Of a stretch of 64,000 nt of DNA, positions 1-64,000 are shown one piece after another. Source of the DNA: Bdellovibrionota bacterium. GTDB taxonomy: Bacteria > Bdellovibrionota_C > UBA2361 > JAAYZI01. The translations under genes and the position numbers were made by a program. The notes below the pieces were generated by a model. It was not told the DNA's origin and did not search any database. It saw only the letters and a list, made by a program, of their open reading frames with translations. Where the stretch lies: positions 384,001-448,000 of the forward strand of contig JBMNIF010000002.1 of the NCBI GenBank assembly GCA_050950765.1, in the 5' to 3' direction. Numbering within the stretch: position 1 is the first letter of the stretch; each line of letters starts with the position of its first letter.

Positions 1-1063
1 ACTCACCGCGTGCAATCTTTATTTTATCATTAAAAAAACCGCTGTGAAAATAAAACCAATAAGATGCAGCGCCAATTCCAACAACTACAAGCGATATAAA
101 AAGCTTAAGAAAGAGTTTTTTAAAGTTTCTTTTAGGTTTTTTATTTTTCTTTAACCGTTCAACTACCCTTGCTTTTCTTGAATTATTACTTCCGTTTGTT
201 GAAATATTTTTTGCAGCATAGATCGGTGGCTGCCCTTTTAATATCAACCCAAGATCGACGCGCATCTCTCCTGCTTTTTGATAACGCTTCATTACAGAAG
301 TTGCCATAGCCTTTTCCACCACTTGAGCTAACGCTATCGGACAATTCGGTGTCACTTGAGAGATCGGAGTAACCTTTCCCGTAAACCGTTCTAACATTAA
401 TGAATTACTGGTTTTTGATCGAAAAGGCGAAACTCCCGTCAGCAACTCATACGCAATCACTCCCAATGCGTAGATATCGCCTCTCCCGTCACACTCTCCA
501 AACTCAATATATTCCGGTGCAAAATATTTCGGCGTACCCACCAACATCCCAGTTTGAGTAACGGAGGCACTTACACTTCTTAAACGCGCCACGCCGAAAT
601 CTCCGATCTTGACCAAACCTGTCTTTGTTAAAAAGATATTTTCAGGTTTTAAATCTCTATGCATAATTCCAGCAGCGTGAATGGCATCTAATCCGGCAGC
701 AGCTTGATATAAAATATTAGCAGCTTCTTCCGGCGAAACAGCACCAGCATTTATGCGATTATGCAGATCTGTTCCTTCTACATACTCCATAACATAAGCA
801 GGAGAATCGTTTTCATCAAAATACTCATACGCACGCACAACATTTCTGTGCAATACATTGTAAGAAGCTATAATCTCATTTTTAAACCGCTCGCGCAGCT
901 CTGCTGTTTTAACGATACCGGGATAAAGCACCTTTATGGCGACCTCAAAATCACGATATCTCGGATCGGTAGCAAGATAGACTGCTCCCATTCCTCCAGC
1001 ACCTATGCTTTTAACCACTTTGTACCTTCCCCCAAAAAGGGAATCATTAGGACATTCAAGCAT
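1..1063 (-). CDS. Hanks-type Ser/Thr protein kinase with a C-terminal TM segment; 3' end runs off the window
   Basis: Not in the ORF track because there is no stop in the window. Manual minus-strand translation from ATG at 1063 gives RYKVVKSIGAGGMGAVYLA, VAIKVL, HRDLKPENIF, KIGDFGVAR, then a hydrophobic LFISLVVVGIGAASYWF near the edge. Confidence 0.93.
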   Translation of the reverse strand, partial: MLECPNDSLFGGRYKVVKSIGAGGMGAVYLATDPRYRDFEVAIKVLYPGIVKTAELRERFKNEIIASYNVLHRNVVRAYEYFDENDSPAYVMEYVEGTDLHNRINAGAVSPEEAANILYQAAAGLDAIHAAGIMHRDLKPENIFLTKTGLVKIGDFGVARLRSVSASVTQTGMLVGTPKYFAPEYIEFGECDGRGDIYALGVIAYELLTGVSPFRSKTSNSLMLERFTGKVTPISQVTPNCPIALAQVVEKAMATSVMKRYQKAGEMRVDLGLILKGQPPIYAAKNISTNGSNNSRKARVVERLKKNKKPKRNFKKLFLKLFISLVVVGIGAASYWFYFHSGFFNDKIKIARGE

Positions 1064-1283
1064 CGACTTTATTCTCAAAATGAAAACGACTCTAGCGGAA
1101 GAAGCCCCTCCCTCCTTGCTTATTATCGACATAAAGAGGAATAATCCTTAAGTTAAAAGCAGGTAAAATATCTTGTAAAAACAAAATATTACCTAAAAAT
1201 CATTGACAATTTTTTATCTATCGTGGAGTTATCAAGGTATTTAACGGTGCTATAATTTATGAATATTGATTGATTTAACTATC

Positions 1284-1721
1284 ATGACGACCTCAAAGCA
1301 GATAAAAAAAGAGAAATACTCCACCATAAACGGTTTCTTAGCAGATGAATATGTTTTGTTGCATATCAATCCGAAACATAAAGGGCTTTCTATCCCTGCC
1401 TATCTCCAAACTTCAAATTCAGTTACTTTAAAAATTAGCCGTTTTTTTAGAGGCACTTTAGAAGTCACACAATCAAAGATAACAGCCGAACTACTTTTTT
1501 CAGGCACCTACCACACCTGCATCATTCCACTCGACGCTATCTGGAGTGTAACTGCTGAAAAAGGTGAAAACGTTATCTGGCCCGATAGCGCACCTAAAGA
1601 GATTATAAGTGATGTCTTTAAACACCTCGCCTCAAAAGAACAGAGCACAGCCCCCTTACAGGAACAACAACAAACCCCTGAACCACTCCCAAGTAAAGGA
1701 CATCTACGTAGAGTCAAATAA
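1284..1721 (+). CDS. sspB: SspB-like ClpXP specificity factor
   Basis: IPAYL..VTLKIS..LLFSG...CIIPLDAIW core, a Gln/Pro-rich linker, and C-terminal GHLRRVK resembling the SspB ClpX-binding tail. Confidence 0.75.
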   Translation: MTTSKQIKKEKYSTINGFLADEYVLLHINPKHKGLSIPAYLQTSNSVTLKISRFFRGTLEVTQSKITAELLFSGTYHTCIIPLDAIWSVTAEKGENVIWPDSAPKEIISDVFKHLASKEQSTAPLQEQQQTPEPLPSKGHLRRVK

Positions 1722-1925
1722 ATTTTTACTCTCTTATCCCTATAAGCTTGGGTGATGCGCATAGAAATCATAAGGAAGCAGCGGAGTCGTTAGATCAAAC
1801 AATCTTTTTTCCTCTCCTATCCCTATAAGCAAAGCATTCTTTTTACGTCTTATCTATTTTTTCAGAGCCCTTGTAGGATAAAAAATTTTCCTCTCTTATC
1901 CCTATAAACAAAGCATCTTTTTAGA
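1722..1925. repeat. Degenerate tandem repeat, 3 copies about 80 bp apart
   Basis: CTCTCYTATCCCTATAA recurs, with TATCCC at 1735, 1818 and 1897, between convergent genes. Confidence 0.7.
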
Positions 1926-1958
1926 CCTTATTATTTTTTCGGGAAAAAAGAATTTTCC

Positions 1959-3374
1959 CTACTCTTCTTTTTTCTGCGGCTCTACTTTATCTAAGACATC
2001 ACTTTTTTTAGCTTCGGCTGTTGTTTCTTTCTTATCAGTTTTAGGTGGTGTTCTCTGTTTTTTGGGTACTCCCAAATTACGTGGATCAAACTTTGACATA
2101 TCAAACCCTTCCGGCAAGGTCTCACAATAAGTAACATTAAGGTAATCCATCATCAAAGTCCGCTTACTTTTTAGATCGTTAATCACCATCTGATTCGGGT
2201 ACGGAATACTCACACCGTTTTCACCTTGTGCAACTCCGTACAATATCGCAGCCGACTTCCAAAATTTACCTGCTCTATCGTAAACAAACTTATAAACTGG
2301 CAACATGCTCTCTTTATCAACATAAAGTGTCTGTCGTCCGTACAATGAATATGGATCTCTTGAAATCAGATCAATCTTAAATGCTTTACGCGCCGTAAAG
2401 ACGGCATCTGTCGGTAACCATGAAGCCCCTTGTGCATATTTTCTGGAACCGAAGTTCCAACGCATCTGCTGATCGGCGTGCGCTGCACTCATCGTTTCCG
2501 CTACACCGCTACAAGTTGGACCGACCTTCTTTAAAGCACCTTTATTTTTAGATGCAAACGGTAAAAAGACCTCCACCTCTCTAATCCTGCGTCCTTCTAC
2601 CAGTTCAAGCTTACCTGACCACAACAAAAAATCATCCGCAGCGATAGCCCCTGCTAAGAGATCACTTCTATTTGAGCCCGTTAGTTGACGTGCCTTTCCG
2701 ATAACAGGGGAGTAAGTCCAAACTACATCCTCGCTTCTTCCGTGAAACCTAAAGGTAAGCCAAGCATAACCGTTTAAGATGTCAGGCTTCTCAATCTCGA
2801 TCACTTCACGAAAAAGCTGCCCCGTCTGATCCGTCTCAGAAGCGCGCCAGTTGTAGAGACGCAAAGCTGTTCCCTGTAACTCTCTAAAGATCTCATCTTC
2901 CTGCTGTATGCGAATAATAAATCCGTATCTATTCACAGGATAAGCCCAATTAAGCGCTAAAACATTCCACAAGATTTTTCGGATCGCTCTCTTCTTTTCT
3001 GTTTTTGGTTGTATCTCATCCGTAGCGAAAAGAAATCCTTTGGAGAGCGTTCCCTCTACGGAAAGAGTTCCATCATCTTTTAATTCAACATCTTCAGAGT
3101 GTTCTTTTAACCAATCTGCACCGTAGTCGAAATCATAATTAAGGTCAGATACCACATCCATCACGATATTGCCGGAACGTAACTCAGCATAAAGCTCTAC
3201 GGGAATTTTTTTCTTATATTCATGCGCATTGGAAGCGTGCACCAGAACTCCTGCTAGTGGTTGCGCATCTGTAACGACTAATAGCGGTGCAACTTGCTGC
3301 GCATTAGCAGTAAAGGCGGTTAAGATACAAAATAGCAGACTCTTAGCTATATTTTGCATAATAGACCTATTCAT
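1959..3374 (-). CDS. DUF1329-family exported protein (LolA-like fold)
   Basis: Signal peptide ending ANA-Q; WTYSPVIGKARQL and DPYSLYGRQTLYVDKESMLPVYKFVYDRAGKFWK resemble DUF1329 motifs. Confidence 0.7.
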   Translation of the reverse strand: MNRSIMQNIAKSLLFCILTAFTANAQQVAPLLVVTDAQPLAGVLVHASNAHEYKKKIPVELYAELRSGNIVMDVVSDLNYDFDYGADWLKEHSEDVELKDDGTLSVEGTLSKGFLFATDEIQPKTEKKRAIRKILWNVLALNWAYPVNRYGFIIRIQQEDEIFRELQGTALRLYNWRASETDQTGQLFREVIEIEKPDILNGYAWLTFRFHGRSEDVVWTYSPVIGKARQLTGSNRSDLLAGAIAADDFLLWSGKLELVEGRRIREVEVFLPFASKNKGALKKVGPTCSGVAETMSAAHADQQMRWNFGSRKYAQGASWLPTDAVFTARKAFKIDLISRDPYSLYGRQTLYVDKESMLPVYKFVYDRAGKFWKSAAILYGVAQGENGVSIPYPNQMVINDLKSKRTLMMDYLNVTYCETLPEGFDMSKFDPRNLGVPKKQRTPPKTDKKETTAEAKKSDVLDKVEPQKKEE

Positions 3375-4003
3375 TTTTCAACTTTCCATGTTTCAGCGAA
3401 GGGATTTTTATGCGGATCGCGTTCTATCTCCTGCATCCGCTGCATATGTTGGTTATAAACATCTGCTGCCCCTTCCCGTTCCAGCAACTTACTCCGCTGC
3501 ACCAAAAGTGTCTTATCTTCCACAAAGAAAGCAGGATCTGGTGGATACACCTCCGGATGCAAACCACAATCCATCCTAATCGCATCAACAGGGCAGGCCT
3601 CTACACACAAACCGCAATAAATACACCTTAATGTATTTATTTCATAACGTTTCGGGAACTTTTCCAACGCCGGATCGGCATCTTCCGCCGCCTCTATATG
3701 GATACACTTTGACGGGCAAGCTGTCGCACACAAAAAGCAAGCCTTACACCGCACCTCTCCCTTTTCGTTCAAAGTAAGTCTATGCCGACCTCTAAACCTT
3801 TCCGCATAAACACGTCTTTCATCGGGATACTGAATAGAAACGATAAACGAGGGATCTTTCTTGCAGATGCCAAGCGCTTTCAAGGGGTGTAGTAGTGCAT
3901 TGAAGAATAGGCGGAAAGTCGTTATAGACACCCCCCTTACCACCTCAAAGATATAAGCCTTTTCCCATAATCCAACTTTAGAACGATATTTCATAAAACC
4001 CAA
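3371..4003 (-). CDS. nuoI: NADH-quinone oxidoreductase subunit I-like 2x[4Fe-4S] protein
   Basis: QYPDE..RFRGRHRL, CKACFLCATACP and RCIYCGLCVEACPVDAI. Confidence 0.85.
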   Translation of the reverse strand: MGFMKYRSKVGLWEKAYIFEVVRGVSITTFRLFFNALLHPLKALGICKKDPSFIVSIQYPDERRVYAERFRGRHRLTLNEKGEVRCKACFLCATACPSKCIHIEAAEDADPALEKFPKRYEINTLRCIYCGLCVEACPVDAIRMDCGLHPEVYPPDPAFFVEDKTLLVQRSKLLEREGAADVYNQHMQRMQEIERDPHKNPFAETWKVEK

Positions 4004-4244
4004 CTAATTTTTTATTTTCTGTGTTAAGACCGTACTGTTATAACGTAAGAATCAAATAGACGCCACGCCAGTTATAACCCTTTTTCTGTTTTAACGCTTT
4101 ATTTTTCCTATTTAGATAAAACATAAAGTAAATACCTTGCAAGGATCCCCCTTGAACGTTACTCTTGGAGGAGTTCGGGGGTTGCCGTTTGTTTATTCAA
4201 ATTGACAATCTATATTTTAATAATTCTTCATTCGTTTTTTTAGT

Positions 4245-4850
4245 ATGACTTTAAATATAGAAGTTTTTTATTCATTTCAAAATCCGTACTCATATCTTGT
4301 ACTCGATAAGGTTTATGATATTGCAGACAACTACGATGTTGAGCTCTTGTGGCAGCCCTTCTCAGCCAGAGCCTCAGGGCAGCAGATACCAGCCTCCTCA
4401 ATCATACCAGAGAAGATCACCTATATGCTTGAGGACACAAAGCGTTCTGCTGCAGAACAGAACCTCCCTTTTGTTTACCCTGAAACGTGGCCGGAGTCAG
4501 AGTTTGATCCAGGGCGTGTTACCCGTGGTGCAGTAGTCGCTAACGATATGGGGATATTAAAAGAGTACAACTACAAGGTCTTCCAGAAATGGTGGGGCTT
4601 AGGAGAAGATCCTAACGATGAGAATTTCATGGCTGAATTAGCTGATGAATTAGATATCGATCTCGGCGATTTTCTTAGTAAGATCTCCAGCACAGACACT
4701 AGGGATCGTGTTAAAGGGATTTATAAAAGAGGTCGTAAGCTCGGTATCTTTGATACGCCCACCTTCTTAATAGATAAGGAGCGCATCTTCGGGCTTGATA
4801 AGGTTTCATACCTAGAGCAACGTCTGACCGCTATGGGATTAAAAAAATAA
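4245..4850 (+). CDS. DsbA-fold HCCA isomerase / kappa-class GST family protein
   Basis: IEVFYSFQNPYSYL at the N-terminus with no CxxC; C-terminal GIFDTPTFLIDKERIFGLDKV. Confidence 0.8.
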   Translation: MTLNIEVFYSFQNPYSYLVLDKVYDIADNYDVELLWQPFSARASGQQIPASSIIPEKITYMLEDTKRSAAEQNLPFVYPETWPESEFDPGRVTRGAVVANDMGILKEYNYKVFQKWWGLGEDPNDENFMAELADELDIDLGDFLSKISSTDTRDRVKGIYKRGRKLGIFDTPTFLIDKERIFGLDKVSYLEQRLTAMGLKK

Positions 4851-5301
4851 CTTATCAAAAAGGCGCATTCACTACCTGTTTAATCACTTCCTTAAAGATA
4901 AAAGAGGATTTAGACACCGTAGGAGCACTCTGCGCCTTATAAAGTCTTCTCACAAAAAAAACCTAACGGATTACTTCTATAAAGCCCTTTTTTCCTCCGT
5001 ATCTTAAACGTGATAGCACACCTAAAAAATTAAGAATCGCTTAACTTTCAGGTCTCATCCTAACCCTTCGCAGGGAGAGTGTTTTTAGTAACGGCTGTAT
5101 TTAGTAACTTTCCCCCAGATTTTGGAGTTATTCTTTGGCTTAAATCTTGCACACTCAGTGTTTTTCTTATAACGCTGCATCGCTGTTATAGGTTCCCAGA
5201 GTGTACATGTTACAGATTAAGCGGGGTTGCCCTCTCCGAAGACTAAAAAAGTCAAGTTCGGAAAAAGATTATAGAATGTTTTAGAAAAGATGCTCCTAAA
5301 T

Positions 5302-5330
5302 CTAAAGTTTTTTAGGAGAAAGTTCGATAT
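5302..5330 (+). promoter_or_regulatory. Possible sigma28 (FliA)-like promoter for the Tad pilin operon
   Basis: CTAAAGTTT...TTCGATAT; spacing is 1 bp longer than TAAA-N15-GCCGATAA. Confidence 0.35.
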
Positions 5331-5342
5331 CGGAGTTCTACT

Positions 5343-5921
5343 ATGCAGAGAACAGATTCTAATCATTCACAATCAGGTCTCGCCCTCGTGGAGCTCGCTC
5401 TACTTATACCCGTTTTTATTATTACCCTGTACGGTATAATAGACGTTGCAGATTTTCTAAACGAGCACTACAAGATAAGCCTTATCGCATACGAAGGTAC
5501 TCGCTTCGCCTCACATGCAGAGAAACTCGAGGCAGGAACGTGCGTAAAAAATGGCGCAGAAGCGATCAGTTGTGAAAAGATCACCTGCTCAACTGACACC
5601 ATCAACGCAACCACCACCTGCACACCTTGCACAAGTGAGAGGTGTAAAGCAACACTCCCCGTTCACAAAACTATCTTTGATAGGATTGACTCCTTACTTA
5701 CAGCACAGTACGGCGGCATCCCAGCACCTATTGAAGATATCCCCACCCGCCGCACCGTAACCTTTCAACAATCAAAAGCTGGGATCCCGATGGTAAGTAT
5801 TACCATCTCCGTGCCGCATAAAAGTTTTTTTGGAAAGTTTTTTACTAAAGATGGCACCGTAGTTGCTTCAGAAACAACAGCCTATTTAGTAAACACCCAA
5901 GAGTTTAATAAGCAAGGTTAA
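5343..5921 (+). CDS. TadE/TadF-like minor pilin with a small Cys-rich insert
   Basis: Prepilin motif QSG|LALVELALLIPVF...GIID, then AYEGTRFA; 6 Cys in the central insert. Confidence 0.85.
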   Translation: MQRTDSNHSQSGLALVELALLIPVFIITLYGIIDVADFLNEHYKISLIAYEGTRFASHAEKLEAGTCVKNGAEAISCEKITCSTDTINATTTCTPCTSERCKATLPVHKTIFDRIDSLLTAQYGGIPAPIEDIPTRRTVTFQQSKAGIPMVSITISVPHKSFFGKFFTKDGTVVASETTAYLVNTQEFNKQG

Positions 5922-5932
5922 GAGGTTTTATT

Positions 5933-8900
5933 ATGGTTAAAACAGATAGCAATCATCAACAACACGGTGCAGTATTAGTCGAGTTTGCTCTGGGAGGACT
6001 ACTCTTTTTTACATTGATCTTTTCTATGATCGACCTCTCGGTCTTCTTCTATAACAGATCCGCTATGCGTAATGCAGCACAACAGGCCTTAGAGTTAGCC
6101 TCTGTCATTGAAGGGCTTGACGTTGCTGAATCAATAGATCAATCAGGCAATATTCAGAGAGATTATAAGTACGCAGATGAAAAAATTATACAAAAAGCAG
6201 AAGAGCTCCTATCTTCTTTTAAACTTGGTTCATTAAGGATAAGGAGCAACTCCAATGAAACGATTAACTTTCGCGGTGAAGAGAAACCTCTCGGTATCTA
6301 TCTGGATGTTCCAGGTGGAGATACGATCGCTGAAAGAAATACTAGATTGGATTCAGAACCGATAAAGATTACGATTCTCGCTAAATACAAAGCGAGCACC
6401 CCCTTTCTGCCGGAGCTACCTATCGTCGTAACGGAAGCCGCTTATAGAGAGCTCCGCACCAAATCAAATCTGCCCGTAGCGCTAGACTGTAAAGGCAATC
6501 CGATAACAGATCTCTCAAAAGCTCCTACAACTTGCCCCTGCACTGAATCTTCAGACCCGAATGCTGTTTTAACAACAGGAAGCACCTCCTGTTCATGTCA
6601 AGTAAACGGGAAAAGTATTAGTAACTATAAATACGACCCCGTTACAAAGAGTTGCGGGTGTTACGGAGGAAACGGCCTCCTTAATGGAGATGTTTGCATC
6701 TGTGCACTGAAAGAAGACGGCTCTGACTGTACAGAAGATAATCAATATCTAGATGGTGCCAACTGCTCTTGCAAACAGAAAGAGTGTAAAGGAAGTAATC
6801 AAGTTGTAGAAAAAAACTCTGGGAAGTGTCTCTGCGGCATCACCTCTGGAGACTGCAAAGAAGATTATAGGCTAGTTAAAACAACGTTGGAGGACGGCAT
6901 TCAGTGTAATTGCGAACCGTGCGGAGAGAATGCACACCGTTACGGCTTTAAAAATGAAGATGATGACACAGAAAATGATGATGGCGAAACAGATGAAGGA
7001 CTCTTTAATACCTGTGTCTGCGATGCGCCGGAAACGTGTGGCGATGACATGATAATGCTTCCGTACAATAAGAACAAACAAGATGGCGCTACTATCGGAT
7101 GTCTTTGTCAATCTTGTCATGGTGGAAAAAGAGGTGATGTAGATAAAGACGGCATCGCTAATGAATGTGATTGTAGTGGCGTAACCTGCGCTTCTGGAGA
7201 ATGGAAAGATCCGGAAACTTGTGCCTGTATAGCTTGTAGCACTAACTCAAATGCAAAGATGGAAGCTCCAGAAGGTGCCACAAGTGCAGAGGATTGCACC
7301 TGTCAGTCCTATACCGTCTGCCCAAACAATCAAAAAATGGATGCAAGCTGCATCTGCACATCTTGCGGAACTAACAAACATAGGTATGGAACAAAAGATA
7401 GTGAGAAAGAAGAGAAGAAATTCAACACCTGTGTCTGTGACCCTTACACAAAGTGCGGCAAGAATCAGACTATGGACAAAAATTGCAACTGCAAAGATTG
7501 TGGAAGCCATGCAACAAGAGCTAAGGATAGTAACAGCTGCGTCTGTATTAACGACATTACAAACCCAAATCAATATACGCCCTCAGTAAACGGAGGTTGT
7601 GCCTGTAACACGACTGACAGTAACATTGAATACAAAAACTGTACAGGATCAGGGAGTTATTTTAATACAAAAACTTGCCGATGTGAAAGTTGTGGAGTCA
7701 CAAACTCTACCCGTAAAGATCCGCAGGCTGAAACTAACGGTGTAAAGAGTGATAACGTTTATAGTTGTAGTGGCGAAGAGTGCGGTTGTATCTGCTTAAG
7801 TGGTAATGAAATCTCTAACGGAAGCTGCGGCTGTAATGACATATCAACGTACAATTGTGGAAAATCGGGCAATGGAAACTGGTTTTGTGAAAAAGATTGC
7901 AGTTGTAAAAGCTCAAATATATCCGATTACAATTGCAGCTGCGCTATAGATAAAAGTCATTGCACTAATAAATCATATCCATACTTTGATGAAATAAATT
8001 GTGAGTGTAGTAGCGCTTGCCCAGATCAACACAACTGTGAATGCGCTCTAACAGAAGCTATCTGCGGGGGTGATTTTGACCCGAATAAGTGTCAATGTTG
8101 CGGAAAGTATGCTCACTACGATGAAACAAGTGAGTCTTGTGTTTGTGATACAAATTACTCAGGTACTAATCCATACAGTAGTTGTGAATGTAGTAGAGAG
8201 TGTAATGCAGCAGGCGGTTATTACAGAGAAGATCTAAACTGCTCTTGCCAGAAATGCGGAAAATTTGAAGTTGTTACGCAAAGTAAAGATGCTTGCGAGT
8301 GCAGATACGACAACGATCCTTCCACGAGAAAAGGGGCAGCTCCCGACAACCTTTGCAATACAGGACAGGAGTTCGATTACGAGCACTGTACCTGTACCTG
8401 CCCACCTGATACGGATGAAACATGGTCAGAAGCTGAGTGTAACGCTATCGGAGCTATCTATAACTACGACACCTGCGACTGCCAACGTCCTGAAGGAAAT
8501 CACGATTCAGAAAAAAGTTGCGTAGGAGCTGATTGTTGTGTTGGCGAAGAGGTTTATATAAATGACAAGTGTGTTTGTGAAGATAAAGATAAGAAGGCTG
8601 CTGCATGTAAAAACAATGGAAGAACTTTCTCCGAAGAGTTGTGTTCCTGCGGCGGAGGTGGTGGCGGCGGTACTTGCGGTGTTTGGACAGAGGCACAACA
8701 TAATGCAAAACGTCAAGCTTGTAACGAAGCAGGTAAGATGTATAGCGCATCGAGTTGCAGCTGCTACTCTTGTAGATACAATCAGAGCTTTACAAATAAT
8801 AACGGTGTTTACAGTTGCCAATGTAATTTAGAGAGTAAAACGGTAAAAGATCGCCGACAAGTTTGTGAAAATAACGGCGGAACATTTGATACTACTTATT

Positions 8901-11131
8901 GCCGGTGTAGTGGTGGAGAGGGTACTTGTAATAATAATATAGCTGAAAACTTAGAAACGGGGCAACGTAAAGTCTTAGATCCGACTAGTGGTGTTTGCCG
9001 ATGTCAAAACAACTTAAAAGAGGATCCGACAACACATATCTGCAGTTGTGATAATAACCTGTTTGGAATATCAGGATCTAAAAATCAGTTAAAACTAAGT
9101 GGTAATTTCTGTGTTTGCGAGAACAACGGAACTCTTACTAACGGCAGTTGTAGCTGTACAGATAATCAAGTAATCGGTGCAAATAATACGTGCGTCTGTA
9201 AAGATACACTCAATACGATAGCAAACTCTCCAACTTGCACCTGTAAAAACAATCTGGTTATGGGGTCAGACGGTATCTGTACCTGTAAGGGAGACCAGAA
9301 ATTAGAGGCAGGCTCCTGTGTCTGTGAAAATCCATTGATGAAGATCGATTCTTCAAATAACTGTATCTGTGATTTATCCGGCTTAACGGACGAAGAGAAG
9401 AAAGAGCTGATTCCGTGCGGAAAAGGTGAAGTGATTAACGAAACTTTGTGCGGTTGTTCAAAAAGAGAGGCTACGGCAGGTGAAGAAGACGGTACAGGCG
9501 AGTGCCCGCCGAATACTAAACTTGCTCAAGATACTGATGGACGGTGGGTCTGTAAATGTGAAAATGAAGCTCTTACAGCAGAGGGAGAGAATTGTCTGTG
9601 TGATATAACTGAAGGTGGCGCAGCCCGTAGCAGTTATCTCGCCTGTGTTGGAGAGGCAGGAAATGAAACAGGTCGAGACTTTAACACAACCTCTTGTAAA
9701 TGTTGTACAGGTCAAGAAACATACGATCAGAACTTAAAATCTTGTATCTGCGAAGCGAGTGTAGCTGAAAGTTGTAATTATGGAGAGAAAGGTCCCTTCT
9801 CTTCCTTAAGGTGTGATTGCTGCGGCAGAAATGAAAAACTTACGGAGAATAACGATTGCACCTGTGATGAGGAAAAAATACGGGATTTTTGTCAACTTAC
9901 AGGGAAAACATACATACTAGGAAGTTGCAGCTGCGGAGAAAAGTGCGGAGTCAGTAATTTAAAGAAGCTAAACCTTGCTACAAACACCTGCGAATGCCCA
10001 AGTAACGCAAGTGCGCAGTGTGCTGAAGGGATCGCTTATAATGCAGATGCCTGCCAGTGTTGTAGCTCAAAATATCAGGAAGTAAAAAATGGTGCCTGTG
10101 TCTGTAAAGATACAGCAACTTTAAAAGCAGAGTGTGTTAATGAAGGAAAACCTATTGCAGGTTGCGGTTGCGGAGCAAGTTGTACAAACGGTAAAGTTTT
10201 AGATACCAACCCTGCAAGCACAAAATACGGAACTTGCGTTTGTGATGAGACAGCTCTTGATGCCTATTGTGCAGATCAAAAGAAACCTGTTGCGAGTTAT
10301 AATTCTTGTACTTGTCAGAACACAATTTGTTCTAATAACTTTACAGCAAGTGGAACAGGCTGCATCTGTGATACAACACAAGGAATTGCAAAAGCTGCAA
10401 AAGACAACTGCACTGGTGAATTCAGTGAAACATCATGCTCTTGCTGCGCAAATGAAAATTATGAACTTGATGATACTACCGGTCAATGCACCTGTAAAAA
10501 AGCAGGTACTCCTTGTGATGAGAACGGCTATTACAGTGATGCTTGCGACTGTAAAACGTGTCAAGGAAATGAAAAGGTAAATGAAACCTTTAGCGGCTGT
10601 GAATGTACAACTGGAACAGCTGAAGGTACAAGTCAAAGCACTGCCAACTGCGGAGAAAATCAGAGGTTTGACACCGCAACTTGCAGCTGTGTTGATTGTG
10701 GAGGTAAATACCGTTCTTCCGAAGATGGATTAAGTTGTGATGTTTGCCCGACTGCAGAAGCAAAAACACTTTGTAGCGGCGCTAACTATGTACTGGATGA
10801 AAATAGCTGTAATTGCATAAGGTGTAACGAACTTCGTACTGAAGATGCTACTGGACTTAAGTGTGAATGTAAAAACAATGCAGGCGACTACTGTACAGAG
10901 AGACGTAATGGAAGTGTGCCTGACGAAGATTGTAACACCTGCATCTGTACTGAAGGTTTTATCAAAATGACAGTTTATGACCTATCTGGGAAAGCGTACG
11001 ATATCTGTGTTGATGATGACTACGCAGGGTGCATACGAGATGAGGAGGACAATATCTACAACTGTAATGGTACTGAGTATGTCTATAATACACATACTAA
11101 TTCCTTTGAAGACTACTCTCCACTTGAATAG
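5933..11131 (+). CDS. Giant TadE-like pilin fused to about 1550 aa of CxC-rich repeats (putative pilus adhesin)
   Basis: QHG|AVLVEFALGGLLFFTLIFSMID prepilin N-terminus with NAAQQALELA; from about residue 186 to the end a CxC motif recurs every 15-25 aa. Confidence 0.85.
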   Translation: MVKTDSNHQQHGAVLVEFALGGLLFFTLIFSMIDLSVFFYNRSAMRNAAQQALELASVIEGLDVAESIDQSGNIQRDYKYADEKIIQKAEELLSSFKLGSLRIRSNSNETINFRGEEKPLGIYLDVPGGDTIAERNTRLDSEPIKITILAKYKASTPFLPELPIVVTEAAYRELRTKSNLPVALDCKGNPITDLSKAPTTCPCTESSDPNAVLTTGSTSCSCQVNGKSISNYKYDPVTKSCGCYGGNGLLNGDVCICALKEDGSDCTEDNQYLDGANCSCKQKECKGSNQVVEKNSGKCLCGITSGDCKEDYRLVKTTLEDGIQCNCEPCGENAHRYGFKNEDDDTENDDGETDEGLFNTCVCDAPETCGDDMIMLPYNKNKQDGATIGCLCQSCHGGKRGDVDKDGIANECDCSGVTCASGEWKDPETCACIACSTNSNAKMEAPEGATSAEDCTCQSYTVCPNNQKMDASCICTSCGTNKHRYGTKDSEKEEKKFNTCVCDPYTKCGKNQTMDKNCNCKDCGSHATRAKDSNSCVCINDITNPNQYTPSVNGGCACNTTDSNIEYKNCTGSGSYFNTKTCRCESCGVTNSTRKDPQAETNGVKSDNVYSCSGEECGCICLSGNEISNGSCGCNDISTYNCGKSGNGNWFCEKDCSCKSSNISDYNCSCAIDKSHCTNKSYPYFDEINCECSSACPDQHNCECALTEAICGGDFDPNKCQCCGKYAHYDETSESCVCDTNYSGTNPYSSCECSRECNAAGGYYREDLNCSCQKCGKFEVVTQSKDACECRYDNDPSTRKGAAPDNLCNTGQEFDYEHCTCTCPPDTDETWSEAECNAIGAIYNYDTCDCQRPEGNHDSEKSCVGADCCVGEEVYINDKCVCEDKDKKAAACKNNGRTFSEELCSCGGGGGGGTCGVWTEAQHNAKRQACNEAGKMYSASSCSCYSCRYNQSFTNNNGVYSCQCNLESKTVKDRRQVCENNGGTFDTTYCRCSGGEGTCNNNIAENLETGQRKVLDPTSGVCRCQNNLKEDPTTHICSCDNNLFGISGSKNQLKLSGNFCVCENNGTLTNGSCSCTDNQVIGANNTCVCKDTLNTIANSPTCTCKNNLVMGSDGICTCKGDQKLEAGSCVCENPLMKIDSSNNCICDLSGLTDEEKKELIPCGKGEVINETLCGCSKREATAGEEDGTGECPPNTKLAQDTDGRWVCKCENEALTAEGENCLCDITEGGAARSSYLACVGEAGNETGRDFNTTSCKCCTGQETYDQNLKSCICEASVAESCNYGEKGPFSSLRCDCCGRNEKLTENNDCTCDEEKIRDFCQLTGKTYILGSCSCGEKCGVSNLKKLNLATNTCECPSNASAQCAEGIAYNADACQCCSSKYQEVKNGACVCKDTATLKAECVNEGKPIAGCGCGASCTNGKVLDTNPASTKYGTCVCDETALDAYCADQKKPVASYNSCTCQNTICSNNFTASGTGCICDTTQGIAKAAKDNCTGEFSETSCSCCANENYELDDTTGQCTCKKAGTPCDENGYYSDACDCKTCQGNEKVNETFSGCECTTGTAEGTSQSTANCGENQRFDTATCSCVDCGGKYRSSEDGLSCDVCPTAEAKTLCSGANYVLDENSCNCIRCNELRTEDATGLKCECKNNAGDYCTERRNGSVPDEDCNTCICTEGFIKMTVYDLSGKAYDICVDDDYAGCIRDEEDNIYNCNGTEYVYNTHTNSFEDYSPLE

Positions 11132-11159
11132 TAACCATTAAACTACAAAGGTTATACTT

Positions 11160-13112
11160 ATGAAAAGAGAAAGAGATAACGGTGGTTTTTTGGTAACATT
11201 TGCTATCCTACTTCCGATCGTAATAGGGTTTGTAGCTTTTGCGATAGACCTTAGTATCGGGATGGAATCAGGGAGACAAGCTAGAGACTTTACTAAACTA
11301 GCCACCTTAAAAGCTCTTGAAGGGTACTACGCTTGTAGCGCCTCCTCTTGTCCGACCCATGATGACAGGATGAAAGCTGCTAGAAGAGGGGCTCAAAGCA
11401 TTTTAAACAGCTTAGAAAACGAGACTGTCGGAAAAAACAGCGAGCGGATTGTTGACGCAAAAGCAGAGCTCAGCACCAGTCCTGATGCCCAATTTAGATT
11501 AAAAGCAGGGTGTTGGACCACTGCTGGTTTTGCAGAACGTGGAACCAGTAATTGTAGTGAAGAGCATAATCCAGGGGCGATGCAGATTGAGGGTAAATAT
11601 CCCTTTGTAACGGAAGCTATTTTCGGTAAGATCTTCGGGAAAGACCACTATGCACAATATGTGCGGGTGACTTCACAAGTTATACCACGCCATATCTACT
11701 TCTTAGTTGATGCTTCTGGATCTGTTGTAAGAGACAACTTTAAAACAGAGCGGTATGAAGATTTCGCCTACTACGATCAAGCTGTAACAGGGGGAGAGGG
11801 GCTACCCACTCATACATTTTGGTATAATTCCAAGCTTCAGAAATGTGATAAAGAAACTCCTTCAGAAAATGATGCTATCTGTAAAGAGATGTATGTAGCA
11901 AAAGCTATCCTTAACGATACCGATTATGATGAAGCTCTATACCCCCACCATCCGAATCCAAGTAGATATCCGACAGGAGTAAATTCAGGCGGACATCAAG
12001 TGTATAGAATCAATAAGATAGTCTCTCCTCAACCTTTAACCGATATCTTTGCTGGAGTTAATAAGGCTATCCACACAATTAACGATCATAAAATTGCAGG
12101 CGATAGGGTCGGCGTTATCTTTTTTACAAATAAGATATCTTGGCCAAGAATGACTAACTTAACTGATGATTTAGATTATTTAGAGAGATTTACAGACTTT
12201 ACTACTAATAAAAACATCTTAGATGATACAAAAGAGATAAAGCCTAACGGCGAAGAGACCTTAAAAATCAGTACGGAAGGACAACCTGCCGTAGAAGTTT
12301 CTCAAATATTACCCTCAACAGGTTTTGAGAAAGCTATCCGTCACGGACTTTTCCCGGTAGAGCCACCCGCTTTTACAAATATTAAGGAAGCTTTAACGGC
12401 AGCATTAGATCAATTTGATAAAAATGATGATGGAAGTGATGTAGCTCGCTCCGTTATCCTTTTTTCTGACGGTATTCAGAATTGTGCTAAGGATCCTTGT
12501 AGTGGAGGCAAATTCTGTGGCAATACGTATCAATGTTATATACAAGGTATGCCTGAACTACGAAATATCGTTATGGCACGTATGACAGGAGAAAATCTGA
12601 TTCCGTTTCATATGTTTCCTATCGGAAACAGTGTTGAACCGCACACAAAGATCATCTTAAAGAAAGAAGGGGGGTGTTACACAGATTCCAATTTTAGAAT
12701 AGAAACCGATAGTAGTATCAAAAAAGATTCACTGGGCTTCGTTTTAGGCTCAACCGATGGAAGTGGCAATTCTTGTCGTATTCAAAATACTTATAGTACA
12801 GATCCAACTTGTAGCGCTGCTTTTAAAAATGATGGATTTCATCAACCACTTCAAGACCTCTATGAGTTAGCTGTCGCTACGCAAGGAGTTTGGGCACCTC
12901 TTCGTCCACAAGGAACGGGAACGAACTGTTCAAAGAGCACGGATCAAAGTTGTATTGACGATAGCGGTAATAAGAGAGAGATTCGTGTACACGACCCGTT
13001 ATGTCGTACATACGCCGAGCAGATTGACGATTATATGCAAGAGATCGTCGGTATAAATCCATTTCGTGTTGTTGAAACCGTTAAGATCCCTGAAGATATG
13101 AATAAATATTAA
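11160..13112 (+). CDS. TadG-like pilin with a vWA (MIDAS) domain
   Basis: NGG|FLVTFAILLPIVIGFVAFAIDL; FLVDASGSV (DxSxS), DRVGVIFF, TNIKEAL, VILFSDG. Confidence 0.85.
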   Translation: MKRERDNGGFLVTFAILLPIVIGFVAFAIDLSIGMESGRQARDFTKLATLKALEGYYACSASSCPTHDDRMKAARRGAQSILNSLENETVGKNSERIVDAKAELSTSPDAQFRLKAGCWTTAGFAERGTSNCSEEHNPGAMQIEGKYPFVTEAIFGKIFGKDHYAQYVRVTSQVIPRHIYFLVDASGSVVRDNFKTERYEDFAYYDQAVTGGEGLPTHTFWYNSKLQKCDKETPSENDAICKEMYVAKAILNDTDYDEALYPHHPNPSRYPTGVNSGGHQVYRINKIVSPQPLTDIFAGVNKAIHTINDHKIAGDRVGVIFFTNKISWPRMTNLTDDLDYLERFTDFTTNKNILDDTKEIKPNGEETLKISTEGQPAVEVSQILPSTGFEKAIRHGLFPVEPPAFTNIKEALTAALDQFDKNDDGSDVARSVILFSDGIQNCAKDPCSGGKFCGNTYQCYIQGMPELRNIVMARMTGENLIPFHMFPIGNSVEPHTKIILKKEGGCYTDSNFRIETDSSIKKDSLGFVLGSTDGSGNSCRIQNTYSTDPTCSAAFKNDGFHQPLQDLYELAVATQGVWAPLRPQGTGTNCSKSTDQSCIDDSGNKREIRVHDPLCRTYAEQIDDYMQEIVGINPFRVVETVKIPEDMNKY

Positions 13113-13121
13113 GATATAACC

Positions 13122-14189
13122 ATGTCTAAAAAACTTACTTTCTTCCTATTTGCCTCATCCTTTGTTATTGCTCTCGGATTCATTGCGCTAATCTCCTTTA
13201 ACAACGAACGTCTTGAGTTACAAGTTATTCTCCCGAAAAGTGCACAAGAAATTCCCCTACAATTATCTCACTTTGAAAAATCACACCGTAACGTTCGTTT
13301 TCAGATCAGATATATAGCAGACACTGAATTTAAAAGAGAGTTACACGATCTACCCATTAAAGCAGATATCGTATTCCTACCTTCAAAGCAGTGGCTAAAA
13401 TTTACTGATAGCAACAGTTACGTTAAATACAGAAACTCCATTTTAACCTCACCAACCGTTATCTTAATGAATAAGAAACACGCTAAAAAATATGCAAGCA
13501 AACGTGTTAAACTTAACGCTAAAAAATTTATGCGAGGTGTAACTCTAAAAAGCTTAACCTTCTCCATGCCAAGTCCGAAGAGCTCTGCTCTCGGTATGGC
13601 GACCTTCTTCGGCTTTATTGAAGCTCTTGTGCAAGATAAAACACTCCGTCCCCAACAAACAGTACCGGAAGGAACCTCCTCAACAAAGGAACGTATCCTC
13701 TCCCCTTATGAAGTGTTGTCACTAAAGAAAGTTCAAAACTTTCTTCAAAGCATAGATATAAATGATACAGACAATCTACTTGCAGCTTTAGAAAACAACA
13801 CTTACGATGGTGTTGTTACAACGGAGCAGCAAGCTGCTCTACTTAATAAAAGACTAAAAGCAGAGAAGAAAGAAAGTTTCGCCATCTTATATTTTAAAGA
13901 GGCCGATCTCGCCTTTAATCTTACTTTAGGTTTTATTGATAAAGGTGATCCTGAAAAGGAAAACGTCTTTAACGAGTTACGCACCTTTTTAACCTCACCT
14001 GAAGTTCAAAATAACTTTTCACACGAACTTTATCGCACCCGACTAGGAGATAACTACGACCCTAAAGATTGGCAAGGGCTTCTTCCCCATTGGCACCCCT
14101 ACACAGAGTGCCCCTTTGGTCACTCAAAAATTGTAAAACTTATAGCCTCCTTCCAAGAGATTAGAAAAGAAGTAGGTGGGGCTGAATAA
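13122..14189 (+). CDS. Membrane-anchored substrate-binding-fold protein (vWA-associated type)
   Basis: N-terminal TM; ADIVFLPS, SILTSPTVILM, FSMPSPKSSALG, YDGVVTTEQ, FLTSPEVQ resemble SBP-like proteins; 9-bp gap after the TadG-like gene. Confidence 0.6.
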   Translation: MSKKLTFFLFASSFVIALGFIALISFNNERLELQVILPKSAQEIPLQLSHFEKSHRNVRFQIRYIADTEFKRELHDLPIKADIVFLPSKQWLKFTDSNSYVKYRNSILTSPTVILMNKKHAKKYASKRVKLNAKKFMRGVTLKSLTFSMPSPKSSALGMATFFGFIEALVQDKTLRPQQTVPEGTSSTKERILSPYEVLSLKKVQNFLQSIDINDTDNLLAALENNTYDGVVTTEQQAALLNKRLKAEKKESFAILYFKEADLAFNLTLGFIDKGDPEKENVFNELRTFLTSPEVQNNFSHELYRTRLGDNYDPKDWQGLLPHWHPYTECPFGHSKIVKLIASFQEIRKEVGGAE

Positions 14190-14339
14190 GGTGCTTTTCA
14201 CCACCCCTTAGAGTATCAAGATCGGGCTAGGTGGCTGCCACCCTACCTAAATCTTAAATTTGCATTTCGTTATATTATCAAGCATCCTTTAATATGTCAT
14301 AAAGTGATAAAAACATCAGGGTGCTGTTTTATAAAAACT

Positions 14340-15308
14340 ATGATCTACGAATCAACACAGGAAAATATCCAAAAAGCTGCTGAATTAATAAAATGCGGAG
14401 AGGTTGTTGCCTTTCCGACAGAGACAGTTTACGGGCTTGCTGCTAATGCTCTTAACCCTCAAGCAGTGCAAAAGATCTTCGACTTAAAAGAACGACCTAA
14501 TTTCAACCCACTTATTGTACACCTCCTTACAGTGGAACAGATTGAAGAGGTTTCAACTTATAAAAACTCCCCCCGTTTAGTTGAATTATTAGAAAAGGTG
14601 CAGAGATTCTGGCCAGGACCGTTATCAGTAATTTTACCAAAAAGAGAAGAGATCCCCTCCGTTGTGACAGGTGGGCTAGAAACCGTCGCTATTAGAATTC
14701 CCTCACACCCTATCGCCCGTTCTTTTATTAAGGCTTGCGCCTGCCCCATCGCTGCGCCAAGTGCTAATAAGTTTACCCATATCAGCCCAACCAAAGCAGA
14801 GCATGTACAGGATAGCCTTGGCGATCAAGTTTTTATCCTTGATGGCGGTTCAACTCCAGTTGGACTTGAAAGTACCGTTATCTCGCTAGTGCCAAATCCA
14901 CCGCAACTACTACGTCCTGGCTTTGTTACCTTTGAAGAGTTGCAAGCGGTACTTAATGATATCGAACACGGAGAAAAAGTTTCTCTACGACCTCCTTCTC
15001 CCGGTATGTTAAAACGGCACTATGCGCCGAATACTCCGTTAATGTTGAGGGGCTCCACCTCTTTAAAAAACTTACCGAAAAATTGCGGACTAGTTTCATT
15101 TAAAAAATCAGAAGAAGATCTCCACCTCTTTAAAGAAGTTATCACACTTAGTGAAAACAGTGACCTTGAAGAGGTCTCATCAAAACTTTTTAATGCCCTA
15201 CACGAACTGGATAAAAAAGGGCTAGATCTAATTCTAATTGATTCATGCCCTGAACACGGTTTAGGACTAGCAATAATGGATAGGATCTCCCGCGCAACAA
15301 AGAGATAA
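14340..15308 (+). CDS. sua5: L-threonylcarbamoyladenylate synthase, Sua5 type with C-terminal SUA5 domain
   Basis: VAFPTETVYGLAANA, KERPNFNPLIVH, FWPGPL, AAPSAN, SPGMLKRHYAP. Confidence 0.95.
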   Translation: MIYESTQENIQKAAELIKCGEVVAFPTETVYGLAANALNPQAVQKIFDLKERPNFNPLIVHLLTVEQIEEVSTYKNSPRLVELLEKVQRFWPGPLSVILPKREEIPSVVTGGLETVAIRIPSHPIARSFIKACACPIAAPSANKFTHISPTKAEHVQDSLGDQVFILDGGSTPVGLESTVISLVPNPPQLLRPGFVTFEELQAVLNDIEHGEKVSLRPPSPGMLKRHYAPNTPLMLRGSTSLKNLPKNCGLVSFKKSEEDLHLFKEVITLSENSDLEEVSSKLFNALHELDKKGLDLILIDSCPEHGLGLAIMDRISRATKR

Positions 15309-15382
15309 CGTCAAATAGACCAAGTCTACTCACAACAAGGTCTATCCATCTTTATTATCTGCTTATCTGTTTATCTGTTTTT

Positions 15383-15985
15383 TTATTTAGCTGGATCTGG
15401 CTTAGCAAGCTTCTCTTTTAATTTAAGCAATAAGCCTGAAAACTTCTCTTTCCTGATGATCCCTGCAAACTCGTTACGATAATTATTAACTAATCCGATA
15501 TTTTCAATCACAACATCGTAAACTTTCCACTCTCCATCTTTTTGAACCATGCGGTAATCGATAGGAAAGACATCACCTTTGTAAGTCACAGTTGTTTTAA
15601 CTATCGCTCTTGCTTTACTGATGCGCTCACTATTAACAGCTACAACATCACGTTCAATGCTATCGATTCTATCAAGATACGTTTTAGCTAAAAGCTCAGA
15701 AAATACCTCAATAAACTCCTGTCGCTCTGCTTCCGTTAAATCCTTCCAATACCGACTTAAAGAGCTTTTTGACATCTCAGCAAAATTAAACCGTGCTGTA
15801 ATAACAGTGCGCATCTCTTCTCTACGTTTGGCGGCATTAGCCTGACCTGGTAAAGTTTCAACTACCTGTACAAGTTTATCAATCGTCGATTGAATAATCG
15901 CCTTAGGAGTTTCTGCTAAAACAGTAGATCCTGAAAAAAACAGAGCTCCTATCAAAGAAAACACTAGAAATCCTTTTTTCATCAC
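15383..15985 (-). CDS. mlaC: MlaC/Ttg2D phospholipid-binding periplasmic protein
   Basis: FNFAEMSK..W, IDYRM..WKVYDVVIENIGLVNNYRNEF; last gene of the mla operon. Confidence 0.9.
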   Translation of the reverse strand: MMKKGFLVFSLIGALFFSGSTVLAETPKAIIQSTIDKLVQVVETLPGQANAAKRREEMRTVITARFNFAEMSKSSLSRYWKDLTEAERQEFIEVFSELLAKTYLDRIDSIERDVVAVNSERISKARAIVKTTVTYKGDVFPIDYRMVQKDGEWKVYDVVIENIGLVNNYRNEFAGIIRKEKFSGLLLKLKEKLAKPDPAK

Positions 15986-16028
15986 AATTCCTTATCTTTA
16001 AAAATTATAAAATCAACTCTCTTATTGC

Positions 16029-16574
16029 CTATAATTTTTCAGAAGTAGCTTCATCCTCAGTAGCATCTTCCGACTCATTATCTCCAGAAAAATTGTGCAC
16101 GATCTTTCCGATCAGATCTTCAATATCAACGACAGATTCCGTGTCCATAATCTCGTCGCCTTCTTCCAAAAACTCATCAGAACCGCCACGCGAAATCTTA
16201 ACATACTTATCGCCGATAATTCCCTTTGTTCTGATAGCAACGATATCATCAGCACGAATTTTTTCATGTCTAATACGCATCGTTACAACAGCCACAGGAT
16301 CTTCAAAAGAGATATTTATAACCTCTCCGATCTTAACTCCCGCCGCCTCAACAGAAGCCCCTTTTTCTAAGCCGGAGATATTATCAAAACGAGCTTCTAC
16401 AAGATACGAATCGCCGTGTCCGAAGATCTCTAACCCGCCAAGATTCACAGACAGATACGCTGCCGCCGCTAAAGACACTAGAGCAAACAGCCCCACGAAA
16501 AACTCCATACTAAAACTGCGCTTCGGCAATACAACCTCAACACTCTCTTTTTTATTGGATTCTGATTGGTCCAT
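16029..16574 (-). CDS. mlaD: MlaD MCE-domain protein
   Basis: EFFVGLF TM, FDNISGLEKGASVEAAGVKIGEV, IRTKGIIGDKYV. Confidence 0.92.
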   Translation of the reverse strand: MDQSESNKKESVEVVLPKRSFSMEFFVGLFALVSLAAAAYLSVNLGGLEIFGHGDSYLVEARFDNISGLEKGASVEAAGVKIGEVINISFEDPVAVVTMRIRHEKIRADDIVAIRTKGIIGDKYVKISRGGSDEFLEEGDEIMDTESVVDIEDLIGKIVHNFSGDNESEDATEDEATSEKL

Positions 16575-17310
16575 TTACATCACCTTTTAAAAATTGCCGC
16601 ACGGCAGGATTGCTCGATGCCGAGATTTCAGCAGGCGCACCTTGCTCAACCAACTCCCCGTTAAGCAACATGGCGACCCGATCCGAAACCTGAAAAACCT
16701 CCGGAATCTCATGACTAACCACCACACCGGCAAACTTCCACTTCTTACGACACTCGTTTATCAAATCATAAACTTCTTGTCCGACCAAGGGATCAAGTCC
16801 CGTATTCGGCTCATCAAACAAAAAAACAGACGGCTCTGTAATTAAAGCACGTGCCATCCCAACCCTTTTTCTAATTCCGATCGATATCTCTTGCGGATAA
16901 CGTGCAGCATATGTCGTTAAACTTAACGATTTCAACATCTCCTTTACACGATCATACGCCTCATCTCGTTTCATATTCAAACGGTGAAAAAGAGGAAATG
17001 CTACATTCTCAAAAACAGTTAAAGAATCAAAGAGAGCAGCTGACTGAAAAAGAACACCTAAGCAAGCGCGGATCTGATTTTTTTCTGTTTCACTCTTCGC
17101 ATCTTCTATATTTTTACCGTATATCAAGATCTCTCCCTGATCTGGTTGCAGGATCCCGATAATTAATTTAAGCAAAACACTTTTCCCAACACCACTCGGC
17201 CCAACCACAGCGGTAGTCTTTCCTGGCTCTATCTCTAAACTGACATTATTCAAAACAACCTGCTTTCCAAACCGTTTTGAAACATTACGTACAGAAATCG
17301 GGTTCATCAC
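16552..17310 (-). CDS. mlaF: MlaF ABC ATPase
   Basis: GPSGVGKS, LFQSAALFDSLTV, FLFDEPNTGLDP, NPAVRQFL. Confidence 0.92.
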   Translation of the reverse strand: MMNPISVRNVSKRFGKQVVLNNVSLEIEPGKTTAVVGPSGVGKSVLLKLIIGILQPDQGEILIYGKNIEDAKSETEKNQIRACLGVLFQSAALFDSLTVFENVAFPLFHRLNMKRDEAYDRVKEMLKSLSLTTYAARYPQEISIGIRKRVGMARALITEPSVFLFDEPNTGLDPLVGQEVYDLINECRKKWKFAGVVVSHEIPEVFQVSDRVAMLLNGELVEQGAPAEISASSNPAVRQFLKGDVNGPIRIQ

Positions 17311-18107
17311 TAATCCATAAAAACGGTGGTTAAAATCGTCGTTAAGAAGTAATCCACCACAAGCACTGCCACAGAAGAGGTCACAACCGAACTCGTTGTA
17401 GCCTTATTTACTCCAACAGAACCAAAGCCACATGTGTATCCCTTATAACAACTGACCCAGCCAAAGATAAAACCGAAAACCAACGCCTTAATAATTCCAG
17501 AATGAACATCAAGTAACGTCACAGCAGCAACCATCTGAGCTACAAAAGTTCCACCACTTAGTCCCAACAACCCGACAGCAACCACATAACCACCACCGAT
17601 CCCAACCACAATAAAGATACAGGTTAAAAGCGGCATCGCAATAATACCCGCCAAAAGACGGGGAGCCATTAAATATTTAATCGGATCAACTGCCATTGAA
17701 CGCAAGGCATCAATCTGCTCCGTAATACGCATAATTCCGATCTCTGCCGTCATAGCAGAACCGGCACGTCCAACCACCATTAACGCTGTCAAAACAGGGC
17801 CCAACTCACGAATTAAACTTAACGCTACGGCAGAACCAACATAGGCGGTAGCTCCAAATTGAGAGAGGGTATACTCCCCCTGCACAGCCAACACCGCTCC
17901 CGTAAAGAGACCTATTAAAGAGATAACAAGGGTGGAGAGTGCCCCAACTTGATAAAGTTGTCTTAATAATAACTGAAAATTATACGGAGGAGTGAGTATA
18001 CCGATTATCGTATGAAACACGAACACAACCGACTTGCCCCAACGCTCCAGAAAAGAGATTAAAGATCCCCCCAATTTTTCAACCGCCGCAACTGCACTCA
18101 TAGACAT
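17310..18107 (-). CDS. mlaE: MlaE ABC permease
   Basis: RELGPVLTALMVVGRAGSAMTAEIGIMRITEQIDAL. Confidence 0.95.
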   Translation of the reverse strand: MSMSAVAAVEKLGGSLISFLERWGKSVVFVFHTIIGILTPPYNFQLLLRQLYQVGALSTLVISLIGLFTGAVLAVQGEYTLSQFGATAYVGSAVALSLIRELGPVLTALMVVGRAGSAMTAEIGIMRITEQIDALRSMAVDPIKYLMAPRLLAGIIAMPLLTCIFIVVGIGGGYVVAVGLLGLSGGTFVAQMVAAVTLLDVHSGIIKALVFGFIFGWVSCYKGYTCGFGSVGVNKATTSSVVTSSVAVLVVDYFLTTILTTVFMD

Positions 18108-18182
18108 TACCTAATCAATAACAAAAAACGGGTCTGAGACACGCTCATCCCCTTTCGCGCAAAAACACCGCCACTCTTAAAC

Positions 18183-18785
18183 CTACTCACCTTTAAACCC
18201 CATTCCAACTACATAGAACTCGGTGGAAGATCTTCTAGAAGAGTCTAACTCTTCCCTCTTACATACTTTAAACACAGAGCGCACACTTTGCACAAATTCC
18301 TGCGCCTCTGGACTCATAAAAACTTTCACAACTAAGGAGCCGTCCTTTTTTAAAACCCGTTTCGCAATATTAAGCGCTGCACCTGCTAGAGCTGCAGCTC
18401 CACACATATCAACTTCTCTAATACCAGTTAGTTTAGGGGAAAGATCTGAAAGCACAACATCAAATCGTTGCCTTGTTTCGGAAAACATCTTTTCAAGCGC
18501 TACATCATCAAAAACATCACCTTGATAGATCTTAATATTAGGTTCGGCAAAGCCTTTAATCTCAGCTAAATCTATTCCTACCGCCAATCCATTATCTCCG
18601 ATCTTATCTGCTGAATATTGCAACCACCCTCCCGGCCACGCCCCGAGATCAAGGACATCCATCCCTTTAGAAAAAAGTTTGTATTTTTTATCTAACTCCT
18701 CAATCTTATAAAACGCTCGACACCGTTGCCCTTCTGATTTCGCTTTATTATAAAAACTATCTTTCCTTTTGTACTTAGCAGACAT
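18183..18785 (-). CDS. rlmE: 23S rRNA Um2552 methyltransferase RlmE/FtsJ
   Basis: RAFYKIEE, VLDLGAWPGGW, DVVLSDLSP, VVKVF, SSRRSSTEFY. Confidence 0.92.
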   Translation of the reverse strand: MSAKYKRKDSFYNKAKSEGQRCRAFYKIEELDKKYKLFSKGMDVLDLGAWPGGWLQYSADKIGDNGLAVGIDLAEIKGFAEPNIKIYQGDVFDDVALEKMFSETRQRFDVVLSDLSPKLTGIREVDMCGAAALAGAALNIAKRVLKKDGSLVVKVFMSPEAQEFVQSVRSVFKVCKREELDSSRRSSTEFYVVGMGFKGE

Positions 18786-19093
18786 TACAGTTTTTCCCTT
18801 CCTCCCGCATGACTTTTTCGGTAAAGAGTAACCTGTTCATCGAAAGGGCACCACAGGGAAGTAACATTTATCTCCACAATTACCAATAAAATCAATAATA
18901 TTCCATAGTTAAAAGCATAAGTGCAACATCTTAGCTGTTACACAACTTTCTCCATATCCTTATAAAAACACCAATTCTTCTATTTTTTGCCCAAAAACAG
19001 AAGTTTTTTCTCGCCTTAAGCCGATAGCCTCTCTAAAGTGTATAGATACAACAGAGGTATCGTATCTTCGTATAACCTCTTAAAAGAGTAAAA

Positions 19094-19438
19094 ATGGGGC
19101 GTTTAGTCGTTATAAAAGATATAGGCTATCAAGAATATAAAGATCTGATAGCGAAAGGTCTAGAAGCTAAAGATCTGGGGCGATCTCTTCTCGCCGACTC
19201 AGATAAAAACGCTCCGCTCTTAACAAAAAAATCATGGGCGGTACGTGCTTCCATTATTTGCATTATTATCTCACTTCTTTTGGCGATCTACATCGCCATC
19301 CAGTTCTCAAAAGATCTTTCTAATGACGGAGATTCTGCAATCCTTCAACTACTTAACTTTAATTCAATTACAACGAACCTTAACTACCTTTCCCCCTCCT
19401 CTTTTTTTCTAACTTCCGAACCTAGACACTTTTTTTAA
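19094..19438 (+). CDS. Hypothetical single-TM protein
   Basis: 114-aa ORF with a hydrophobic ASIICIIISLLLAIYIAI segment; a GCCGATAG motif lies upstream at 19020. Confidence 0.5.
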   Translation: MGRLVVIKDIGYQEYKDLIAKGLEAKDLGRSLLADSDKNAPLLTKKSWAVRASIICIIISLLLAIYIAIQFSKDLSNDGDSAILQLLNFNSITTNLNYLSPSSFFLTSEPRHFF

Positions 19439-19523
19439 AAAAGCTTTTAACTAAAGAATACCTCTCCTGCTTTAGATTAAAAAAGCTTCTAGCTAAAGAA
19501 TACCTCTCCTGCTTTAAATTAAA
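19436..19523. repeat. 42-bp tandem duplication
   Basis: CTAAAGAATACCTCTCCTGCTTTA at 19451 and 19493. Confidence 0.85.
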
Positions 19524-19576
19524 GTAGAGTACTAAAAACTCCTCTCTCCGCAGAAAAGGCACTCTCACATATTATC

Positions 19577-21067
19577 CTAGTAAGTTTTAAGCAGCACAAA
19601 CCGTTTCATACCTGCAGTTTCAACAACCAGTCGAATCCCGTCAGAAAGGTTATGCTTCTTTATCTCAGCTAAGAACTCTTGACTACTTTTTACATCTTTC
19701 CCAGCAACCTTTAAAATAACATCCCAAGGTTGAATCCCTGAATTAGCTGCCACTCCGTAAGGGGTAACACTCATAACCACTACGGAACCTTCAGTTCTAA
19801 AACCGAGTTGCCGACGAAGGTGCGGCGTTAATGTCTCCACATTTAACCCGAGATCAGAAACCGAACTGCGCGACTGCTGCCACGTTCCTGTACTTCCATC
19901 TTGCAGCTCTTCAATTCTCACCTTAAAAGTCTTGATCTTGCCATCTCTAAAAACCTCTACGGGGACTCGACTCTTCGGGGCAGTAGCGGCTACTGCAAGA
20001 CGTAACTGATTGACATCCTTTATCTTTTTCCCATTAAACTTTACAATAATATCTTCAGAACGTAAGCCCGCTTTTTCAGCTGGTCCATCTGGGGTGACAT
20101 CTCCGATTAGAGCGCCCTCCGTACCGGAATAATTAAAGGAAGCTCCCAAATCTTCCGTTATGTTTTGAATAGCAACACCGAGCCAGCCACGCACGACCTT
20201 TCCGTTTTTAGCCAAACTCTCTAAAACACTTTTGGCGAGGTTAATCGGTATGGCGAACCCAATCCCCATATATCCGCCACTCTTACTGAAGATTGCAGAA
20301 TTAATCCCAACAACCTCACCGTACAGATTCACCAACGGTCCACCACTATTACCTGGATTAATAGCGGCATCTGTTTGAATGTAATCTTCATACTTCATGC
20401 CTCCAGGTGAGATTGAACGTCCCTTCGCACTAACAACACCCGTTGTAATAGTATGCTCCAAGCCGAAAGGATTTCCCACAGCAACAACCCATTCTCCGAT
20501 CTTTAATTTATCAGAATCTCCTAATTTCAGAGGGGTAAGTTTCTTATCCGATTTAATCTTTAAAATAGCTAGATCCGTTCCGGAATCAGCTCCTACGATC
20601 TCGGCTTTATAGATATGGTTATCATGCAATTTAACTTCAACCTCATCAGCCCCTTCAATAACGTGATTATTGGTTAAAATATGTCCGTCATCATCAATAA
20701 TAAATCCCGTTCCCATTCCACTTTGTTGCTTGTAGCTTTGCCTACCCCGTGGAGGAGTGCCCCTCCCTTGAGGAAAGTTTTCATCGGGGAAAAGTTGATT
20801 AAAAAACTCCTCTCCAAAAAACTCTTCTAAGGGCACCACCCTTCTACCGTTAAAAGGCACACTGCGGAAGGTGCGCACCCCAGCATTAATATTCTGCACG
20901 GCGCTAATATTGACCACACTCGGCATAACTGTTTCCGCAACGTGTGAAAATGCCTGCGACAACGCTTGCGCCTGCTCGATAGATCTATCTATATCTTCAG
21001 CCTGTACATTATAGGAACATAAACAAAAAGATAGAGCGAACAACTTAATGATCTTAAACGACTTCAT
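19577..21067 (-). CDS. degP: DegP/DegQ (HtrA) periplasmic serine protease with 2 PDZ domains
   Basis: Signal peptide; GTGFII, LTNNHV, DLAILK, IQTDAAINPGNSGGPL; two C-terminal PDZ-like regions. Confidence 0.95.
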   Translation of the reverse strand: MKSFKIIKLFALSFCLCSYNVQAEDIDRSIEQAQALSQAFSHVAETVMPSVVNISAVQNINAGVRTFRSVPFNGRRVVPLEEFFGEEFFNQLFPDENFPQGRGTPPRGRQSYKQQSGMGTGFIIDDDGHILTNNHVIEGADEVEVKLHDNHIYKAEIVGADSGTDLAILKIKSDKKLTPLKLGDSDKLKIGEWVVAVGNPFGLEHTITTGVVSAKGRSISPGGMKYEDYIQTDAAINPGNSGGPLVNLYGEVVGINSAIFSKSGGYMGIGFAIPINLAKSVLESLAKNGKVVRGWLGVAIQNITEDLGASFNYSGTEGALIGDVTPDGPAEKAGLRSEDIIVKFNGKKIKDVNQLRLAVAATAPKSRVPVEVFRDGKIKTFKVRIEELQDGSTGTWQQSRSSVSDLGLNVETLTPHLRRQLGFRTEGSVVVMSVTPYGVAANSGIQPWDVILKVAGKDVKSSQEFLAEIKKHNLSDGIRLVVETAGMKRFVLLKTY

Positions 21068-21286
21068 TTATCTCCTCCATAACATTACGTAATAACTTTT
21101 CTTATTATAAAATTTCACTCGTCCACTTGTGTCTTTGACGATAGAACAACTCCCCATATTCATGATTTTTTATTTTTTCTTTATTATCACAAGTCATAAT
21201 AAACGACACATAATTGATCTTATTACCTTTTAATACTATTATTTAGCAGTTCTTTAAACAGCACTCTGAATAAGGAGTATCCCCAG

Positions 21287-22624
21287 ATGATTATAATGAA
21301 GTTCGGAGGCAGTTCTTTACGAGATGCCACACGAATCAATGAAGTTATTTCTTTGATTCGGGAATATCTAAATGAGCACCCCATCATCGTCTGTTCTGCA
21401 CTTGGCAGCACCACTAACAACTTACTTGAAGCTGGGCAAGGTGCGCTTTCGGGAGATGTCACCATTGAAAAGATTAAATCTGATCACCTTAAAATTATTA
21501 CAGACCTAAATCTCTCTCAAGAAGAGATCACACCTCTCTTCACAGAATTAACCGATCTCTTACAAGGGATCGCCGTACTACAAAAACTAACTAAAAAAAC
21601 GACAGATGCTTTAATGTCTTTCGGAGAGAGGCTCTCCGTTCGCATTATAGCCGCTGCACTATCAAAAAACGGTATCGCTGCAAAGCCGTTTGATGCTTTT
21701 GATCTAGGCTTTCTAACAGATTCTAAATTTAACAACGCTGAAATTCTACCAGAAACATATACAAATCTCCGTAAAAACTGCGCTGCTTTTTCAGACTATC
21801 ACTACACCCCTATCGTCACCGGTTTTATTGCAAAAGATCAGGAAGGTAACATCACAACACTAGGTAGAAGCGGCAGTGATTTAACAGCATCTACCCTTGG
21901 AGCAGCTTTAAATGTACGCGAAGTTCAGGTCTGGAAAGATGTGGATGGTTTACTAACAACAGACCCACGTATTGTAAAAGCAGCCCGTCCTGTCGGAGAT
22001 GTTTCATTCGAAGAGGCTTCAGAGTTAGCTTATTTCGGCGCTAAGGTCTTACACCCCTTAGCCATTCAACCAGCTATGGCGTACAACATCCCTGTTAGAG
22101 TTAAGAACTCTTACAATAAAAACCATCCAGGTACACTTATTACCGCCAAACGTGAAGCACCTGTTGCCCTCCTAAAAGCGCTAACAACAAAACGAAACGT
22201 TACCCTGATCGACCTTTTCTCTTCGCAGATGCTCGGTCAATACGGCTTTTTAGCCCGTGTTTTTCAGATCTTTGATGAACACAAGATCTCCGTTGATATG
22301 GTTGCAACTAGTGAAGTTAGCGTTTCTTTAACCTTAGATAAGAACTTTGAACTTAAAACTGCCGTTCATGATCTCCAACAGATAGCTTCTGTCCACGTCG
22401 GATACGATAAAGCTATTATCAGTTTAATCGGCGATATCTCTCGTTCATCAGAGATCCTTCATCTCGCTTTTGGTACACTCCATGCTATCGGTATTAATGT
22501 GCAGATGATCTCTTTAGGCGCTTCTAAGGTCAATATCGGTCTAATTGTAGAAGACTCTCAAGCGGAGGATTGTATTAAAGAACTTCACAAAGTATTTTTT
22601 GAAACAGAAAACGAGGCAGCATGA
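21287..22624 (+). CDS. lysC: Aspartate kinase with ACT domains
   Basis: MKFGGSS, TTLGRSGSDLTA, WKDVDG..DPR, ELAYFGAKVLHP, VDMVATSEVSVSLT. Confidence 0.95.
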   Translation: MIIMKFGGSSLRDATRINEVISLIREYLNEHPIIVCSALGSTTNNLLEAGQGALSGDVTIEKIKSDHLKIITDLNLSQEEITPLFTELTDLLQGIAVLQKLTKKTTDALMSFGERLSVRIIAAALSKNGIAAKPFDAFDLGFLTDSKFNNAEILPETYTNLRKNCAAFSDYHYTPIVTGFIAKDQEGNITTLGRSGSDLTASTLGAALNVREVQVWKDVDGLLTTDPRIVKAARPVGDVSFEEASELAYFGAKVLHPLAIQPAMAYNIPVRVKNSYNKNHPGTLITAKREAPVALLKALTTKRNVTLIDLFSSQMLGQYGFLARVFQIFDEHKISVDMVATSEVSVSLTLDKNFELKTAVHDLQQIASVHVGYDKAIISLIGDISRSSEILHLAFGTLHAIGINVQMISLGASKVNIGLIVEDSQAEDCIKELHKVFFETENEAA

Positions 22625-23361
22625 AAATAGGAGTTATCGGTTACGGCAAAATGGGAAAGTTAATCCGTGAGGTGGCGCTTACAAGGGGACACACCGTTAC
22701 TACCATAGATCCTTTTGCTGCTGATGCCGATTTTAAACAGATTACCGCTGAATCCGTAGCTGATGTGTCTGTATGCATAGATTTTACAACTCCCACCGTT
22801 GTTATAGAGAACATAGAAAAGTTAATCTCATTAAAGAAGGGGATCGTAGTCGGTACTACCGGCTGGTACGATAAGGTGGATTATGTAAAAAATCTGGTTG
22901 ATAAAAACGAGGTTGCTTTAATGTACGCCTCTAATTTTTCACTCGGGGTTAATATCTTTTATCAGATTGTCAGACGAGCAGCAGCGCTAATGAACAAAGT
23001 CGATAACTATGATGTCTGCGGCATTGAGTACCACCACTCCCAAAAAGCAGATAGCCCCTCCGGCACTGCACAAACCTTATCAGAGATAATTTTATCTGAG
23101 ATGCAACGTAAAGAAAAAGTAGTTTTTGATATCGTTGATCGCAAGATTGAACCTAAAGAGCTACACTTTGCCAGTGTACGGTGCGGGTCTTTTCCAGGCA
23201 CACATGAGATCTCTTTTGATTCATCGGCAGATACGATTTCATTAAAACACACCGCTAGAAACCGTGACGGTTTCGCCTATGGTGCTGTTTTAGCAGCGGA
23301 GTGGATCAGCTGCTCTAAAGGTTTTTTTACAATAGATGATTTTATCACCTCTATTTTATAA
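22621..23361 (+). CDS. dapB: 4-hydroxy-tetrahydrodipicolinate reductase
   Basis: GYGKMG, IDFT, VVGTTGW, ASNFSLGVN, EYHHSQKADSPSGTA. Confidence 0.95.
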   Translation: MKIGVIGYGKMGKLIREVALTRGHTVTTIDPFAADADFKQITAESVADVSVCIDFTTPTVVIENIEKLISLKKGIVVGTTGWYDKVDYVKNLVDKNEVALMYASNFSLGVNIFYQIVRRAAALMNKVDNYDVCGIEYHHSQKADSPSGTAQTLSEIILSEMQRKEKVVFDIVDRKIEPKELHFASVRCGSFPGTHEISFDSSADTISLKHTARNRDGFAYGAVLAAEWISCSKGFFTIDDFITSIL

Positions 23362-23403
23362 TATTTGCGAAGAAGTTTTTCATTAAATAAAAAGGGACTG
23401 CTC

Positions 23404-24312
23404 ATGAAAATTAAAGGTGTTTATACGGCACTTGTCACACCATTTACCGGAGTCAATAACACTTCCGTTAATTACACTGTCCTTAAAGAAAACATTCGCT
23501 TTCAATTAGAGTCCGGCATCTCGGGGCTTGTTCCTCTCGGAACAACGGGCGAAACTCCAACTCTTACCAAAGAAGAGCAGATTAAAATTATCAACTGCAC
23601 TGTTTCAGAAGCTAAAGGTAAAGCCGTTATCCTTGTCGGAACAGGTACTAATTCAACGGCAAGCACTATTGAAAACACTCTACGCGCTAAAGATCTGGGA
23701 GCGGATGCTGCTCTTATCGTAACTCCGTACTACAACAAACCGACACAAGAGGGGCTCTATCGTCATTTTGCTGCTGTGGCAGAAGCTGCCGACCTTCCAC
23801 TTGTAGTTTACAATATAAAGGGACGCTCTTGTGTAAACATAGAAACTGCCACGATGTTTCGCTTAGCAAAGATCCCCCAAGTTGTAGCGGTAAAAGAAGC
23901 TTCGGGAGATATCGGGCAGATCGGAGATGTTGTTAAAGAGCTTGCTTCCGATAAGTTTTCAGTTATGAGTGGTGATGATGGCTTAACACTACCAGCTATG
24001 GCACTTGGTGCCGCAGGTGTTGTCTCTGTACTATCAAACCTATTACCGAAAGAGGTTGTTGCTTTAGTTTCTGCAGCAGCTTCAAACGATATCACAGCTG
24101 CCCGTAAGATTCATTACCACCTCCTTCCACTTTTTAAAGCAATTTTTATTGAAACAAATCCGATTCCGATCAAGGCTGCTATGAATTTATGTGGTATACC
24201 GTGCGGTGGTCACCGTTTACCTCTCTGCGAAATGAAGCAGGAGAACCTTGAAAAACTTATCTCTGTTTTACAAGAGTTGAAAATTATCAAAGGATTATCT
24301 AACGCAGTTTAG
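23404..24312 (+). CDS. dapA: 4-hydroxy-tetrahydrodipicolinate synthase
   Basis: TALVTPF, GTTGETPTL, TPYYNKPTQEG, KEASG, SGDD, ETNPIPIK. Confidence 0.95.
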   Translation: MKIKGVYTALVTPFTGVNNTSVNYTVLKENIRFQLESGISGLVPLGTTGETPTLTKEEQIKIINCTVSEAKGKAVILVGTGTNSTASTIENTLRAKDLGADAALIVTPYYNKPTQEGLYRHFAAVAEAADLPLVVYNIKGRSCVNIETATMFRLAKIPQVVAVKEASGDIGQIGDVVKELASDKFSVMSGDDGLTLPAMALGAAGVVSVLSNLLPKEVVALVSAAASNDITAARKIHYHLLPLFKAIFIETNPIPIKAAMNLCGIPCGGHRLPLCEMKQENLEKLISVLQELKIIKGLSNAV

Positions 24313-24380
24313 TAAGCTTGTATGTTTTCTGCCTTACTTATTAAAGTTTAATTATTATTGCACGATTTTTACGGAGTATC

Positions 24381-25223
24381 ATGGATAAATTACATTTTAC
24401 GAAAATGGAGGGTACAGGCAACGATTACATCTATATAGATTGTTTAAATTGCGAGATGCCTCAACTCTCTGCCCCTGAAATTACTCGCCTTTGCGATAGA
24501 CACTTCGGCATCGGTGCAGATGGCGTCGTTTTTATTTTACCCTCTGAAACAGCCGATTTTAGAATGCGTATGTTTAACGTTAATGGTACTGAAGCAGAGA
24601 TGTGCGGCAATGCTTCTCGTAGCATCGGAGTCTATCTTTATAATCGCGGCAAAACTGAAAAGACGAATATTAAATTGGAGACAAAAGGCGGCATTAAGGA
24701 TCTATTTTTAAATATTGAAAATAACCTCGCCACCTCAGTCTGTGTCGATATGGGGATCCCTTCCTTAACTCCCGCACACATCCCAGTTATTAGTGACAAA
24801 GAAAAAGCCATTAACGATACAATTCTAATTGATGGACGCACTCTATACATGAGCTGTGTCTCTATGGGAAATCCGCACGCCGTGTTTTTTGTATCAGAGA
24901 TAACGGATGAGCACGTCCTAACATGGGGACCTCAAATAGAGACACATCCGTTATTCCCTAAACATACCAACGTTGAGTTCGTACAGATTATCTCCAAAAC
25001 AGAGATGCGAATGCGTGTCTGGGAACGGGGTACTGGAGAAACTTTAGCTTGTGGAACAGGAGCGTGCGCTGCACTTGTAGCAGCCTCTTTAAACGGATTA
25101 TCTGATGATAAGGCAACAGTGCATCTACTGGGAGGAGACCTTAAGGTCGAATGGAGAGACGACGATCACGTTTATCAGACAGGACCTGCAAAGATAGTTT
25201 TTGATGGCACTTTTATATTTTAA
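24381..25223 (+). CDS. dapF: Diaminopimelate epimerase
   Basis: FTKMEGTGND, DRHFGIGADG, AEMCGN, SMGNPH, ERGTGETLACGTG. Confidence 0.96.
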   Translation: MDKLHFTKMEGTGNDYIYIDCLNCEMPQLSAPEITRLCDRHFGIGADGVVFILPSETADFRMRMFNVNGTEAEMCGNASRSIGVYLYNRGKTEKTNIKLETKGGIKDLFLNIENNLATSVCVDMGIPSLTPAHIPVISDKEKAINDTILIDGRTLYMSCVSMGNPHAVFFVSEITDEHVLTWGPQIETHPLFPKHTNVEFVQIISKTEMRMRVWERGTGETLACGTGACAALVAASLNGLSDDKATVHLLGGDLKVEWRDDDHVYQTGPAKIVFDGTFIF

Positions 25224-25681
25224 CGCCCCTCCCCCTAAGAGCCTAACTCCTTAATAATAAAGGATATATAGGTCACTATCAAGGCATCTGCCGTATTTGT
25301 GCCACCACTACAAACACCTTTCAAACCCTATTACATCCGAGCCTTACAAAAACTTGAGTTACTTATCAATCATGGTGTATCCTCACCTTATATAACGGAG
25401 CTGCGTCTCTTACGGAGTGTCAAGATTGAGGCAGTGATAGTCTTCTGCATTATTCATGATAATTCATACAAAAAAACAGTAACGAATTATCATGAATGAT
25501 ACAGGCAAAAAGGAGTTAAGTGTATTTTTATTCCTCCTTTTCTGTTTGATCTATTACTAATACTAAGTTGTCTTCTGTATCTCAATCGCAATCCCCTTTG
25601 CGATACTCACACCGCAAGTAGTGTCTTCGTTATCTCTTATTTAATTAAGATTTTTTTACAGCAAAAAAATAAGGATAAACT

Positions 25682-26482
25682 ATGCGCTTTAAGATAGCAG
25701 CTAGACAAAACAACTCCGACTCTAAGATTGAAAAAGATCACTACCGTGAGATAGAAGATAATCTAAATTATCACTTTAAAGATATCACATATCTGCAACG
25801 TGCTTTAACACACCGTTCCGCTCCCGTCGCACACGGTGCCGGAAATGATTACGAAAGGTTAGAGTTCTTGGGAGATGCCGTCTTAGATCTCGTTGTTGCC
25901 GACCTCTTACTCTCGGCACATCAGAACATCAAAGAAGGTGAGCTATCAAAGATGCGCGCCGCTTTAGTAAATACACTCTCTCTCGCTGAGATCGCCCGCA
26001 CAGTTAAACTTGGAAAATATATTAAACTCAGTCGCGGCGAATTAGCTAACGGTGGAGCAGACCGTCCTTCAATCTTAGCTGATGTCTTTGAAGCTACTAT
26101 CGGTGCTATCTACAAAGATGCTGGATATGCACAGGTCTTCGAATGTATCAAAAGCCTCTTCGGCGATAAGATCTCAACAGTCACCCCGATCGATCCGAAA
26201 ACAGAGCTGCAAGAAGCTCTGCACCTAGCAGGTAGCGAAGCTCCAAACTATCTTTTAGAATGCGTAGAAGGTCCCGAGCACGCCCCTACTTTTATATCAG
26301 TTGTTGAAGTTGATAAGCAGATCGTTGGACGTGGCAGCGGTCCCACCAAAAAAGCATCACAACAAGCAGCTGCAGCAGAAGCTTTAGAAAGACTACTTAA
26401 AGAAGATGAGATAGATCACACTTTCTTTACAATTGATGCACAAAATTTAATCCAGAACCACACAGCAGAGATGGAGGACTAA
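25682..26482 (+). CDS. rnc: Ribonuclease III
   Basis: ALTHRS, YERLEFLGDAVL, ADVFEA, dsRBD (DPKTELQE...GPEHAPTF). Confidence 0.96.
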   Translation: MRFKIAARQNNSDSKIEKDHYREIEDNLNYHFKDITYLQRALTHRSAPVAHGAGNDYERLEFLGDAVLDLVVADLLLSAHQNIKEGELSKMRAALVNTLSLAEIARTVKLGKYIKLSRGELANGGADRPSILADVFEATIGAIYKDAGYAQVFECIKSLFGDKISTVTPIDPKTELQEALHLAGSEAPNYLLECVEGPEHAPTFISVVEVDKQIVGRGSGPTKKASQQAAAAEALERLLKEDEIDHTFFTIDAQNLIQNHTAEMED

Positions 26483-27861
26483 TGGGGAAACGTATTCCGA
26501 CCGTCGCCATTGTTGGGCGCGCCAACGTCGGTAAATCAACACTTTTTAATGCACTCGTTGGGCGCAAGGTTTCTATCGTAAAGGATAAGCCAGGGGTAAC
26601 TAGAGATCGTAACTATGCCTTAGTTCGAAAGTTTCCCGTACCTTTTACACTGATTGATACAGGCGGACTTCTGCATGACGACGATATCGCTTTACAGGAA
26701 TCAATCAAGAATCAGACCGATATCGCTATTCAAGAGGCTGATTTAATCTTAGCCCTATTGGACGGACTTAACGGAGTGCATCCAAATGATCACGATATTG
26801 TGAACCTCCTCCGTTGCACATCCAAACCTGTCATCTGGGTTGTTAATAAATGCGAAAAGCCTTCCATAGAGGCAAACGCTTGTGAGTTCTTCGAGCTGGG
26901 CATAGAAGATCCCTTCCGAATTAGCGCAGCACATAACGTCAATATTAAACAGCTCTTAGCTAAGATCAGAGATGTGTTGCAACTTGGAGACCCTGAGAAC
27001 TTCATTGATTCTGAAGAGGAAGAGAGCGGTGTCATCCGCATCGCTGTGATCGGACGTCCGAACGTCGGAAAGTCCACCTTTATCAACACAATCTTAGGTG
27101 AAAGTCGTCTGATTACATCTGATATCGCTGGAACTACTCGAGATAGTATCGATACACCCCTAAAACGTGAGGGGCGCGATCTCGTTCTGGTCGATACCGC
27201 AGGACTACGCAAAAAAAGTAAGGTCGATAATGCTGGGCTTGAATATGCAGGTAACGAAAGAACGATTCGCGCCTTAGCAACTTGCGATGTTGCAATACTC
27301 GTCCTCGATGTAACGCGCGGCGAACCTGCTGAACAAGATGCCAAAATCGCAGGACTAATTCACGAACGTGGTAGATCTTTAGTTATTGTTGCTAATAAAT
27401 GGGATGCCGTAGAAAAAGACCACAAATCTGCTAAAAAATATAAAGATGCCATCTATGAAGCGTTCAAGTTCGTAAAATATGCACCTGTTCTCTTCACCTC
27501 TGCCAATACCGGTAGACGCTGCCCACAAGTTATAAAAAAAGCTATCGAGGTTTACGATACCGCACGTATCAGAATACCCACCTCAGAGTTAAACAAGATC
27601 ATCTCTGAGGCTTTTGAAAAACATCAACCGCCAACACATCGCGGAAATATCGTGAAGATCTTCTTCGCCGTACAGATTAGCGTTGCACCACCAACGATTG
27701 TACTCTTCGTAAATCATCCTGATAAAATAAACTTCTCTTATCAACGTTACTTAACAAACGCTATCAGAGAAAAATACCCTTACGAAGGTGTAAAAATAAA
27801 ACTTATCGTAAAAAAACGCACCTCCGCCGGACAGGAAAAAAAGAAGCTTAAAGGTTTTTGA
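26482..27861 (+). CDS. der: Ribosome biogenesis GTPase Der (EngA)
   Basis: Two GTPase domains (GRANVGKS, GRPNVGKS; DTGG/DTAG; NKCE/NKWD) plus a KH-like C-terminus. Confidence 0.97.
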   Translation: MGKRIPTVAIVGRANVGKSTLFNALVGRKVSIVKDKPGVTRDRNYALVRKFPVPFTLIDTGGLLHDDDIALQESIKNQTDIAIQEADLILALLDGLNGVHPNDHDIVNLLRCTSKPVIWVVNKCEKPSIEANACEFFELGIEDPFRISAAHNVNIKQLLAKIRDVLQLGDPENFIDSEEEESGVIRIAVIGRPNVGKSTFINTILGESRLITSDIAGTTRDSIDTPLKREGRDLVLVDTAGLRKKSKVDNAGLEYAGNERTIRALATCDVAILVLDVTRGEPAEQDAKIAGLIHERGRSLVIVANKWDAVEKDHKSAKKYKDAIYEAFKFVKYAPVLFTSANTGRRCPQVIKKAIEVYDTARIRIPTSELNKIISEAFEKHQPPTHRGNIVKIFFAVQISVAPPTIVLFVNHPDKINFSYQRYLTNAIREKYPYEGVKIKLIVKKRTSAGQEKKKLKGF

Positions 27862-28092
27862 CCTCCGCTAACACCATAGTAGCTTTTGCAAAGCAGTTGT
27901 CCCAAGAAAAAGAAAGATAAAGCTTCTAAAATTTTGACCTCCCTTAACACCATAGTAGCTTTTACAAAGCAGTTGTCCCAAGAAAAAGAAAGATAAAAAC
28001 TCTTAAATTTTTTACCTCCGCTAACACCATAGTAGCTTTTGCAGAACTACTGTCCCAAGAAAAAGAAAGATAAAAACTCTTAAATTTTGACT
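27856..28092. repeat. 76-77-bp tandem repeat, 3 copies, starting at the der stop codon
   Basis: CCATAGTAGCTTTT at 27874, 27950 and 28027; GTCCCAAGAAAAAGAAAGATAAA in each copy. Confidence 0.9.
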
Positions 28093-28514
28093 AGCCAAAC
28101 ACACGGCAGCAGACCTTACCGTACAGAGACACAACGCCGACCTCCCCCCCCCCTCTCTATCCGCAAGGTGTTTAAATGGTTTGGCAATACTGCCCAACTC
28201 GTATATAATAATCTGTTATTATTAAATATTTTTACAATCTTTAAAGTAACGCCACCTCCCCAGTAGTAACTTTTTGAATCTTTTTAGGACATTAAATACT
28301 CTTGATTTATATGCAGTTTTTGCGGATCATCACGGGCGGTTGTGTTTTATTCGGCTTCGTCCTTATTAAATAACATAAGGGAAAGAAGTGGTTACGCAGC
28401 AATATGTATGCTTTTATTTAATAACACACCTTTGTTCTGTTTTTGGACGTTCTGTTTTTTGTAAACAGTTGAAACGAACGATTTAGACGATGGTGTTTTT
28501 TTGGAGAACTATTT

Positions 28515-29117
28515 TTGAAGGGATTTTATCGAGGACGCCGACCAGGCGTAAAACCTGACGCTAATGAAACTCACCGTATTAATGATCGTATTCTTGCACG
28601 TGAAGTACGTCTAATCTCCGATGAAGGAGAACAACTTGGCATTGTCAGCACCAGAGAAGCTTTGAGGATGGCAGAAGAAGCAGGGCTGGATTTAGTTGAA
28701 GTATCAGAAGATGCACGTCCACCCGTTTGTCGCTTAATGGATTACGGCAAACTTAAATATAGAGAGCAGAAGAAAGCTGCAGAAGCTAGAAAAAAGAGAA
28801 CGGAAATTGTTATTAAAGAGTTGCGCTTAAGATATCGTACTGATGTCGGCGACTTTGAAACGAAGATACGTCAAGCTCGCGATTTCTTGCAAAATGGAGA
28901 TAAAGTTAAATTTTCCATGCGCTTCAAAGGTCGCGAAGCGATGTATGTTAACTTGGGCGTAGAAAAATTTAATGAGGTTGCTGAACGTCTAAAAGATATC
29001 GCAGTCATTGATGATCAATCACCTGCCTTTGGTCGTCAAATTCATATAACCTTCGCACCACTTAAAGGAAAAGCAGCACCTGCTACTCCTGCTGCTCCAA
29101 AATCAGAAAAAGAGTAA
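28515..29117 (+). CDS. infC: Translation initiation factor IF-3
   Basis: RINDRILAREVRLI, LDLVEVS..PPVCRLMDYGK, GDKVKFSMRFKGRE; TTG start 8 nt after GGAG. Confidence 0.96.
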   Translation: MKGFYRGRRPGVKPDANETHRINDRILAREVRLISDEGEQLGIVSTREALRMAEEAGLDLVEVSEDARPPVCRLMDYGKLKYREQKKAAEARKKRTEIVIKELRLRYRTDVGDFETKIRQARDFLQNGDKVKFSMRFKGREAMYVNLGVEKFNEVAERLKDIAVIDDQSPAFGRQIHITFAPLKGKAAPATPAAPKSEKE

Positions 29118-29128
29118 TTGCAAATCGT

Positions 29129-30394
29129 ATGGATAAGAATTTACCTAATGCTACTGCAAAAGATCTGTATGCTTTAAGTAGCGCTAAATTAGCAAAAGCT
29201 GTCTTCAACGGTGATGTTCCGGAAAAGTTTATCAGAGAGTTACCAGCACAGAGCCTATTTTTATTGGTAAAACATAACGGACTAGATTCCTCTGCTGATT
29301 TAATAGAGATGGCAAGCGTCAAACAGTGTCGTCTACTGTTAGACTTTGATTGTTGGCAAGGAGATGATTTTTATGAAGATAACTTCTGGAACTGGTTGGC
29401 AATTACTGATGCTAATGAGAATTTAAAACTTCTAAAAAAAATTATTACAGTTGCAGATTTAAATATCATCTCTCTACTACTCGCTAAATATGTGCAGTGG
29501 ATAACTTTAGAAGAACCTACCGATCAGCCACCTGCGGCGGAATACTACACTCCAGATAAAGGAACAACGTGGTTAAACATCAATGCTCCTGATTCGGATA
29601 AAACTTTTTTGCTGGGGCGGATGTTAGCGATGATCTTTGAAAACGATGCTGAGCTCTTTTATCAACTCTTAGCGACAACGGGTGCGCTGACAAACAGTGA
29701 GATAATCGAAGAAGCTTATCAAAACAAGGTTAAACGTTTAGCTGCAGAGGGTATCCCTGACGATGAATTTGCTTATACCGTCAATGCACCACTTTCTGAT
29801 AAAGAGGTCTCCGCTATCCTAAACAAAGACTCTTCTTTAAAAGGAGTCATAAATGATATTCGAACGATCGGTCCTTTAATTTACGACTCTATGACGGTGC
29901 AACCTCTACGCGGGTTATTATCAAAGATCCAACCGCGCGATGAGTTTGAAGCGGAGTTAACCTTAATTATGAACTGCGCCGTCCTGCGCTTTAAAGTTGA
30001 CCTTTGGGAGAGCGAAGAATTACAAGCTTTATGTGAAAAGGTTAAAGGAGCTATAAATATCGGTTTAGAAGGTGCCACCACACTGGCTCCCAACCTCTTG
30101 GATATTGAGATCTATCAGAAACTTGGTTTGCAAAAACTATACAGGTTCGGGATGTGGCAGATTATGAATTTGCAGAAGCAAGCGAAAAAACTTCCGAAAG
30201 AAAAACTAACCTCTCTTCCTCCTGAAATTTTTTCATTAGTTGCTGGAGCATTAGAAATTATCCCAGTATTTCCACGTTGTTTAAATAGTGATGGTAGCGT
30301 TAATAAATCAGAGGATGGAAAATTAGAATCAGGCTATCACCCGTTTGAACATAAGCAGCAACTCGATCTGGCAAACTCGTTACTACCGAAATAA
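29129..30394 (+). CDS. DUF6178-like protein
   Basis: LPAQSLF..GLDSSADLIEMAS..LLDFDCW and RLAAEGIP resemble DUF6178 proteins (recalled, not searched). Confidence 0.6.
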   Translation: MDKNLPNATAKDLYALSSAKLAKAVFNGDVPEKFIRELPAQSLFLLVKHNGLDSSADLIEMASVKQCRLLLDFDCWQGDDFYEDNFWNWLAITDANENLKLLKKIITVADLNIISLLLAKYVQWITLEEPTDQPPAAEYYTPDKGTTWLNINAPDSDKTFLLGRMLAMIFENDAELFYQLLATTGALTNSEIIEEAYQNKVKRLAAEGIPDDEFAYTVNAPLSDKEVSAILNKDSSLKGVINDIRTIGPLIYDSMTVQPLRGLLSKIQPRDEFEAELTLIMNCAVLRFKVDLWESEELQALCEKVKGAINIGLEGATTLAPNLLDIEIYQKLGLQKLYRFGMWQIMNLQKQAKKLPKEKLTSLPPEIFSLVAGALEIIPVFPRCLNSDGSVNKSEDGKLESGYHPFEHKQQLDLANSLLPK

Positions 30395-30424
30395 AAATTA
30401 TTAAAAAAGATAAAGCTCCCCCTC

Positions 30425-30940
30425 TTATTTCTTCTTTTTTCCCTTTTTACCTGACTTAGGTGCTTTCTCATCTTTCTTTTTTGTAGTGTCACCTGTTGTC
30501 TTTTGCTGAGGAGCAACTTGAAGTACCACTTCATTACATACTATCTCTGATACAAAACTATCCAAGCACTCGCCCTGCATATTTTCGCAATCTCGCATTA
30601 TCGCATCTTCTAAAGACTTTCTCGCAGAAAAATTAAGGGTGGCTAAGATAGTTGAACTTTGAATAAAACGGTTGGAGATGCAGCCCGTCATATTTTCATG
30701 TTTATCAGAGCAAAGTTTTTTAGCTCTACGCCGTTGCTTTTTTGCAATCTTGTTAATTTTATCTCGAGCTTCAGCCTCCGTTGCACCATTTGCTCCGATA
30801 TCATTTACAACAACTTTAATAGCATCCCCCTGCCCATCTTTCTTTTTCCAGTTATATCCGACTTCAGTTGAACAAGAGAAATCAGCCAGCACAAGGTTTG
30901 GCAAAAATATCAATATTACGGTAATAACGGTTCTTTTCAT
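30425..30940 (-). CDS. Exported hypothetical protein, 6 Cys, Lys-rich tail
   Basis: Signal peptide ending VLA-D; basic C-terminus. Confidence 0.7.
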   Translation of the reverse strand: MKRTVITVILIFLPNLVLADFSCSTEVGYNWKKKDGQGDAIKVVVNDIGANGATEAEARDKINKIAKKQRRRAKKLCSDKHENMTGCISNRFIQSSTILATLNFSARKSLEDAIMRDCENMQGECLDSFVSEIVCNEVVLQVAPQQKTTGDTTKKKDEKAPKSGKKGKKKK

Positions 30941-31006
30941 AGAAGTTGCTTAACATAAAGAAGAGATAGAACATAGATAATATTTTTTAATTTATTTTTT
31001 GGAAGG

Positions 31007-31168
31007 TGGTAAAAGCCCGTAACAGAACTCTCACTCACTGGGACTTGATGGTAAAAGCCCGTAACAAAAATTAGACTCAATGGGACTTGATGGTAAAAGC
31101 CCGTAACAGAACTTACACTCGCTAGGACTTAGTGACAAAAGCCTGTGGGAAATTAGACTCGCTAGACC
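31007..31168. repeat. 42-bp tandem repeat, 4 copies (last degenerate)
   Basis: TGGTAAAAGCCCGTAACA at 31007, 31049 and 31091; degenerate copy at 31133. Confidence 0.9.
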
Positions 31169-31179
31169 ATACTTGGCAT

Positions 31180-31218
31180 AAAAAAACCCGCTTTTAATGA
31201 AATCATTAAAAGCGGGTT
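31180..31218 (-). terminator. Rho-independent terminator of 31268..31603
   Basis: Perfect 16-bp inverted repeat AACCCGCTTTTAATGA/TCATTAAAAGCGGGTT, with a U-tract on the minus strand. Confidence 0.85.
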
Positions 31219-31267
31219 ATACGTCTTTCTGTATCTTAGGGAGAGATTGTATTTGTAAAAAACCTAG

Positions 31268-31603
31268 TTAACTTGCTTCTTTCATGAAATACCAAGGAGC
31301 TGTCCTACGTTCCCCCCGTTTCGGCATTGCTGCTATCAGGTCAGCAATCCTTTGCGGTTCCAAGTCCAGCTGATGGCATACCCACGCGAACGAAAATTCT
31401 ATATACGGTGGATCCATCCTTTGCTTAAAGATCCACTCTTCGGCTTCTTTAACTTCATGTCGAGAGTTGCCGACATAATCTCTGATAGCTCTTTCTAGGA
31501 CAGCCATTAAGAGATTCCTTTCCGGAGTTCCTGTAAGATTCGGTTCACCATAAATTTCAAAGCCGTCTTCATCACAAATATACGAACAACTTTCAGTAGT
31601 CAT
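31268..31603 (-). CDS. Small hypothetical protein, paralog of 59725..60027
   Basis: PERNLLMAVLERAIRDY...WIF...FSFAWVCHQLDL; GGAG RBS upstream. Confidence 0.8.
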   Translation of the reverse strand: MTTESCSYICDEDGFEIYGEPNLTGTPERNLLMAVLERAIRDYVGNSRHEVKEAEEWIFKQRMDPPYIEFSFAWVCHQLDLEPQRIADLIAAMPKRGERRTAPWYFMKEAS

Positions 31604-31754
31604 AAATCAGTTCTCCAATAGAGAAAAAAGTATTGCCTTTTTAAAATCACAAGAGAGACGTACAAGGCTAAAAAATATTCATTTAAAATCTATTTTTTTT
31701 AGATCTTTAGTAGCTACTGGAGAAAATAGAACTGTATTTTATTTTATAGGGTGA

Positions 31755-33152
31755 TTAGACTATCCCACCTTTAGTCATTTTTACAATATCAATCAAAATA
31801 TCGAGATCTTCAGGGGTGGTAAGACCTGCTGCTAGAGCGGCTTCTTTAATTGATAGATTCTCCGTTACAGCTTTTTTAGCTACCTGCGCCGCCGCATCAT
31901 ACCCTAACGTTGGAACCAGCGCCGTACAATTTGAAAGGCTTGCTTCCGCAAAAAACTTACACCGATCTTCATTAGCGGAGATCCCCGCAATACATTTTTC
32001 AGCAAAGTTATCTCCCGCTGCGGCGAGTAAATTAATGGACTCTAAAATACTATACGCCATTACAGGCAGCGCTGTATTAAGCTCAAAATTACTTTGTTGA
32101 TTAGCAAACGTTATCGCCGTGTCATATCCGATCACTTGACAAGCAACCATAATAACGGACTCACAGATAACAGGATTAACCTTACCAGGCATAATACTAG
32201 ATCCAGGTTGAATCTCGGGCAGCTTTAACTCAGCTAAGTTACATCTCGGTCCCGCCGCCAGCCAACGGATGTCATTAGCGATCTTTATTAAAGCAGAGGC
32301 AGCACCTTTCAAAGCTCCACTTAACTCAAGAATAGAATCCTGCGCCGCTTGCGCTGCGAAATGATTTTCCGCTTCTGAAAAAGATCGTCCTGTTCTCTCA
32401 TTTAAAAAAGCGATCACTTTAGAAGCAAACTCAGGATGTGCATTTAAACCCGTTCCTACTGCTGTACCACCAAGCGGCAAGTGTCGCACTGATATTAAAG
32501 CGCGCTCTATCCGCTCCCAAGCTTGCTGCACCTGTGCTGCATAACCACTAAACTCCTGCCCTAAAGTGATCGGAGTCGCATCTTGCAGATGCGTTCTCCC
32601 TACCTTAACGATAGCTGAAAACTCTTGCGTCTTTTTTATCAACGCTGCATGTAAATTTTTTAAAGCTGGAATCAATTTCCCATCACTAAGCTCCACAGCG
32701 GCAATATGTATAGCAGACGGAAAGACATCATTTGAAGATTGACAGAGGTTAACATCATCATTCGGATGAATCGTTTTTTTATCGCCTTTCGGTTTCTGCA
32801 AGATCTCAAGAGCTCTATTCGCAATCACTTCATTAGCATTCATATTAGTTGAAGTACCGGATCCAGTTTGATAAACATCAACCACAAAGTGTTGATAGTT
32901 TTTCCCCGTCACCACCTCTTCTGCAGCCGCTATAATAGCTGCCGCTTTATCCGGCGCTAATAACCCCAGATCTCTATTAACAGTAGCTGCCGCTAATTTA
33001 ATAAACCCTAAAGCAGAGATAAACTCTCTCTGAAAACGTTTATCACTAATAGGAAAATTCAAGACAGCACGTTGCGTTGAAGCACCGTATAACGCCTCAT
33101 CAGGAAGGTGCATCTCACCCATAGAATCTTTTTCTATCCTCATTTTTTTCAC
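31755..33152 (-). CDS. fumC: Class II fumarate hydratase
   Basis: QTGSGTSTNMNANEVIANRA, HPNDDVN..QSSND, GRTHLQDATP, GSSIMPGKVNPV. Confidence 0.93.
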   Translation of the reverse strand: MKKMRIEKDSMGEMHLPDEALYGASTQRAVLNFPISDKRFQREFISALGFIKLAAATVNRDLGLLAPDKAAAIIAAAEEVVTGKNYQHFVVDVYQTGSGTSTNMNANEVIANRALEILQKPKGDKKTIHPNDDVNLCQSSNDVFPSAIHIAAVELSDGKLIPALKNLHAALIKKTQEFSAIVKVGRTHLQDATPITLGQEFSGYAAQVQQAWERIERALISVRHLPLGGTAVGTGLNAHPEFASKVIAFLNERTGRSFSEAENHFAAQAAQDSILELSGALKGAASALIKIANDIRWLAAGPRCNLAELKLPEIQPGSSIMPGKVNPVICESVIMVACQVIGYDTAITFANQQSNFELNTALPVMAYSILESINLLAAAGDNFAEKCIAGISANEDRCKFFAEASLSNCTALVPTLGYDAAAQVAKKAVTENLSIKEAALAAGLTTPEDLDILIDIVKMTKGGIV

Positions 33153-33156
33153 CCCC

Positions 33157-33702
33157 TCATTTTTTACGACTTTCAGCGTAACGCATAATTCCGATAATAG
33201 TCATAGCATCCTTTATCTCGCCTACGGCGATCATCTGCAACGCTTCCTCAAGTGTTACATACCTTAAACTCAAAACCTCCGTTCCATCAGGATCTTTAGG
33301 AACCTCTTCTAGATCCTCTGCAAGAAAGAGATACCCCCTTTCGTTAGTAAAGCAGTTGCTCAACATAATCTCTCCTCCGAGAGGTTGCCACTTTGAAGCT
33401 TTAAAACCGCCCTCCTCTACCAACTCTCTCTTTATCGCATCAAGGGGTGTTTCGCCAACTTCAGCGCCCCCTTCAATTATCTCCCAAGAATACTCCTCTA
33501 CGGCGTAACGGTATTGTCCAACTAAGATAATCTTCCCTTCAGCATTAACAGCCACTACTCCCGTTGCAAACCTTGCTTCTACCACACTATAAATTCCATC
33601 ACTACCATCGGGTCTAATAACACTATCTTCTCTAAGGCGTATCCACGGATTTTTATATACCTCACGACTCCCTTTTTTTACCCACGGATTCTTTTCCGAC
33701 AT
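33157..33702 (-). CDS. NUDIX hydrolase (ADP-ribose pyrophosphatase-like)
   Basis: Nudix box GGAEVGETPLDAIKRELVEEGG; QYRY; GEIKDAMT. Confidence 0.9.
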   Translation of the reverse strand: MSEKNPWVKKGSREVYKNPWIRLREDSVIRPDGSDGIYSVVEARFATGVVAVNAEGKIILVGQYRYAVEEYSWEIIEGGAEVGETPLDAIKRELVEEGGFKASKWQPLGGEIMLSNCFTNERGYLFLAEDLEEVPKDPDGTEVLSLRYVTLEEALQMIAVGEIKDAMTIIGIMRYAESRKK

Positions 33703-34004
33703 TTAAACCCCATTAAATAAAGTGATAAAATTAACGGACTAGATCGATAAATTACCTCTCCAAAGATTCACATCAAATACCCCCTTAATAGATTAAGATC
33801 CCGCACTCCTCTCGGCAACCTTCAAAAAACGATCCTTGTGTTCCTCTAATAACTCTTTAATAGGTGCAACTCTTTTATGTAAAGAGGAGATCTGAAAGGA
33901 TGTGGGCTTTTAGTATCCTTATAATTTACACCTACGATAAAAAAGTGATCTTAAGTGATGCTTCTACCTTACATACAAAGTTTAATAACAGAGGTGTTTT
34001 TTAA

Positions 34005-34694
34005 CTAACTAGCATTTTGCGCTAATACAAGGGTAGCTGAGCGCATCCCCTGCAAATAGACTTTTACAGATGCTAGAGAATTAAAGACAGGGCAGCCTAA
34101 CTTAATCAAATTATCGTGGTGCTGACACCCTCTGGAAACGAGTATGCAATCAATACCGAGAACATCTGCCACCTCCTTATCGTGTGCAGTATCACCCACC
34201 AACAGAATCTCACTTGCAGAAAAGTCGTTATCATTAAACCACTTTTGCCCGTTAGCAACTTTGCTGTCAGCTGCATTAGAGTGCAGCCCCTGCACATCCG
34301 TAAAGAATGAACCTAACCCCTTCTCTGTCACACTCTTAATCAAGATATCGTGGGGTAACGCCGACAAGATCGATTGACTGAGACCCCAACTTTGCAGAGT
34401 TGTTAAGATCGGAAGAGCATCATCAAAGATCTTACATTCAGGTAGACACTCTACATAACTGTTATGAAAATGATCCGTTATCTCCAAGTATGAACGCTTA
34501 CTAAAATCCACCCCGACTTCCGTATAAAAGTCCTTCATCGGATGGTGGAACTTCCGTTTATACTCATCAGGCGGTATGGCTGGCACACCACAAAGTTCAA
34601 GCTCTTTTAGACAGAGGAGGTAGCTGACAGTGGCATCATTGATTAACGTGCCGTTCCAATCCCAGATCGTATGTTTATAAAAGGTATTACTCAT
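34005..34694 (-). CDS. HAD-family hydrolase (phosphoglycolate phosphatase-like)
   Basis: IWDWNGTLIND, ILSA, K, LVGDTAHD. Confidence 0.88.
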   Translation of the reverse strand: MSNTFYKHTIWDWNGTLINDATVSYLLCLKELELCGVPAIPPDEYKRKFHHPMKDFYTEVGVDFSKRSYLEITDHFHNSYVECLPECKIFDDALPILTTLQSWGLSQSILSALPHDILIKSVTEKGLGSFFTDVQGLHSNAADSKVANGQKWFNDNDFSASEILLVGDTAHDKEVADVLGIDCILVSRGCQHHDNLIKLGCPVFNSLASVKVYLQGMRSATLVLAQNAS

Positions 34695-35058
34695 TATAAA
34701 TTTCTCTGATAAAAAATGGTTTTTTACAGCCATGAATATACAAGAGATTACGTTCTTTAGCTATTTTTTAGGAGTGCTACATTCTAAAAACTGGGAAAAA
34801 TATCGCTTGGCTTAATTAAATCAAGGTGCTAGCCCCCTTTAAAAGTATCCGTTTTCTTTACAGATAATAGTTTGATGTGACTAGCGACACCGAATCTTGT
34901 AAAATCAGGTATCCGAAAATAGTTAAACTTAAAGAGTAAGTGGCAATAAATTTTAAGAAGATTACCTATTTCGGTAAAAGTATTAGGATTAATTGAAGCA
35001 AAATATTCTTTAAGAGGATTAGAGTTCAGATATTAAATCTTTCTAAGGTCATGCTGAT

Positions 35059-35376
35059 ATGGAAAACAAAAGTTCTGAATTATTTGATAAACTGGGTCTT
35101 CAAGTAAGCTCCTGTAATGTTGAAGAGGGGAAAACATACTGGATTTACGGCTGCATCACTAAATTTATAGACGATACACCAGGCAACGTTATCGTCGAGC
35201 TTAACTTTTCAATTCGCACTCGACTCACCATACAAACTAAGGAAAAGGTCGAGCTATTAAAAGAACGTGCTTTTGAAGCAGGTATCTTCGTCTGCACAAT
35301 GCTCCCGAAAAATGATCAACTGGATGCTGATTGTCAAACAGTTGTTTTCGGACGTAAGCAGAGCGTAGTAGTTTAG
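35059..35376 (+). CDS. Hypothetical protein
   Basis: 105-aa ORF with plausible composition, followed by a terminator. Confidence 0.7.
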   Translation: MENKSSELFDKLGLQVSSCNVEEGKTYWIYGCITKFIDDTPGNVIVELNFSIRTRLTIQTKEKVELLKERAFEAGIFVCTMLPKNDQLDADCQTVVFGRKQSVVV

Positions 35377-35402
35377 AGACCTTCCTGTAAGCTTGATCTA
35401 TT

Positions 35403-35442
35403 AACCCGGACACGCTAAAAAAGTGTCCGGGTTTTTTCTTTT
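35403..35442 (+). terminator. Rho-independent terminator
   Basis: AACCCGGACAC/GTGTCCGGGTT inverted repeat followed by a T-run. Confidence 0.85.
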
Positions 35443-35454
35443 TTAGGCAAGCAC

Positions 35455-36075
35455 ATGGATCATCTTAATGAATCTCAATCTGAAAAACAGACACAAAGTA
35501 TCGACACTGTTTCTGAAATAAAATCATTTATCAAATCAGTTATCGTCCTCGTTATCTTAATCATCATTTTACGTGGATCTATTATAGAAGCTTTTAGAAT
35601 ACCGTCGGCTTCTATGCGCCCAACCCTGATTGAACAAGATCATATCCTTGTTACTAAGTTTGATTACGGTCTACGTGCCGCTTTTTTCCCTAAAACACTT
35701 TACCAGTTTACAACACCCAAGCGTGGAGACATCGTTGTGTTTACGCAGGAAAACGAGCCGGAGACAAACATCATCAAACGTGTTATCGGATTAGCAGGGG
35801 AAACTTTTGAAGTTAAAGGACGGCAAGTTTTTATAAATGGAAAAGAGCTTCAAGAACCTGAAAATATAAAGTGGCTTGATGGCGGAAAAGAAGATTTCGG
35901 TCCCGTAACTATTCCAGAAGGTCACGTTATTGTTCTAGGTGATAACAGAGACCACTCCAGAGACTCCAGATATTGGAATAACCCCTTTCTTGATATCAAA
36001 CTAATTAAAGGTAAAGCTAAGATTATCTATTTTAACTGGGTTTCTCTAAGCAGAGCGGGAACTTTAATTAAATAA
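35455..36075 (+). CDS. lepB: Signal peptidase I
   Basis: IPSASMRPTL, RGDIVVF, IIKRVIG, VLGDNRDHSRDSRYW. Confidence 0.95.
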   Translation: MDHLNESQSEKQTQSIDTVSEIKSFIKSVIVLVILIIILRGSIIEAFRIPSASMRPTLIEQDHILVTKFDYGLRAAFFPKTLYQFTTPKRGDIVVFTQENEPETNIIKRVIGLAGETFEVKGRQVFINGKELQEPENIKWLDGGKEDFGPVTIPEGHVIVLGDNRDHSRDSRYWNNPFLDIKLIKGKAKIIYFNWVSLSRAGTLIK

Positions 36076-36292
36076 TCTCTGATCATAATTTGATTATAAA
36101 TAGTTAAAATACACATTCTTCTTTTATTTCAATATGTTAGCGACACGCTCTAACATTTCTTGCGTCTCTACAAGCACATAACTCATCTTAATCAGGGGGC
36201 TGTCTTATTTTACTTGAAGCGCAAAGAACGCAAAGCAGATAAGAGTAGAGTGCCCGTTATATAGAACTGAAAATATAATTCTCTATAAATAA

Positions 36293-39200
36293 ATGACAGA
36301 AACAAAGGAAAAGAAACATAAAGAGAGTAAGCCTCGAAAAAAAACGGCATCTACTTCAGCCAAAACAAAGGAGGTCAACTCTGAAACTACCGCAAAGGTC
36401 GAACAGCCGTTAGCTGCAGAAAAAAAGAGCACCCGTAAAAAAGCAACATCCAGCGCTTCAAAAAAATCTCTCTCAAAAACAGTTACAAAATCAAGAGCCT
36501 CTCTTCCGAAGTTCAAGCTTAAAATAAAACCTATTAAAGCGTTGACTTCAAAAGAGCACCTCCCTTCTGAAGAGCTTTTAGCGATTAATAAAAGTAGAGA
36601 GGAGCGTGGTCACGCTTTGGCAGATCTACTTTTTGAATATGCCAATAAAAAAAGGATATTAGATTTAGACACCTATGTAGAAGCTATTCAAGAGGCAGTA
36701 CGTGGTAAACGATCGGAGGAGAATCAAGCTATCTTAAGAGCAGCCTGCGCATACTTTAAAGAAAAGTATACAAAGTGGTGTCGTGAAAGAGGTAACAGCG
36801 TTGAGCTATTAGATAATATCGTTCGCAGAACGGGGAAAGAGACAGAGCCTTTTTTAGCTAAGCTCTTACACGGGTTTGATGTAAAAGAGATGGCGAGAGA
36901 GCTCTGGGATCTGGATGTTCAAAAGAAAACAGCAGAGTTGCGAATTGCACGGCAACAGATATACGAGCTAACAAACGATCAAGTAACGGAGCTGCGCGAA
37001 GAGTACAACACCATTCCGAGTCAAGACCTTGCAACTGAAATTCATACAGCGCTTTACGCCACTAACCTAACGGGAGAAGCACAACCTGACGTCTCTGCCA
37101 TTAAGTACGCTTTGCGTGGCAGAACCTTAAATGAAGTAAAGCAGATCGAGTTTCAATTTAATGAAAAATATCATTTCGTGTATGACGACTCCAAAGAGCC
37201 TCCTCTGCGACAACAGTTGCGTGATAAATTATCTGAAAAAGATGCGCGCGAAATTGAAAAGCTTTTAAAAGGTTTTAGCTCAAGAGAGGTGGCAGAAAAC
37301 GTACACGATCTTTTAGTTCATTGTTCGGAAGCAAGTGAAGTTATCCAAACAAAGAAGAAAATTCATCCTGATTTTTCAGGTAATTTTAGACGTGATTATT
37401 CAGCAGCTCCTGTGATAGAGCGCGAGCTGCGTGCGAGAGAAGAGATCGATCACCTAATTGAATATCTTACTCCAGCACAATTTAAAAATGTAAATCGTCA
37501 ACTTGAACAACGATTTTCAGAAAAGCTTACAGAAGGGCTTTATTCTTGCAATCATCCTTTTGATCCGCGCAAAGTTGCTATCCAACTCTTTAGATCATTT
37601 CAAAACGTTCCACAACGTAGACAGTGTCGTAAAGATCAAGATTATCTGGCGTATTCTCAGGTTCTTGAAATTAAATCACGTTTCAGTACCAGCACACACA
37701 GTGAGATAACGGAGATTATAACTAAATGGGCAAATGAACAGAAAGCTTCTGAATCTTTTCAGATAATCAAACAAGCCCTACTTCCGATTCAAGATCTAGA
37801 TCCGACACAACTTTTTTATGTTAAAAAATGGTTCTACGTCTGCACCGGTTTAACGTTGCAAAAATACATTGAAGAGCGTGTTAATTTTCTTTGCAGAAAT
37901 GATGTTCCTAAATATGTTGCTATTATTTTAAAAAACAGACTTGCTGGAACTTCTCGTTTACCACTAAAAGCAGACCTCTTTGATCTTTTCTCTACGGCGG
38001 AGCAACGCCAACAAAACTATATAAACCTAGAGCCTCAAGCAAAATTGTTAGAACAAGCTAAAGCTGATGCTAGAGCCATAGATAAAATTCTCTCGGACAA
38101 ACAGGATGCGCGCAAATCAAAAGCTTTACTAGCTTTTCTTGAGAAACGGAACAGAGATCAGAGTAATGCTATGGAAAAAGCATTTTTAGAATTGTCTAAA
38201 GGCGTTCCCTTAATAGAGGCTATCAGAAGTAAAGTTAAGTCAAAAAAATCTCAAACGGCAGCTATTTTACTTTTATCTCAATTTCATGTTTGGGAAGAGG
38301 CGAAACGTATTGATAAAGATCCTGAGCATTTATTAACACTACTAGCGGAGCCACCACGTTCAGTTGCTTTTGTGCTGCAAGAGTATAGAGCAACATACAA
38401 GAAAAACTTATCAAGTATAATTAAAAGCAGTTATAAAGGTCAGGACTTACAGGAGAAACGGTTACTTTTAAATTCCGTTCTTTTTACTCCTAACGTTTTA
38501 AAGCTGCATAAGATCTTCAAAACAACGGAGCCACTTCCAGAGGAATCTCTTCATTTTTTAACTAGACAACTTTCCCGTCCGCGTTTGGATGTACTGGCGT
38601 TTGAGGCAGCTTACAACCGCTACTTCGCACGTTTTGAATATTGCCAAGATAAACTTTACGGATCACTTTTACAGCAGTTAAGGATCTTAGCAACAGAAGA
38701 GCTTATCCCACGTCAATCTTTTGCAAGTGCTGTTCTTCTATTAGAAGATGTTGATCCATCAATTCCAGTTACGATGCAAAATCACCTAAGTGAAAAAGAG
38801 ATCGGCGGCAATGCCATTATTAAGCTGCATCAACTGTTACGCGACTTTAAAGACCACTTAAAGATCTTACAGAAAGCCTATAACGCTTTAAACGAAAAAA
38901 ATACTCTTCGCGAAACGATCTATGATCTGAAGATACCGCTCGAGGTGAAAAACAAAACTTTACTTCTGCTAGACGGTTATGATCCTGATGCGGTCGCTAA
39001 AGAGATTATCACACTACTGAAAAAAGATTTATCAGCAGAGAAACTCGGGGCTGAGATCTGCGCCATCTTAGCAACATCAACACCTAAAGCTTTTAATCCA
39101 CGCATTCCGCTGCAAGCTAACTGGATTGATGAGATGTATCATCAGATCCGTGTTAGTTATGAAGCTCAAACAGGTAGTAGACTGATAGCAGACCTACTTC

Positions 39201-39541
39201 GCAGAAACGTTCCTATGAAGGGGGCAGGCATTAACGCTATTACATATAAGCTTTACGGTGAAGTTGCCAAAACTGTTATCAACATTCGACACCTCGTTAG
39301 CTTGCGCGGAACTGCTGCCGATAAGTTTGAAGTTACGGATAGAAAAATCGTGCAAACCTTAGCGGATCTTTTACCAGCTCTAAGGGAAAGAGCTATGAAT
39401 ATGTATGATGCCTATTATTCAGATGTAGGCGGAAGTCTCTCCCTACTGGCAGAGATAAAAACCTTCTCCAATAAACTCGTCCGCCAAAATGGAATAGAGC
39501 TGCTTGAGGAAGCGCTAGTCTGGGACACTCCTGAACAGTAA
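36293..39541 (+). CDS. Large helical protein with annexin-like repeats and a Lys/Ser/Thr-rich N-terminal tail
   Basis: Recurring [GHQ][FY][DSH]xxxxAxx[LIV] starts and Y/F-xxx-[YT]-G/K-x-x-L-xxx-[IL] segments such as QEYRATYKKNLSSIIKSSYKG and VSYEAQTGSRLIADL. The CDS is secure; the annexin call is inference. Confidence 0.6.
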   Translation: MTETKEKKHKESKPRKKTASTSAKTKEVNSETTAKVEQPLAAEKKSTRKKATSSASKKSLSKTVTKSRASLPKFKLKIKPIKALTSKEHLPSEELLAINKSREERGHALADLLFEYANKKRILDLDTYVEAIQEAVRGKRSEENQAILRAACAYFKEKYTKWCRERGNSVELLDNIVRRTGKETEPFLAKLLHGFDVKEMARELWDLDVQKKTAELRIARQQIYELTNDQVTELREEYNTIPSQDLATEIHTALYATNLTGEAQPDVSAIKYALRGRTLNEVKQIEFQFNEKYHFVYDDSKEPPLRQQLRDKLSEKDAREIEKLLKGFSSREVAENVHDLLVHCSEASEVIQTKKKIHPDFSGNFRRDYSAAPVIERELRAREEIDHLIEYLTPAQFKNVNRQLEQRFSEKLTEGLYSCNHPFDPRKVAIQLFRSFQNVPQRRQCRKDQDYLAYSQVLEIKSRFSTSTHSEITEIITKWANEQKASESFQIIKQALLPIQDLDPTQLFYVKKWFYVCTGLTLQKYIEERVNFLCRNDVPKYVAIILKNRLAGTSRLPLKADLFDLFSTAEQRQQNYINLEPQAKLLEQAKADARAIDKILSDKQDARKSKALLAFLEKRNRDQSNAMEKAFLELSKGVPLIEAIRSKVKSKKSQTAAILLLSQFHVWEEAKRIDKDPEHLLTLLAEPPRSVAFVLQEYRATYKKNLSSIIKSSYKGQDLQEKRLLLNSVLFTPNVLKLHKIFKTTEPLPEESLHFLTRQLSRPRLDVLAFEAAYNRYFARFEYCQDKLYGSLLQQLRILATEELIPRQSFASAVLLLEDVDPSIPVTMQNHLSEKEIGGNAIIKLHQLLRDFKDHLKILQKAYNALNEKNTLRETIYDLKIPLEVKNKTLLLLDGYDPDAVAKEIITLLKKDLSAEKLGAEICAILATSTPKAFNPRIPLQANWIDEMYHQIRVSYEAQTGSRLIADLLRRNVPMKGAGINAITYKLYGEVAKTVINIRHLVSLRGTAADKFEVTDRKIVQTLADLLPALRERAMNMYDAYYSDVGGSLSLLAEIKTFSNKLVRQNGIELLEEALVWDTPEQ

Positions 39542-39610
39542 ATTTTTTCCCCCCTCAAAAACACGCCTCCCGCACTAGCCGCCCGCTCTGCCAGAACCCG
39601 TCTTACTAAA

Positions 39611-40939
39611 GGGTGGCACCTTTTTAACCTCCGTCCAGATCTAGCTAATTCGCTTTGCAGTATCAGCCCGTTCTATCGTCCCTAGTGGGTGGCACCAGAT
39701 CTGCCAAATTCTAAGCTTTTACTAACATACTGATATTATTAGCTATCGTTATTTTAGAGTCTTTTAGCACTGGTGGGTGGCACCAAATTTTCGGCACTGT
39801 TACTGGTGGGTGGCACCAGATCTGCCAAATTCTAAGCTTTTACTAACATACTGATATTATTAGCTATCGTTATTTTAGAGTCTTTTAGCACTGGTGGGTG
39901 GCACCTTTTTAACCTTCGTCCAGATCTAACTAATTCATTTTTTAATATCAGCCCGCCCTACCGTCCCTGAAGGGTGGCACTTTTTTAACCTCCGTCCAGA
40001 TCTAGCTGACTCGCCCTGCAGTTGCAGCCCGTTCTAGCGCCCCTGAAAGGTGGCACCAGATCTGCCAAATTCTAAGCCTTTGCTAACATACTGATATTAT
40101 TAGCTATCGTTATTTTAGAGTCTTTTAGCACTGGTGGGTGGCACCTTTTTAACCTCCGTCCAGACCTAACCAACTTGTTCTGCAGTTGCAGCCCGCTCTA
40201 TCGCCCCTGAAGGGTGGCACCATTTTAACCTTCGTCCAGATCTAGCTAATTCATTTTTTAATATCAGCCCGTTCTGCGGTCATTAAAGGGTGGCACTAAA
40301 ACTAACCATTTTTAGTTAGGTGCTAACATATTGATTTTAAAGACTTCGTCCTTTTAAGCTAAGATTCTGCACTGGTGGGAGATTCTGCACTGGTGGGTGG
40401 CACCAGTTCTTAGCCCGTCTTAGTGGTGGGTGGCACCAAATTTTCGGCACTGTTACTGGTGGGTGGCACCAGTTTTTTACCACCCCGTCCTATCGTCCTT
40501 GAAGGGTGGCACCAGTTCTTAGCCCGTCTTAACTGGTGGGTGGCACCTTTTTAACCTCCGTCCAGATCTAGCTAATTCGCTTTGCAGTATCAGCCCGTTC
40601 TATCGCCCCTAGTGGGTGGCACCAGATCTGCCAAATTCTAAGCTTTTACTAACATACTGATATTATTAGCTATCGTTATTTTAGAGTCTTTTAGCACTGG
40701 TGGGTGGCACCTTTTTGACCCCCGTGAAAACCTAACTAACTTGTTTTTTAATATCAGCCCGTTCTACCGTCCCTAAAGGGTGGCACCATTTTAACCTCCG
40801 TCCAGATCTAGCTAATTCATTTTTTAATATCAGCCCGTCCAACCGTCCCTAGTGGGTGGCACCTTTTTAACCTCCGTCCAGACCTAACCAACTTGTTCTG
40901 CAGTTGCAGCCCGTCCAACCGTCCCTAGTGGGTGGCAGC
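39611..40939 (+). repeat. Mosaic non-coding array: 20 GGGTGGCACC cores separated by shuffled modules A-E
   Basis: Cores at 39611, 39687, 39775, 39808, 39896, 39972, 40048, 40136, 40212, 40288, 40395, 40428, 40461, 40504, 40538, 40614, 40702, 40778, 40854 and 40930; four have a single mismatch. Confidence 0.95.
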
Positions 40940-41060
40940 AAATTTTTAACCTCCACCATCACTAAAGTGCGATCTCTCAATTTAACAAAGCATTGAGAAA
41001 AAAAATCTATGTCGCTATAATTATTTCACGATTTTTAAAACTTATTAAGGTGTTAGGATT

Positions 41061-41633
41061 ATGTCAGATCAAGCAAAAGAAAATGTAGTCTATGGACCTG
41101 TTGATAACGGTATCCTTGGGGTTCAGTTTAAAATATTAAAAAGCCACTATGACGACAGAGGCTTTTTTCGTGAAGTAATCCGACACAACGACCCTGTCTT
41201 TTCAGAAGGACCTTTTGCCCAGTGGAGTCATAGCAGAATGCAAAAAAACGTCGTTAAGGCTTGGCACTACCATCATCAACAGATCGATTGGTGGTATGTT
41301 CCACTAGGTCAAGTTGAAGTTGTCCTTTTTGATTACAGAGAAGATAGCCCTACATACAGGACAAAGATGATCTTTCGCATGGGAGAAAGTGAAAAATACG
41401 GAGAAGACACCCATGAGATGTGCGTCAAAATCCCTTATCGAGTGCTACACGGTTGCCAAGTTCTAAGTGATGAGGCTCACCTCTTCTACATCACAAGTAA
41501 GACCTACAACCCACAAGATGAAGGCAGGTTGCCTTTTGATTCTGATGAAGTTCCTCATAACTGGGGCGCTGACGCTATCACTTGCGAACAAGATAGACGT
41601 TTAAATAAATTAACAACGCCTGTCTCTAAATAA
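41061..41633 (+). CDS. dTDP-4-dehydrorhamnose 3,5-epimerase family (RmlC-like cupin)
   Basis: DDRGFFRE, VVKAWHYH..Q, DYREDSPTY, IPYRVLHG. Confidence 0.85.
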   Translation: MSDQAKENVVYGPVDNGILGVQFKILKSHYDDRGFFREVIRHNDPVFSEGPFAQWSHSRMQKNVVKAWHYHHQQIDWWYVPLGQVEVVLFDYREDSPTYRTKMIFRMGESEKYGEDTHEMCVKIPYRVLHGCQVLSDEAHLFYITSKTYNPQDEGRLPFDSDEVPHNWGADAITCEQDRRLNKLTTPVSK

Positions 41634-41654
41634 ATTAAGCTAACCCGATCTCAC

Positions 41655-41689
41655 CTCTCTAAAGCTTTTTTCTTAAAAACTTTAGAGAG
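41655..41689. terminator. Possible bidirectional terminator between convergent genes
   Basis: CTCTCTAAAG/CTTTAGAGAG inverted repeat. Confidence 0.5.
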
Positions 41690-41801
41690 CGTTTTTAGTG
41701 CACTTACCCCTCACCTCGAGAAGCTCCTTGAAAAGCTACCTCTTCAGATACAAGGTGCACTTTATCTTTTATTATCTTTTATCTTTTTTTTATAAACTTT
41801 T

Positions 41802-42683
41802 TTATGAAACCACCCCTTTTTCAAGAGCTGCGATACGCGCCTCCATCGGTGGATGTGTACTAAAAAGCGCACAAAGACCTTTTGCATTACCTATGCCGCT
41901 TGCTGCCATCTCTTTCGGCAAAGCCCCCATATCGTCTCGCGAGAGAGCTTTTAAAGCATTGATCATATATTGATTATTACCCATCAATTTTCCTGCACCA
42001 GCATCAGCACGGAACTCACGTTGTCTTGAAAAATACATCACTACCATGCTCGCCAAGATTCCAAAGACAAGCTCAAACACTATTGAAGAGATATAATATC
42101 CGAAACCTGGTCCTTTAGAATCATTATCACTCTGCATAACCCGATCCAATCCCCACGCCACTACCCTTGAAAGGTACACAACAAAGGTGTTCACCACACC
42201 TTGAATCAAGGTCAAAGTTACCATATCACCGTTTGCAACGTGTGATATCTCATGCGCCAAAACAGCTTCAACCTCTTGTCTATTAAGGCTCTGCATCAAC
42301 CCTGAAGAGACAGCAACTAACGAACTTGACTTAGTGGCTCCCGTAGCGAAAGCGTTCGGTGCCCCTTCATAAACTGCCACCTCCGGCATGGGTAATCCAG
42401 CACGAGAGGCTAGTTTCCCTACTGTTTCCATTAACCAGATCTCTTCTTCAGTACGTGGCTGTTTGATAACTTTTGCGCCCGTATAAATTTTAGCCATCGT
42501 CTTTGAAAGTAGTAGCGAAATTATAGATCCGCTAAATCCGACTACTGCACAAAAGATCAGCAATGCCCCATAATCGATACCAGCATCTACTAAATAATAA
42601 TTAGCTCCCGTCAAACTCAAGATGATAGAGAACACCAACATAATGGCGATGTTTGTTATAAGAAAAAGAAAAACTCGTTTCAT
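41802..42683 (-). CDS. htpX: Membrane zinc protease HtpX
   Basis: MKRVFLFLITN, PNAFATG, AVLAHEISHVANGDMVT, FSRQREFRAD, FSTHPP. Confidence 0.96.
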   Translation of the reverse strand: MKRVFLFLITNIAIMLVFSIILSLTGANYYLVDAGIDYGALLIFCAVVGFSGSIISLLLSKTMAKIYTGAKVIKQPRTEEEIWLMETVGKLASRAGLPMPEVAVYEGAPNAFATGATKSSSLVAVSSGLMQSLNRQEVEAVLAHEISHVANGDMVTLTLIQGVVNTFVVYLSRVVAWGLDRVMQSDNDSKGPGFGYYISSIVFELVFGILASMVVMYFSRQREFRADAGAGKLMGNNQYMINALKALSRDDMGALPKEMAASGIGNAKGLCALFSTHPPMEARIAALEKGVVS

Positions 42684-43042
42684 CTAATTTATCTCCAACA
42701 CAAAAAAGCTGCGTTCCTTAACGCGCTGTACCTTATATACCATACCTATATAACCACCATTTAATAATATTTAAATCTTTTAAAAAGAAAAAGTATCCCG
42801 ATAAACGGTTTTTATTCAGTTGTAGCAACAAAAAAAGGTGGGTAGAATATCTTATCTTATACCTTCAGAGGAGCGCCGACAAAAAAAGGACAACCAAAAA
42901 GAGCGTATTCAGTTCTCTTTTCGATTGCCCTCACTCGCAGAAAGGATGGTGTCATGCCTAATGTATAAGAATATCGCCCGAATGGAGTTTTATATTAGTT
43001 TTTAGCGCACTTTTTTATAATATTTTTCTCTAAAGCTAAGTT

Positions 43043-44524
43043 ATGAGTATTATTAAGTTAATAAACATCAAAAGAGCTCTATTACTTCTCTCCGTTATTC
43101 TATTTTTTAATCTACCCTCTTTTGCGCAAAGCCTTACAGAGGAAGGAAGCGTTCTAAAATGTGATGCCACACCATATATAACTTTAGGCGAAGCAAATAC
43201 ACAGTCTCGCGCTAATAATCATGAAACCGCTTACGAACTTTATAAGAAGTTACTTACAGACCCAGAGACCTTTAAACGCATCGCTTCAGAAAATGAAAGA
43301 GGTCGGATAATGAGGGAAGCTTTTCGAGGTGCCTCTGAAAGTGTCAGCAATTTTAAAAAATTCTACTACGGTGGCTACGGAAGTGAGCTTGACGATTTTC
43401 TTACTGAGGTTACAGCACCTAGCACAACAGATTGGCGCATCTTACACACCGCAGGTCTGTTCTATATTGGCGGTGCTTTTCATCCTAAGGCACCCCTTGA
43501 GTTTCCTCCTAACGCTTCTAGCGGCGGCTGCCTTATCTCAGGAAAATTTTTTCGTGAATATCTTCATAATTACTATAATAACGACTCTTTTCAAAAAAGA
43601 TCTCCTCGTCTACCACACCTTGAAACTTACATTTTAAGAATGGCACAACTCAAGAACGTTACTAAATGTCTAAAAAAGGGGCGGCGTGTTTCTTCACCAC
43701 AGCGAGATCGAGTTTTAGGTTTGCAATTATTACTACGTGCTGCACGTTCAATCCCATATAAAACTAAAAGTAAGGAAGTTTGTAACTTCTATCTAGATAT
43801 CGCCGATACACTAGCAGATCAATTAATTAGTTATAGGGATCCTTTTTACTTTTCTAATAGTGTAATGAGAGGTGAGTTTTATTCTGGGAAAAATCTTACA
43901 GATCTGGAAACATTACCTGCCTATATAGATCTTTATTTTCATTCTTTAGATAGACGTCATTATGATACTTCTCTTTTCCCTCGACCACCAAGCTCTCTTC
44001 CATACCCTCGATTGGAGGTGCGATTTCGTCCTGATCCGTTATTTCCATTCTTATTACCAGATCCTCTCCCTACAAAGCCGGAAGATGTTTATTATGAACT
44101 AAGAGAAAGTTTTGAAAAAGCAAAAAACGATGGTGAAAGGTGGCGCTGGGCGTTACAACAAGTTGTAGAGCACGCTCCATCCAGAGAAGTAACAGAGTGG
44201 CAAAGTAAAACAGACTTAAGGCAAGCTGACTTTTTAGCATATAAGCTTCAAATACAACATTCCGACCTTAACAATCTTCCTAAAGAGTTAGCTTCTGATA
44301 TGCCCTCTTTAAAAGACTCCGAAACCATCGCCAAGTTTGCCACAGGAATAAAGAAAGTTACCCTTCCTGACAAGGTAAACTTTATTAAGATCTATAAAAA
44401 AATTATTGAAAGAGGCGACAGTATGAGCTACGTAGCTAGAGATTCCCTATGCCAAATTTATCGAATAAGACAGCAGCCAGAAAAGATAAAAATTTACTGT
44501 CCATCTCATTTCCAACCTTCTTGA
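43043..44524 (+). CDS. Exported hypothetical protein resembling the N-terminal region of Planctomycete-type alpha-2-macroglobulins
   Basis: Signal peptide ending SFA-Q; RDRVLGLQL, LTDLETLPAY, AKNDGERWRWAL, ETIAKFATGIKKVTLPDKVNFIKIY. Family similarity is recalled, not searched. Confidence 0.5.
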   Translation: MSIIKLINIKRALLLLSVILFFNLPSFAQSLTEEGSVLKCDATPYITLGEANTQSRANNHETAYELYKKLLTDPETFKRIASENERGRIMREAFRGASESVSNFKKFYYGGYGSELDDFLTEVTAPSTTDWRILHTAGLFYIGGAFHPKAPLEFPPNASSGGCLISGKFFREYLHNYYNNDSFQKRSPRLPHLETYILRMAQLKNVTKCLKKGRRVSSPQRDRVLGLQLLLRAARSIPYKTKSKEVCNFYLDIADTLADQLISYRDPFYFSNSVMRGEFYSGKNLTDLETLPAYIDLYFHSLDRRHYDTSLFPRPPSSLPYPRLEVRFRPDPLFPFLLPDPLPTKPEDVYYELRESFEKAKNDGERWRWALQQVVEHAPSREVTEWQSKTDLRQADFLAYKLQIQHSDLNNLPKELASDMPSLKDSETIAKFATGIKKVTLPDKVNFIKIYKKIIERGDSMSYVARDSLCQIYRIRQQPEKIKIYCPSHFQPS

Positions 44525-44565
44525 AGTTTTTAGTTTAAGAAGAAGTTTTTTTAAAGCATTTGGAA

Positions 44566-44685
44566 TGTCATCCACTAGGGACAATTGGACGGGTGGATAG
44601 TGAAGTAAAGAACTAGCTAGATCTGGACGGAGGTAAAAAAACCGCTAAAGGACGGTTGGACGGGGTGAAAGTACAGAACGAGTCC
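44566..44685 (-). repeat. Dispersed degenerate copies of array module A (about 1.5 units)
   Basis: CTAGCTAGATCTGGACGGAGGT and GGACGGTTGGACGGG match the reverse complement of module A. Confidence 0.85.
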
Positions 44686-44820
44686 CTATCTCTTCTCCTT
44701 TTAAAAGGGAGTGAAAAAATATAAAACTTGCTTAAAGTAGGAACCGTAAGCGGCACTTTCTTAAAAGCTCTCTTTAGGAAAGAAAAAGTGGTGCGCGCTT
44801 ACGTTATCTGCAATCTATTT

Positions 44821-45408
44821 TTATCTCTGTTCGGCAACCTCCTCACGCACCTGTTCTTCACAAGAGCGCATCGCCATAATAGTATCTTCAATCAATTTAT
44901 CTAAGCTCCAGCCTAATTGTTCCGCCCCTTTTTGTATCGTATCTCTGGAGCAACCGGCAGCGAATCTCTTATCTTTAAACTTTTTCTTTACACTGGAGAG
45001 CTCCATATCTTGCACGCTCTTTGATGGACGCATCTTAGCTGCTGCCCAGATCAGCCCTGTCAACTCGTCTGCTGCAAAAAGCACCTTCTCCATCTGATGT
45101 TGCGGCTCAATATCGCAACACAAGCCGTATCCGTGACTACAAATAGATTGAATCATCTCTGAACTAACACCACCTGCGCTTAAAAGCTCTACCGCTTTTT
45201 TACAATGCTCTTCTGGAAAAAGCTCAAAATCTATATCGTGCAGCAACCCCACGATCCCCCAATACTCCGCATCATCAGCATAGCCGAGTTGATTGGCATA
45301 CCAACGCATAACACCCTCTACGGTTAAAGCGTGTAAAATATGGAACTCCTCTTTATTGTGTTTTTTAAATAACTGTAACGCCTCATCTCGTGAAATTGCA
45401 CTCTTCAT
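44821..45408 (-). CDS. HD-domain (HDIG-like) metal-dependent hydrolase
   Basis: HALTVEGVM, GLLHDIDF, SHG, LFAADELTG, KKFKDKRFAAGC. Confidence 0.88.
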   Translation of the reverse strand: MKSAISRDEALQLFKKHNKEEFHILHALTVEGVMRWYANQLGYADDAEYWGIVGLLHDIDFELFPEEHCKKAVELLSAGGVSSEMIQSICSHGYGLCCDIEPQHQMEKVLFAADELTGLIWAAAKMRPSKSVQDMELSSVKKKFKDKRFAAGCSRDTIQKGAEQLGWSLDKLIEDTIMAMRSCEEQVREEVAEQR

Positions 45409-45539
45409 CTTTCCTCTCTTTTATAAACAGTAAAAAATCCTCTCTCTAAAAACACTTTTCTCAAGATAGTCACAAATAAAAGAAGAGCACAAGTGCGGTG
45501 ACAAAAAAAAGTAACACAGTATAAAGACAAAATAGCCGT

Positions 45540-46214
45540 TTACGCCCCATAAACAGAAAGGTATTCTCTAATTTGCCCCACCCTCTCCTCACTTAAAACC
45601 ATCCCACTAGAGTTTTCAGTTGAAAGATATTCGATAAGTTGATGGATGGTGAGGATGGGATAAATTGAGATGTTGAGATCTTGTTGAAGTTCTTGAACGG
45701 CGGAGAGATCGCCACTTCCTTTTTCAGACCTATCAACAGCGACGATAACACCTGAGATAATAAGATCGGTAGTTTCACGTAAGAGCGGTACTAATTTTTT
45801 AAATGTGGTACCGGCTGTTATAACATCATCAACGATGACGATCTTTTGTCCTGCCTCAAGTTTTTTCCCGACGAATAATCCACCATCTCCGTGGTCTTTA
45901 ACTTCTTTTCTATCAAAGGTAACGCCAACACTCTTTTGATATTTATCGGAGAGAGCGATAGCCGTAGAGACTGAAAGGGGGATCCCTTTATAAGCAGGAC
46001 CAAAAACGATATCGCACTCTAAATTGATCCGTTGAATGTGTGCTGCATAAAAAGCACCGAGCTTACCTAAGGTAACTCCAGTATTAAAGGAGCCGATATT
46101 TATAAAATATGGAGCCTTGCGTCCTGACTTCAAGGTAAAATCTCCAAACTTCAAAGCCTCAGACTGAACCAAAAAATCAGCGAACTCTTTCTGATAAGAT
46201 TGCAACTCTGCCAT
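45540..46214 (-). CDS. pyrE: Orotate phosphoribosyltransferase
   Basis: FGDFTLKSGRKAPYF, FGPAYKGIP, RKEVKDHGDGG, IVDDVITAGT. Confidence 0.96.
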   Translation of the reverse strand: MAELQSYQKEFADFLVQSEALKFGDFTLKSGRKAPYFINIGSFNTGVTLGKLGAFYAAHIQRINLECDIVFGPAYKGIPLSVSTAIALSDKYQKSVGVTFDRKEVKDHGDGGLFVGKKLEAGQKIVIVDDVITAGTTFKKLVPLLRETTDLIISGVIVAVDRSEKGSGDLSAVQELQQDLNISIYPILTIHQLIEYLSTENSSGMVLSEERVGQIREYLSVYGA

Positions 46215-46263
46215 AATTTTTCTCCTTTAAGTTATTATTAACAAATATATCTATTCACGATTG

Positions 46264-47559
46264 TTATCTGTTACGCCGTCCCCCTTTACGGCGCTGCCAC
46301 GGCTTATAGCTGCGCTGCGGACGGCTCTCTTTTTTATCGGTGTCTGCACCTGTTGATAATCTATCGATTAGACCTTGCGTTCTTTTATCGACATTTAAGA
46401 AGTTTAATACCAACTTAGCATCTTCAAAAGAGGAGTATTTATGCAAACGCCGAACGATAGCTGACCTCTCCGCTGCCGTTTCAAGCACTCTTATCATCTC
46501 CATGATATCAGTGATACGCTCCCGTTCCTTACGTGGAACCAGTAAGCGTTTAAAGTTATCGTGCATAAAAGTAGAGATCTCGTGTCTATCATTAAAATTA
46601 GTGGAAACTAACGGCGCTTCAGGATCTTCATTCGCCACAAAAACAGCCATCACGCTCAAAATTGGCGTGATACTCTCCAAACCGTTACTGAGAGCATAGG
46701 CATCAACTCTTTTTAAGGAACGCGCAAAGAGAGAGCGTGTTTGTAGCAGCTCATCTTGTCTACGGGAGATCTCAGGTAAAAGGTGTTGTAGAAGATGGTG
46801 CTCGGCGTATTGCTGCAAGATCTCAACGGCATATCCTGAAGTTAAATCTTTTTTCAATTCTTCATACAGACGCGCTCCCGAACACTGCTCTATCAGAAGG
46901 TGACGATTTGTTAACGCTGTTACACAAGACTGATCTAACTTACAACCTGCCCTAACAGCGTGCCGCACAGCTCTCAACATTCGCACGGGGTCTTCCAAAA
47001 AACGGATCTCAGGGTCTCCTATCACCCTTACTATACCGTTACGGAGGTCTTCCATCCCTCCAGTATAATCGATAACACTAAAATTTTTTAATGAATAAAA
47101 GAGTGCATTGATTGTAATGTCACGACGTAAAGCATCCGAACATTCATCACCGTAAACATTATCATCCATAAGAATTAAATCTTTCTCCTCGACCTCATCT
47201 GAGTTCAGATCTTCGGCAGTAATCTCATCGTGCATAGCCCTAAATGTAGAAACCTCAAAGAGCTTTCCGTTTCCAAAATAGATATGCGCCAGTTTGAAAC
47301 GTCTTCCGATGATTCTGCAATTACGAAAAAGTGATTTTACTCGGCGTGGTGTAGCATCAGTTGCTATATCAAAATCTTTCGGTGTCTTTCCAAGTAAAAG
47401 ATCGCGTACGGCACCGCCAACAAGATAAGCTTTATAACCGTTTCGCATCAAACGACGCATGATCTTCAAAGCATCAGAGTCTATATTTTTTCTGGACACA
47501 GAGTGTTCATCCCGTGTGTAAATACGTGGCTTAATTTTTGTGTCTTCTTTCTTTAACAT
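46264..47559 (-). CDS. pcnB: Poly(A) polymerase I
   Basis: LVGGAVRD..PKDFDIAT, PAP-type signature IIGRRFKLAHI, RRDITINAL, EDPVRMLRAVR. Confidence 0.9.
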   Translation of the reverse strand: MLKKEDTKIKPRIYTRDEHSVSRKNIDSDALKIMRRLMRNGYKAYLVGGAVRDLLLGKTPKDFDIATDATPRRVKSLFRNCRIIGRRFKLAHIYFGNGKLFEVSTFRAMHDEITAEDLNSDEVEEKDLILMDDNVYGDECSDALRRDITINALFYSLKNFSVIDYTGGMEDLRNGIVRVIGDPEIRFLEDPVRMLRAVRHAVRAGCKLDQSCVTALTNRHLLIEQCSGARLYEELKKDLTSGYAVEILQQYAEHHLLQHLLPEISRRQDELLQTRSLFARSLKRVDAYALSNGLESITPILSVMAVFVANEDPEAPLVSTNFNDRHEISTFMHDNFKRLLVPRKERERITDIMEMIRVLETAAERSAIVRRLHKYSSFEDAKLVLNFLNVDKRTQGLIDRLSTGADTDKKESRPQRSYKPWQRRKGGRRNR

Positions 47560-47890
47560 GTAAAAACGTTTTTCCCGAGTATATACAAAAAAGCGTTTGA
47601 GTGATTACCATAAAAAAGAATAAAACGCTAACTTTTTAACAAAATCAACAAGTTACACGAAAATTTAAGCACAAAGTTTATCACTATCCTAAACATTATT
47701 AACCTCTTTTTTATTATAAATTTGTATAATTTGTTAACAAATTCAACAGATAATGAACTTTCTTTTAAATAAATTGTTTTTTTAGGAGAGCTATCGAACA
47801 AAAGCACTTCCTGTTCTTATCTAATATAGGTAAGAGAAGGAGTGTAGGAAAGGACATTAAGCATAAACTTCTTTATGAGATAAGGGTTTT

Positions 47891-48514
47891 ATGGATATTA
47901 AAACAGAAATGGACAAGAGGGGGAGCTCTTGTCAAGAAACACTCTCTGCATCAGATATCGCACACCAGATAGAGCTAGTTTTATCAGGTAACAACAACGC
48001 CTTCGCTCCACTTGTTAACAGCTATAAAGATAAAATTTATAATAACATCCTTGCTCAAGTCGGAGACCCGACCCTTGCTGAAGATCTTGCGCAAAACACC
48101 TTTGTCAGAGCCTTTAAATATTTAAAAAGTTTTAGGGGTGACAGCTCTTTTTACTCATGGCTTACTAAAATAGCTTTAAATTGCGTTAAGGATTATTTTT
48201 CTTCGCGTGGATATCAACAGGCTAAAAGATTAAAAAGCCTCACCTCTACTCCAAATGACGACTCTATTTTAGAAGAGAGCTCAACAAACAACTTTGAGTT
48301 AACAGCAGAGCTTATCACCTCGATTCGATTTTATCTTTCACAACTAAGCGAAAAAAACAGAGAGGTCTTAATATTAAAGTTTTTTGAAGACCTCTCATAT
48401 CAAGAGATCGCCGACACACTTAAAATCCCGATCGGCACAGTCTCTTCTCGGATCAATCACGCTATTTTGACCTTACGTAGCAAGATGAATAACTCGACAC
48501 AGGAGGTATCTTAA
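47891..48514 (+). CDS. ECF-type RNA polymerase sigma factor
   Basis: AEDLAQNTFVRA..SFRGDSSFYSWL (region 2); LSYQEIADTLKIPIGTVSSRI (region 4). Confidence 0.93.
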   Translation: MDIKTEMDKRGSSCQETLSASDIAHQIELVLSGNNNAFAPLVNSYKDKIYNNILAQVGDPTLAEDLAQNTFVRAFKYLKSFRGDSSFYSWLTKIALNCVKDYFSSRGYQQAKRLKSLTSTPNDDSILEESSTNNFELTAELITSIRFYLSQLSEKNREVLILKFFEDLSYQEIADTLKIPIGTVSSRINHAILTLRSKMNNSTQEVS

Positions 48515-48516
48515 CT

Positions 48517-50862
48517 ATGAACAGAGAAAATATCTATTCTTTTTTCTTGGCATATCTTGAGAACTCTCTTTCCCCAGATGAGCGAAAAAAATTTGATGAG
48601 ACCTTAGCCTCATCTGATAAGATACAGAAAGATTATCAAGATTTTGTCTGTACAGTTAACGCTCTAAAATCTATGTCTGACAAAACAGCTAAAGCGCCGC
48701 AAGGCTTTGACCTGTCCGTTATGCAGGCGATAGAAAAGATCTCTCCCTCACAGGCTCGTCCAACTCAAGCTGAAGAAAAGACTCGCCGCATAGATCCGAA
48801 AACTTTAAAGATTATCAAGATATTGGCAACAGTAGTTTTAGTTACGTTGACGATTACAACCTTTATCCTACTCGGAGGCACTAATATCCTTAACACTACT
48901 AAAGGTGCAGCCATAATAGTAATGCTTCTACTACTAACATTTATGTCTTCAAAGCTACCTAAAAAGATACGAGAAAGATCTTTTATCCCGTTAACACCAG
49001 CTCTCGGAAGTACTGCTGTAATTTTACTCCTAATGACCTACGTTCTGATGCCTCTTGGCATAAGCACTTTTCAAGACTCCTCTCAACAGAGAGCTATTTT
49101 AAGTGGAGAAACTTTTAGTGATGCAAATAAAGCTTTAAGTGATCTTCATTTTTCCAATACCTTCTCTAAGAGCGCTAGTCATGATGAGAAAAAAGATGTC
49201 GCTAGCAATTATAAAGATAAGAAGGCGCTCCCAGAAAAAAGATCTCCCTTAACGTTTAATTCCTATCAAGAGATAGACACACAACAGAGCGCTCAAAGCC
49301 TTCAAAAAATGGCGGTGGACACAGCAAAAAATGATGCTCAAGTTAGTGTGATAATGAAAGAGGAGGAAAATTTAGTAGGAGCTGCAAGATCTGACAGCGC
49401 AGCAGAGCTTAACACCTCTACACCCACAAAAATAGAACCTATCCAGAATAATCAAGAGGAGCATAGCGCCTCAGGCTTTAAAATCGTAGCAAAAGAGCCC
49501 CTTTCTACATTTTCAATTGATGTTGATGCAGCATCGTATTTAGATGTCAGACGTTTTTTAAATCGCAATCAGAAGCCGCCGCAAGAAGCGGTCCGTATTG
49601 AAGAGCTTATCAACTACTTTAAGTATGATTTAGCAACTCCCAAAACAAAAGAGGTTCCTTTTGCGATAACAACAGAGCTCGCACAAGCTCCTTGGGCTAA
49701 AAGTCATCAACTACTACGGATCGGAGTAAAGGGCTATGTCGGAGATGATAAAGAGCTACCTGCTAATAATTTAGTGTTCTTAATTGACACCTCTGAATCG
49801 ATGCTTAGCTTTGATAAACTACCACTTCTAAAACAGGGGCTATCATTTTTAGCAACACACCTTCGACCCCAAGATCACATCTCTATTGTAACTTATGCTG
49901 GTTCTACGGGTGTAGAGCTCTCTCCTACAAGTGGAGGAGATAAGGGCAAGATCTTAGCAGCGATAAACAATCTTCAAGCAGAGGGAGATACAGCGGAAGG
50001 GGGTGCTCTCGACCTCGCTTATCAGGCAGCTAGAGATAGTTTTATAACAGGCGGTAATAACCGTATTATCTTAGCCACTGATAATGATTTTAATGTAGGA
50101 GTTTCCAACACCTCTGAACTAATCAAAATAGTAGAAGAGAGGTGTAAATCCGGCATCTCTTTAAGTGTACTCGCTTTCGGTGCTGATAATTATAAGGACG
50201 GCAGAATAAAACAGTTAGCGGATAAAGGTAACGGCGCTTACGCTTATATCGACAACATCTTTGAAGCTAAAAAAGTTTTAGTTGAAGATATAACAACTAC
50301 CCTCTTTACCATTGCGAAAGATGTAAAGATTCAGATCGAATTTAATCCTACTTATGCTCAAGCTTATAGGTTACTAGGTTATGAAGAGCAGCTACCGACG
50401 GATGAACATTTTATCGATAATGACACTGGAGAGGTAAAAGCAGGTCACTCCGTAACAGCACTTTATGAGATAATTCCTGTTGGAGTTGAGTTAGGTGCAG
50501 CAGAAAGAGGTGATGAATTGAAGTCTCAAGAAGCGAGTTCTCTTCCCTCGAAAGAGGCATTAGACTCAGCCTCTAACGGGGGGCTAGCAACGATAAAGCT
50601 ACATTACAAACTTCCGAATGAAGGTGTAAGTAAATATATTGTGCAGACACTCTCTTCAAAAGTGGTAGAGAAGCCCTCTAACGATTTCCGTTTAGCTGCT
50701 GCTGTCGCAGAGTTCGGAATGTTACTACAAGACTCTCCGTTTAAAGGCACAGCTTCTTTCGCCGAAGCCTCTGCGCTAGTAAAATCAATAAACACCACTA
50801 CCGAAGTGGAGGTAAGAACAGAGCTTATCAGACTGATTGAGATCGGTCAGTTGCTCAACTAA
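48517..50862 (+). CDS. Putative anti-sigma fused to TM helices and a YfbK-type vWA/DUF3520 module
   Basis: N-terminal AYLENSLSPDERKKFDE anti-sigma-like segment; about 3 TM helices; PLSTFSIDVDAASY, VRIEELINYF, NLVFLIDTSESM, TIAKDVKIQIEFNP, GHSVTALYEI, AVAEFGMLL. Confidence 0.85.
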   Translation: MNRENIYSFFLAYLENSLSPDERKKFDETLASSDKIQKDYQDFVCTVNALKSMSDKTAKAPQGFDLSVMQAIEKISPSQARPTQAEEKTRRIDPKTLKIIKILATVVLVTLTITTFILLGGTNILNTTKGAAIIVMLLLLTFMSSKLPKKIRERSFIPLTPALGSTAVILLLMTYVLMPLGISTFQDSSQQRAILSGETFSDANKALSDLHFSNTFSKSASHDEKKDVASNYKDKKALPEKRSPLTFNSYQEIDTQQSAQSLQKMAVDTAKNDAQVSVIMKEEENLVGAARSDSAAELNTSTPTKIEPIQNNQEEHSASGFKIVAKEPLSTFSIDVDAASYLDVRRFLNRNQKPPQEAVRIEELINYFKYDLATPKTKEVPFAITTELAQAPWAKSHQLLRIGVKGYVGDDKELPANNLVFLIDTSESMLSFDKLPLLKQGLSFLATHLRPQDHISIVTYAGSTGVELSPTSGGDKGKILAAINNLQAEGDTAEGGALDLAYQAARDSFITGGNNRIILATDNDFNVGVSNTSELIKIVEERCKSGISLSVLAFGADNYKDGRIKQLADKGNGAYAYIDNIFEAKKVLVEDITTTLFTIAKDVKIQIEFNPTYAQAYRLLGYEEQLPTDEHFIDNDTGEVKAGHSVTALYEIIPVGVELGAAERGDELKSQEASSLPSKEALDSASNGGLATIKLHYKLPNEGVSKYIVQTLSSKVVEKPSNDFRLAAAVAEFGMLLQDSPFKGTASFAEASALVKSINTTTEVEVRTELIRLIEIGQLLN

Positions 50863-50894
50863 CGGCTTAATTGATGGCACGCCCCACCCGATCC

Positions 50895-51068
50895 CTCCAC
50901 CCTTTAGGGGTAGCAGAACGGGCTGCATCTGCAAAACAGAACTAGCTAGATCTGTACGGAGGTGAACCTGCTGCACCCATTAGGGACACCTGAACGGGCT
51001 GATACTGAAAGGCGAATCGGTTAGGTTTCTACGGAGGTCAAAAATTTGGTGCCACCCACCAGTGCAGA
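50895..51068 (-). repeat. Dispersed copy of array elements: 2 A modules plus a core
   Basis: ACGGGCTG at 50918 and 50994 (76-bp period); GGTGCCACCCACCAGTGCAGA at about 51048. Confidence 0.88.
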
Positions 51069-51220
51069 GACTCCCTAAGAATATAGATTAAAAGAAAAAC
51101 AATTTGCGAATAAGGGTAATTCAACACCGCAAACTCTTCTTGAAAGATTTTACAACTAAAGTATTTAAGGCTTAATAATATTAAAATATTAGCGGAAGAT
51201 AGATAGCAGCTATCTTACTT

Positions 51221-52219
51221 TTACAATTCGATTTTTTTTAGTAGCTCTACAAAGAAAGCGTCTTCAGGTTGTACTTTTGTTGTAGTTTTTAAAATATAGA
51301 TACCATCTGCATCTTGTGGAAGAATTTTTACACCGTCTTTTTCCGTGCAGACCAACTTCGCACCAAGATACTTTTTCTTTAGATCTTCAATGTTTTTTGA
51401 GGTAAAGGCATAGTGATCACGAAAAGACTCCTTTGCCAGTAATGAAAACCCCAGATCATTTAATGTATCAAAGAACCTCTCCGGCTTAGCGATAGCGCAG
51501 AAAGCCACAACACCTCCCTTTTCAAGGCAAGACTTACCATCTTTTAATGAGACAACCTCTTCCGGTTTTAAATAAGACCTGAAGATGGGTAGCCCTTGCG
51601 GTATAACTTTAAATAAACGTGGGTCTAAACTCGGTAACGATGTATAATAACGTCTTGAAGCAAAAACTATCAGGTCGGCACGACGTAAGGCTTTCTCGCG
51701 TGGCTCTCTGAAACGCCCTTCAGGTAAGATCTTCCCCTGTAAGAAATCTTCAACGGCATCTGCACTTCCAACATCAATAGAAACTATATTGAGAGAGCGT
51801 CGCAAACGTCTATGTTGAAAACCGTCATCCAAGATCACAACCTGCCCTAAATTACGCTCTTTAATATACTGCGCACCTTTTAGACGGTCTCTACAGATAA
51901 CGACAGGAACATTAGCACGTCTAAACATTAAGAGAGCTTCATCTCCAACTTGCTGCGGAGTTTCTGTGCCACAAATGGCGTGCGGTCCACGCATCTTTCC
52001 GCCGTAACCTCTGGAGAGGATAACAGGTGTGTAGCCACGTTTTTTAAGCTCCTCTGCAATCATAATACAGAGGGGAGTTTTAGCATTACCCCCTGCAGTA
52101 ACATTTCCTACACTAATAACAGGGAGATCAACGCCGTAACTTTTTAAGATATTTTTATCATAAAGGATATTTCTTAACGTTACGACACCAGCATAAACTT
52201 TTGATAGAAGGTGCAACAT
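51221..52219 (-). CDS. lpxK: Tetraacyldisaccharide 4'-kinase
   Basis: PVISVGNVTAGGNAKTP, ILSRGYGG, GDEA, ILDDGFQH, LPEGRFRE, CTEKDGVK. Confidence 0.95.
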   Translation of the reverse strand: MLHLLSKVYAGVVTLRNILYDKNILKSYGVDLPVISVGNVTAGGNAKTPLCIMIAEELKKRGYTPVILSRGYGGKMRGPHAICGTETPQQVGDEALLMFRRANVPVVICRDRLKGAQYIKERNLGQVVILDDGFQHRRLRRSLNIVSIDVGSADAVEDFLQGKILPEGRFREPREKALRRADLIVFASRRYYTSLPSLDPRLFKVIPQGLPIFRSYLKPEEVVSLKDGKSCLEKGGVVAFCAIAKPERFFDTLNDLGFSLLAKESFRDHYAFTSKNIEDLKKKYLGAKLVCTEKDGVKILPQDADGIYILKTTTKVQPEDAFFVELLKKIEL

Positions 52220-52220
52220 C

Positions 52221-53501
52221 TCACTTCCTCCCAGCAATTAAAGTTTGTAACTCCTGCACGATTCTAAGACACGCCCCTCGATGTTGTTTCCAAACGGATT
52301 GCGCAGCTTTACCCATTGTTTTTAAAGATGGATCCGATAATTTTTTCAGAAGTTGTGTAGCCTCCTCTTTATTATGAAGCCAAAAGAGTCCGCCACCTTT
52401 ATCCAGATCCTCAGCAACGTTATCAATATTTTCACAGTGTCGTCCAAGCACGATAGGCACACCGTAAGCCGCTGCTTCAAGGGGGTTGTGTCCTCCGATA
52501 CCGGCAACAAGGGTTCCTCCGATAAATGCTAAGTCTGCAAAGGAATAAACCTTCTCCAACTCGCCCAATGTATCAAGTAGATATACAGAGGAGTTACACG
52601 GTTGCCCCTCCTCCTTTAGTTCAGAACGACGCTCAAATTCAATTCCGTACTCACTTAACTTACTCGCAAAATAATTCATCTTCTCTTGATGACGTGGAGC
52701 TACAACGATTGAAAGATCTTCTATACCTGAAAAACTTTTTAAAGCAGGAAACCAGACCTCCTCCTCCTTCGGTCTTAAACTACCCAAGACCAAAACAGGC
52801 TTATCTGCAACAAAGAAACTTCTTTTTAACTCCTTAGCGCTCTCACGATCGGGGACACTTGGTGTGGTGTCATATTTGGCATTACCGTTTACAAGAACGA
52901 TCTCCGCAGAAGCTCCACAAGCGATAAAACGTTCCCGATATTTTTCGTTAATAACAAAGAGTTTCGTCAAACGAGAGAGACACTGTCTAAGCACCTCTCT
53001 AAAAAAAGGCTTCCTCCAAAACCTTTCCGAGCTTTCAGAAAGACGTCCATTTACTAAGAGTAACGGCACATCTTTATGCGCTAGATATCGAAAAAGCGCA
53101 GGCCAGATCTCTGTTTCTCCAAATACGAAAGCTTTGATCTTTATACCTTTTAATGCTTGACGTATCCACAAAACATTATCGAAAGGGAGGAGACGTTGAT
53201 AATCTGTTTTTCCCGTAGCGATATCTAATCCAGTTGGTGAAGTTACAGTCAGTAACGTTTTTAAATTTGGGAACGCCTCCTTGCAGGCAGCGATAATCGG
53301 TAGCAGCCCCAAGACCTCACCCACAGAAGCACCGTGAAACCATAACACCTCATCGCTCTGTAAGCTCCAACATCCAAACCTTTCAGATAATCTGCGCCGC
53401 CCACGTGGATGGCACAGGAATCCCAGCGCTGCTAATGGTGGAAGTAAAACCCCAAGAGTCTCGTATAAGGTTAAAGCTATATTGCGCGAAGTGTTTTTCA
53501 T
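52221..53501 (-). CDS. waaA: Kdo transferase
   Basis: LWFHGASVGEV, ETEIWP, NGRLS, GNAKYD, VAPRH, DTLGEL, GGHNPLE. Confidence 0.95.
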   Translation of the reverse strand: MKNTSRNIALTLYETLGVLLPPLAALGFLCHPRGRRRLSERFGCWSLQSDEVLWFHGASVGEVLGLLPIIAACKEAFPNLKTLLTVTSPTGLDIATGKTDYQRLLPFDNVLWIRQALKGIKIKAFVFGETEIWPALFRYLAHKDVPLLLVNGRLSESSERFWRKPFFREVLRQCLSRLTKLFVINEKYRERFIACGASAEIVLVNGNAKYDTTPSVPDRESAKELKRSFFVADKPVLVLGSLRPKEEEVWFPALKSFSGIEDLSIVVAPRHQEKMNYFASKLSEYGIEFERRSELKEEGQPCNSSVYLLDTLGELEKVYSFADLAFIGGTLVAGIGGHNPLEAAAYGVPIVLGRHCENIDNVAEDLDKGGGLFWLHNKEEATQLLKKLSDPSLKTMGKAAQSVWKQHRGACLRIVQELQTLIAGRK

Positions 53502-53551
53502 GAAGCATATCTTTAATTTTGTAGCAACGTATAACCTTTTTGAACAAAAGA

Positions 53552-53812
53552 GCGTAAAAGGCAAGAGTATCTATTTTTTTTCTTTAATTTTTTACCCTCT
53601 TTCTCTGAAACCACGCCCCGATTGAGTGCGGGGAAAAAGCGTAGAAGGCAAGAGTATCTATTTTTTTCTTTAAATTTTTATCTTTCTTTCTCTAAAACCA
53701 TGCTCCGATTGAGTGCGGGGAAAAAAACGTAAAAGGCAAGAGTAGCTATTTTTTCTTTAAATATTTACCTTTCTTTCTCTGAAACCATGCTCCGATTGAG
53801 TGCGGAAAAAAA
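53552..53812. repeat. 87-88-bp tandem repeat, 3 copies, duplicating the 3' end of ORF 53746..54009
   Basis: GGCAAGAGTA at 53560, 53647 and 53735; CCGATTGAGTGCGG in each copy. Confidence 0.9.
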
Positions 53813-54009
53813 TATGCTAATACGAAAAGGTAACCCGCCTGCATCGAGTTCAGGTCGTAATCAATCCATGCATAGATTAAAAAAAGTGCTAGAACGGCGA
53901 GCCCGATCTTTAATTTCATCTTAGCATCAGTAACAACAGCACCAACACCACAAGCTCCCATCGCCACAAGCAATAAAAGTCTTAGGTTTCCATTCTCCAT
54001 TACAATCAC
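53746..54009 (-). CDS. Small membrane protein (about 3 TM)
   Basis: 87-aa hydrophobic ORF starting 5 bp after the stop of 54015..54710. Confidence 0.6.
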   Translation of the reverse strand: MIVMENGNLRLLLLVAMGACGVGAVVTDAKMKLKIGLAVLALFLIYAWIDYDLNSMQAGYLFVLAYFFPHSIGAWFQRKKGKYLKKK

Positions 54010-54014
54010 CTAAA

Positions 54015-54710
54015 TTATTTTATTCTATTTGCAAGATAAACTGTTTCCGGCCCGATACAGGTCATCTGTGCAAACTCTAAAGATTCGATATCTTCAAAAA
54101 TTTCAGCAACCACCGTTTCTAATTTCGGCATAGGTTTATTAAGTAGTAATTTACTTAGCTTTTCCTCTTGGTGTAAAGTAAGTGTTTCTGAAAAAACAAA
54201 GACTATATCCCCGTTTGCACCTTTTACTTCAGCTGTTTCAACGGTAACGCGAGAGTTTGTCCCGATACAGGTATCTGCCGATTCCTTAGCAAGAAAGAAG
54301 GGAAAAATCGTGCCGTTCCTGTATAAGTATGCGCTTAACGCTCCCACTCTAGCAGCAGAAACATCTCCAGCTTCAATCACAAGTGCAATAATTGCGGCAG
54401 CCAGTCTACCACCTGCCGCCAGTTTATGTCCGAAATTATACACTGCCTCGTTAGCGCAGCGTAGCGACTGCTCCAAGAGACGACTTCTATCTGCCTGATC
54501 CTCTTCATAACTATCAAGTATGGCTTCCGTAAAATGTTCAAGACTAAGACGCGCTGCGATCTGACTACCTAAACTTGATTTAACAGCCACAGATCCCGCC
54601 AGAACCAACCTACCTGGTTTTAATCCTGCATTAAATGAGGTGTAAGAGGAGGTATCTAGTACCGTTTTCTTCCCTCTAAAAAAGGTGCTATCAAGTTTCG
54701 TTAGTGCCAT
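54015..54710 (-). CDS. PP2C-fold protein lacking catalytic aspartates (probable pseudo-phosphatase)
   Basis: GSQIAARLSLE, LRCANEAVY, AARVGALSAYLYRNG, GDIVFVFSETL follow the PP2C motif order without the DG/GDS/SDG residues. Confidence 0.6.
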   Translation of the reverse strand: MALTKLDSTFFRGKKTVLDTSSYTSFNAGLKPGRLVLAGSVAVKSSLGSQIAARLSLEHFTEAILDSYEEDQADRSRLLEQSLRCANEAVYNFGHKLAAGGRLAAAIIALVIEAGDVSAARVGALSAYLYRNGTIFPFFLAKESADTCIGTNSRVTVETAEVKGANGDIVFVFSETLTLHQEEKLSKLLLNKPMPKLETVVAEIFEDIESLEFAQMTCIGPETVYLANRIK

Positions 54711-54779
54711 AAGATATTAAATTATAGACAAAAAGTTCAGGTATTACCCAGATATCATAGAATAAAGTCTATAAATATC

Positions 54780-55077
54780 GCCACCCTTTAAGGACAATAA
54801 AGCGGGCTGTAACTGAAAAGCGAATCGGCTAGATCTCTACGAAGGTAAAAACCCTTTAAGGATAATTAAGACGGGCTGATACTAAAAAATAAATTAGCTA
54901 GATCTCTACGAAGGTAAAAAACCTTTAATGACGATAAAGCGGGCTGTAACTAAAAAGCGAATTAGCTAGATCTTCACGGAGGTTAAAAACCCTCTAAGGA
55001 CGGTAGGACGGGCTGATACTAAAAAATAAATTAGCTAGATCTTTACGAAGGTAAAAAATGTCACCCACCAGTGACAG
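54780..55077 (-). repeat. Four tandem A-type modules (68-69 bp) lacking internal cores
   Basis: AGATCT at 54831, 54900, 54968 and 55037; core remnants only at the flanks (GCCACCC at 54780, TGTCACCCACCAGT at 55059). Confidence 0.9.
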
Positions 55078-55146
55078 TAGAACAGGTTATTTTTATAAAA
55101 AAACAGAGCGTTAACAACACCTTACATTTTTAAAACATTTTTCTAC

Positions 55147-55173
55147 TAAAGTTGGTTCTTTTATTGTCGATAC
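55147..55173 (+). promoter_or_regulatory. Sigma28 (FliA)-type promoter
   Basis: TAAA-N15-GTCGATAC against the consensus TAAA-N15-GCCGATAA, about 55 bp before the ATG at 55228. Confidence 0.6.
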
Positions 55174-55227
55174 TCTTATTTGTGTCAAGGATATCTAAGA
55201 TATCCCTCAATGATAAGGAGAAACAAC

Positions 55228-55878
55228 ATGGATAGTTTAATTTCTCTCGCTACGGATGGTGTCGATAAAAAAGCAGCTGCTACCACAAAGATGCACAGGC
55301 ATATAAATAACGGTAAAAGTGGTGTCGATGCTGCTATCATACAGAACTTAAGTGCTAACAATTCAGATTCAGTTAATCTCAATTTTCAAGACCTCTACAA
55401 AAGCCTCTCCATTGAAGCTCAAGAGATACTCAACGCTATCAATAAAGAGTTAGGCAGTGCCAATGAAGTGCACACTTTAAAACCTGAAGAGTCCACTCCT
55501 GAAGCTACGGCAGAGCGTATAGTTTCAGGAGTAACAGGACTTTTTTCAGCATACAAAACTTCGAACAATAAACTCGACGATGAAGAGGTGCTCGAGGGAT
55601 TTATGAAGGCTGTCCGACGTGGCGTTAAACAAGGTTATGATGAAGCCTTTAAAATTTTAGATGGTCTCGGTGCCTTTCAATACGACGGCGTACAGAGCGG
55701 TGTTGAAAAAACTTTAGAATTAGTTAATCAAAAGTTAGATAATTTTGAGAAGACGATGCGTCAACAATTAGGCATCACCGCCACAGATGCCTCTGTTAGC
55801 GAATCAGCTTCTACTCTCACTCGCACAGAAAGCCTCTTACAAGGAGGTGCCTCACTATCGAAAGGGGCAGCTTCCTAA
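55228..55878 (+). CDS. DUF5610-like protein
   Basis: TPEATAERIVSGVTGLF..Y, GVKQGYDEAFKILDGLG, VEKTLELV..KLDNF; AAGGAG RBS before 55228. Confidence 0.7.
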   Translation: MDSLISLATDGVDKKAAATTKMHRHINNGKSGVDAAIIQNLSANNSDSVNLNFQDLYKSLSIEAQEILNAINKELGSANEVHTLKPEESTPEATAERIVSGVTGLFSAYKTSNNKLDDEEVLEGFMKAVRRGVKQGYDEAFKILDGLGAFQYDGVQSGVEKTLELVNQKLDNFEKTMRQQLGITATDASVSESASTLTRTESLLQGGASLSKGAAS

Positions 55879-55981
55879 ATAAATAAAAAATTATCTTTAT
55901 ATTTTATGCCTAAACATCCATTCTGCGGATGGTGAAAGAGCGTCATGCCACACTACACCTCTTTCACCGTTCGCACTTTTT

Positions 55982-56512
55982 TTATGCCGTGCAGATATTA
56001 TCGTTTAACAGAAAGATCTTAAGGGTATTAAGCACCGTATAAGCAGAAAGAAAACGAATTTTTGTTCTATCGCCTTCAAAAAAGTAGCTCTTGGCGTACG
56101 TACTACCTTCTGAAGAGAATCCGATACAGACGGTTCCAACACGTTTATCTTTCGTCCCTCCATCAGGCCCTGCTAGCCCCGTAACGGAAAAAGCTATATC
56201 AGCATCAAGCACCCCTCTCGCTCCCAAAGCCATCTGCTCTGCACACTGCACACTAACTGCTCCGTAATTTTTTAAAACATCTTCGGAAACATTTAAGATC
56301 TTTTTTTTCACTTCATTACAATACGAGACGATACCACCTTTAAAATACTTTGAAGCGCCTACTTCTGATACGATTAAGTTCGAAAGTAATCCACCGGAAC
56401 AAGATTCCGCAAAGCCTAAACTTAATTCCGACTTAAGTAAGAGGGTATGCGTTTCCTTAATAAGATCTTGAGAAAAGCCGCACTCCATAGGGGTATAAAA
56501 GTTCTGCTCCAT
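55982..56512 (-). CDS. CinA C-terminal / PncC NMN amidohydrolase family
   Basis: AESCSGGLL, GASKYFKGGIVSY, GAVS, VTGLAGPDGG..VGTV. Confidence 0.9.
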   Translation of the reverse strand: MEQNFYTPMECGFSQDLIKETHTLLLKSELSLGFAESCSGGLLSNLIVSEVGASKYFKGGIVSYCNEVKKKILNVSEDVLKNYGAVSVQCAEQMALGARGVLDADIAFSVTGLAGPDGGTKDKRVGTVCIGFSSEGSTYAKSYFFEGDRTKIRFLSAYTVLNTLKIFLLNDNICTA

Positions 56513-56612
56513 CTGTAATATTTCGCCTTTTTTTCGTGTTCTTTTAAACTTTAAATATATAAAACACCTACTCCATCTCTAGTATTTTTTATACTAAATG
56601 ATCTTCATATCT

Positions 56613-57857
56613 TTATCTGAGTATTTTTTTTGCGTACCGAATAGCCTCCAACAACTGTTCGATATCTGCCAGATCTGAATAAACAGCAAGGCTAATCCTA
56701 GCTGTGGCAGAGATACCGAACCGTTTCATGGCTGGCATCGCACAGTGATGTCCCACCCTAAGTTGCACATTTAAATAATCTGCCGCAGTTGCAAAGTCGA
56801 ACGGATGAACTCCTTTTAAATTAAAAGAGATGATCGATGCTTGAGAGGGTTTAACATCTCCTGTCGCAGCTGGACCATACAAGATAACGCCATCTTCTTT
56901 TTTTAACAGATCCACACTTTGCATAAAAAGGTTTTCTTCATAAGTAGAGATGGCTTGTACTCCTAACGTTTCTAGATACTCCAAAGCGCAACCTAACCCG
57001 ATCGCTTCAACGATAGCAGGGGTGCCTGCTTCAAATCTGTACGGTGGATCGGCATAAGTTGAAGTTTTAAGTGTGACCTTCTCGATCATATCCCCGCCAC
57101 CAAAAAAAGGGGGTAGCTCTTGTAATAGTTCCGATTTTCCGTAGAGGACTCCGATCCCGTTTGGCCCATAAGCCTTATGACCGGAGAAAACTAAAAAATC
57201 AGGATTAAGCTCTTGCACATCTATCTTTAAATGCGCCACTGCTTGCGCTGCATCAACCAACACCAAGCAACCACGCTTATGGGCTTCTTTACAGATATCA
57301 GCGATCGGGAAGACACTTCCAAAAGCGTTTGAAATATATGTAACGGAGAGAAGTTTCGGCTTAAAGGTATCTAATTTTTTTATCAGATCATCAAAATCAA
57401 AAGAGGCATCGTCCTTAACATCAACAAACTCCAACTTAACCCCTTTTCGTTTTGAGAGAAGTTGCCACGGCACGATATTACTGTGGTGCTCAAGAACACT
57501 TAAAAGCACGGTATCAGCAGGAGTAAAGCGCTCACCTAAGGTATGCGCTATTAAGTTAAGCCCCTCCGTTGCACCGTGTGTAAATACAATATTATCAGGA
57601 GAAGGTGCATTTAAAAATGCAGCAACTTTTTCTCTAGCACCTTCATAGTCCTCAGTTATTTTAAGACTTAGCTCATAAGCACCCCTATGAATATTGGCGT
57701 ACTCATGCGCATAATACTGCGTCATTTTATCGATCACTACTTGCGGTTTTTGTGCACTAGCAGCGGTATCAAGATACGCCATGCGTTTATTAGCAGCAGC
57801 AAAAATGGGGAAATCATCTCTAATTTTTTCTCCGAAAGCTTTAACTTCTTTATTCAT
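56613..57857 (-). CDS. sufS: SufS-type cysteine desulfurase
   Basis: YLDTAASAQKP, ANIHRG, EHHSNIVPW, FSGHK, FEAGTP, RVGHHCA. Confidence 0.93.
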   Translation of the reverse strand: MNKEVKAFGEKIRDDFPIFAAANKRMAYLDTAASAQKPQVVIDKMTQYYAHEYANIHRGAYELSLKITEDYEGAREKVAAFLNAPSPDNIVFTHGATEGLNLIAHTLGERFTPADTVLLSVLEHHSNIVPWQLLSKRKGVKLEFVDVKDDASFDFDDLIKKLDTFKPKLLSVTYISNAFGSVFPIADICKEAHKRGCLVLVDAAQAVAHLKIDVQELNPDFLVFSGHKAYGPNGIGVLYGKSELLQELPPFFGGGDMIEKVTLKTSTYADPPYRFEAGTPAIVEAIGLGCALEYLETLGVQAISTYEENLFMQSVDLLKKEDGVILYGPAATGDVKPSQASIISFNLKGVHPFDFATAADYLNVQLRVGHHCAMPAMKRFGISATARISLAVYSDLADIEQLLEAIRYAKKILR

Positions 57858-58072
57858 AATCTCTCATCACATAAAAAGAGTTACCTGACAGACTCTTCAA
57901 GCATAAGGCGTTGTGCACCCTTCTTTATACACAACTTTTAAGTATATCTCACAGACTCTCTTTCTTGATAATATTCAGCTATGCTAATAATGTAAAATCA
58001 AAGTTTTTGTAACAAAAATCCGATTTTAAAAAAAACAAGGTTAGAACAAACCTCAACAACCAACAGGGTGCA

Positions 58073-59134
58073 ATGGTGTCGAATCATTATCAAAAAGGAC
58101 AAAGTGTAATAGCTACAATGCTTGTGCTTTTAACTCTTGCTCTCGTCGGCGTTGCCGCCATTGTAGGGCTTCAACTTTTTTCTGATCTATACAGACGTAG
58201 CGCTTACGCCGCCCTTGAAAAGAGTTTGAAATCAAGAGATTTAACTACTGTTAAAAACGCTCTTAACACAGTAGCAACTGAACCGCAGATCTTCCGCTTT
58301 TTTTTGAGGGAGAGCTCTTACGACACTTTAAAACAAGCGAGTTCATATTCAGAAGATGAGGGTATCTTATCTGAACTTTTTGAACTCTACACCCTTACTT
58401 CACCACACACCTCTCCGACCTACACCACCTTAAAACGTTTTAAAAATTTGCCTGAATCAGATTCTCTAAAAACACTACTTCAAGAGAGAACTCCTCCACC
58501 AAACGCCTTATCCCCACTCTCTACTTTAACAAAAAAGCTCTCTACTACTATTATCCCTATTTCAGAGGCACCCGCAGCGGTAGAGCTCGATGTTTTTGAG
58601 AGCGTTTTTAGCAGGTACCTCCACGTGATGCGTCAATTGCAACGAAAGGCAAGCGAAACGCCGTTACAGATTAACGCTAACAAAACTCACCTCTCACAAC
58701 TAAAAACTTTCCTTTTAGATCTACGGACGGATTTTGCAGATTTCTTATCCCTCTCTCAAAGTAGAACTGCTCGTAAAAAGAATACGGCGAAATCGCAAGA
58801 GTTATCTTTTTACACAAGCGGGATCTTTAAAGATCTGCCGCAACTACCAACTCTTCCAGATAATATTGAAACGGCGAAAGATCTAAGCAACCTCCTGCAA
58901 AAGCTGGGTGGCGAGGTTGCGCTTTACGGAAAGGACGCACCTCAAATTTTTGAAGATAAAATTTCAACTTTTCGTAAAGCTGCCGTAATCTATCGAGAAA
59001 AGATACAAAACTTACAGGAAGAAAATAAACGGTTGGAGGCAGAACTAGAAACCATCACAAAAGAAGCCGAACTAAGCGCTAAGGAGGTGCATTACCTTAT
59101 AAAAAAGACCTTACTTTACGTTACAAGAGTCTAA
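58073..59134 (+). CDS. Hypothetical protein with a prepilin-like N-terminus and C-terminal coiled coil
   Basis: MVSNHYQKG|QSVIATMLVLLTLALVGVAAIVGL; KIQNLQEENKRLEAELE near the end. Confidence 0.65.
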   Translation: MVSNHYQKGQSVIATMLVLLTLALVGVAAIVGLQLFSDLYRRSAYAALEKSLKSRDLTTVKNALNTVATEPQIFRFFLRESSYDTLKQASSYSEDEGILSELFELYTLTSPHTSPTYTTLKRFKNLPESDSLKTLLQERTPPPNALSPLSTLTKKLSTTIIPISEAPAAVELDVFESVFSRYLHVMRQLQRKASETPLQINANKTHLSQLKTFLLDLRTDFADFLSLSQSRTARKKNTAKSQELSFYTSGIFKDLPQLPTLPDNIETAKDLSNLLQKLGGEVALYGKDAPQIFEDKISTFRKAAVIYREKIQNLQEENKRLEAELETITKEAELSAKEVHYLIKKTLLYVTRV

Positions 59135-59285
59135 AAATATAACGAAATTATATTTTAAGCCGAAATTTTTTAAAGCACCCTCATTTTTTTCTTGCATATC
59201 CTCTTTTTAATGCTTATATATCTCTTTCCGCTGCACGAAACGGGCGGTGACGGTGTTGACTTTTTTTAAAAAAGTAATTTTTTTG

Positions 59286-59315
59286 TTGACACTCGGGTAT
59301 CCGTTCGGTTATCTT
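59286..59315 (+). promoter_or_regulatory. Sigma70-type promoter
   Basis: TTGACA-N18-TATCTT followed by GC-rich GCGCGGG. Confidence 0.55.
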
Positions 59316-59361
59316 GCGCGGGAAATTTGAAGTAAATATGTGTGTGCGGTTAGTTTGCGAA

Positions 59362-59391
59362 CCCGCTAATAATGGTGGCGGGCTTTTTTTT
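59362..59391 (+). terminator. Rho-independent terminator about 70 nt after the promoter
   Basis: CCCGCTA-loop-TGGCGGG followed by C and T8. Confidence 0.75.
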
Positions 59392-59724
59392 GCGCAATTT
59401 TCCGCTTAAGGTTTCCGCAAGTCCGCGAAGTATATCCGTCAAAGAGGATTGAATTAGGGGGTTGTGTCTTTCAGATATTTAGCCCAAGAGATTCTTCTGC
59501 GTCTTATCTTCGCCAGTTTTCTGTTTTTTTGTAATTGTACGTTTAAGGCTGAATATCACTCTTTTTTTGTGCATCGTTCGGCTTAGGGAAGTTTTGAACC
59601 TGAATCTGTAAGTCTTTCAGGTAAGTTTTTACTCTCGTTTGGTATAATTACGCCGTTTAAGGATTAGGTTCTTTATTTTTTGATATAGCTGATTAATCTA
59701 TTTTATTTATTGGGACATTTTACT

Positions 59725-60027
59725 ATGAAATCATGGTCTAATTCTGAAGTACAACAAGCCGGAGTATACATCCCTGAGAAACGTCTTTTAGCTGCCGTTT
59801 TACAACGTGCCGTTGCTGATTATGTTACGGGAGATGGTGATATTCGTGAAGGCGCTCGTTCTTGGTTAATGGAAAATGTCGTTACTGACGCTCCTCTCTC
59901 TTTTAAATTTATCTGCGAAGCCCTTGATCTCGATATACCTGGCTTACGCAAAGCTATCCAAGCACAAGCAGACGTTCAAGCTCACGCCATTAGTACACAA
60001 CAAACTAGACAAGCTCTGGCGTCATAA
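59725..60027 (+). CDS. Small hypothetical protein, paralog of 31268..31603
   Basis: PEKRLLAAVLQRAVADY...WLM...LSFKFICEALDL. Confidence 0.8.
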   Translation: MKSWSNSEVQQAGVYIPEKRLLAAVLQRAVADYVTGDGDIREGARSWLMENVVTDAPLSFKFICEALDLDIPGLRKAIQAQADVQAHAISTQQTRQALAS

Positions 60028-60042
60028 TTTTTTTTACCTTAT

Positions 60043-60090
60043 AAAACCGATAACCGTTCTCTAAAATAATTAGGTTATCGGTTTTTGTTT
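60043..60090 (+). terminator. Probable terminator
   Basis: AAAACCGATAACC/GGTTATCGGTTTT inverted repeat followed by a T-rich tract. Confidence 0.7.
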
Positions 60091-60121
60091 ATCTACGATT
60101 TTTTTTACACGGTAATTTTTT

Positions 60122-60319
60122 ATGTCTGCCAAATGTCCGATCTGTAAAGGTGCAGTAGAAAAAGAGGGTGAGTTTTTTCCATTTTGCTCAGAACGGTGCA
60201 AAACGATTGACCTCGCTAACTGGGCTACGGGAGAATACAAGATAAGCCGCTACTTAAACGAAGAAGAGCTTTCTACTCTAAAAGATGAGTTATACATTCA
60301 ACCGTTTCAAGAGAACTAA
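60122..60319 (+). CDS. yacG: DNA gyrase inhibitor YacG
   Basis: CPICK...FPFCSERCKTIDLANWATGEYKI. Confidence 0.93.
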   Translation: MSAKCPICKGAVEKEGEFFPFCSERCKTIDLANWATGEYKISRYLNEEELSTLKDELYIQPFQEN

Positions 60320-60410
60320 CAACAAAACACTTTGACCTCTTTTAAATTAAAAAAGAGTTAAAGTGAAACACAATAAATTATAGTCTTAAGAGAACCAACG
60401 AAAAAACACT

Positions 60411-61823
60411 TTAACGTCCGTACTCATTTAACTTATTACGTAACGTTCTGATACTAATCCCTAATAATTTAGCAGCTTGCGTCCTATTGTCATTAGTTGC
60501 TTTCAGTGTTTCAAAGATCAATGCCTTTTCAACTTCTTGTACTGTCATACCAGATCCGATTACGATCTTCTCTTCTGCATTATCAGTAGTAACTTCCTTC
60601 TCTATTTTAGCTGCCAGTGGTGTGTACTGCTCTTGTGGAGCTATCTCTTCAATACTCGGTCGACCAGTGGTGTTTAGTAGAAAATCTCCTGTTTTTGGAG
60701 CTCTCCCCCTCGAGAGGATAGCCGCTCTTTGGACAGCATTTTGAAGCTCTCTAACATTACCCGGCCATGAATACGCCATCAGTGCAGAGAGTACGGTGTC
60801 ATCTACCTTTGGAGCATTTGCACCGACATATTGTTTAATAAAGAAATCCACCAACAACTTAATATCACCTTTTCTCTCTCTTAAAGGTGGTAGCGTGATC
60901 GGGATAACGTTTAATCTGTAATAAAGATCAGCTCTGAACTTTCCTTCCTGCACGGCCTGTTCAAGATTACGGTTAGTAGTAGCGACTACTCTAACATCAA
61001 TCGGAATCGGTTCTCTTCCGCCCACCCTATCAACTTCACGCTCTTGCAGGACACGTAATAATTTAGCTTGTAAAGAGAGATCCATCTCTGATATCTCATC
61101 AAGGAGACACGTCCCCCCTTGCGCCAACTCAAACTTTCCGATCTTCCGAGTTTGCGCGCCGGTAAAAGCACCTTTCTCATGTCCAAAGAGTTCGCTTTCC
61201 AATAAGTTCGCAGGTAGCGCCGCACAATTAACAGCCACAAAAGGTTGCGCAGATCTACTACTGGAGGTGTGTATTAAACGTGCTATCAACTCTTTACCGG
61301 TACCAGACTCACCTTGCACTAAAACGGTAGCATCACTTTTTGCGACAGCTTCTGCCACTTCCAAGATCCTAATCATCAACGGATCATTACTTATAATAGG
61401 TCTACCACGTTTCGATTTTTTAGCGCTTTTTTGTAGCTGTCTACACTCTGGCGACATAACTCTTTCAACAACTCGAGTTAGATCTTCTACTGAAAAAGGC
61501 TTGGTAATAAAATCAGCAGCACCTGCTTGCATCGCCTCCACAGCTTGCGTAATCGTACCGTAAGCGGTGATCATGACAAACGGGACTTCTGATTCTCGTT
61601 CCTGCAACGTTGTTAAAAGCTCTAAGCCATCCATCTCCGGCATACGTTGATCAGAGATGATCACATCAAAGCTCTCTGCATCAATCGCTTTTAAAGCCTG
61701 CTTACCGTTAGCGGCGACAGTTACATCATATCCGCTCCGCATTAAACTTGTTTTTAAGGCAAGCTGCATCTGCGTATCATCATCAACCACTAAGATCTTA
61801 TTTTGTTGCATCATAATAACCAC
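60411..61823 (-). CDS. Sigma54-dependent response regulator (FleR/FlrC-like)
   Basis: REC domain (ILVVDDD, SDQRMP), GESGTGKE, ESELFGHEKGAFTGA, WPGNVRELQN, HTH NRTQAAKLLGISIRTLRNKL. Confidence 0.92.
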   Translation of the reverse strand: MVIMMQQNKILVVDDDTQMQLALKTSLMRSGYDVTVAANGKQALKAIDAESFDVIISDQRMPEMDGLELLTTLQERESEVPFVMITAYGTITQAVEAMQAGAADFITKPFSVEDLTRVVERVMSPECRQLQKSAKKSKRGRPIISNDPLMIRILEVAEAVAKSDATVLVQGESGTGKELIARLIHTSSSRSAQPFVAVNCAALPANLLESELFGHEKGAFTGAQTRKIGKFELAQGGTCLLDEISEMDLSLQAKLLRVLQEREVDRVGGREPIPIDVRVVATTNRNLEQAVQEGKFRADLYYRLNVIPITLPPLRERKGDIKLLVDFFIKQYVGANAPKVDDTVLSALMAYSWPGNVRELQNAVQRAAILSRGRAPKTGDFLLNTTGRPSIEEIAPQEQYTPLAAKIEKEVTTDNAEEKIVIGSGMTVQEVEKALIFETLKATNDNRTQAAKLLGISIRTLRNKLNEYGR

Positions 61824-61910
61824 CTTTAAGTAATAAAACCTTTTTTAGCTTCCGCTCCTTTGCATCTAAATCTTTAAAACAAAATCAAAAACCACCTTTT
61901 GTTTTCCCCT

Positions 61911-62735
61911 TTATTTACGTGGGAAAACAACGGTAAAACAGGCACCTTTGCAATTCTTTACGGAGATTGTAGCACCGTGCTGATCAAGGATACGTTTCAC
62001 TATCGCCAGCCCCAAACCCGTCCCCCCCTTCTTCATACTAACAAACGGATCAAACACTTTATCTAAAAGCGTTTGCGGAACTCCAGCACCGTTATCTGAT
62101 ACCTCCATAATAGCGCCACCCTCTGCACTATCAGCATAAGTAATCTGTACCGCAGTGCTATCAGGAGCTTGTATGGCGTTAATCACCAGATTATTTATAA
62201 CTTGTTTGAGTGCTGCTTCGTTTCCGTTTAAGTACGGATTGCCGTTTAGTGTTAGATGTATTTTTGATGTATCAAATCCAGCACGCGAGACCTCTTGCAA
62301 CTGCTCTTTTAAGAGAAGGTGCATATTGATCGGTGCAAATTGCGGTTTAGTATCTTTAGCAAAATGTAAGATATTAGAGATTACATTATCGAGAGCGCTC
62401 ATGCTTTTCTCGATCTGTTGCACAAGTTCAAGGGAAGCAGGTTGATCTTTTAAATCCTGTTTCAATAAGGAGACAAAAAGTTTTATAGAACCTAGTGGAT
62501 TTCTAACCTCATGTGCGATCTCTCCCGCTGTCTTACCTAACATCGCCAAGCGTTCAGATCTCTTAACCTCTTCTTCTTTAATTGCTAGTTGATCGCGCAA
62601 AGCTTGCGCTTCTTTAACTAAAAGATCGTATTTATATTGCAACTTATGGCTAGCTTGCGTAAAAGCTCCAAATGCACTTAATAACGCCTGTGTATCTTGT
62701 GGCGTTCTTGTTTCAGAAACTACACTATTATTCAT
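61911..62735 (-). CDS. Cytoplasmic histidine kinase without a sensor domain (FleS/FlgS-like)
   Basis: Coiled-coil N-terminus; IAHEVRNPL, NLVINAIQA, DNGAG, FDPF, GTGLGL. Confidence 0.9.
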   Translation of the reverse strand: MNNSVVSETRTPQDTQALLSAFGAFTQASHKLQYKYDLLVKEAQALRDQLAIKEEEVKRSERLAMLGKTAGEIAHEVRNPLGSIKLFVSLLKQDLKDQPASLELVQQIEKSMSALDNVISNILHFAKDTKPQFAPINMHLLLKEQLQEVSRAGFDTSKIHLTLNGNPYLNGNEAALKQVINNLVINAIQAPDSTAVQITYADSAEGGAIMEVSDNGAGVPQTLLDKVFDPFVSMKKGGTGLGLAIVKRILDQHGATISVKNCKGACFTVVFPRK

Positions 62736-63631
62736 TTCTTCTCCTCTAAACGATCTTTCCACAAGAACTCTTCAACGGCTGCGTTTAAAAGTGATAACCA
62801 CTCATCGGAGGGAGGGTATTTTTTGAGAGCCTTTTCCTGAATTGCCATAACAGAATCTTTATTATCTTGATGAATAGCGATCTGCAGCAGAGCGTAATCA
62901 ACCCAACTATCAATAAAGTGATCTGGAAAGTCGCGTTGTCCACGTGCTAACCAAAAAGCACCTTGATCGAATTTCTTTTCTTGTAAAGAGATCTCCGCCA
63001 AGCGTCGCATAGCAAATGGTGCATTCGGATGTTGCAAAGGAATATTTTCAAAACTCTCTCTAGCTTTTTCGAGTTTCCCTAATTTAAATTGAGCATTCCC
63101 CAATAAATAATAGACAGCGGGTAGGTCTGCTGAGTTTGATTCTTTTAGAGCTTTTAAATATTTATCTTCTGCAGCACCATAACTTTTTAGACGTGCTAAA
63201 GACTCTCCCCACAATAACCAAGCTTTTGATCTTAAGGGGCTAGCCTCTTTAAGAAGGGTAATAACTCTCTCTGCAAATAAGATAGCTACCCTAAAGCGGT
63301 CTTCCTGATATTCAATAATACCCCGCGAAAGTAGTAATCTAGCACGTTGAATATCATCAATAGATTTATCGCGTAACGCTTTTTCAAATTCATCAATAGC
63401 TTTTTGCGGCAGACTTAAAGCCCACGCCGATTTTGCTGCAGCCACAGTAGCATCAACCGTAACTTTCCGTTTCGGCATAGACTCATATATCTTTAAAGCT
63501 TCAAAGTAATCTTTATCTGCCGTAAGCTTCTGAACATCTGCTGGATGTTGTGCAGCAGCAGAGCTTGCAAAAGCAATGTAACAGAGAGGAAAAAGATATT
63601 TTAATAAATAGCGGTGTGTCATTTTTTTCAT
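62732..63631 (-). CDS. Exported TPR-repeat protein
   Basis: Signal peptide; AWLLWGESL, VYYLLGNAQFKLG, AMRRLAEI TPR-like helices. Confidence 0.8.
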   Translation of the reverse strand: MKKMTHRYLLKYLFPLCYIAFASSAAAQHPADVQKLTADKDYFEALKIYESMPKRKVTVDATVAAAKSAWALSLPQKAIDEFEKALRDKSIDDIQRARLLLSRGIIEYQEDRFRVAILFAERVITLLKEASPLRSKAWLLWGESLARLKSYGAAEDKYLKALKESNSADLPAVYYLLGNAQFKLGKLEKARESFENIPLQHPNAPFAMRRLAEISLQEKKFDQGAFWLARGQRDFPDHFIDSWVDYALLQIAIHQDNKDSVMAIQEKALKKYPPSDEWLSLLNAAVEEFLWKDRLEEKK

Positions 63632-63648
63632 CCGTTAATTTTAACTCT

Positions 63649-64000
63649 TTAAGGTTCAAATAACGGATCTTCATCACCGTCCGCACTATTTTTCGGATCG
63701 CACTCCAACCCTTTTTTCTTAATCTTTTCAACTAAAGTTGTTCGATTAAGACGCAACAACTTAGCAGCTGCTTTTTTATTACCGTTAGTCCTTGCTAAGG
63801 CTGATAAGATCAACTGGTTTTCGTAATCACTGATTAGGGCGTTAAAATCAACACCTGAAGCAGGTAGCTCCGTTGTGCAATGGCAAAGCGGATCAGACTT
63901 TTGCTCATAAATATGCGCTGGAAAATCATCAGCGCCTAAGACAGTACCATCACTTAACAGAACTGTTCTTTCAATTAAGTTTTCCAACTCTCTGACATTA
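63649..64000 (-). CDS. C-terminal part of a sigma54-dependent activator (FleQ/FlrA-like), truncated by the window edge
   Basis: NVRELENLIER...GNKKAAAKLLRLNRTTLVEKIKK; the RTTLVEK HTH is typical of FleQ-like activators. Confidence 0.85.
   Translation of the reverse strand, partial: NVRELENLIERTVLLSDGTVLGADDFPAHIYEQKSDPLCHCTTELPASGVDFNALISDYENQLILSALARTNGNKKAAAKLLRLNRTTLVEKIKKKGLECDPKNSADGDEDPLFEP

Follow-up and report, generated by a model that had tools for sequence, protein, structure and literature searches.

Four co-oriented genes most likely build the tip of a Tad pilus, one subunit of which carries an unusually long arm of ~69 small cysteine modules. The genes lie in a 64-kb window, the whole stretch of DNA that we analyzed. 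All on the + strand, they encode ORF1, a short TadE-family minor pilin of 192 aa in a KilM/TadF-like position (5343..5921); ORF2, a giant TadE-family minor pilin of 1,732 aa (186 kDa, pI 4.6; 5933..11131); ORF3, a TadG/CpaL-like large minor pilin of 650 aa (11160..13112); and ORF4, a membrane-anchored SBP_bac_11-type protein of 355 aa (13122..14189). Coordinates and strand agreed with the first-pass annotation of this DNA, which had described four co-oriented genes with gaps of 11, 28, and 9 bp. We consider our full proposal, that the cassette supplies one Tad pilus tip out of a set of interchangeable ones, likely to be correct.

The first three proteins had been credited with Tad prepilin N termini. 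For both TadE-family proteins, HMM searches bore this out: PF07811 matched ORF1 (E 5e-6, 26.9 bits) and ORF2 (E 5e-9, 36.6 bits) above the cut-off of 22.9 bits. ORF1 has a class III signal, G12 followed directly by LALVE, with Gly at -1, Glu at +5, and a hydrophobic helix, and E17 was invariant in an alignment of 15 position-1 pilins. ORF2 also keeps Gly-1 and Glu+5, and its E17 is invariant. Its pilin domain spans residues 13 to ~185 and is followed by the cysteine-repeat arm (residues 186-1711; 6488..11065, + strand). The TDSNHxQxG leader reported to be common to the two TadE genes is real, as 19 of 27 nucleotides are identical over codons 4-12 (5352..5378 in ORF1 and 5942..5968 in ORF2, both + strand). 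The local duplication proposed to explain it did not hold up: the genes belong to old, separate TadE classes with only the short leader in common, since each matched the profile for its own position class much more strongly than that for the other. This was true even when the membrane helix was removed (1.8e-13 versus 0.04 and 2.6e-13 versus 7e-4 for the two genes), with profiles built without the rows of this genome.

For ORF3, Pfam returned VWA matches only (VWA_2, 27.4 bits against a cut-off of 27) and no Tad match at E≤0.1; PF13400 did not match ORF3 and did match a homolog in the same genome. The prepilin N terminus is supported by G8, which was invariant in an alignment with 18 homologs, and by the structure model (pTM 0.76), which begins with a 52-residue helix (residues 7-58). 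Position +5 is not Glu, and the helix is of the TadG/CpaL type. The vWA domain is interrupted, with MIDAS residues D184-S186-S188, D437, and, probably, T406. Across 19 homologs, D184 and S186 were invariant and S188 and D437 nearly so; T406 was invariant in five homologs. With an intact MIDAS motif and a matching vWA fold, the identification as a TadG-type vWA protein stands. In Foldseek searches with the model, the top matches were vWA proteins, including the pilus tip adhesins PitA, SpaC, Mfa5, and PilB. No relative turned up when metagenomes were scanned with TadG.

The three pilins very probably form a tip trimer, as judged from complex modeling, a check put forward in the first-pass annotation. 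The prediction was a three-helix-bundle heterotrimer that scored 0.68 versus 0.47 for the best control, a margin of 0.21 that narrowly passed the required 0.20. At least 72% of contacts agreed between runs, and partner pLDDT was at least 69. Of 157 solved complexes, 116 reach this score mark, as do 2 of 215 mismatched pairs; these rates carry over only approximately to a job with three chains and custom alignments. Residues 173-191 of the giant and 427-640 of TadG are among those listed at the interface. TadG adds little to the score, since the best control keeps the short TadE. By sequence, there was no close solved relative for the model to recall.

The Tad machine is encoded elsewhere, as had been supposed. 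The genome, 94% complete, is that of an uncultured relative of Bdellovibrionota found in anaerobic reactors. It contains two motor loci (tadZ-rcpC-tadA-tadB-tadC), short Flp major pilins, and a single A24 prepilin peptidase; the motor, Flp, and peptidase genes found all lie outside the window. Two findings would have spoken against a stand-alone Tad tip cassette, namely N termini foreign to Tad profiles or a genome lacking the machinery or peptidase. Instead, the profiles match, machinery and peptidase are present, and the stand-alone reading is supported. Paralogous cassettes with other payloads, for which a search had been recommended, also exist. A second full cassette in the genome has the same gene order, and a TadG tree of 19 rows places the two as sisters (100/99), with 25-33% identity between copies; the second cassette is best read as a lineage-specific duplicate. 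Among relatives, the co-oriented triad was present in 12 of 20 loci, and the middle-pilin profile matched 65 of 124 genomes of the phylum, where the triad is evidently common.

Within the region 4800-5400, we found no sigma-70 promoter or terminator consensus. One shallow RNA run contained short contigs on three cassette genes and flanking genes, which cannot show transcription. Relative to one other strain, no coding indels or joints were listed in the cassette and no arm modules were gained or lost. Among the 40 of 253 strain differences that were listed, non-synonymous versus synonymous codons numbered 7 versus 4 in the giant gene, 3 versus 3 in tadG, and 2 versus 17 in four flanking genes; none of the 40 touches a Cys. 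The cassette differences fit relaxed constraint and are too few to claim positive selection; this and the unchanged module number count against our explanation.

The arm contains all 202 cysteines of ORF2 (11.7%), arranged in ~69 modules of the form C-x(9-12, variable)-C-x-C, and the protein has 70 CxC, 13 CxxC, and 6 CC motifs. The description of Cys-rich additions on all three pilins thus applies strongly to ORF2 and modestly to ORF1, which has 6 Cys in an insertion at residues 67-101. It hardly fits ORF3, as its 16 Cys (2.5%) are ordinary for the TadG family (1.4-3.7% in homologs). Hydropathy and the module list revealed no membrane segment or terminal globular domain in the arm, and Pfam, NCBIfam, and Atlas revealed no binding domain, recognizable adhesin domain, or known family, which counts against our explanation. 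NCBIfam matched none of the four cassette proteins, and an Atlas search with arm residues 960-1480 gave no usable match (best 0.81). In a 129-residue model, the arm was predicted to be a chain of beta-hairpins (pLDDT 75.5), which is a rough guide because only seven stretches were aligned, four of them from the same protein. In fold searches for EGF-, TNFR-, or furin-like repeats, this rough model gave no significant match: the best Z was 2.6 (rmsd 8.6, 78 aligned), and Foldseek found nothing under E 0.1. We take the length of the arm to be ~80-110 nm if extended, an estimate from EGF and TNFR dimensions. The recognizable adhesive site of the cassette is the predicted MIDAS of TadG; no binding domain was found on the giant, which had been proposed to be an adhesin.

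ORF2 is the longest of its 150 best homologs, whose median length is 334 aa. A word-based search with its first 260 residues among proteins of 952-3,031 aa found only ORF2 itself. The tails of the 150 best middle pilins were CxC-type in 11, CGNG in five, otherwise Cys-rich in 32, Pro/Thr-rich in 31, short in 70, and of another kind in one; the middle pilin is, by this comparison, a carrier of apparently interchangeable tails. The number of cysteines was even in 76 of 82 Cys-rich homologs, with five control residues at ~50:50. This parity points to arm cysteines that are fully paired in disulfides within the chain. The genome encodes VKOR-DsbA-like and DsbA-like proteins. We considered a DSBA-family gene upstream (4245-4850) as a dedicated oxidase and rejected it, as it is 492 bp away and, on visual inspection, its product has no signal peptide. 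At the DNA level, the giant gene shows no sign of recent expansion: its repeats are confined to short copies over Cys codons that have diverged (68-85%).

A protein so rich in cysteine could have other uses. One possibility is a cross-linked fiber or sheath like Chironomus Balbiani-ring silk, in which inter-chain disulfides would link the giants into a matrix or holdfast, with the pilin head as nothing more than an export tag. The Cys spacing is near the CX10CXCXC repeat of BR3 and VEGF-C (PMC5816233), and PF03128 matched the paralog marginally (15.7 bits, cut-off 15) and one homolog clearly (20.1 bits). However, the exact motif occurs once in ORF2, which PF03128 does not match at E≤1, and the even parity argues for intrachain rather than inter-chain pairing. 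Moreover, Pro/Thr linkers occupy the place of the arm in the 31 Pro/Thr-tailed family members, indicating a spacer role. We regard a silk-like fiber as very unlikely. Also most improbable is that the pilin-like helix is an inner-membrane anchor and that the giant and the SBP protein are a periplasmic scaffold or sensor whose arm binds metals through CxC, CxxC, and CC. The abundance of these motifs, the failure to find RcpA (below), and the anaerobic reactor habitat would suit such a scaffold; the reactors are presumably metal- and sulfide-rich. Yet Gly-1 and Glu+5 are kept, a trimer is predicted, cysteine parity is even, His is rare (14 of 1,732 residues, with a single CxxCH), and the arm model shows beta-hairpins.

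The pilus tip reading leaves passage through the outer membrane to be accounted for. The dedicated RcpA/CpaC secretin of the canonical diderm Tad system was not found in this genome, a point that the first-pass annotation had missed, and the RcpA profile PF13629 matched none of 41 genomes of the order while the Caulobacter control was positive, although a strongly diverged pore could escape both profiles that we used. None of 79 tad loci contained a secretin. The 41 genomes encode at most two secretins each, and the two in this genome sit in gsp and pilMNOQ operons. With no RcpA found, the need to pass a 186-kDa tip across the outer membrane counts against our explanation; a borrowed secretin is the most likely exit. 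In this genome, the gene after tadC encodes an SctV-like protein, and the same arrangement recurs in 33 of the 34 long tad loci from relatives. The genome encodes three FHIPEP and three FliP/SctR homologs, of which only one set is flagellar.

These observations also suit a periplasmic pseudopilus or piston, in which a Tad machine lacking a secretin would assemble no more than a short fiber within the periplasm, with the trimer as its tip. In variants of this idea, the giant would be cargo that is pushed out, perhaps via GspD, and shed as an extracellular fiber, or the machine would act together with the export gate of its own operon, by analogy with Kil and the needleless T3SS in Myxococcus. 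The failure to find RcpA, the SctV-like gene, and the extra FHIPEP and FliP/SctR homologs speak for it. We nevertheless think it unlikely: the genome encodes ordinary short Flp major pilins, which assemble into extracellular pili where such systems have been studied; no release site seems evident in the arm; and RcpA may have been missed by divergence.

We favor an extracellular pilus tip. The three prepilins would enter the inner membrane via Sec, and their cysteines would be oxidized pairwise in the periplasm, with which the parity is consistent. The single A24 peptidase, which is PilD-type, would cut the leaders, by analogy with Bdellovibrio. The three N-terminal helices are predicted to bundle into the heterotrimer, with TadG as the cap, and the Tad motor would polymerize Flp beneath it. 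The arm of the giant would emerge from the trimer beside the TadG vWA domain, forming a slender, acidic string of small beta-hairpins stapled by disulfides. It would act as a spacer or as an arm for multivalent contact, with metal-dependent adhesion provided by the MIDAS. In the weakest step, the tip would leave via a borrowed secretin, PilQ rather than GspD. That the giant is displayed outside as a contact arm seems somewhat more probable than its opposite. By analogy with related predators, the likeliest use would be attachment to other cells; that these cells are prey or hosts is a tentative suggestion, a little short of an even chance.

The fourth protein had been called SBP-like, which is correct for its SBP_bac_11-type fold but incomplete, as it is a truncated "substrate-binding and vWA domain" protein. 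It has no direct Pfam match and no N-terminal lipoprotein cysteine. ORF4 is 25% identical to a 541-aa SBP_bac_11 + VWA_3 paralog, which keeps a degenerate vWA, and ends where the vWA of the paralog begins; no C-terminal vWA follows. Atlas related it to SBP-vWA clusters (feature score 0.97, TM 0.75-0.78), a family with 1,076 matches. A single-protein search had made ORF4 appear unique to this genome (1 of 91), a result overturned by an alignment search (15 of 124, some of them weak vWA-only matches). Among the loci compared, an SBP gene adjoins tip genes in this genome only.

One explanation is that the SBP gene is a passenger that moved next to tadG in this lineage, was duplicated along with the cassette, and is now degenerating, as the lost vWA would suggest, with no role in the tip. 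No SBP gene was present in 20 tip loci of relatives. The homologous SBP-vWA loci of relatives had no short-TadE or middle-pilin gene nearby in nine of nine cases and lay mostly between lpxD-like and pantothenate-kinase-like genes (named by eye). Elsewhere in the family, XpaC-like genes adjoin (4 of 4 tested neighbors), and ORF4 has no such neighbor; TelA was not found in the genome. Against a passenger, both cassettes kept the SBP gene through a duplication old enough for 25-33% identity, 9 bp separate it from tadG, and its reading frame is free of indels in another strain. We give the passenger reading, which is compatible with our explanation for the three pilins, almost the same weight as its negation. 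The SBP protein would be a lineage-specific recruit and at best an inner-membrane accessory.

Swappable Tad tips are already known; what is unusual here is the length of the arm and the apparent absence of a dedicated outer-membrane pore in the lineage. Our proposal would bring a phylum of uncultured bacteria under the "adaptable tip" model of Tad pili and would add a second way to vary the tip, in which the middle pilin bears a stalk of variable length (<100 to ~1,500 residues) and chemistry. It raises the question of how a 186-kDa, disulfide-heavy tip crosses the outer membrane in an anaerobic habitat with no Tad secretin found. Should these organisms live as predators or epibionts in digesters, the cassette would offer a handle on their attachment targets. 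A bolder version is doubtful: the whole order would use Tad machines without their own secretin and with a type III gate from the same operon, and its tips would vary through swappable Pro/Thr, CGNG, or CxC stalks on the middle pilin instead of on TadG. Here, a ~100-nm, ~100-disulfide tether, threaded through a borrowed secretin, would capture prey or hosts, with the recruited SBP protein as loader or sensor.

The closest comparison is the Kil system of Myxococcus xanthus, with its stand-alone, disulfide-rich, variable Tip complexes of KilL, KilM, and KilN (Herrou et al., 2025; PMC12075869). Both systems have a trio of TadE/F/G-like minor pilins, multiple paralogous clusters located apart from the motor genes, a predicted helix-bundle trimer, many disulfides, and a needleless T3SS-like gate in the same genome. 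Kil-like features found here include the heterotrimer (in the model only) and, in the genome, TadZ, RcpC, TadA, TadB, TadC, Flp, and a prepilin peptidase. However, Kil has its own secretin, KilC, and none was found here. In addition, the variable part in Myxococcus is the distal domain of the TadG-like KilN and not the middle pilin, which counts against our explanation; here it is the tail of the middle pilin, which reaches 1,500 aa. KilN4 is described as matching no PDB fold, whereas the present TadG contains a MIDAS-bearing vWA, and an SBP gene is attached here, unlike Kil. As the tip1-4 genes are reported only in Myxococcota (PMC12075869), we take the Kil tips as analogs. Caulobacter crescentus has an orphan TadG-type gene, cpaL, whose product likewise has an interrupted vWA with MIDAS and is a predicted tip with CpaJ/CpaK (PMC12607857). 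Nonetheless, cpaL lies alone, with no giant partner in the available description, and Caulobacter, our positive control, has an RcpA-type secretin. Bdellovibrio bacteriovorus, as described in the accessible portion of a preprint (bioRxiv 10.64898/2026.07.08.737194), shares dispersed tad genes, a lone tadG, no TadV, a shared PilD, and signaling genes nearby, and differs in its duplicated RcpA and TadZA fusion, with no giant repeat pilin described there. Like the "silk homology" repeats of VEGF-C and Chironomus BR3 (PMC5816233), the arm strings together many short modules in tandem, each with a loop of 10-12 residues that a CxC closes. In contrast, its third Cys is at variable distance, and it is bacterial, pilin-fused, and unmatched by PF03128; the likeness may be convergent. 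Finally, ORF4 resembles the SBP_bac_11 + VWA family in its SBP fold and N-terminal anchor but has no vWA, lipoprotein Cys, or XpaC-like neighbor and instead adjoins tadG.

The first-pass annotation had described a four-gene cassette, and this was borne out on the + strand: a short TadE (5343..5921, 192 aa), a giant middle TadE (5933..11131, 1,732 aa), a TadG with a vWA domain (11160..13112, 650 aa), and an SBP protein (13122..14189, 355 aa), separated by gaps of 11, 28, and 9 bp. In profile searches, the first two proteins matched the TadE family above cut-off, as had been claimed, and by sequence they are TadE-family members. TadG matched the VWA family, and the fourth protein had no relevant family match. 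The window spans positions 384001-448000 of contig C2 in a genome of 2.64 Mb that is 94% complete. The stretch occurs in sequencing runs from anaerobic digesters, bioreactors, biogas, wastewater, and landfill, with at least half of its words in 18 of 24 listed runs (six are possible sources). At window positions 3371-4003, a lone NuoI-like ferredoxin gene, with no nuo operon around it, adjoins a DUF1329/LolA-like gene (named by eye).

As predicted, a Tad machine is encoded away from the cassette. On the contigs of this genome (C1-C5), we found two motor loci, one at C3:605969-612818 (tadZ, two rcpC, tadA, tadB, and tadC) and one at C1:143940-149650; Flp-like pilins at four positions (C1:386741, C1:387119, C2:1246902, and another copy at C4:294); and a single A24 prepilin peptidase at C2:803095. 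TadE matches fell at four places. Besides the window cassette, these were a full paralogous cassette with the same gene order (C2:550306-559600; 222, 1,562, 633, and 541 aa), a plain triad (C3:173025-176329), and a solitary TadE-family gene (650 aa, C2:911349-913301) that has no partner genes. Thus paralogous cassettes, which the annotation had suggested looking for, do exist as a second full cassette and a plain triad. Counterparts in the two full cassettes are 25-33% identical, and their two TadG proteins are sisters (support 100/99, tree of 19 rows). Since the paralogous cassettes share the giant arm (the Cys-module stretch of the middle TadE) and the SBP gene, and have sister TadG proteins, sequence comparison indicates that the arm and the SBP gene are older than the cassette duplication, which took place in this lineage.

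Large secreted proteins that combine M4 peptidase, TSP3, and FG-GAP domains recur in the genome (C2:1241165-1252138, C3:2634-8078, and C4:294-611), and their genes possibly form a tandem array. They lie at contig ends, with a Flp-like pilin that has a Cys-containing tail placed between or next to them. Five other large proteins (865-3,365 aa) are Cys-rich (5-7%) and look secreted; they map to C1:116023-121572, C2:774805-780123, C2:783734-793831, C2:566410-569424, and C2:827222-829819, one of them ~7 kb from the paralogous cassette. The N terminus of a 1,258-aa ORF (C2:136131-139907) may resemble Cas12a.

The TDSNHxQxG leader shared by the two TadE proteins had been read as a sign of local duplication. 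The likeness is real (19 of 27 nt identical), but local duplication was not supported: using position-specific profiles built without rows from this genome, each TadE sorted to its own position class, with the helix in or out. For the leader, conversion over a short stretch or convergence is likelier than a recent gene duplication. As the same five leader residues also open the nearest relative of the giant's pilin domain (fetched locus L010:9576-9590), that part could be an old feature of the middle pilin that was copied to the short TadE in this genome.

TadG matches were found in 13 of 41 genomes. Short TadE, middle TadE, and TadG were co-oriented in 12 of 20 fetched loci (counted by eye); the others held middle TadE and TadG (four), TadG alone (three, two at contig ends), or an unrelated vWA gene (one). 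In the phylum sample (124 genomes, one class), the middle-pilin profile matched 65 genomes, with short TadE genes among the weak matches. The longest frames among the best 150 of 233 matches, 1,739 and 1,563, both came from this genome and the next was 1,084, in a sample where fragmented assemblies under-represent long genes. Among the best 150 matches from a search of 1.84 billion representatives, the median length was 334 aa and the window protein was the longest. The tails of the 150 best matches comprised CxC repeats (11), CGNG repeats (5, one matching DUF4215), other Cys-rich (32), Pro/Thr-rich (31), short (70), and other (1) types. In relatives, tails of the CxC type have 14-20 such motifs, versus 70 in the window giant and 57 in its paralogue. 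Such varied tails on one pilin argue from sequence that the middle pilin carries variable stalks, the window giant being the extreme case.

All 202 cysteines of the giant fall within residues 186-1711, in ~69 modules, with 10-12 residues the commonest spacing ahead of CxC (38 of 69). There is no second membrane segment, the arm matched no Pfam, NCBIfam, or Atlas family, and no terminal domain was recognized on it. Its spacing is similar to that of the BR3/VEGF-C repeat (PMC5816233); tested as a member of that family, the window giant fell outside it. Of the 150 homologues, 131 have a recognizable pilin motif and 82 of these have at least 10 cysteines past the membrane helix. The cysteine number was even in 76 of the 82 (binomial p = 8e-17; rows not fully independent), and five control residues split equally between odd and even. 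The paralogue's total of 161 becomes 160 after leader removal. This parity is good evidence that pairing in the arm would be complete and intrachain, with up to 101 disulfide bonds in the window giant, and equally counts against metal binding and inter-chain cross-linking. The genome encodes a VKOR-DsbA-like fusion and DsbA-like genes (named from motifs by eye). The model of a 129-residue arm piece shows short beta-hairpins strung in a chain (pLDDT 75.5, pTM 0.53), and structure searches with it returned no significant match.

The TadG model (pTM 0.76) has an N-terminal helix of 52 residues, along with a region resembling pilins and an interrupted vWA domain; the residues of its metal site (MIDAS) are conserved in an alignment of homologues. 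All six Foldseek matches at E<=0.001 were vWA proteins, including three pilus tip adhesins. In line with the proposed assembly, a complex of the three mature pilin domains was predicted, by a narrow margin (0.68 versus 0.47 for the best control; contact agreement at least 72%, partner pLDDT at least 69). Of solved pairs, 116 of 157 reach the mark for this score, as do 2 of 215 mismatched pairs; these figures apply only roughly to this trimer. What the narrow pass shows is resemblance to a tip rather than binding. The surest predicted contacts are among the three helices. Since the interface also takes in giant residues 173-191 and vWA-side residues of TadG, the outer end of the modeled tip is probably where the arm begins.

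The fourth gene product corresponds to the SBP portion of an SBP_bac_11-vWA protein. Elsewhere in bacteria this family adjoins XpaC-like genes (four of four neighbors tested, from seven loci); TelA was not found in this genome. Within the order the gene for the SBP-vWA homologue stands on its own, and neither a short TadE nor a middle pilin is encoded nearby in nine of nine loci; none of the 20 fetched TadG loci of relatives had an SBP match. The SBP gene was seen joined to tip genes only in this genome, at two cassettes; whether it is an accessory or a passenger is close to an even call.

All 41 genomes of the order contain RcpC (1-8 copies) and none the N-domain of RcpA, the Tad outer-membrane secretin. 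None has more than two secretins. The two in this genome sit in gsp and pilMNOQ operons, and the one relative's second secretin that we checked passes the PilQ cut-off. No secretin gene lay within up to 8 kb in 79 tad loci of relatives. Our best guess is that the tip is exported via a borrowed PilQ; a periplasmic piston, or an outer-membrane pore of unrecognized type, could serve instead. Several relatives also have an rcpC standing alone, on the contig of the pilMNOQ operon and 20-30 kb away from it; in the two inspected, no other tad genes adjoin it.

The tad operon is conserved between this genome (C3:601265-616592) and the 79 loci: PP2C-like, an unnamed 350-aa gene, kinase, tadZ, flp, rcpC, tadA, tadB, tadC, SctV-like, and kinase-like. 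This genome's copy has two rcpC and no flp. The SctV-like gene follows tadC in 60 of the 79 loci (33 of 34 long ones), and a TlpA/ResA-like thioredoxin often comes next after the operon (42 of 79). Two scattered type III export sets beyond the flagellum (C1:16-21 kb, C5:53-57 kb, C2:261-266 kb, and C3:100875-102224) contain SctJ-, SctV-, SctR/S/T/U-, and SctN-like genes; an SctC secretin was not found among them, and they resemble a needleless T3SS.

The machine in this genome differs from the canonical RcpA-bearing Tad system and is not of that type. Denise et al. regard Tad in diderms as founded by the gain of a secretin, and secretin loss as a trait of monoderms (PMC6668835). Our search, which covered few subscription papers, turned up no publication about giant repeat-bearing TadE pilins, nor any about secretin-less Tad in this lineage. 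The tip-cassette concept is already published: Herrou et al. describe paralogous disulfide-rich tip clusters separate from the motor and propose such tips across Tad systems (PMC12075869), and orphan tadG genes are known in Caulobacter (PMC12607857) and Bdellovibrio (bioRxiv 10.64898/2026.07.08.737194). Given these orphan tadG precedents and Kil tip clusters that lie apart from the motor, the cassette would work in the same way as the Kil Tip of Myxococcus xanthus.

Follow-up and report, generated by a model that had tools for sequence, protein, structure and literature searches.

Can a bacterial pilin carry a tail of some 1550 residues, and what would such a tail do? The question is raised by a single open frame at positions 5933–11131 (+) of the window, the 64,000-nucleotide stretch of DNA that was analysed. 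The frame encodes 1732 aa, and all features described below lie on the same strand (+).

Layout, integrity and spread of the giant pilin

The protein begins with a class III leader peptide (5933–5968, residues 1–12), with predicted cleavage after Gly12 and Glu at +5. The leader consensus is given as G/A-X4-F/E in the accessible text of PMC12607857, and G12 and E17 are invariant in all four sequences of alignment A1. The pilin head follows (5969–6484, residues 13–184), and TadE (PF07811) matches residues 12–52 at 36.6 bits against a Pfam cut-off of 22.9. Leader, G-x4-E and a hydrophobic alpha1 are thus all present, as in TadE/TadF-type minor pilins, and the original prediction of a long Cys-rich tail on a bacterial pilin is borne out in one frame. 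In the AF2 model the head block (pLDDT 76–98) consists of a long helix at model residues 2–46 plus a sheet. A fold search with the head returned pilins at Z 4.9–5.3 (PilX 5.3, PilJ 5.2), tied with unrelated folds and therefore weak. For the first model as a whole, the lists of fold neighbours were taken up by unrelated alpha/beta folds that matched the head.

The tail of C-x(9-12)-C-x-C hairpin modules occupies 6485–10948 (residues 185–1672) and contains 70 CxC motifs; its full disulfide pairing is a prediction. The duplications expected within it were recovered, with HRYG and FNTCVCD, and likewise NNG-TF, occurring twice each (z 8.1 and 5.2 over Cys-preserving shuffles); the stronger is an old duplication at 6914–7567, residues 328–400 versus 476–545. 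Two of the five internal repeat pairs are not above shuffles. A Gly7 hinge foreseen near 8650 lies at 8651–8671 with helix-hairpin units on both sides. At 9005–9370 is a block of short two-Cys hairpin units; the block itself had been foreseen as a run of CxC-x-NN units, of which only 4 of 8 start with xNN. The C-terminal cap and stop (10949–11131, residues 1673–1732) comprise three Cys, an aromatic hairpin and a terminal Glu; the alignment of the cap is ragged. The same genome holds a collinear 1562-aa paralog with identical gene order and collinear sub-blocks, among them the hinge (z 6.5) and the short-unit block (z 7.5); the blocks termed early, late and cap do not exceed shuffles (z 1.0–2.9, a range that takes in the two internal pairs mentioned above).

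Misassembly of head and tail was considered and is rejected. One contig of run X12, from another study, covers 5857–9685 gap-free at 58 substitutions, the sequence being carried on to 11408 by overlapping contigs; a contig of run X7 covers 5731–7107. Contigs from two other studies therefore bridge head and tail, and the collinear paralog also argues against a joining artefact. Neither joints nor indels within the frame occur among the matches listed from four runs, in which no single piece spans the whole operon. Long near-identical DNA repeats are absent, the internal repeats of the gene being short and diverged (longest family 28 nt). Recent foreign DNA is rejected on native GC and GC3 (GC3 0.344 vs 0.347).

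The search for TadE plus Cys-rich fusions elsewhere proved productive: 95 of the best 150 library clusters share the architecture of TadE head and Cys tail, at 291–1732 aa, the giant pilin being the longest. Of 60 scanned relatives, 59 pass the TadE cut-off and 4 pass that of PF03128. The tail-bearing heads form one clade (98/95), and the CxC module is found on this one pilin lineage in at least 12 genomes of the class. The slot carries CxC, Thr/Pro or DUF4215 tails; since all are extended linker types, a role as spacer or tether is suggested. No paper or described family for such Cys-tailed TadE pilins was found in the literature searched. Homolog searches by word index returned the query alone, both for the entire protein and for the P0022 tail from a relative, which is a weak negative with repeats so divergent. 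The ESM Atlas gave no usable match for the tail; for relative P0010 its matches, at 0.88, were all generic TadE clusters.

Predicted cysteine pairing and fold of the tail

Residues 185–1732, from position 6485, contain 202 Cys in 1548 aa, that is 13.0%, in agreement with the 13% or so first counted in one segment. CxC occurs 70 times against 26.1±4.3 expected (maximum 40 in 1000 shuffles), and C-x(9-12)-CxC 43 times against 2.9±1.6 by chance. The CxC half of the predicted CxC/CxCxC repeats is thereby upheld, and the four quoted repeat units were all found in place, whereas strict CxCxC is no commoner than in shuffles (2 occurrences against 3.3±1.9). Nor do the units continue unbroken to the end of the protein: the last of the CxC motifs closes at residue 1672, leaving 60 aa for a separate cap, and a 30-residue acidic loop devoid of Cys lies near residues 337–355. 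Pfam found no family on the tail at E≤1, and four tail sub-segments gave a single match, below cut-off. The suggested PF03128, EGF-like and furin-like profiles have no match on the giant pilin, nor has TIGR02232/DUF4215; EGF-like, furin-like and TIGR02232/DUF4215 are also absent from the 60 relatives in Pfam.

The cysteines could be paired in disulfides or could bind zinc or other metals, as zinc-ribbon staples, a metal sink or a redox wire, which might suit an anaerobe. The number of Cys after alpha1 is even in 87 of the 95 family members (p 7e-18), against 60 of 111 control genome ORFs, and in all 42 pilins selected for tree building, a set that left out the one odd-Cys gene of the 12-genome locus survey. 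Counts modulo 4 fall at 2 in 53 members and at 0 in 34, with multiples of 4 or 3 not enriched. Even counts without an excess of 4n point to about 101 disulfides rather than Zn, and such pairing of the 202 Cys is strongly inferred from the parity. The genome encodes a VKOR-DsbA fusion and a second DsbA for oxidative folding. An upstream DsbA-family gene (4245–4850) was discarded as an oxidase, since its CXXC motif is absent. CxC and CxxC motifs do occur in the tail and the habitat is anaerobic, as metal binding would want; yet CxxC is under chance (18 vs 26), His is scarce (12), the tail is extracytoplasmic, the counts show no metal-like multiples and VKOR-DsbA is at hand. Metal stapling, part of the original prediction, is thus extremely unlikely. 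The species comes from anaerobic digesters, so that making 101 disulfides would need an electron sink, a point against this reading.

The AF2 models (mean pLDDT 81 and 75, pTM only about 0.5) render the tail as a chain of hairpin modules. Together with the Cys parity of the family and the oxidase genes, they support the extended disulfide-stapled filament that had been proposed. In the fold searches the best structural neighbours are extracellular disulfide ladders, all of them eukaryotic or viral domains, with weak matches (best Z 5.0, TM ≤0.17). Meckelin gave a Foldseek E of 2.4e-4 and Z 5.0 over 62 residues (rmsd 4.1, TM 0.15), TNFR bears a weak likeness to the hairpin modules, and a single-sequence PDB search with the hinge region returned only RNase K6, at E~0.3.

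These neighbours invite the idea that eukaryotic proteins, of BR3P/VEGF type or from protist surfaces, were the source or the model of the repeats, which would then attach the cell to a eukaryotic host, for instance an anaerobic protist. VEGF-B167 is indeed the sole match at E≤1 (E 0.06) when the family profile A6 is compared with PDB sequences, and relatives P0022 and P0102 carry 14 and 12 strict CX10CXCXC units. However, every score is below significance, GC3 is native, the module sits on one pilin lineage across the class, homolog searches with two tails gave the query alone, and small disulfide hairpins converge easily. The tail is moreover acidic (234 D+E vs 135 K+R), while the VEGF heparin-binding domain is described as very basic in the accessible part of PMC3568127. 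NxS/T sequons are at chance level and evidence of a eukaryotic partner was not found, so a eukaryotic source is quite improbable and the proposal of eukaryote mimicry was not sustained.

Tip operon, Tad machinery and probable placement of the tail

In a tip-type operon of the order tadE-tadE'-tadG (vWA/MIDAS), the giant-pilin gene takes the middle place. Gene 1 (5343–5921) encodes a short TadE-type minor pilin of 192 aa (PF07811 26.9 bits) in the first-gene TadE clade (98/95 support). Downstream lies a TadG-like pilin (11160–13112) with a vWA domain (VWA_2 27.4 bits) and an intact MIDAS (D184, S186, S188, T406, D437), whose D, S, S and D are invariant in 28 of 28 rows and whose T/S is kept in 27. 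A second TadE together with a TadG-vWA with MIDAS is the gene set of a Tad tip complex (TadEFG). The fourth gene (13122–14189) encodes a membrane-anchored solute-binding-protein-like product with 25% identity (E 5e-31) to its counterpart in the paralog operon; it matches only the first ~340 aa of that 541-aa protein, which itself matches SBP_bac_11. Promoter and terminator scans were at shuffle level, Rfam gave 0 hits within the window, and RNA run X20 contributed four short low-depth contigs over the operon, which do not demonstrate transcription. The arrangement recurs: in a survey of 12 genomes, a DxSxS vWA gene adjoins 14 of 18 CxC pilin genes, with 5 of 23 loci lacking a CxC pilin under the filter used; a genome-contig scan with TadG gave only 3 loci.

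The genome has two TadA/B/C/CpaB/TadZ loci (TadA and TadZ being assigned by the best family below its cut-off and gene order), Flp pilins, one prepilin peptidase and three TadE-TadE-TadG clusters. It also has non-flagellar T3SS export genes (SctV-like, SctJ, extra SctR/T/U) and FHA genes. Multiple tip clusters beside such export genes, with only two secretins and none for a T3SS, correspond to the gene content of the Myxococcus predation system Kil/T3SS*, judged here by its export genes. Bdellovibrio invasion requires Tad (10.64898/2026.07.08.737194). This lineage is probably predatory, judging from its genes.

We consider it probable that the giant pilin, as the middle minor pilin, fills the TadF position in a TadE/TadF/TadG tip complex on a Tad (type IVc) pilus, with its tail as an extended contact tether. 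After Sec insertion, the leader would be cleaved by the single prepilin peptidase, as the motif suggests, and the 202 Cys would be oxidized in the periplasm by VKOR-DsbA/DsbA. The tail is predicted to fold as beads on a string, made up of small hairpin and helix-hairpin modules together with the Gly hinge and the terminal cap. Its extended reach might be roughly 100 nm, a rough estimate from the dimensions of disulfide ladders. Synteny and published trimer models suggest that alpha1 would join TadE and TadG in a helix bundle at the pilus tip. The tail, next to the MIDAS adhesin TadG, could then extend through capsule or matrix and, resistant to proteases, serve as a tether or feeler that makes contact with prey, partner or surface; an adhesion or contact role is plausible from the operon context. 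Profile searches found no recognisable ligand-binding domain in the tail, and no RcpA-type secretin came to light (see below); both count against the tether, as do the weak fold matches and the low pTM. Several alternative tip operons with Tad and non-flagellar T3SS genes may form a predation machine like Kil/T3SS* of Myxococcus.

Alternatively, Tad may build only a short periplasmic pseudopilus, or the pilin may stay membrane-anchored, so that the tail is a periplasmic scaffold or cargo arm working with needleless T3SS export. A dedicated RcpA/CpaC secretin was not found with PF13629 and PF00263 in the source genome (94% complete), and none of 124 class genomes has a PF13629 match over cut-off. 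With PF00263, 60 of 61 genomes yield no more than two secretins; in the source genome both belong to T2SS and type IVa loci. Immediate neighbours of one Tad locus are an SctV-like gene, kinases and an FHA gene, and passing a tail of 180 kDa would tax any channel. On the other hand, the enormous variation in length and sequence among the family is typical of exposed proteins, the characterised MIDAS vWA partners are surface adhesins in the accessible text of PMC12607857 and PMC12428579, and PilQ or GspD could be shared, like the peptidase in Bdellovibrio. A periplasmic arm is therefore rather unlikely, and the Tad pilus may use a very divergent outer-membrane channel.

The tail could also be no adhesin at all, serving instead as a variable decoy or shield, which would hide the pilus tip from grazers or from phages that bind pili. 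Besides the missing binding domain, the evolutionary swapping of tail types speaks for this. So do the strain differences, at least 18 in the frame among 40 listed rows of 135: none of the 6 located before residue 900 alters the protein, 7 of the 12 located after residue 1480 do, and Cys is never affected. Nevertheless, the conserved cap with terminal Glu and the sub-blocks shared with the paralog suggest specific roles, and a shield is quite unlikely. Glu is terminal in 45 of the 95 family members, but in just 6 of the 55 remaining hits and 137 of 1543 ORFs of the genome. Overlap with a Shine-Dalgarno sequence is an insufficient cause, because the next start lies well past the stop in the window and at several loci; elsewhere in the family it may contribute.

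With the contact tether as the preferred reading, the rule of tip customisation in Tad pili would extend to a second slot, the middle-pilin C-terminus, with long interchangeable linkers. A 1732-aa pilin with about 101 predicted disulfides would place a heavy load on oxidative folding and on crossing the outer membrane, the class having yielded no Tad secretin. For this uncultured class, related to Bdellovibrionota and known from anaerobic digesters, the family also provides a marker, together with the hypothesis of Kil-like contact predation.

Relation to known systems

The predicted resemblance to Balbiani ring 3 and VEGF holds as a likeness and fails as family membership, and any homology is hypothetical. 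The BR3P/CXCXC group (PF03128; the VEGF-C/D silk homology domain and VEGF-A165/B167 heparin-binding domain) has the C-x(9-12)-CxC spacing in common with the tail, and the predicted hairpin and helix-hairpin modules align with the VEGF heparin-binding domain (1kmx) over 50 of 55 residues (Z 2.9, rmsd 3.6). The giant pilin differs in having a single strict CX10CXCXC unit, no Pfam match and an acidic rather than basic tail; it falls outside PF03128, to which relatives P0022 and P0102 belong by their sequences. The likeness is below significance, and the two may have converged. The origin of the animal BR3P "silk homology" repeat is called unknown in a review (PMC5816233). Bacterial, expressible BR3P-like repeats would allow a direct test between a prokaryotic relative of the animal module and convergence. 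It is a long shot that the module is homologous to the BR3P repeat and the class its prokaryotic reservoir, with ~100-nm disulfide tethers on secretin-less Kil-like Tad tips and the terminal Glu possibly latched to the TadG MIDAS.

The Cys-rich domains of meckelin, TNF receptors and class C GPCRs are, like the tail, elongated disulfide ladders of small beta-hairpins, but they belong to eukaryotic membrane receptors without a pilin anchor, and the likeness (TM 0.15) is a local analogy only. The myxococcal Cys-rich repeat (TIGR02232/DUF4215) and Thr/Pro linkers are borne by relatives in the same slot of the same pilin lineage; their motifs are unrelated to those of the giant pilin.

The closest counterparts in organisation are the Myxococcus KilLMN tips (PMC12075869) and Caulobacter CpaJ/CpaK/CpaL, a Tad tip complex (PMC12607857). 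As far as the accessible portions of these sources go, TadEFG trimers are modelled as interchangeable pilus tips with disulfides (PMC12075869), and the systems share with ours three adjacent prepilin genes, disulfides (predicted in ours), a third pilin that is large and either modular or of vWA/MIDAS type, more than one paralogous tip cluster in each genome and an association with needleless T3SS genes, known here from export genes alone. By the same portions, the large modular domain there is on the TadG/KilN pilin, whereas here a tail of repeats, up to 1550 aa long, is borne by the middle pilin, and the source genome differs in that no RcpA secretin was found. In the accessible text of PMC12075869, Streptococcus sanguinis PilB and PilC also use a pilin moiety as an anchor displaying an extra tip module; theirs, however, are compact vWA or lectin domains, not a disulfide chain of ~70 units.

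The giant pilin and its repeat unit

The window protein, of 1732 aa, is encoded by a single open frame at 5933–11131 (+). TadE (PF07811) is recognised on residues 12–52 (36.6 bits, cut-off 22.9), and the Pfam check proposed for the tail returned no family at E≤1. All 202 cysteines lie within residues 185–1732, where they make up 13.0%, as the original prediction had counted in one segment. In Cys content the ORF ranks top of 1031 genome ORFs of at least 300 aa (median 1.2%). The tail is acidic. Of the CxC/CxCxC repeats proposed for it, CxC is borne out (70 versus 26.1±4.3 in shuffles) and CxCxC was overstated (2 versus 3.3 expected); neither the latter nor CxxC (18 versus 26) nor CC (6 versus 26) is enriched. 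The actual repeat unit is C-x(9-12)-C-x-C, found 43 times versus 2.9, with another Cys 0–3 residues later in 16 cases. The quoted units, the hinge and the duplications were all located, but the repeats do not reach the C-terminus unbroken: the final 60 aa form a separate cap.

The ORF is not an artefact. The window's own genome (G000) contains another operon of identical gene order, which encodes a 1562-aa paralog (G000:C2:554240–558928). The two proteins match above Cys-preserving shuffles in the head (z 25.6), the hinge (6.5), the short-unit block (7.5) and the next block (7.5); three further blocks do not exceed these shuffles. At least half of the sampled window words are present in 18 of the 24 sequencing runs listed, mostly from digesters and bioreactors. 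Six of these 18 are possible sources of the window DNA, and the four runs compared lie outside these six. One contig of run X12 covers 5857–9685 gap-free and one of run X7 covers 5731–7107; no joint and no in-ORF indel was seen among the rows listed for the four runs. The collinear paralog and the joint-free contigs speak against a misassembly of pilin and tail. GC3 of the ORF is 0.344, versus 0.347±0.044. Differences reach 26 per 645 nt at 9659–10303 versus about 1.3–1.5% in adjacent X12 contigs, and among the 18 listed (40 of 135 rows) those changing an amino acid lie solely beyond residue 1480, a weak hint that the distal part of the tail may be diversifying.

A family of Cys-tailed pilins

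A profile of four heads and first repeats, searched against 1.84 billion representatives, gave 119 matches at E≤1e-10. Tails reaching 8% Cys and holding five or more CxC occur in 95 of the best 150 matches, a share raised by design since the profile contained Cys columns. These members span 291 to 1732 aa, the window protein being the longest among the matches listed. The TadE cut-off is passed by 59 of 60 relatives scanned, and that of PF03128 (CXCXC) narrowly by four of the 60 (16.7–17.1 versus 15); strict CX10CXCXC units number 14 in relative P0022 and 12 in P0102. None of ten relatives looked up carries a name. In the class, which coincides with the phylum in the taxonomy release used (124 genomes), the family alignment matched 21 genomes at E≤1e-25, some through the head only. 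The 23 loci read hold 18 CxC pilin genes in 12 genomes, which answers the original suggestion to look elsewhere for TadE fused to Cys-rich parts; a recognised vWA gene adjoins 14 of the 18. We found no published description of TadE with cysteine-rich repeats or of CXCXC on bacterial pili, in a search that covered mainly freely accessible papers, and to that extent this is not an already well-described family.

Almost every genome of the order has TadE (89 of 91). In other members the middle-pilin slot is occupied by DUF4215/TIGR02232 repeats or by stalks that are rich in Thr/Pro and tipped with a small Cys part. A tree of 42 heads has a branch (98/95) that leaves all 34 tailed pilins on the same side, and tail types mostly track lineage, with two changes for CxC and three for Thr/Pro. 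A middle pilin with 13 DUF4215/TIGR02232 repeats (L015:1603–4083) is nested among Thr/Pro heads at 99/99, a case of tail swap; tails do get exchanged, though seldom. In the one further genome of the host's taxonomic family (85% complete) the tail is of the Thr/Pro kind, and a search at E≤1e-25 found no CxC version there. At L031 (G029:C235:6000–24000), L016 and L019, two to three TadE-TadE'-TadG operons stand in tandem, and their middle pilins carry mucin-like Thr/Pro stalks of 200–330 aa that terminate in small tips with an even Cys count. A separate conserved family of long TadE-like pilins (650–900 aa, about 17–23 Cys) occurs in many genomes of the order (G000:C2:911349–913301; L030, L034, L027, L020).

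Probable cysteine pairing, cap and predicted fold

The Cys count after the membrane helix is even in 87 of 95 members (p 7e-18), compared with 60 of 111 genome ORFs with at least 12 Cys and 43% of randomly truncated tails. Modulo 4, 53 members are at 2 and 34 at 0, and the counts are flat modulo 3. The window protein has 202 and the paralog 160, plus one in the leader. In the odd-count member P0111 (L084:1034–2731, G109:C228) the profile match runs on past the stop, and the gene is likely to be a broken one; a vWA gene was not recognised next to it. Kinship was rejected as the source of parity, as members share <50% identity and differ in repeat number. Parity is indirect but strong evidence that the cysteines would be completely paired in disulfides across the family. 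Of the disulfide or metal stapling originally envisaged, the former is thus favoured; that the tail binds metal is very improbable, given even counts with no 4n excess and flat modulo 3.

Many members finish in a three-Cys aromatic hairpin cap. Glu is the terminal residue in 45 of 95 members, versus 6 of 55 other matches and 137 of 1543 genome ORFs; the tail background is 5%. The window gene lies between those of a 192-aa TadE pilin upstream and a TadG-like pilin of 650 aa downstream. The latter includes a vWA domain, whose MIDAS D, S, S, D show no variation in 28 of 28 aligned relatives. Since the terminal carboxylate would be next to this invariant MIDAS, one may speculate about a latch or a pilus-to-pilus link. 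The fourth operon gene (13122–14189) encodes a product about 190 aa shorter than its paralog-operon counterpart, without the C-terminal vWA-like part. Just upstream of the operon, a DsbA-family (PF01323) gene at 4245–4850 has no CXXC motif, and therefore its product is probably not a dithiol oxidase.

With repeat registers approximate in both alignments, AF2 modelled residues 13–451 (81 rows; mean pLDDT 81, pTM 0.52) as a helix of 45 residues followed by an alpha/beta head and short beta-hairpins, and residues 1414–1732 (56 rows; pLDDT 75, pTM 0.51) as helix-hairpin modules alternating with hairpin modules. The latter model resembles meckelin (E 2.4e-4, TM 0.15; Z 5.0 over 62 aligned residues, rmsd 4.1) and, at Z about 3, the cysteine-rich domains of class C GPCRs and TNFR. 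It also aligns with 50 of 55 residues of the VEGF heparin-binding domain (1kmx) at Z 2.9 and rmsd 3.6. With the family profile A6, VEGF-B167 alone appeared at E≤1 (E 0.06) among 177,635 PDB sequences. Sequence and structure point the same way, and none of the resemblances is significant; the segment-wise modelling originally proposed thus yielded hairpin modules and no significant neighbours. The VEGF domain is very basic (PMC3568127), in contrast to the acidic tail. According to a review, the CX10CXCXC domain is of unknown origin (PMC5816233), and BR3P repeats are found from cnidarians onward (10.1101/2022.09.19.507521). By membership the window protein belongs to the TadE/F-type tip pilins, and it is BR3P-like through resemblance only. 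Adhesion directed at eukaryotes is improbable, and so is the eukaryote mimicry first suggested.

Machinery and comparison with known systems

G000 (2.64 Mb, 94% complete) also has a third TadE-TadE-TadG cluster and one long TadE, two TadZ-CpaB-TadA-TadB-TadC loci, Flp pilins, one prepilin peptidase, a VKOR-DsbA fusion and a second DsbA. Nine Flagellin_N matches are dispersed across three contigs. By eye, other large secreted-type Cys-rich proteins include thrombospondin-3-like, RCC1-like and further repeats (G000:C3:2634–8078, C2:1241165–1252140, C2:783734–793831, C1:116023–121572, C2:154268–156352), and surface proteins rich in disulfides appear to be a major outlay of this anaerobe. That the tail is a shield is, like the eukaryote-directed role, improbable. 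A 1258-aa ORF at G000:C2:136131–139907 (−) has an N-terminus that we take to resemble Cas12a.

Only two secretins were found in G000, in T2SS (GspD-like) and type IVa pilus (PilQ-like) loci. No RcpA-type secretin was found there or class-wide, although Tad core genes are present; PF13629 exceeds its cut-off in none of the 124 genomes, and 60 of 61 sampled class genomes have at most two secretins, as a rule just two long ones. As no dedicated Tad secretin was found, a role of the tail in the periplasm is conceivable but unlikely. The prepilin motif, operon, family, parity and machinery genes are established. In the most economical reading, which we consider rather probable, the tail serves as a long and stable tether or feeler at a TadEFG-type Tad pilus tip. 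The prepilin leader would be cleaved and the protein built into the TadEFG tip; the tail, predicted to fold as a chain of hairpin modules, may be displayed on the surface, serving contact.

Bdellovibrio invasion requires Tad, which shares PilD (10.64898/2026.07.08.737194), and is assisted by a MIDAS adhesin (PMC12428579); the Caulobacter CpaJKL model includes a MIDAS vWA (PMC12607857). Herrou et al. (PMC12075869) report four interchangeable disulfide-rich KilLMN tips that cooperate with a needleless T3SS, additional tips (Figs 23–26), and TadEFG trimers modelled in other systems. Besides the flagellar one, G000 has two SctR/T/U clusters, L098 (G000:C2:257500–269000) and L099 (G000:C5:52500–57500), which look non-flagellar, with SctJ, SctQ-like, FHA and TPR genes (SctJ and FHA in one of the two); no T3SS secretin was found with them. 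The Tad locus L042 (G000:C3:601265–616592) has two tandem CpaB genes and is immediately followed by an SctV/FlhA-like gene; genes for Ser/Thr kinases and an FHA protein lie at its flanks, as does a phosphatase-like gene, a layout reminiscent of Kil/T3SS* coupling. In KilLMN/TadEFG as described (PMC12075869) the modular domain is borne by TadG/KilN, whereas in the window operon the Cys tail is carried by the middle pilin.

What the first reader, a model, noticed from the sequence alone, without database searches (positions are those of the whole stretch)
39611..40939. 1.35-kb mosaic array of shuffled non-coding modules joined at a near-palindromic GGGTGGCACC core
Seen: 20 same-orientation cores (GGTGNCACC dyad) delimit 19 modules in the order A B C B A A B A A B' D C E D A B A A A. 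Core-to-core lengths are A=76 (x9), B=88 (x4), C=33 (x2), D=33/34, E=43 and B'=89 plus an 18-bp duplication. B and C copies are nearly identical. A copies keep exactly 76 bp while exchanging internal blocks in patchwork fashion. Module order is irregular, so this is not simple tandem amplification, and spacers are reused, so it is not CRISPR. Known: E. coli BIMEs are mosaics of REP plus linker motifs, and REPs are associated with RAYT Y1 transposases. Inference: a BIME-like or cassette-like system with recombination or insertion at the core, driven by an enzyme outside this window. I do not recognise the family.
Basis: partly seen in the sequence, partly recalled or inferred. Interest (0 to 1): 0.85.

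Follow-up and report, generated by a model that had tools for sequence, protein, structure and literature searches.

The report
Shuffled arrays of transposon end repeats
This array is one of about a hundred in the genome, built from short non-coding pieces joined at an 11-base motif that is also the end sequence of a six-copy single-strand-cutting jumping gene, so it is an unusually large version of a known but biochemically untested kind of selfish repeat.

Summary
The array is real and as described: 20 same-strand cores and 19 reused modules. It is one of 103 arrays (1,015 cores, 2.6% of the genome). The core GGGTGGCACC(A) is the terminal inverted repeat of a ~1.4-kb element encoding a 322-aa HUH/Y1 transposase, present in six copies outside the window. 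The same core ends related elements in another family of the order and in Planctomycetes. So this is a TIRtron/TIRYT-type system that works like BIMEs but fails the REP tests.

Three results bear on mechanism. Arrays with decayed cores hold one module family (17 of 17), whereas 91 of 92 intact ones are mixed. Small deletions pile up at the core's outer tip. One module copies a host gene's stop codon. My best model is nicking and rejoining at the tip by the transposase, plus ordinary local duplication. Enzyme activity is inferred, and homology-driven slippage is not excluded.

The scan noted this system before, in another part of this genome (e1-7947350), and similar end arrays in other genomes. 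Verdict: new variant of a known kind.

The parts
39611..40939 (+). Array of 20 direct-orientation cores (GGGTGGCACC, the element's terminal repeat, outer tip pointing right) and 19 non-coding modules
   Evidence: longest stop-free frame 53 codons; no Rfam match
39587..39610 (+). Partial module tail before the first core (24 bases matching modules of other arrays)
40940..40955 (+). Partial A-type module head after the last, mutated core (16 bases)
39611..39686 (+). Module A, first of nine (others start at 39896, 39972, 40136, 40212, 40538, 40702, 40778, 40854). A 76-bp form of the genome's commonest 79-bp family (200 copies in 75 arrays), 3 bases shorter at the core tip. The same family flanks the left end of all six transposase copies.
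   Evidence: table 4
39687..39774 (+). Module B, first of four (39808, 40048, 40614). Family of 43 copies in 24 arrays; closest outside copies lie in the array at G000:C3:586792.
39775..39807 (+). Module C (second copy at 40428); one near copy in the array at G000:C3:586792
40288..40394 (+). Module B' (89-bp family distinct from B) with an 18-bp tandem duplication at 40362-40397 that ends in a partial core
40395..40537 (+). Short modules D (40395, 40504), C (40428) and E (40461); D and E relatives are in the array at G000:C3:586792
36293..39541 (+). Left neighbour: 1,082-aa ORF with no Pfam family over cut-off; not part of the system
40993..41021 (+). Sigma-70-like promoter match (11 of 12) between the array and the next gene; a consensus match only
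   Evidence: 2 sites found, 2.7 expected by chance
41061..41633 (+). Right neighbour: dTDP-4-dehydrorhamnose 3,5-epimerase family gene; not part of the system
50903..51057 (-). Two further A modules with one intact core between them
54788..55059 (-). Four A modules in tandem with decayed cores (core-less, single-family array)
44575..44641 (-). Lone A module

Best explanation
The array is a non-autonomous pile of end sequences of a TIRtron/TIRYT-type element. Shown: the core is the element's terminal inverted repeat; modules are joined at the core; they are shared between distant arrays; and at least one module was made from a short piece of outer flank joined to a piece of the element's inside. 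Inferred: the element's HUH/Y1 transposase binds the core on single-stranded DNA and nicks at or within about 2 bases of its outer tip. It rejoins tip to tip, so that core-to-core units are duplicated, excised (probably as single-strand circles) and put back at another core. Imprecise events make new modules and leave small deletions at the tip. Ordinary slippage and gene conversion then add block duplications and the patchwork among A copies. The link to the element is about 90% likely, an active role of the enzyme in shuffling about 70%, and the tip-nick/circle detail about 45%.
For: (1) All six Y1_Tnp copies sit in core arrays. Each has an inverted core about 200 bp upstream and a direct core 217 bp after the stop. 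(2) 14 of 30 related loci have 13-22-base inverted repeats at similar distances (my script, no shuffled control). Two transposase copies in G025 and 6 Planctomycete loci carry this very core next to the gene, with short end duplications. (3) The enzyme looks intact: H61-F-H63 and Y121-x-x-x-N125-P are invariant in 30 relatives; the model (pLDDT 90) matches TnpA-REP 4ER8 best (Z 13.5, rmsd 2.8 over 154 residues); its copies differ by 15 synonymous and 3 non-synonymous changes (p 1.6e-8). (4) Flank variants at -6..-4 travel with the upstream module and those at +13..+15 with the downstream one. (5) 17 of 17 multi-module clusters without intact cores hold only family A, against 1 of 92 core-bearing arrays. 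(6) Of 73 deletion events of 2 or more bases at 160 A-A junctions in 82 loci, 38-42 touch each of the three bonds at the outer tip; at most 3 touch any bond from -16 to +1. (7) One module at G000:C2:891.7 kb starts with 13 bases of the local flank, including the neighbouring gene's stop codon, joined to the element's last 248 bases. (8) The window's array shares B, C, D and E relatives, in another order, with an array on another contig. (9) TnpA-REP cleaves, recombines and builds tandem BIMEs in vitro (PMC3333891, passages).
Against: No activity, circle or empty site was seen. Result (5) shows that the core is the joint but not that an enzyme acts there, since slippage at 11-17 bases of homology needs intact cores too. 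Core-less A arrays still duplicate in tandem. 64 of 78 exact duplicates are within one array. New junctions show no fixed dinucleotide: 16 of 31 have 0-1 base of overlap. There is no leading/lagging bias (45 vs 37, p 0.44), unlike IS200/IS605. The deletion peak borders A and T runs, and inherited alleles are not independent. The nearest transposase copy on this contig is over 400 kb away. G019 has 26 cores and short arrays but no transposase was found (92% complete). Core variants were too rare to place the crossover inside the core.
Confidence: 0.7

Rival explanations
1. The transposase only seeded end repeats. Arrays then grew and were shuffled passively by replication slippage and unequal recombination at the 11-17-base core homology and the 79-bp A homology.
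For: Exact duplicates are mostly local (64 of 78). Multi-module blocks repeat in many arrays. Core-less A arrays still amplify. No junction consensus. Orphan arrays in G019.
Against: Deletions are one-sided at the outer tip rather than spread over the core or centred on its dyad. 14 exact module sequences are shared between arrays, and the window's closest relative array is on another contig. A module made of host flank joined to the element's inside with no homology is not core slippage.
Confidence: 0.2
2. A different enzyme uses the core as a double-stranded site: an IS110-type recombinase, as proposed for Neisseria dRS3/NIME arrays, or a tyrosine recombinase.
For: The architecture resembles NIME arrays (PMC1797815, passages). 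GGT-type cores form a 6-7-bp dyad around 5 asymmetric bases.
Against: No IS110 family match in the genome (94% complete). The three tyrosine recombinase genes lie away from arrays in the core list. No exact match of a core-plus-A-head pattern in viral contigs. The Y1 gene is the one bounded by cores.
Confidence: 0.04
3. The arrays are kept by the host for a function such as termination, mRNA protection or processed small RNAs, and the transposase is domesticated to maintain them.
For: Purifying selection on the transposase copies. The outer tip faces a gene's 3' end in 61 of 83 single-orientation arrays (p 2e-5). Five terminator-like matches against 2.0 +/- 1.7 in shuffles.
Against: No Rfam match. 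Family A has no fold beyond shuffles (mean z -0.4 to +1.0). Six copies at 98.5-99.6% identity look mobile. The orientation bias can also come from target choice or from selection against harmful insertions.
Confidence: 0.05
4. Assembly artefact.
For: No contig piece shown spans the whole array, and 7 of 20 junctions were not spanned by the pieces shown.
Against: Difference-free pieces from three studies span 13 junctions; 19 of 20 junction 40-mers are unique in the genome; modules differ from one another.
Confidence: 0.01

Closest known systems
TIRtron / TIRYT (PMC3733652), equated with TnpA-Y1 subclass 2.1 / RAYT group 1 (PMC6006769, PMC5581495)
   Same: RAYT-like Y1 gene flanked by terminal inverted repeats; the repeats also form a genomic family in dimers and clusters; NHFH, YxxxNP and SS motifs with 60 residues between H and Y.
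   Different: About 1,000 copies against 'moderately abundant' families. Head-to-tail mosaics of reusable modules. Repeat matches the GGGGWSAS consensus at only 6 of 8. No Pfam HTH or DnaA-C tail detected. Six near-identical gene copies, where group 1 has a 6.2% duplication rate.
REP / BIME / REPtron with TnpA-REP (PMC3333891, PMC8266576)
   Same: Intergenic mosaic arrays of a short motif plus linkers, enriched at gene 3' ends; closest solved fold is 4ER8; published models of circle excision and rolling-circle-like amplification fit.
   Different: No tetranucleotide-plus-hairpin in most cores; 83 of 103 arrays in one orientation rather than inverted pairs; gene in six copies; no CT at junctions.
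Neisseria NIME arrays (dRS3 plus RS elements; PMC1797815)
   Same: Hundreds of short cores separating many reused spacer families of similar length in dynamic intergenic arrays.
   Different: dRS3 is a 20-bp inverted repeat and the proposed enzyme is phage-encoded; here the core is an oriented 11-mer and the end of a resident Y1 element.
TnpA-Y1 subclass 2.3 (PMC6006769)
   Same: Planctomycete genes with the 2.3 signature (YVDLNP, 112 residues between H and Y) are bounded by the identical core, with short end duplications.
   Different: The enzyme here lacks the 2.3 insertion. The paper reported no REP-like flanks for 2.3.

Membership tests
TIRtron/TIRYT | HUH/Y1 transposase gene with intact HUH and catalytic Tyr | tested here: met
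TIRtron/TIRYT | Gene flanked by terminal inverted repeats rather than GTAG REPs | tested here: met
   6 of 6 copies; an extra direct core lies inside the left end
TIRtron/TIRYT | Repeat also forms a genomic family of singles, dimers and clusters | tested here: met
   103 arrays, 23 outward-pointing doublets
TIRtron/TIRYT | GGGGWSAS motif (shared by some, not all, TIRs in the paper) | tested here: inconclusive
   The inward reading GGTGCCAC matches 6 of 8 positions; Figure 9 itself is not held
TnpA-Y1 subclass 2.1 | NH[YF]H, Y-x-x-x-NP, SS motif, H-to-Y distance 58-67 | tested here: met
   NHFH, YIYINP, CSS, 60 residues
TnpA-Y1 subclass 2.1 | C-terminal domain (HTH/Bac_DnaA_C in the TIRYT members; a conserved extension in 2.1.1) | tested here: inconclusive
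   A conserved ~170-residue tail is present; no HTH or DnaA-C Pfam hit in 30 of 30 members; folding the tail alone failed (pLDDT 43)
TnpA-Y1 subclass 2.1 | Assignment by the authors' subclass profiles or tree | not testable with these tools
   profiles not held
REP/BIME/REPtron | 5' GT[AG]G followed by a stem-loop | tested here: not met
   GTGG lies inside the core; GAA-type cores fold at -0.7 kcal/mol
REP/BIME/REPtron | Basic unit is two inverted copies | tested here: not met
   83 of 103 arrays are single-orientation
REP/BIME/REPtron | Single-copy, non-mobile gene | tested here: not met
   six copies at 98.5-99.6% identity; NCBIfam NF047646 67.4 bits, cut-off 80
REP/BIME/REPtron | Cleavage of single-stranded DNA at C|T | not testable with these tools
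   junction proxy shows no CT consensus
IS200/IS605 | Y-x-x-x-Q motif, ~150-aa enzyme | tested here: not met
   YIYINP, 322 aa; NF033573 18.3 bits, cut-off 55
IS200/IS605 | Orientation bias with replication | tested here: not met
   45 vs 37 arrays; strand inferred from local GC skew
NIME | 20-bp dRS3 inverted repeat as core | tested here: not met
   core is an oriented 11-mer of other sequence
CRISPR array | Unique spacers of uniform length between longer repeats | tested here: not met
   spacers reused, 23-97 bases; no Rfam match
Integron | Adjacent integrase and gene-bearing cassettes | tested here: not met
   no tyrosine recombinase in the window; modules non-coding

The most novel reading that the evidence does not exclude
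The enzyme is a hairpin-independent, sequence-specific single-strand recombinase. It treats any DNA between two direct 11-base cores as a cassette, including its own 1.35-kb gene module and captured host flanks, cutting at the core's outer tip (possibly C|C or C|A chosen by the internal GTGG). That would give subclass 2.1/2.3 Y1 enzymes a defined substrate and an integron-like mode of shuffling.
Probability: 0.3. Interest if true: 0.8.

Novelty: new variant of a known kind. Interest (0 to 1): 0.52.

Why it matters
Subclass 2.1 is the largest group of RAYT-like enzymes, and I found no test of its substrate in the papers searched. This genome offers about 1,000 natural substrates, a defined 11-base site, a predicted break point and an apparently intact enzyme, so the question becomes a simple oligonucleotide assay. 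It also bears on how mosaic arrays such as BIMEs and NIMEs arise. It is not a new class: repeat families at TIRYT ends were described in 2013.

Tried and rejected
Rfam: no match. Coding: no frame over 53 codons. Conserved fold of module A: none; only the 53-bp family folded better than shuffles (z about -3 as DNA), not pursued. IS110: none. Viral contigs: 0 exact matches to one 26-base pattern. Arrays as paired ends of composite transposons: outward-facing neighbours are not closer than inward-facing ones (p 0.41). Local spread: neighbours share orientation (62 of 98, p 0.011), but module similarity barely falls with distance (rho -0.07). Host origin of modules by BLAST: the 45 longest hits shown were core-less module copies or element pieces, none inside an unrelated ORF. 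Target-site duplication: by eye none is consistent in the six copies; some Planctomycete elements have near-matching 4-mers, inconclusive. Read joints: a joint skipping about 528 bases (39694 to 40223) in two runs has no exact match in the genome (best 82-88%); it may be a shorter allele or another array, so it is not counted. The metagenome scan gave two distant relatives and no second strain. Folding the C-terminal half alone failed.

Full report
Observation. It is intergenic and non-coding. Exact cores number 967 in the 2.64-Mb genome against 0-2 in three shuffles. Difference-free contig pieces from three studies span 13 of the 20 junctions with 15 or more bases on each side; by the tool's 31-letter rule I count 8. 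Only 32 pieces were shown, none spans the array, and one run may be the source sample. A fourth run looks like another strain (6 substitutions in 444 bases of the left gene) and has low-depth pieces reaching into both array ends, but its inner order cannot be read. Runs holding half or more of the words are digester or bioreactor metagenomes (10 rows). The label Bdellovibrionota comes from an earlier scan note and was not tested.

Genome-wide picture. There are 103 clusters of three or more cores, with 1,015 cores over 67.7 kb (2.6%); 83 are in one orientation. Their 885 modules fall into 315 single-linkage families, led by A (200 copies in 75 arrays). Exact duplicates are mostly local (64 of 78 sequences), but 14 are shared between arrays. 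The window's array shares B, C, D and E relatives, in a different order, with the array at G000:C3:586792. The outer tip faces a gene's 3' end in 61 of 83 arrays, while the inner side shows no bias (42 of 83); there is no replication-strand bias (45 vs 37). ORFs came from a simple script of mine.

The enzyme. Six Y1_Tnp genes lie outside the window, each inside core arrays. The layout is: inverted array of mostly A modules, a 35-36-bp spacer, a direct core, a 322-aa gene, then a direct core 217 bp after the stop. The copies are 98.5-99.6% identical to one of them, mosaic (14 of 28 informative pairs incompatible), and differ by 15 synonymous and 3 non-synonymous changes, all three in one copy. 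H61, H63, Y121, N125 and P126 are invariant in 30 relatives. The model matches TnpA-REP best. The motifs fit subclass 2.1 of PMC6006769, not IS200; no HTH tail was detected. The family is large (553 clusters at E 1e-30 or better) and was found in 28 of 31 genomes searched, G000 included.

The core is the terminal repeat. Of 30 related loci, 14 have a 13-22-base inverted repeat 55-180 bases before the start and 160-290 after the stop; two loci lacked downstream DNA, and there was no shuffled control. In G025 two transposase copies are bounded by this very core. Eight had an ORF matching the transposase profile; seven are Planctomycete genes, whose motif YVDLNP and 112-residue spacing are those of subclass 2.3. 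In the six of these that were printed the gene is bounded by inverted cores (one is cut by the contig end on one side), with short end duplications ('stutter', a word taken from earlier scan notes). Short end arrays with other repeats occur in relatives (26 and 168 copies). The two-core pattern matched 185 times here, against 4, 1 and 0 in the other 90 genomes of the order searched. Fragmented assemblies will undercount.

Mechanism. Variants at -6..-4 follow the upstream module and those at +13..+15 the downstream one, so exchange lies in or beside the core. Where cores have decayed, multi-module clusters are pure A (17 of 17; an eighteenth row was two overlapping hits on one site and was dropped), whereas 91 of 92 core-bearing arrays are mixed (only the ten largest families were searched). 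At 160 A-A junctions, deletions peak at the outer tip: 38-42 of 73 events touch each of the bonds C8|C9, C9|A10 and A10|A11, against at most 3 on the inner side (alignment to a family consensus, alleles counted once per locus). All nine A modules of the window carry such a 3-base loss. One module begins with 13 bases of local flank, including the stop codon of a neighbouring gene that looks like Lon (my reading of the translation, not a database call), joined to the element's last 248 bases. Of 897 modules, 62 can be explained as one exact head-tail join. Among the 31 distinct joins with short overlap, 21 have heads of 14 bases or fewer (a minimum match of 7 was imposed), and no dinucleotide is fixed; CC is the commonest overlap (5). 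PMC8266576 reports that a GTGG guide redirects one TnpA-REP to CA and CC; the core holds GTGG followed by CA, CC and CA. That is a lead, not a result.

I therefore infer nicking and rejoining at the tip by the Y1 enzyme, as in the published BIME models, overlaid by passive duplication and gene conversion. The passive rival stands at about 20%, because homology-driven slippage also needs intact cores, core-less arrays still amplify, and G019 has short arrays with no transposase found.

Comparison and novelty. The system is TIRtron/TIRYT-type; it works like BIME and NIME arrays but fails their membership tests. Papers seen: PMC6006769, parts 1-6 of 10 of the text; PMC3733652, passages and the section on tyrosine transposases; PMC5581495, PMC3333891, PMC1797815 and PMC8266576, passages. 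Searches listed only two works naming TIRYT or TIRtron, and none whose listing describes head-to-tail modular arrays of such ends. I read no supplements; Figure 9 and the additional files of PMC3733652 and PMC6006769 may list similar repeats. Verdict: new variant of a known kind, interest 0.52.

Noticed in passing
G000:C1:385498-386066: The transposase's left-end assembly (inverted array, same 36-bp spacer, direct core) stands in front of unrelated sequence instead of the transposase gene: a moved end or a replaced cassette.
   Followed up: partly
G000:C3:471305-471440: Miniature element: inverted core, 114 bp ending in the element's right-end sequence, direct core.
   Followed up: partly
G000:C2:449900-811348: No array of three or more intact cores over 360 kb around the GC-skew switch (possible origin), though core-less A copies lie there.
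   Followed up: no
L057, L067, L077, L083, L097, L100, L114: Planctomycete Y1 genes with the subclass 2.3 signature lie next to inverted GGGTGGCACC cores, although the classification paper found no REP-like flanks for 2.3.
   Followed up: partly
L040, L042, L046 (G019): Short mosaic arrays and doublets of the same core in a 1.8-Mb genome where no transposase was found.
   Followed up: partly
L124: A long mosaic array of the same core in a contig labelled as a cyanobacterial MAG; L073 and L075 also hold core arrays.
   Followed up: no
window 27855-28091, 53547-53812, 31007-31130, 19435-19523: Other tandem repeats (76-77, 87, 42 and 42 bp) without the core; the first begins like an A head.
   Followed up: no
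window 36293-39541: 1,082-aa protein with a charged low-complexity start and no Pfam family over cut-off.
   Followed up: no
G000:C2, about 893.5-893.7 kb: A tRNA-like sequence (by eye, not scanned) lies between two inverted cores next to a transposase copy's left array.
   Followed up: no
G000:C2:8905-9317 and 891448-891924: Modules made of the element's last 413, 248 or 151 bases pile up outside its right end.
   Followed up: partly
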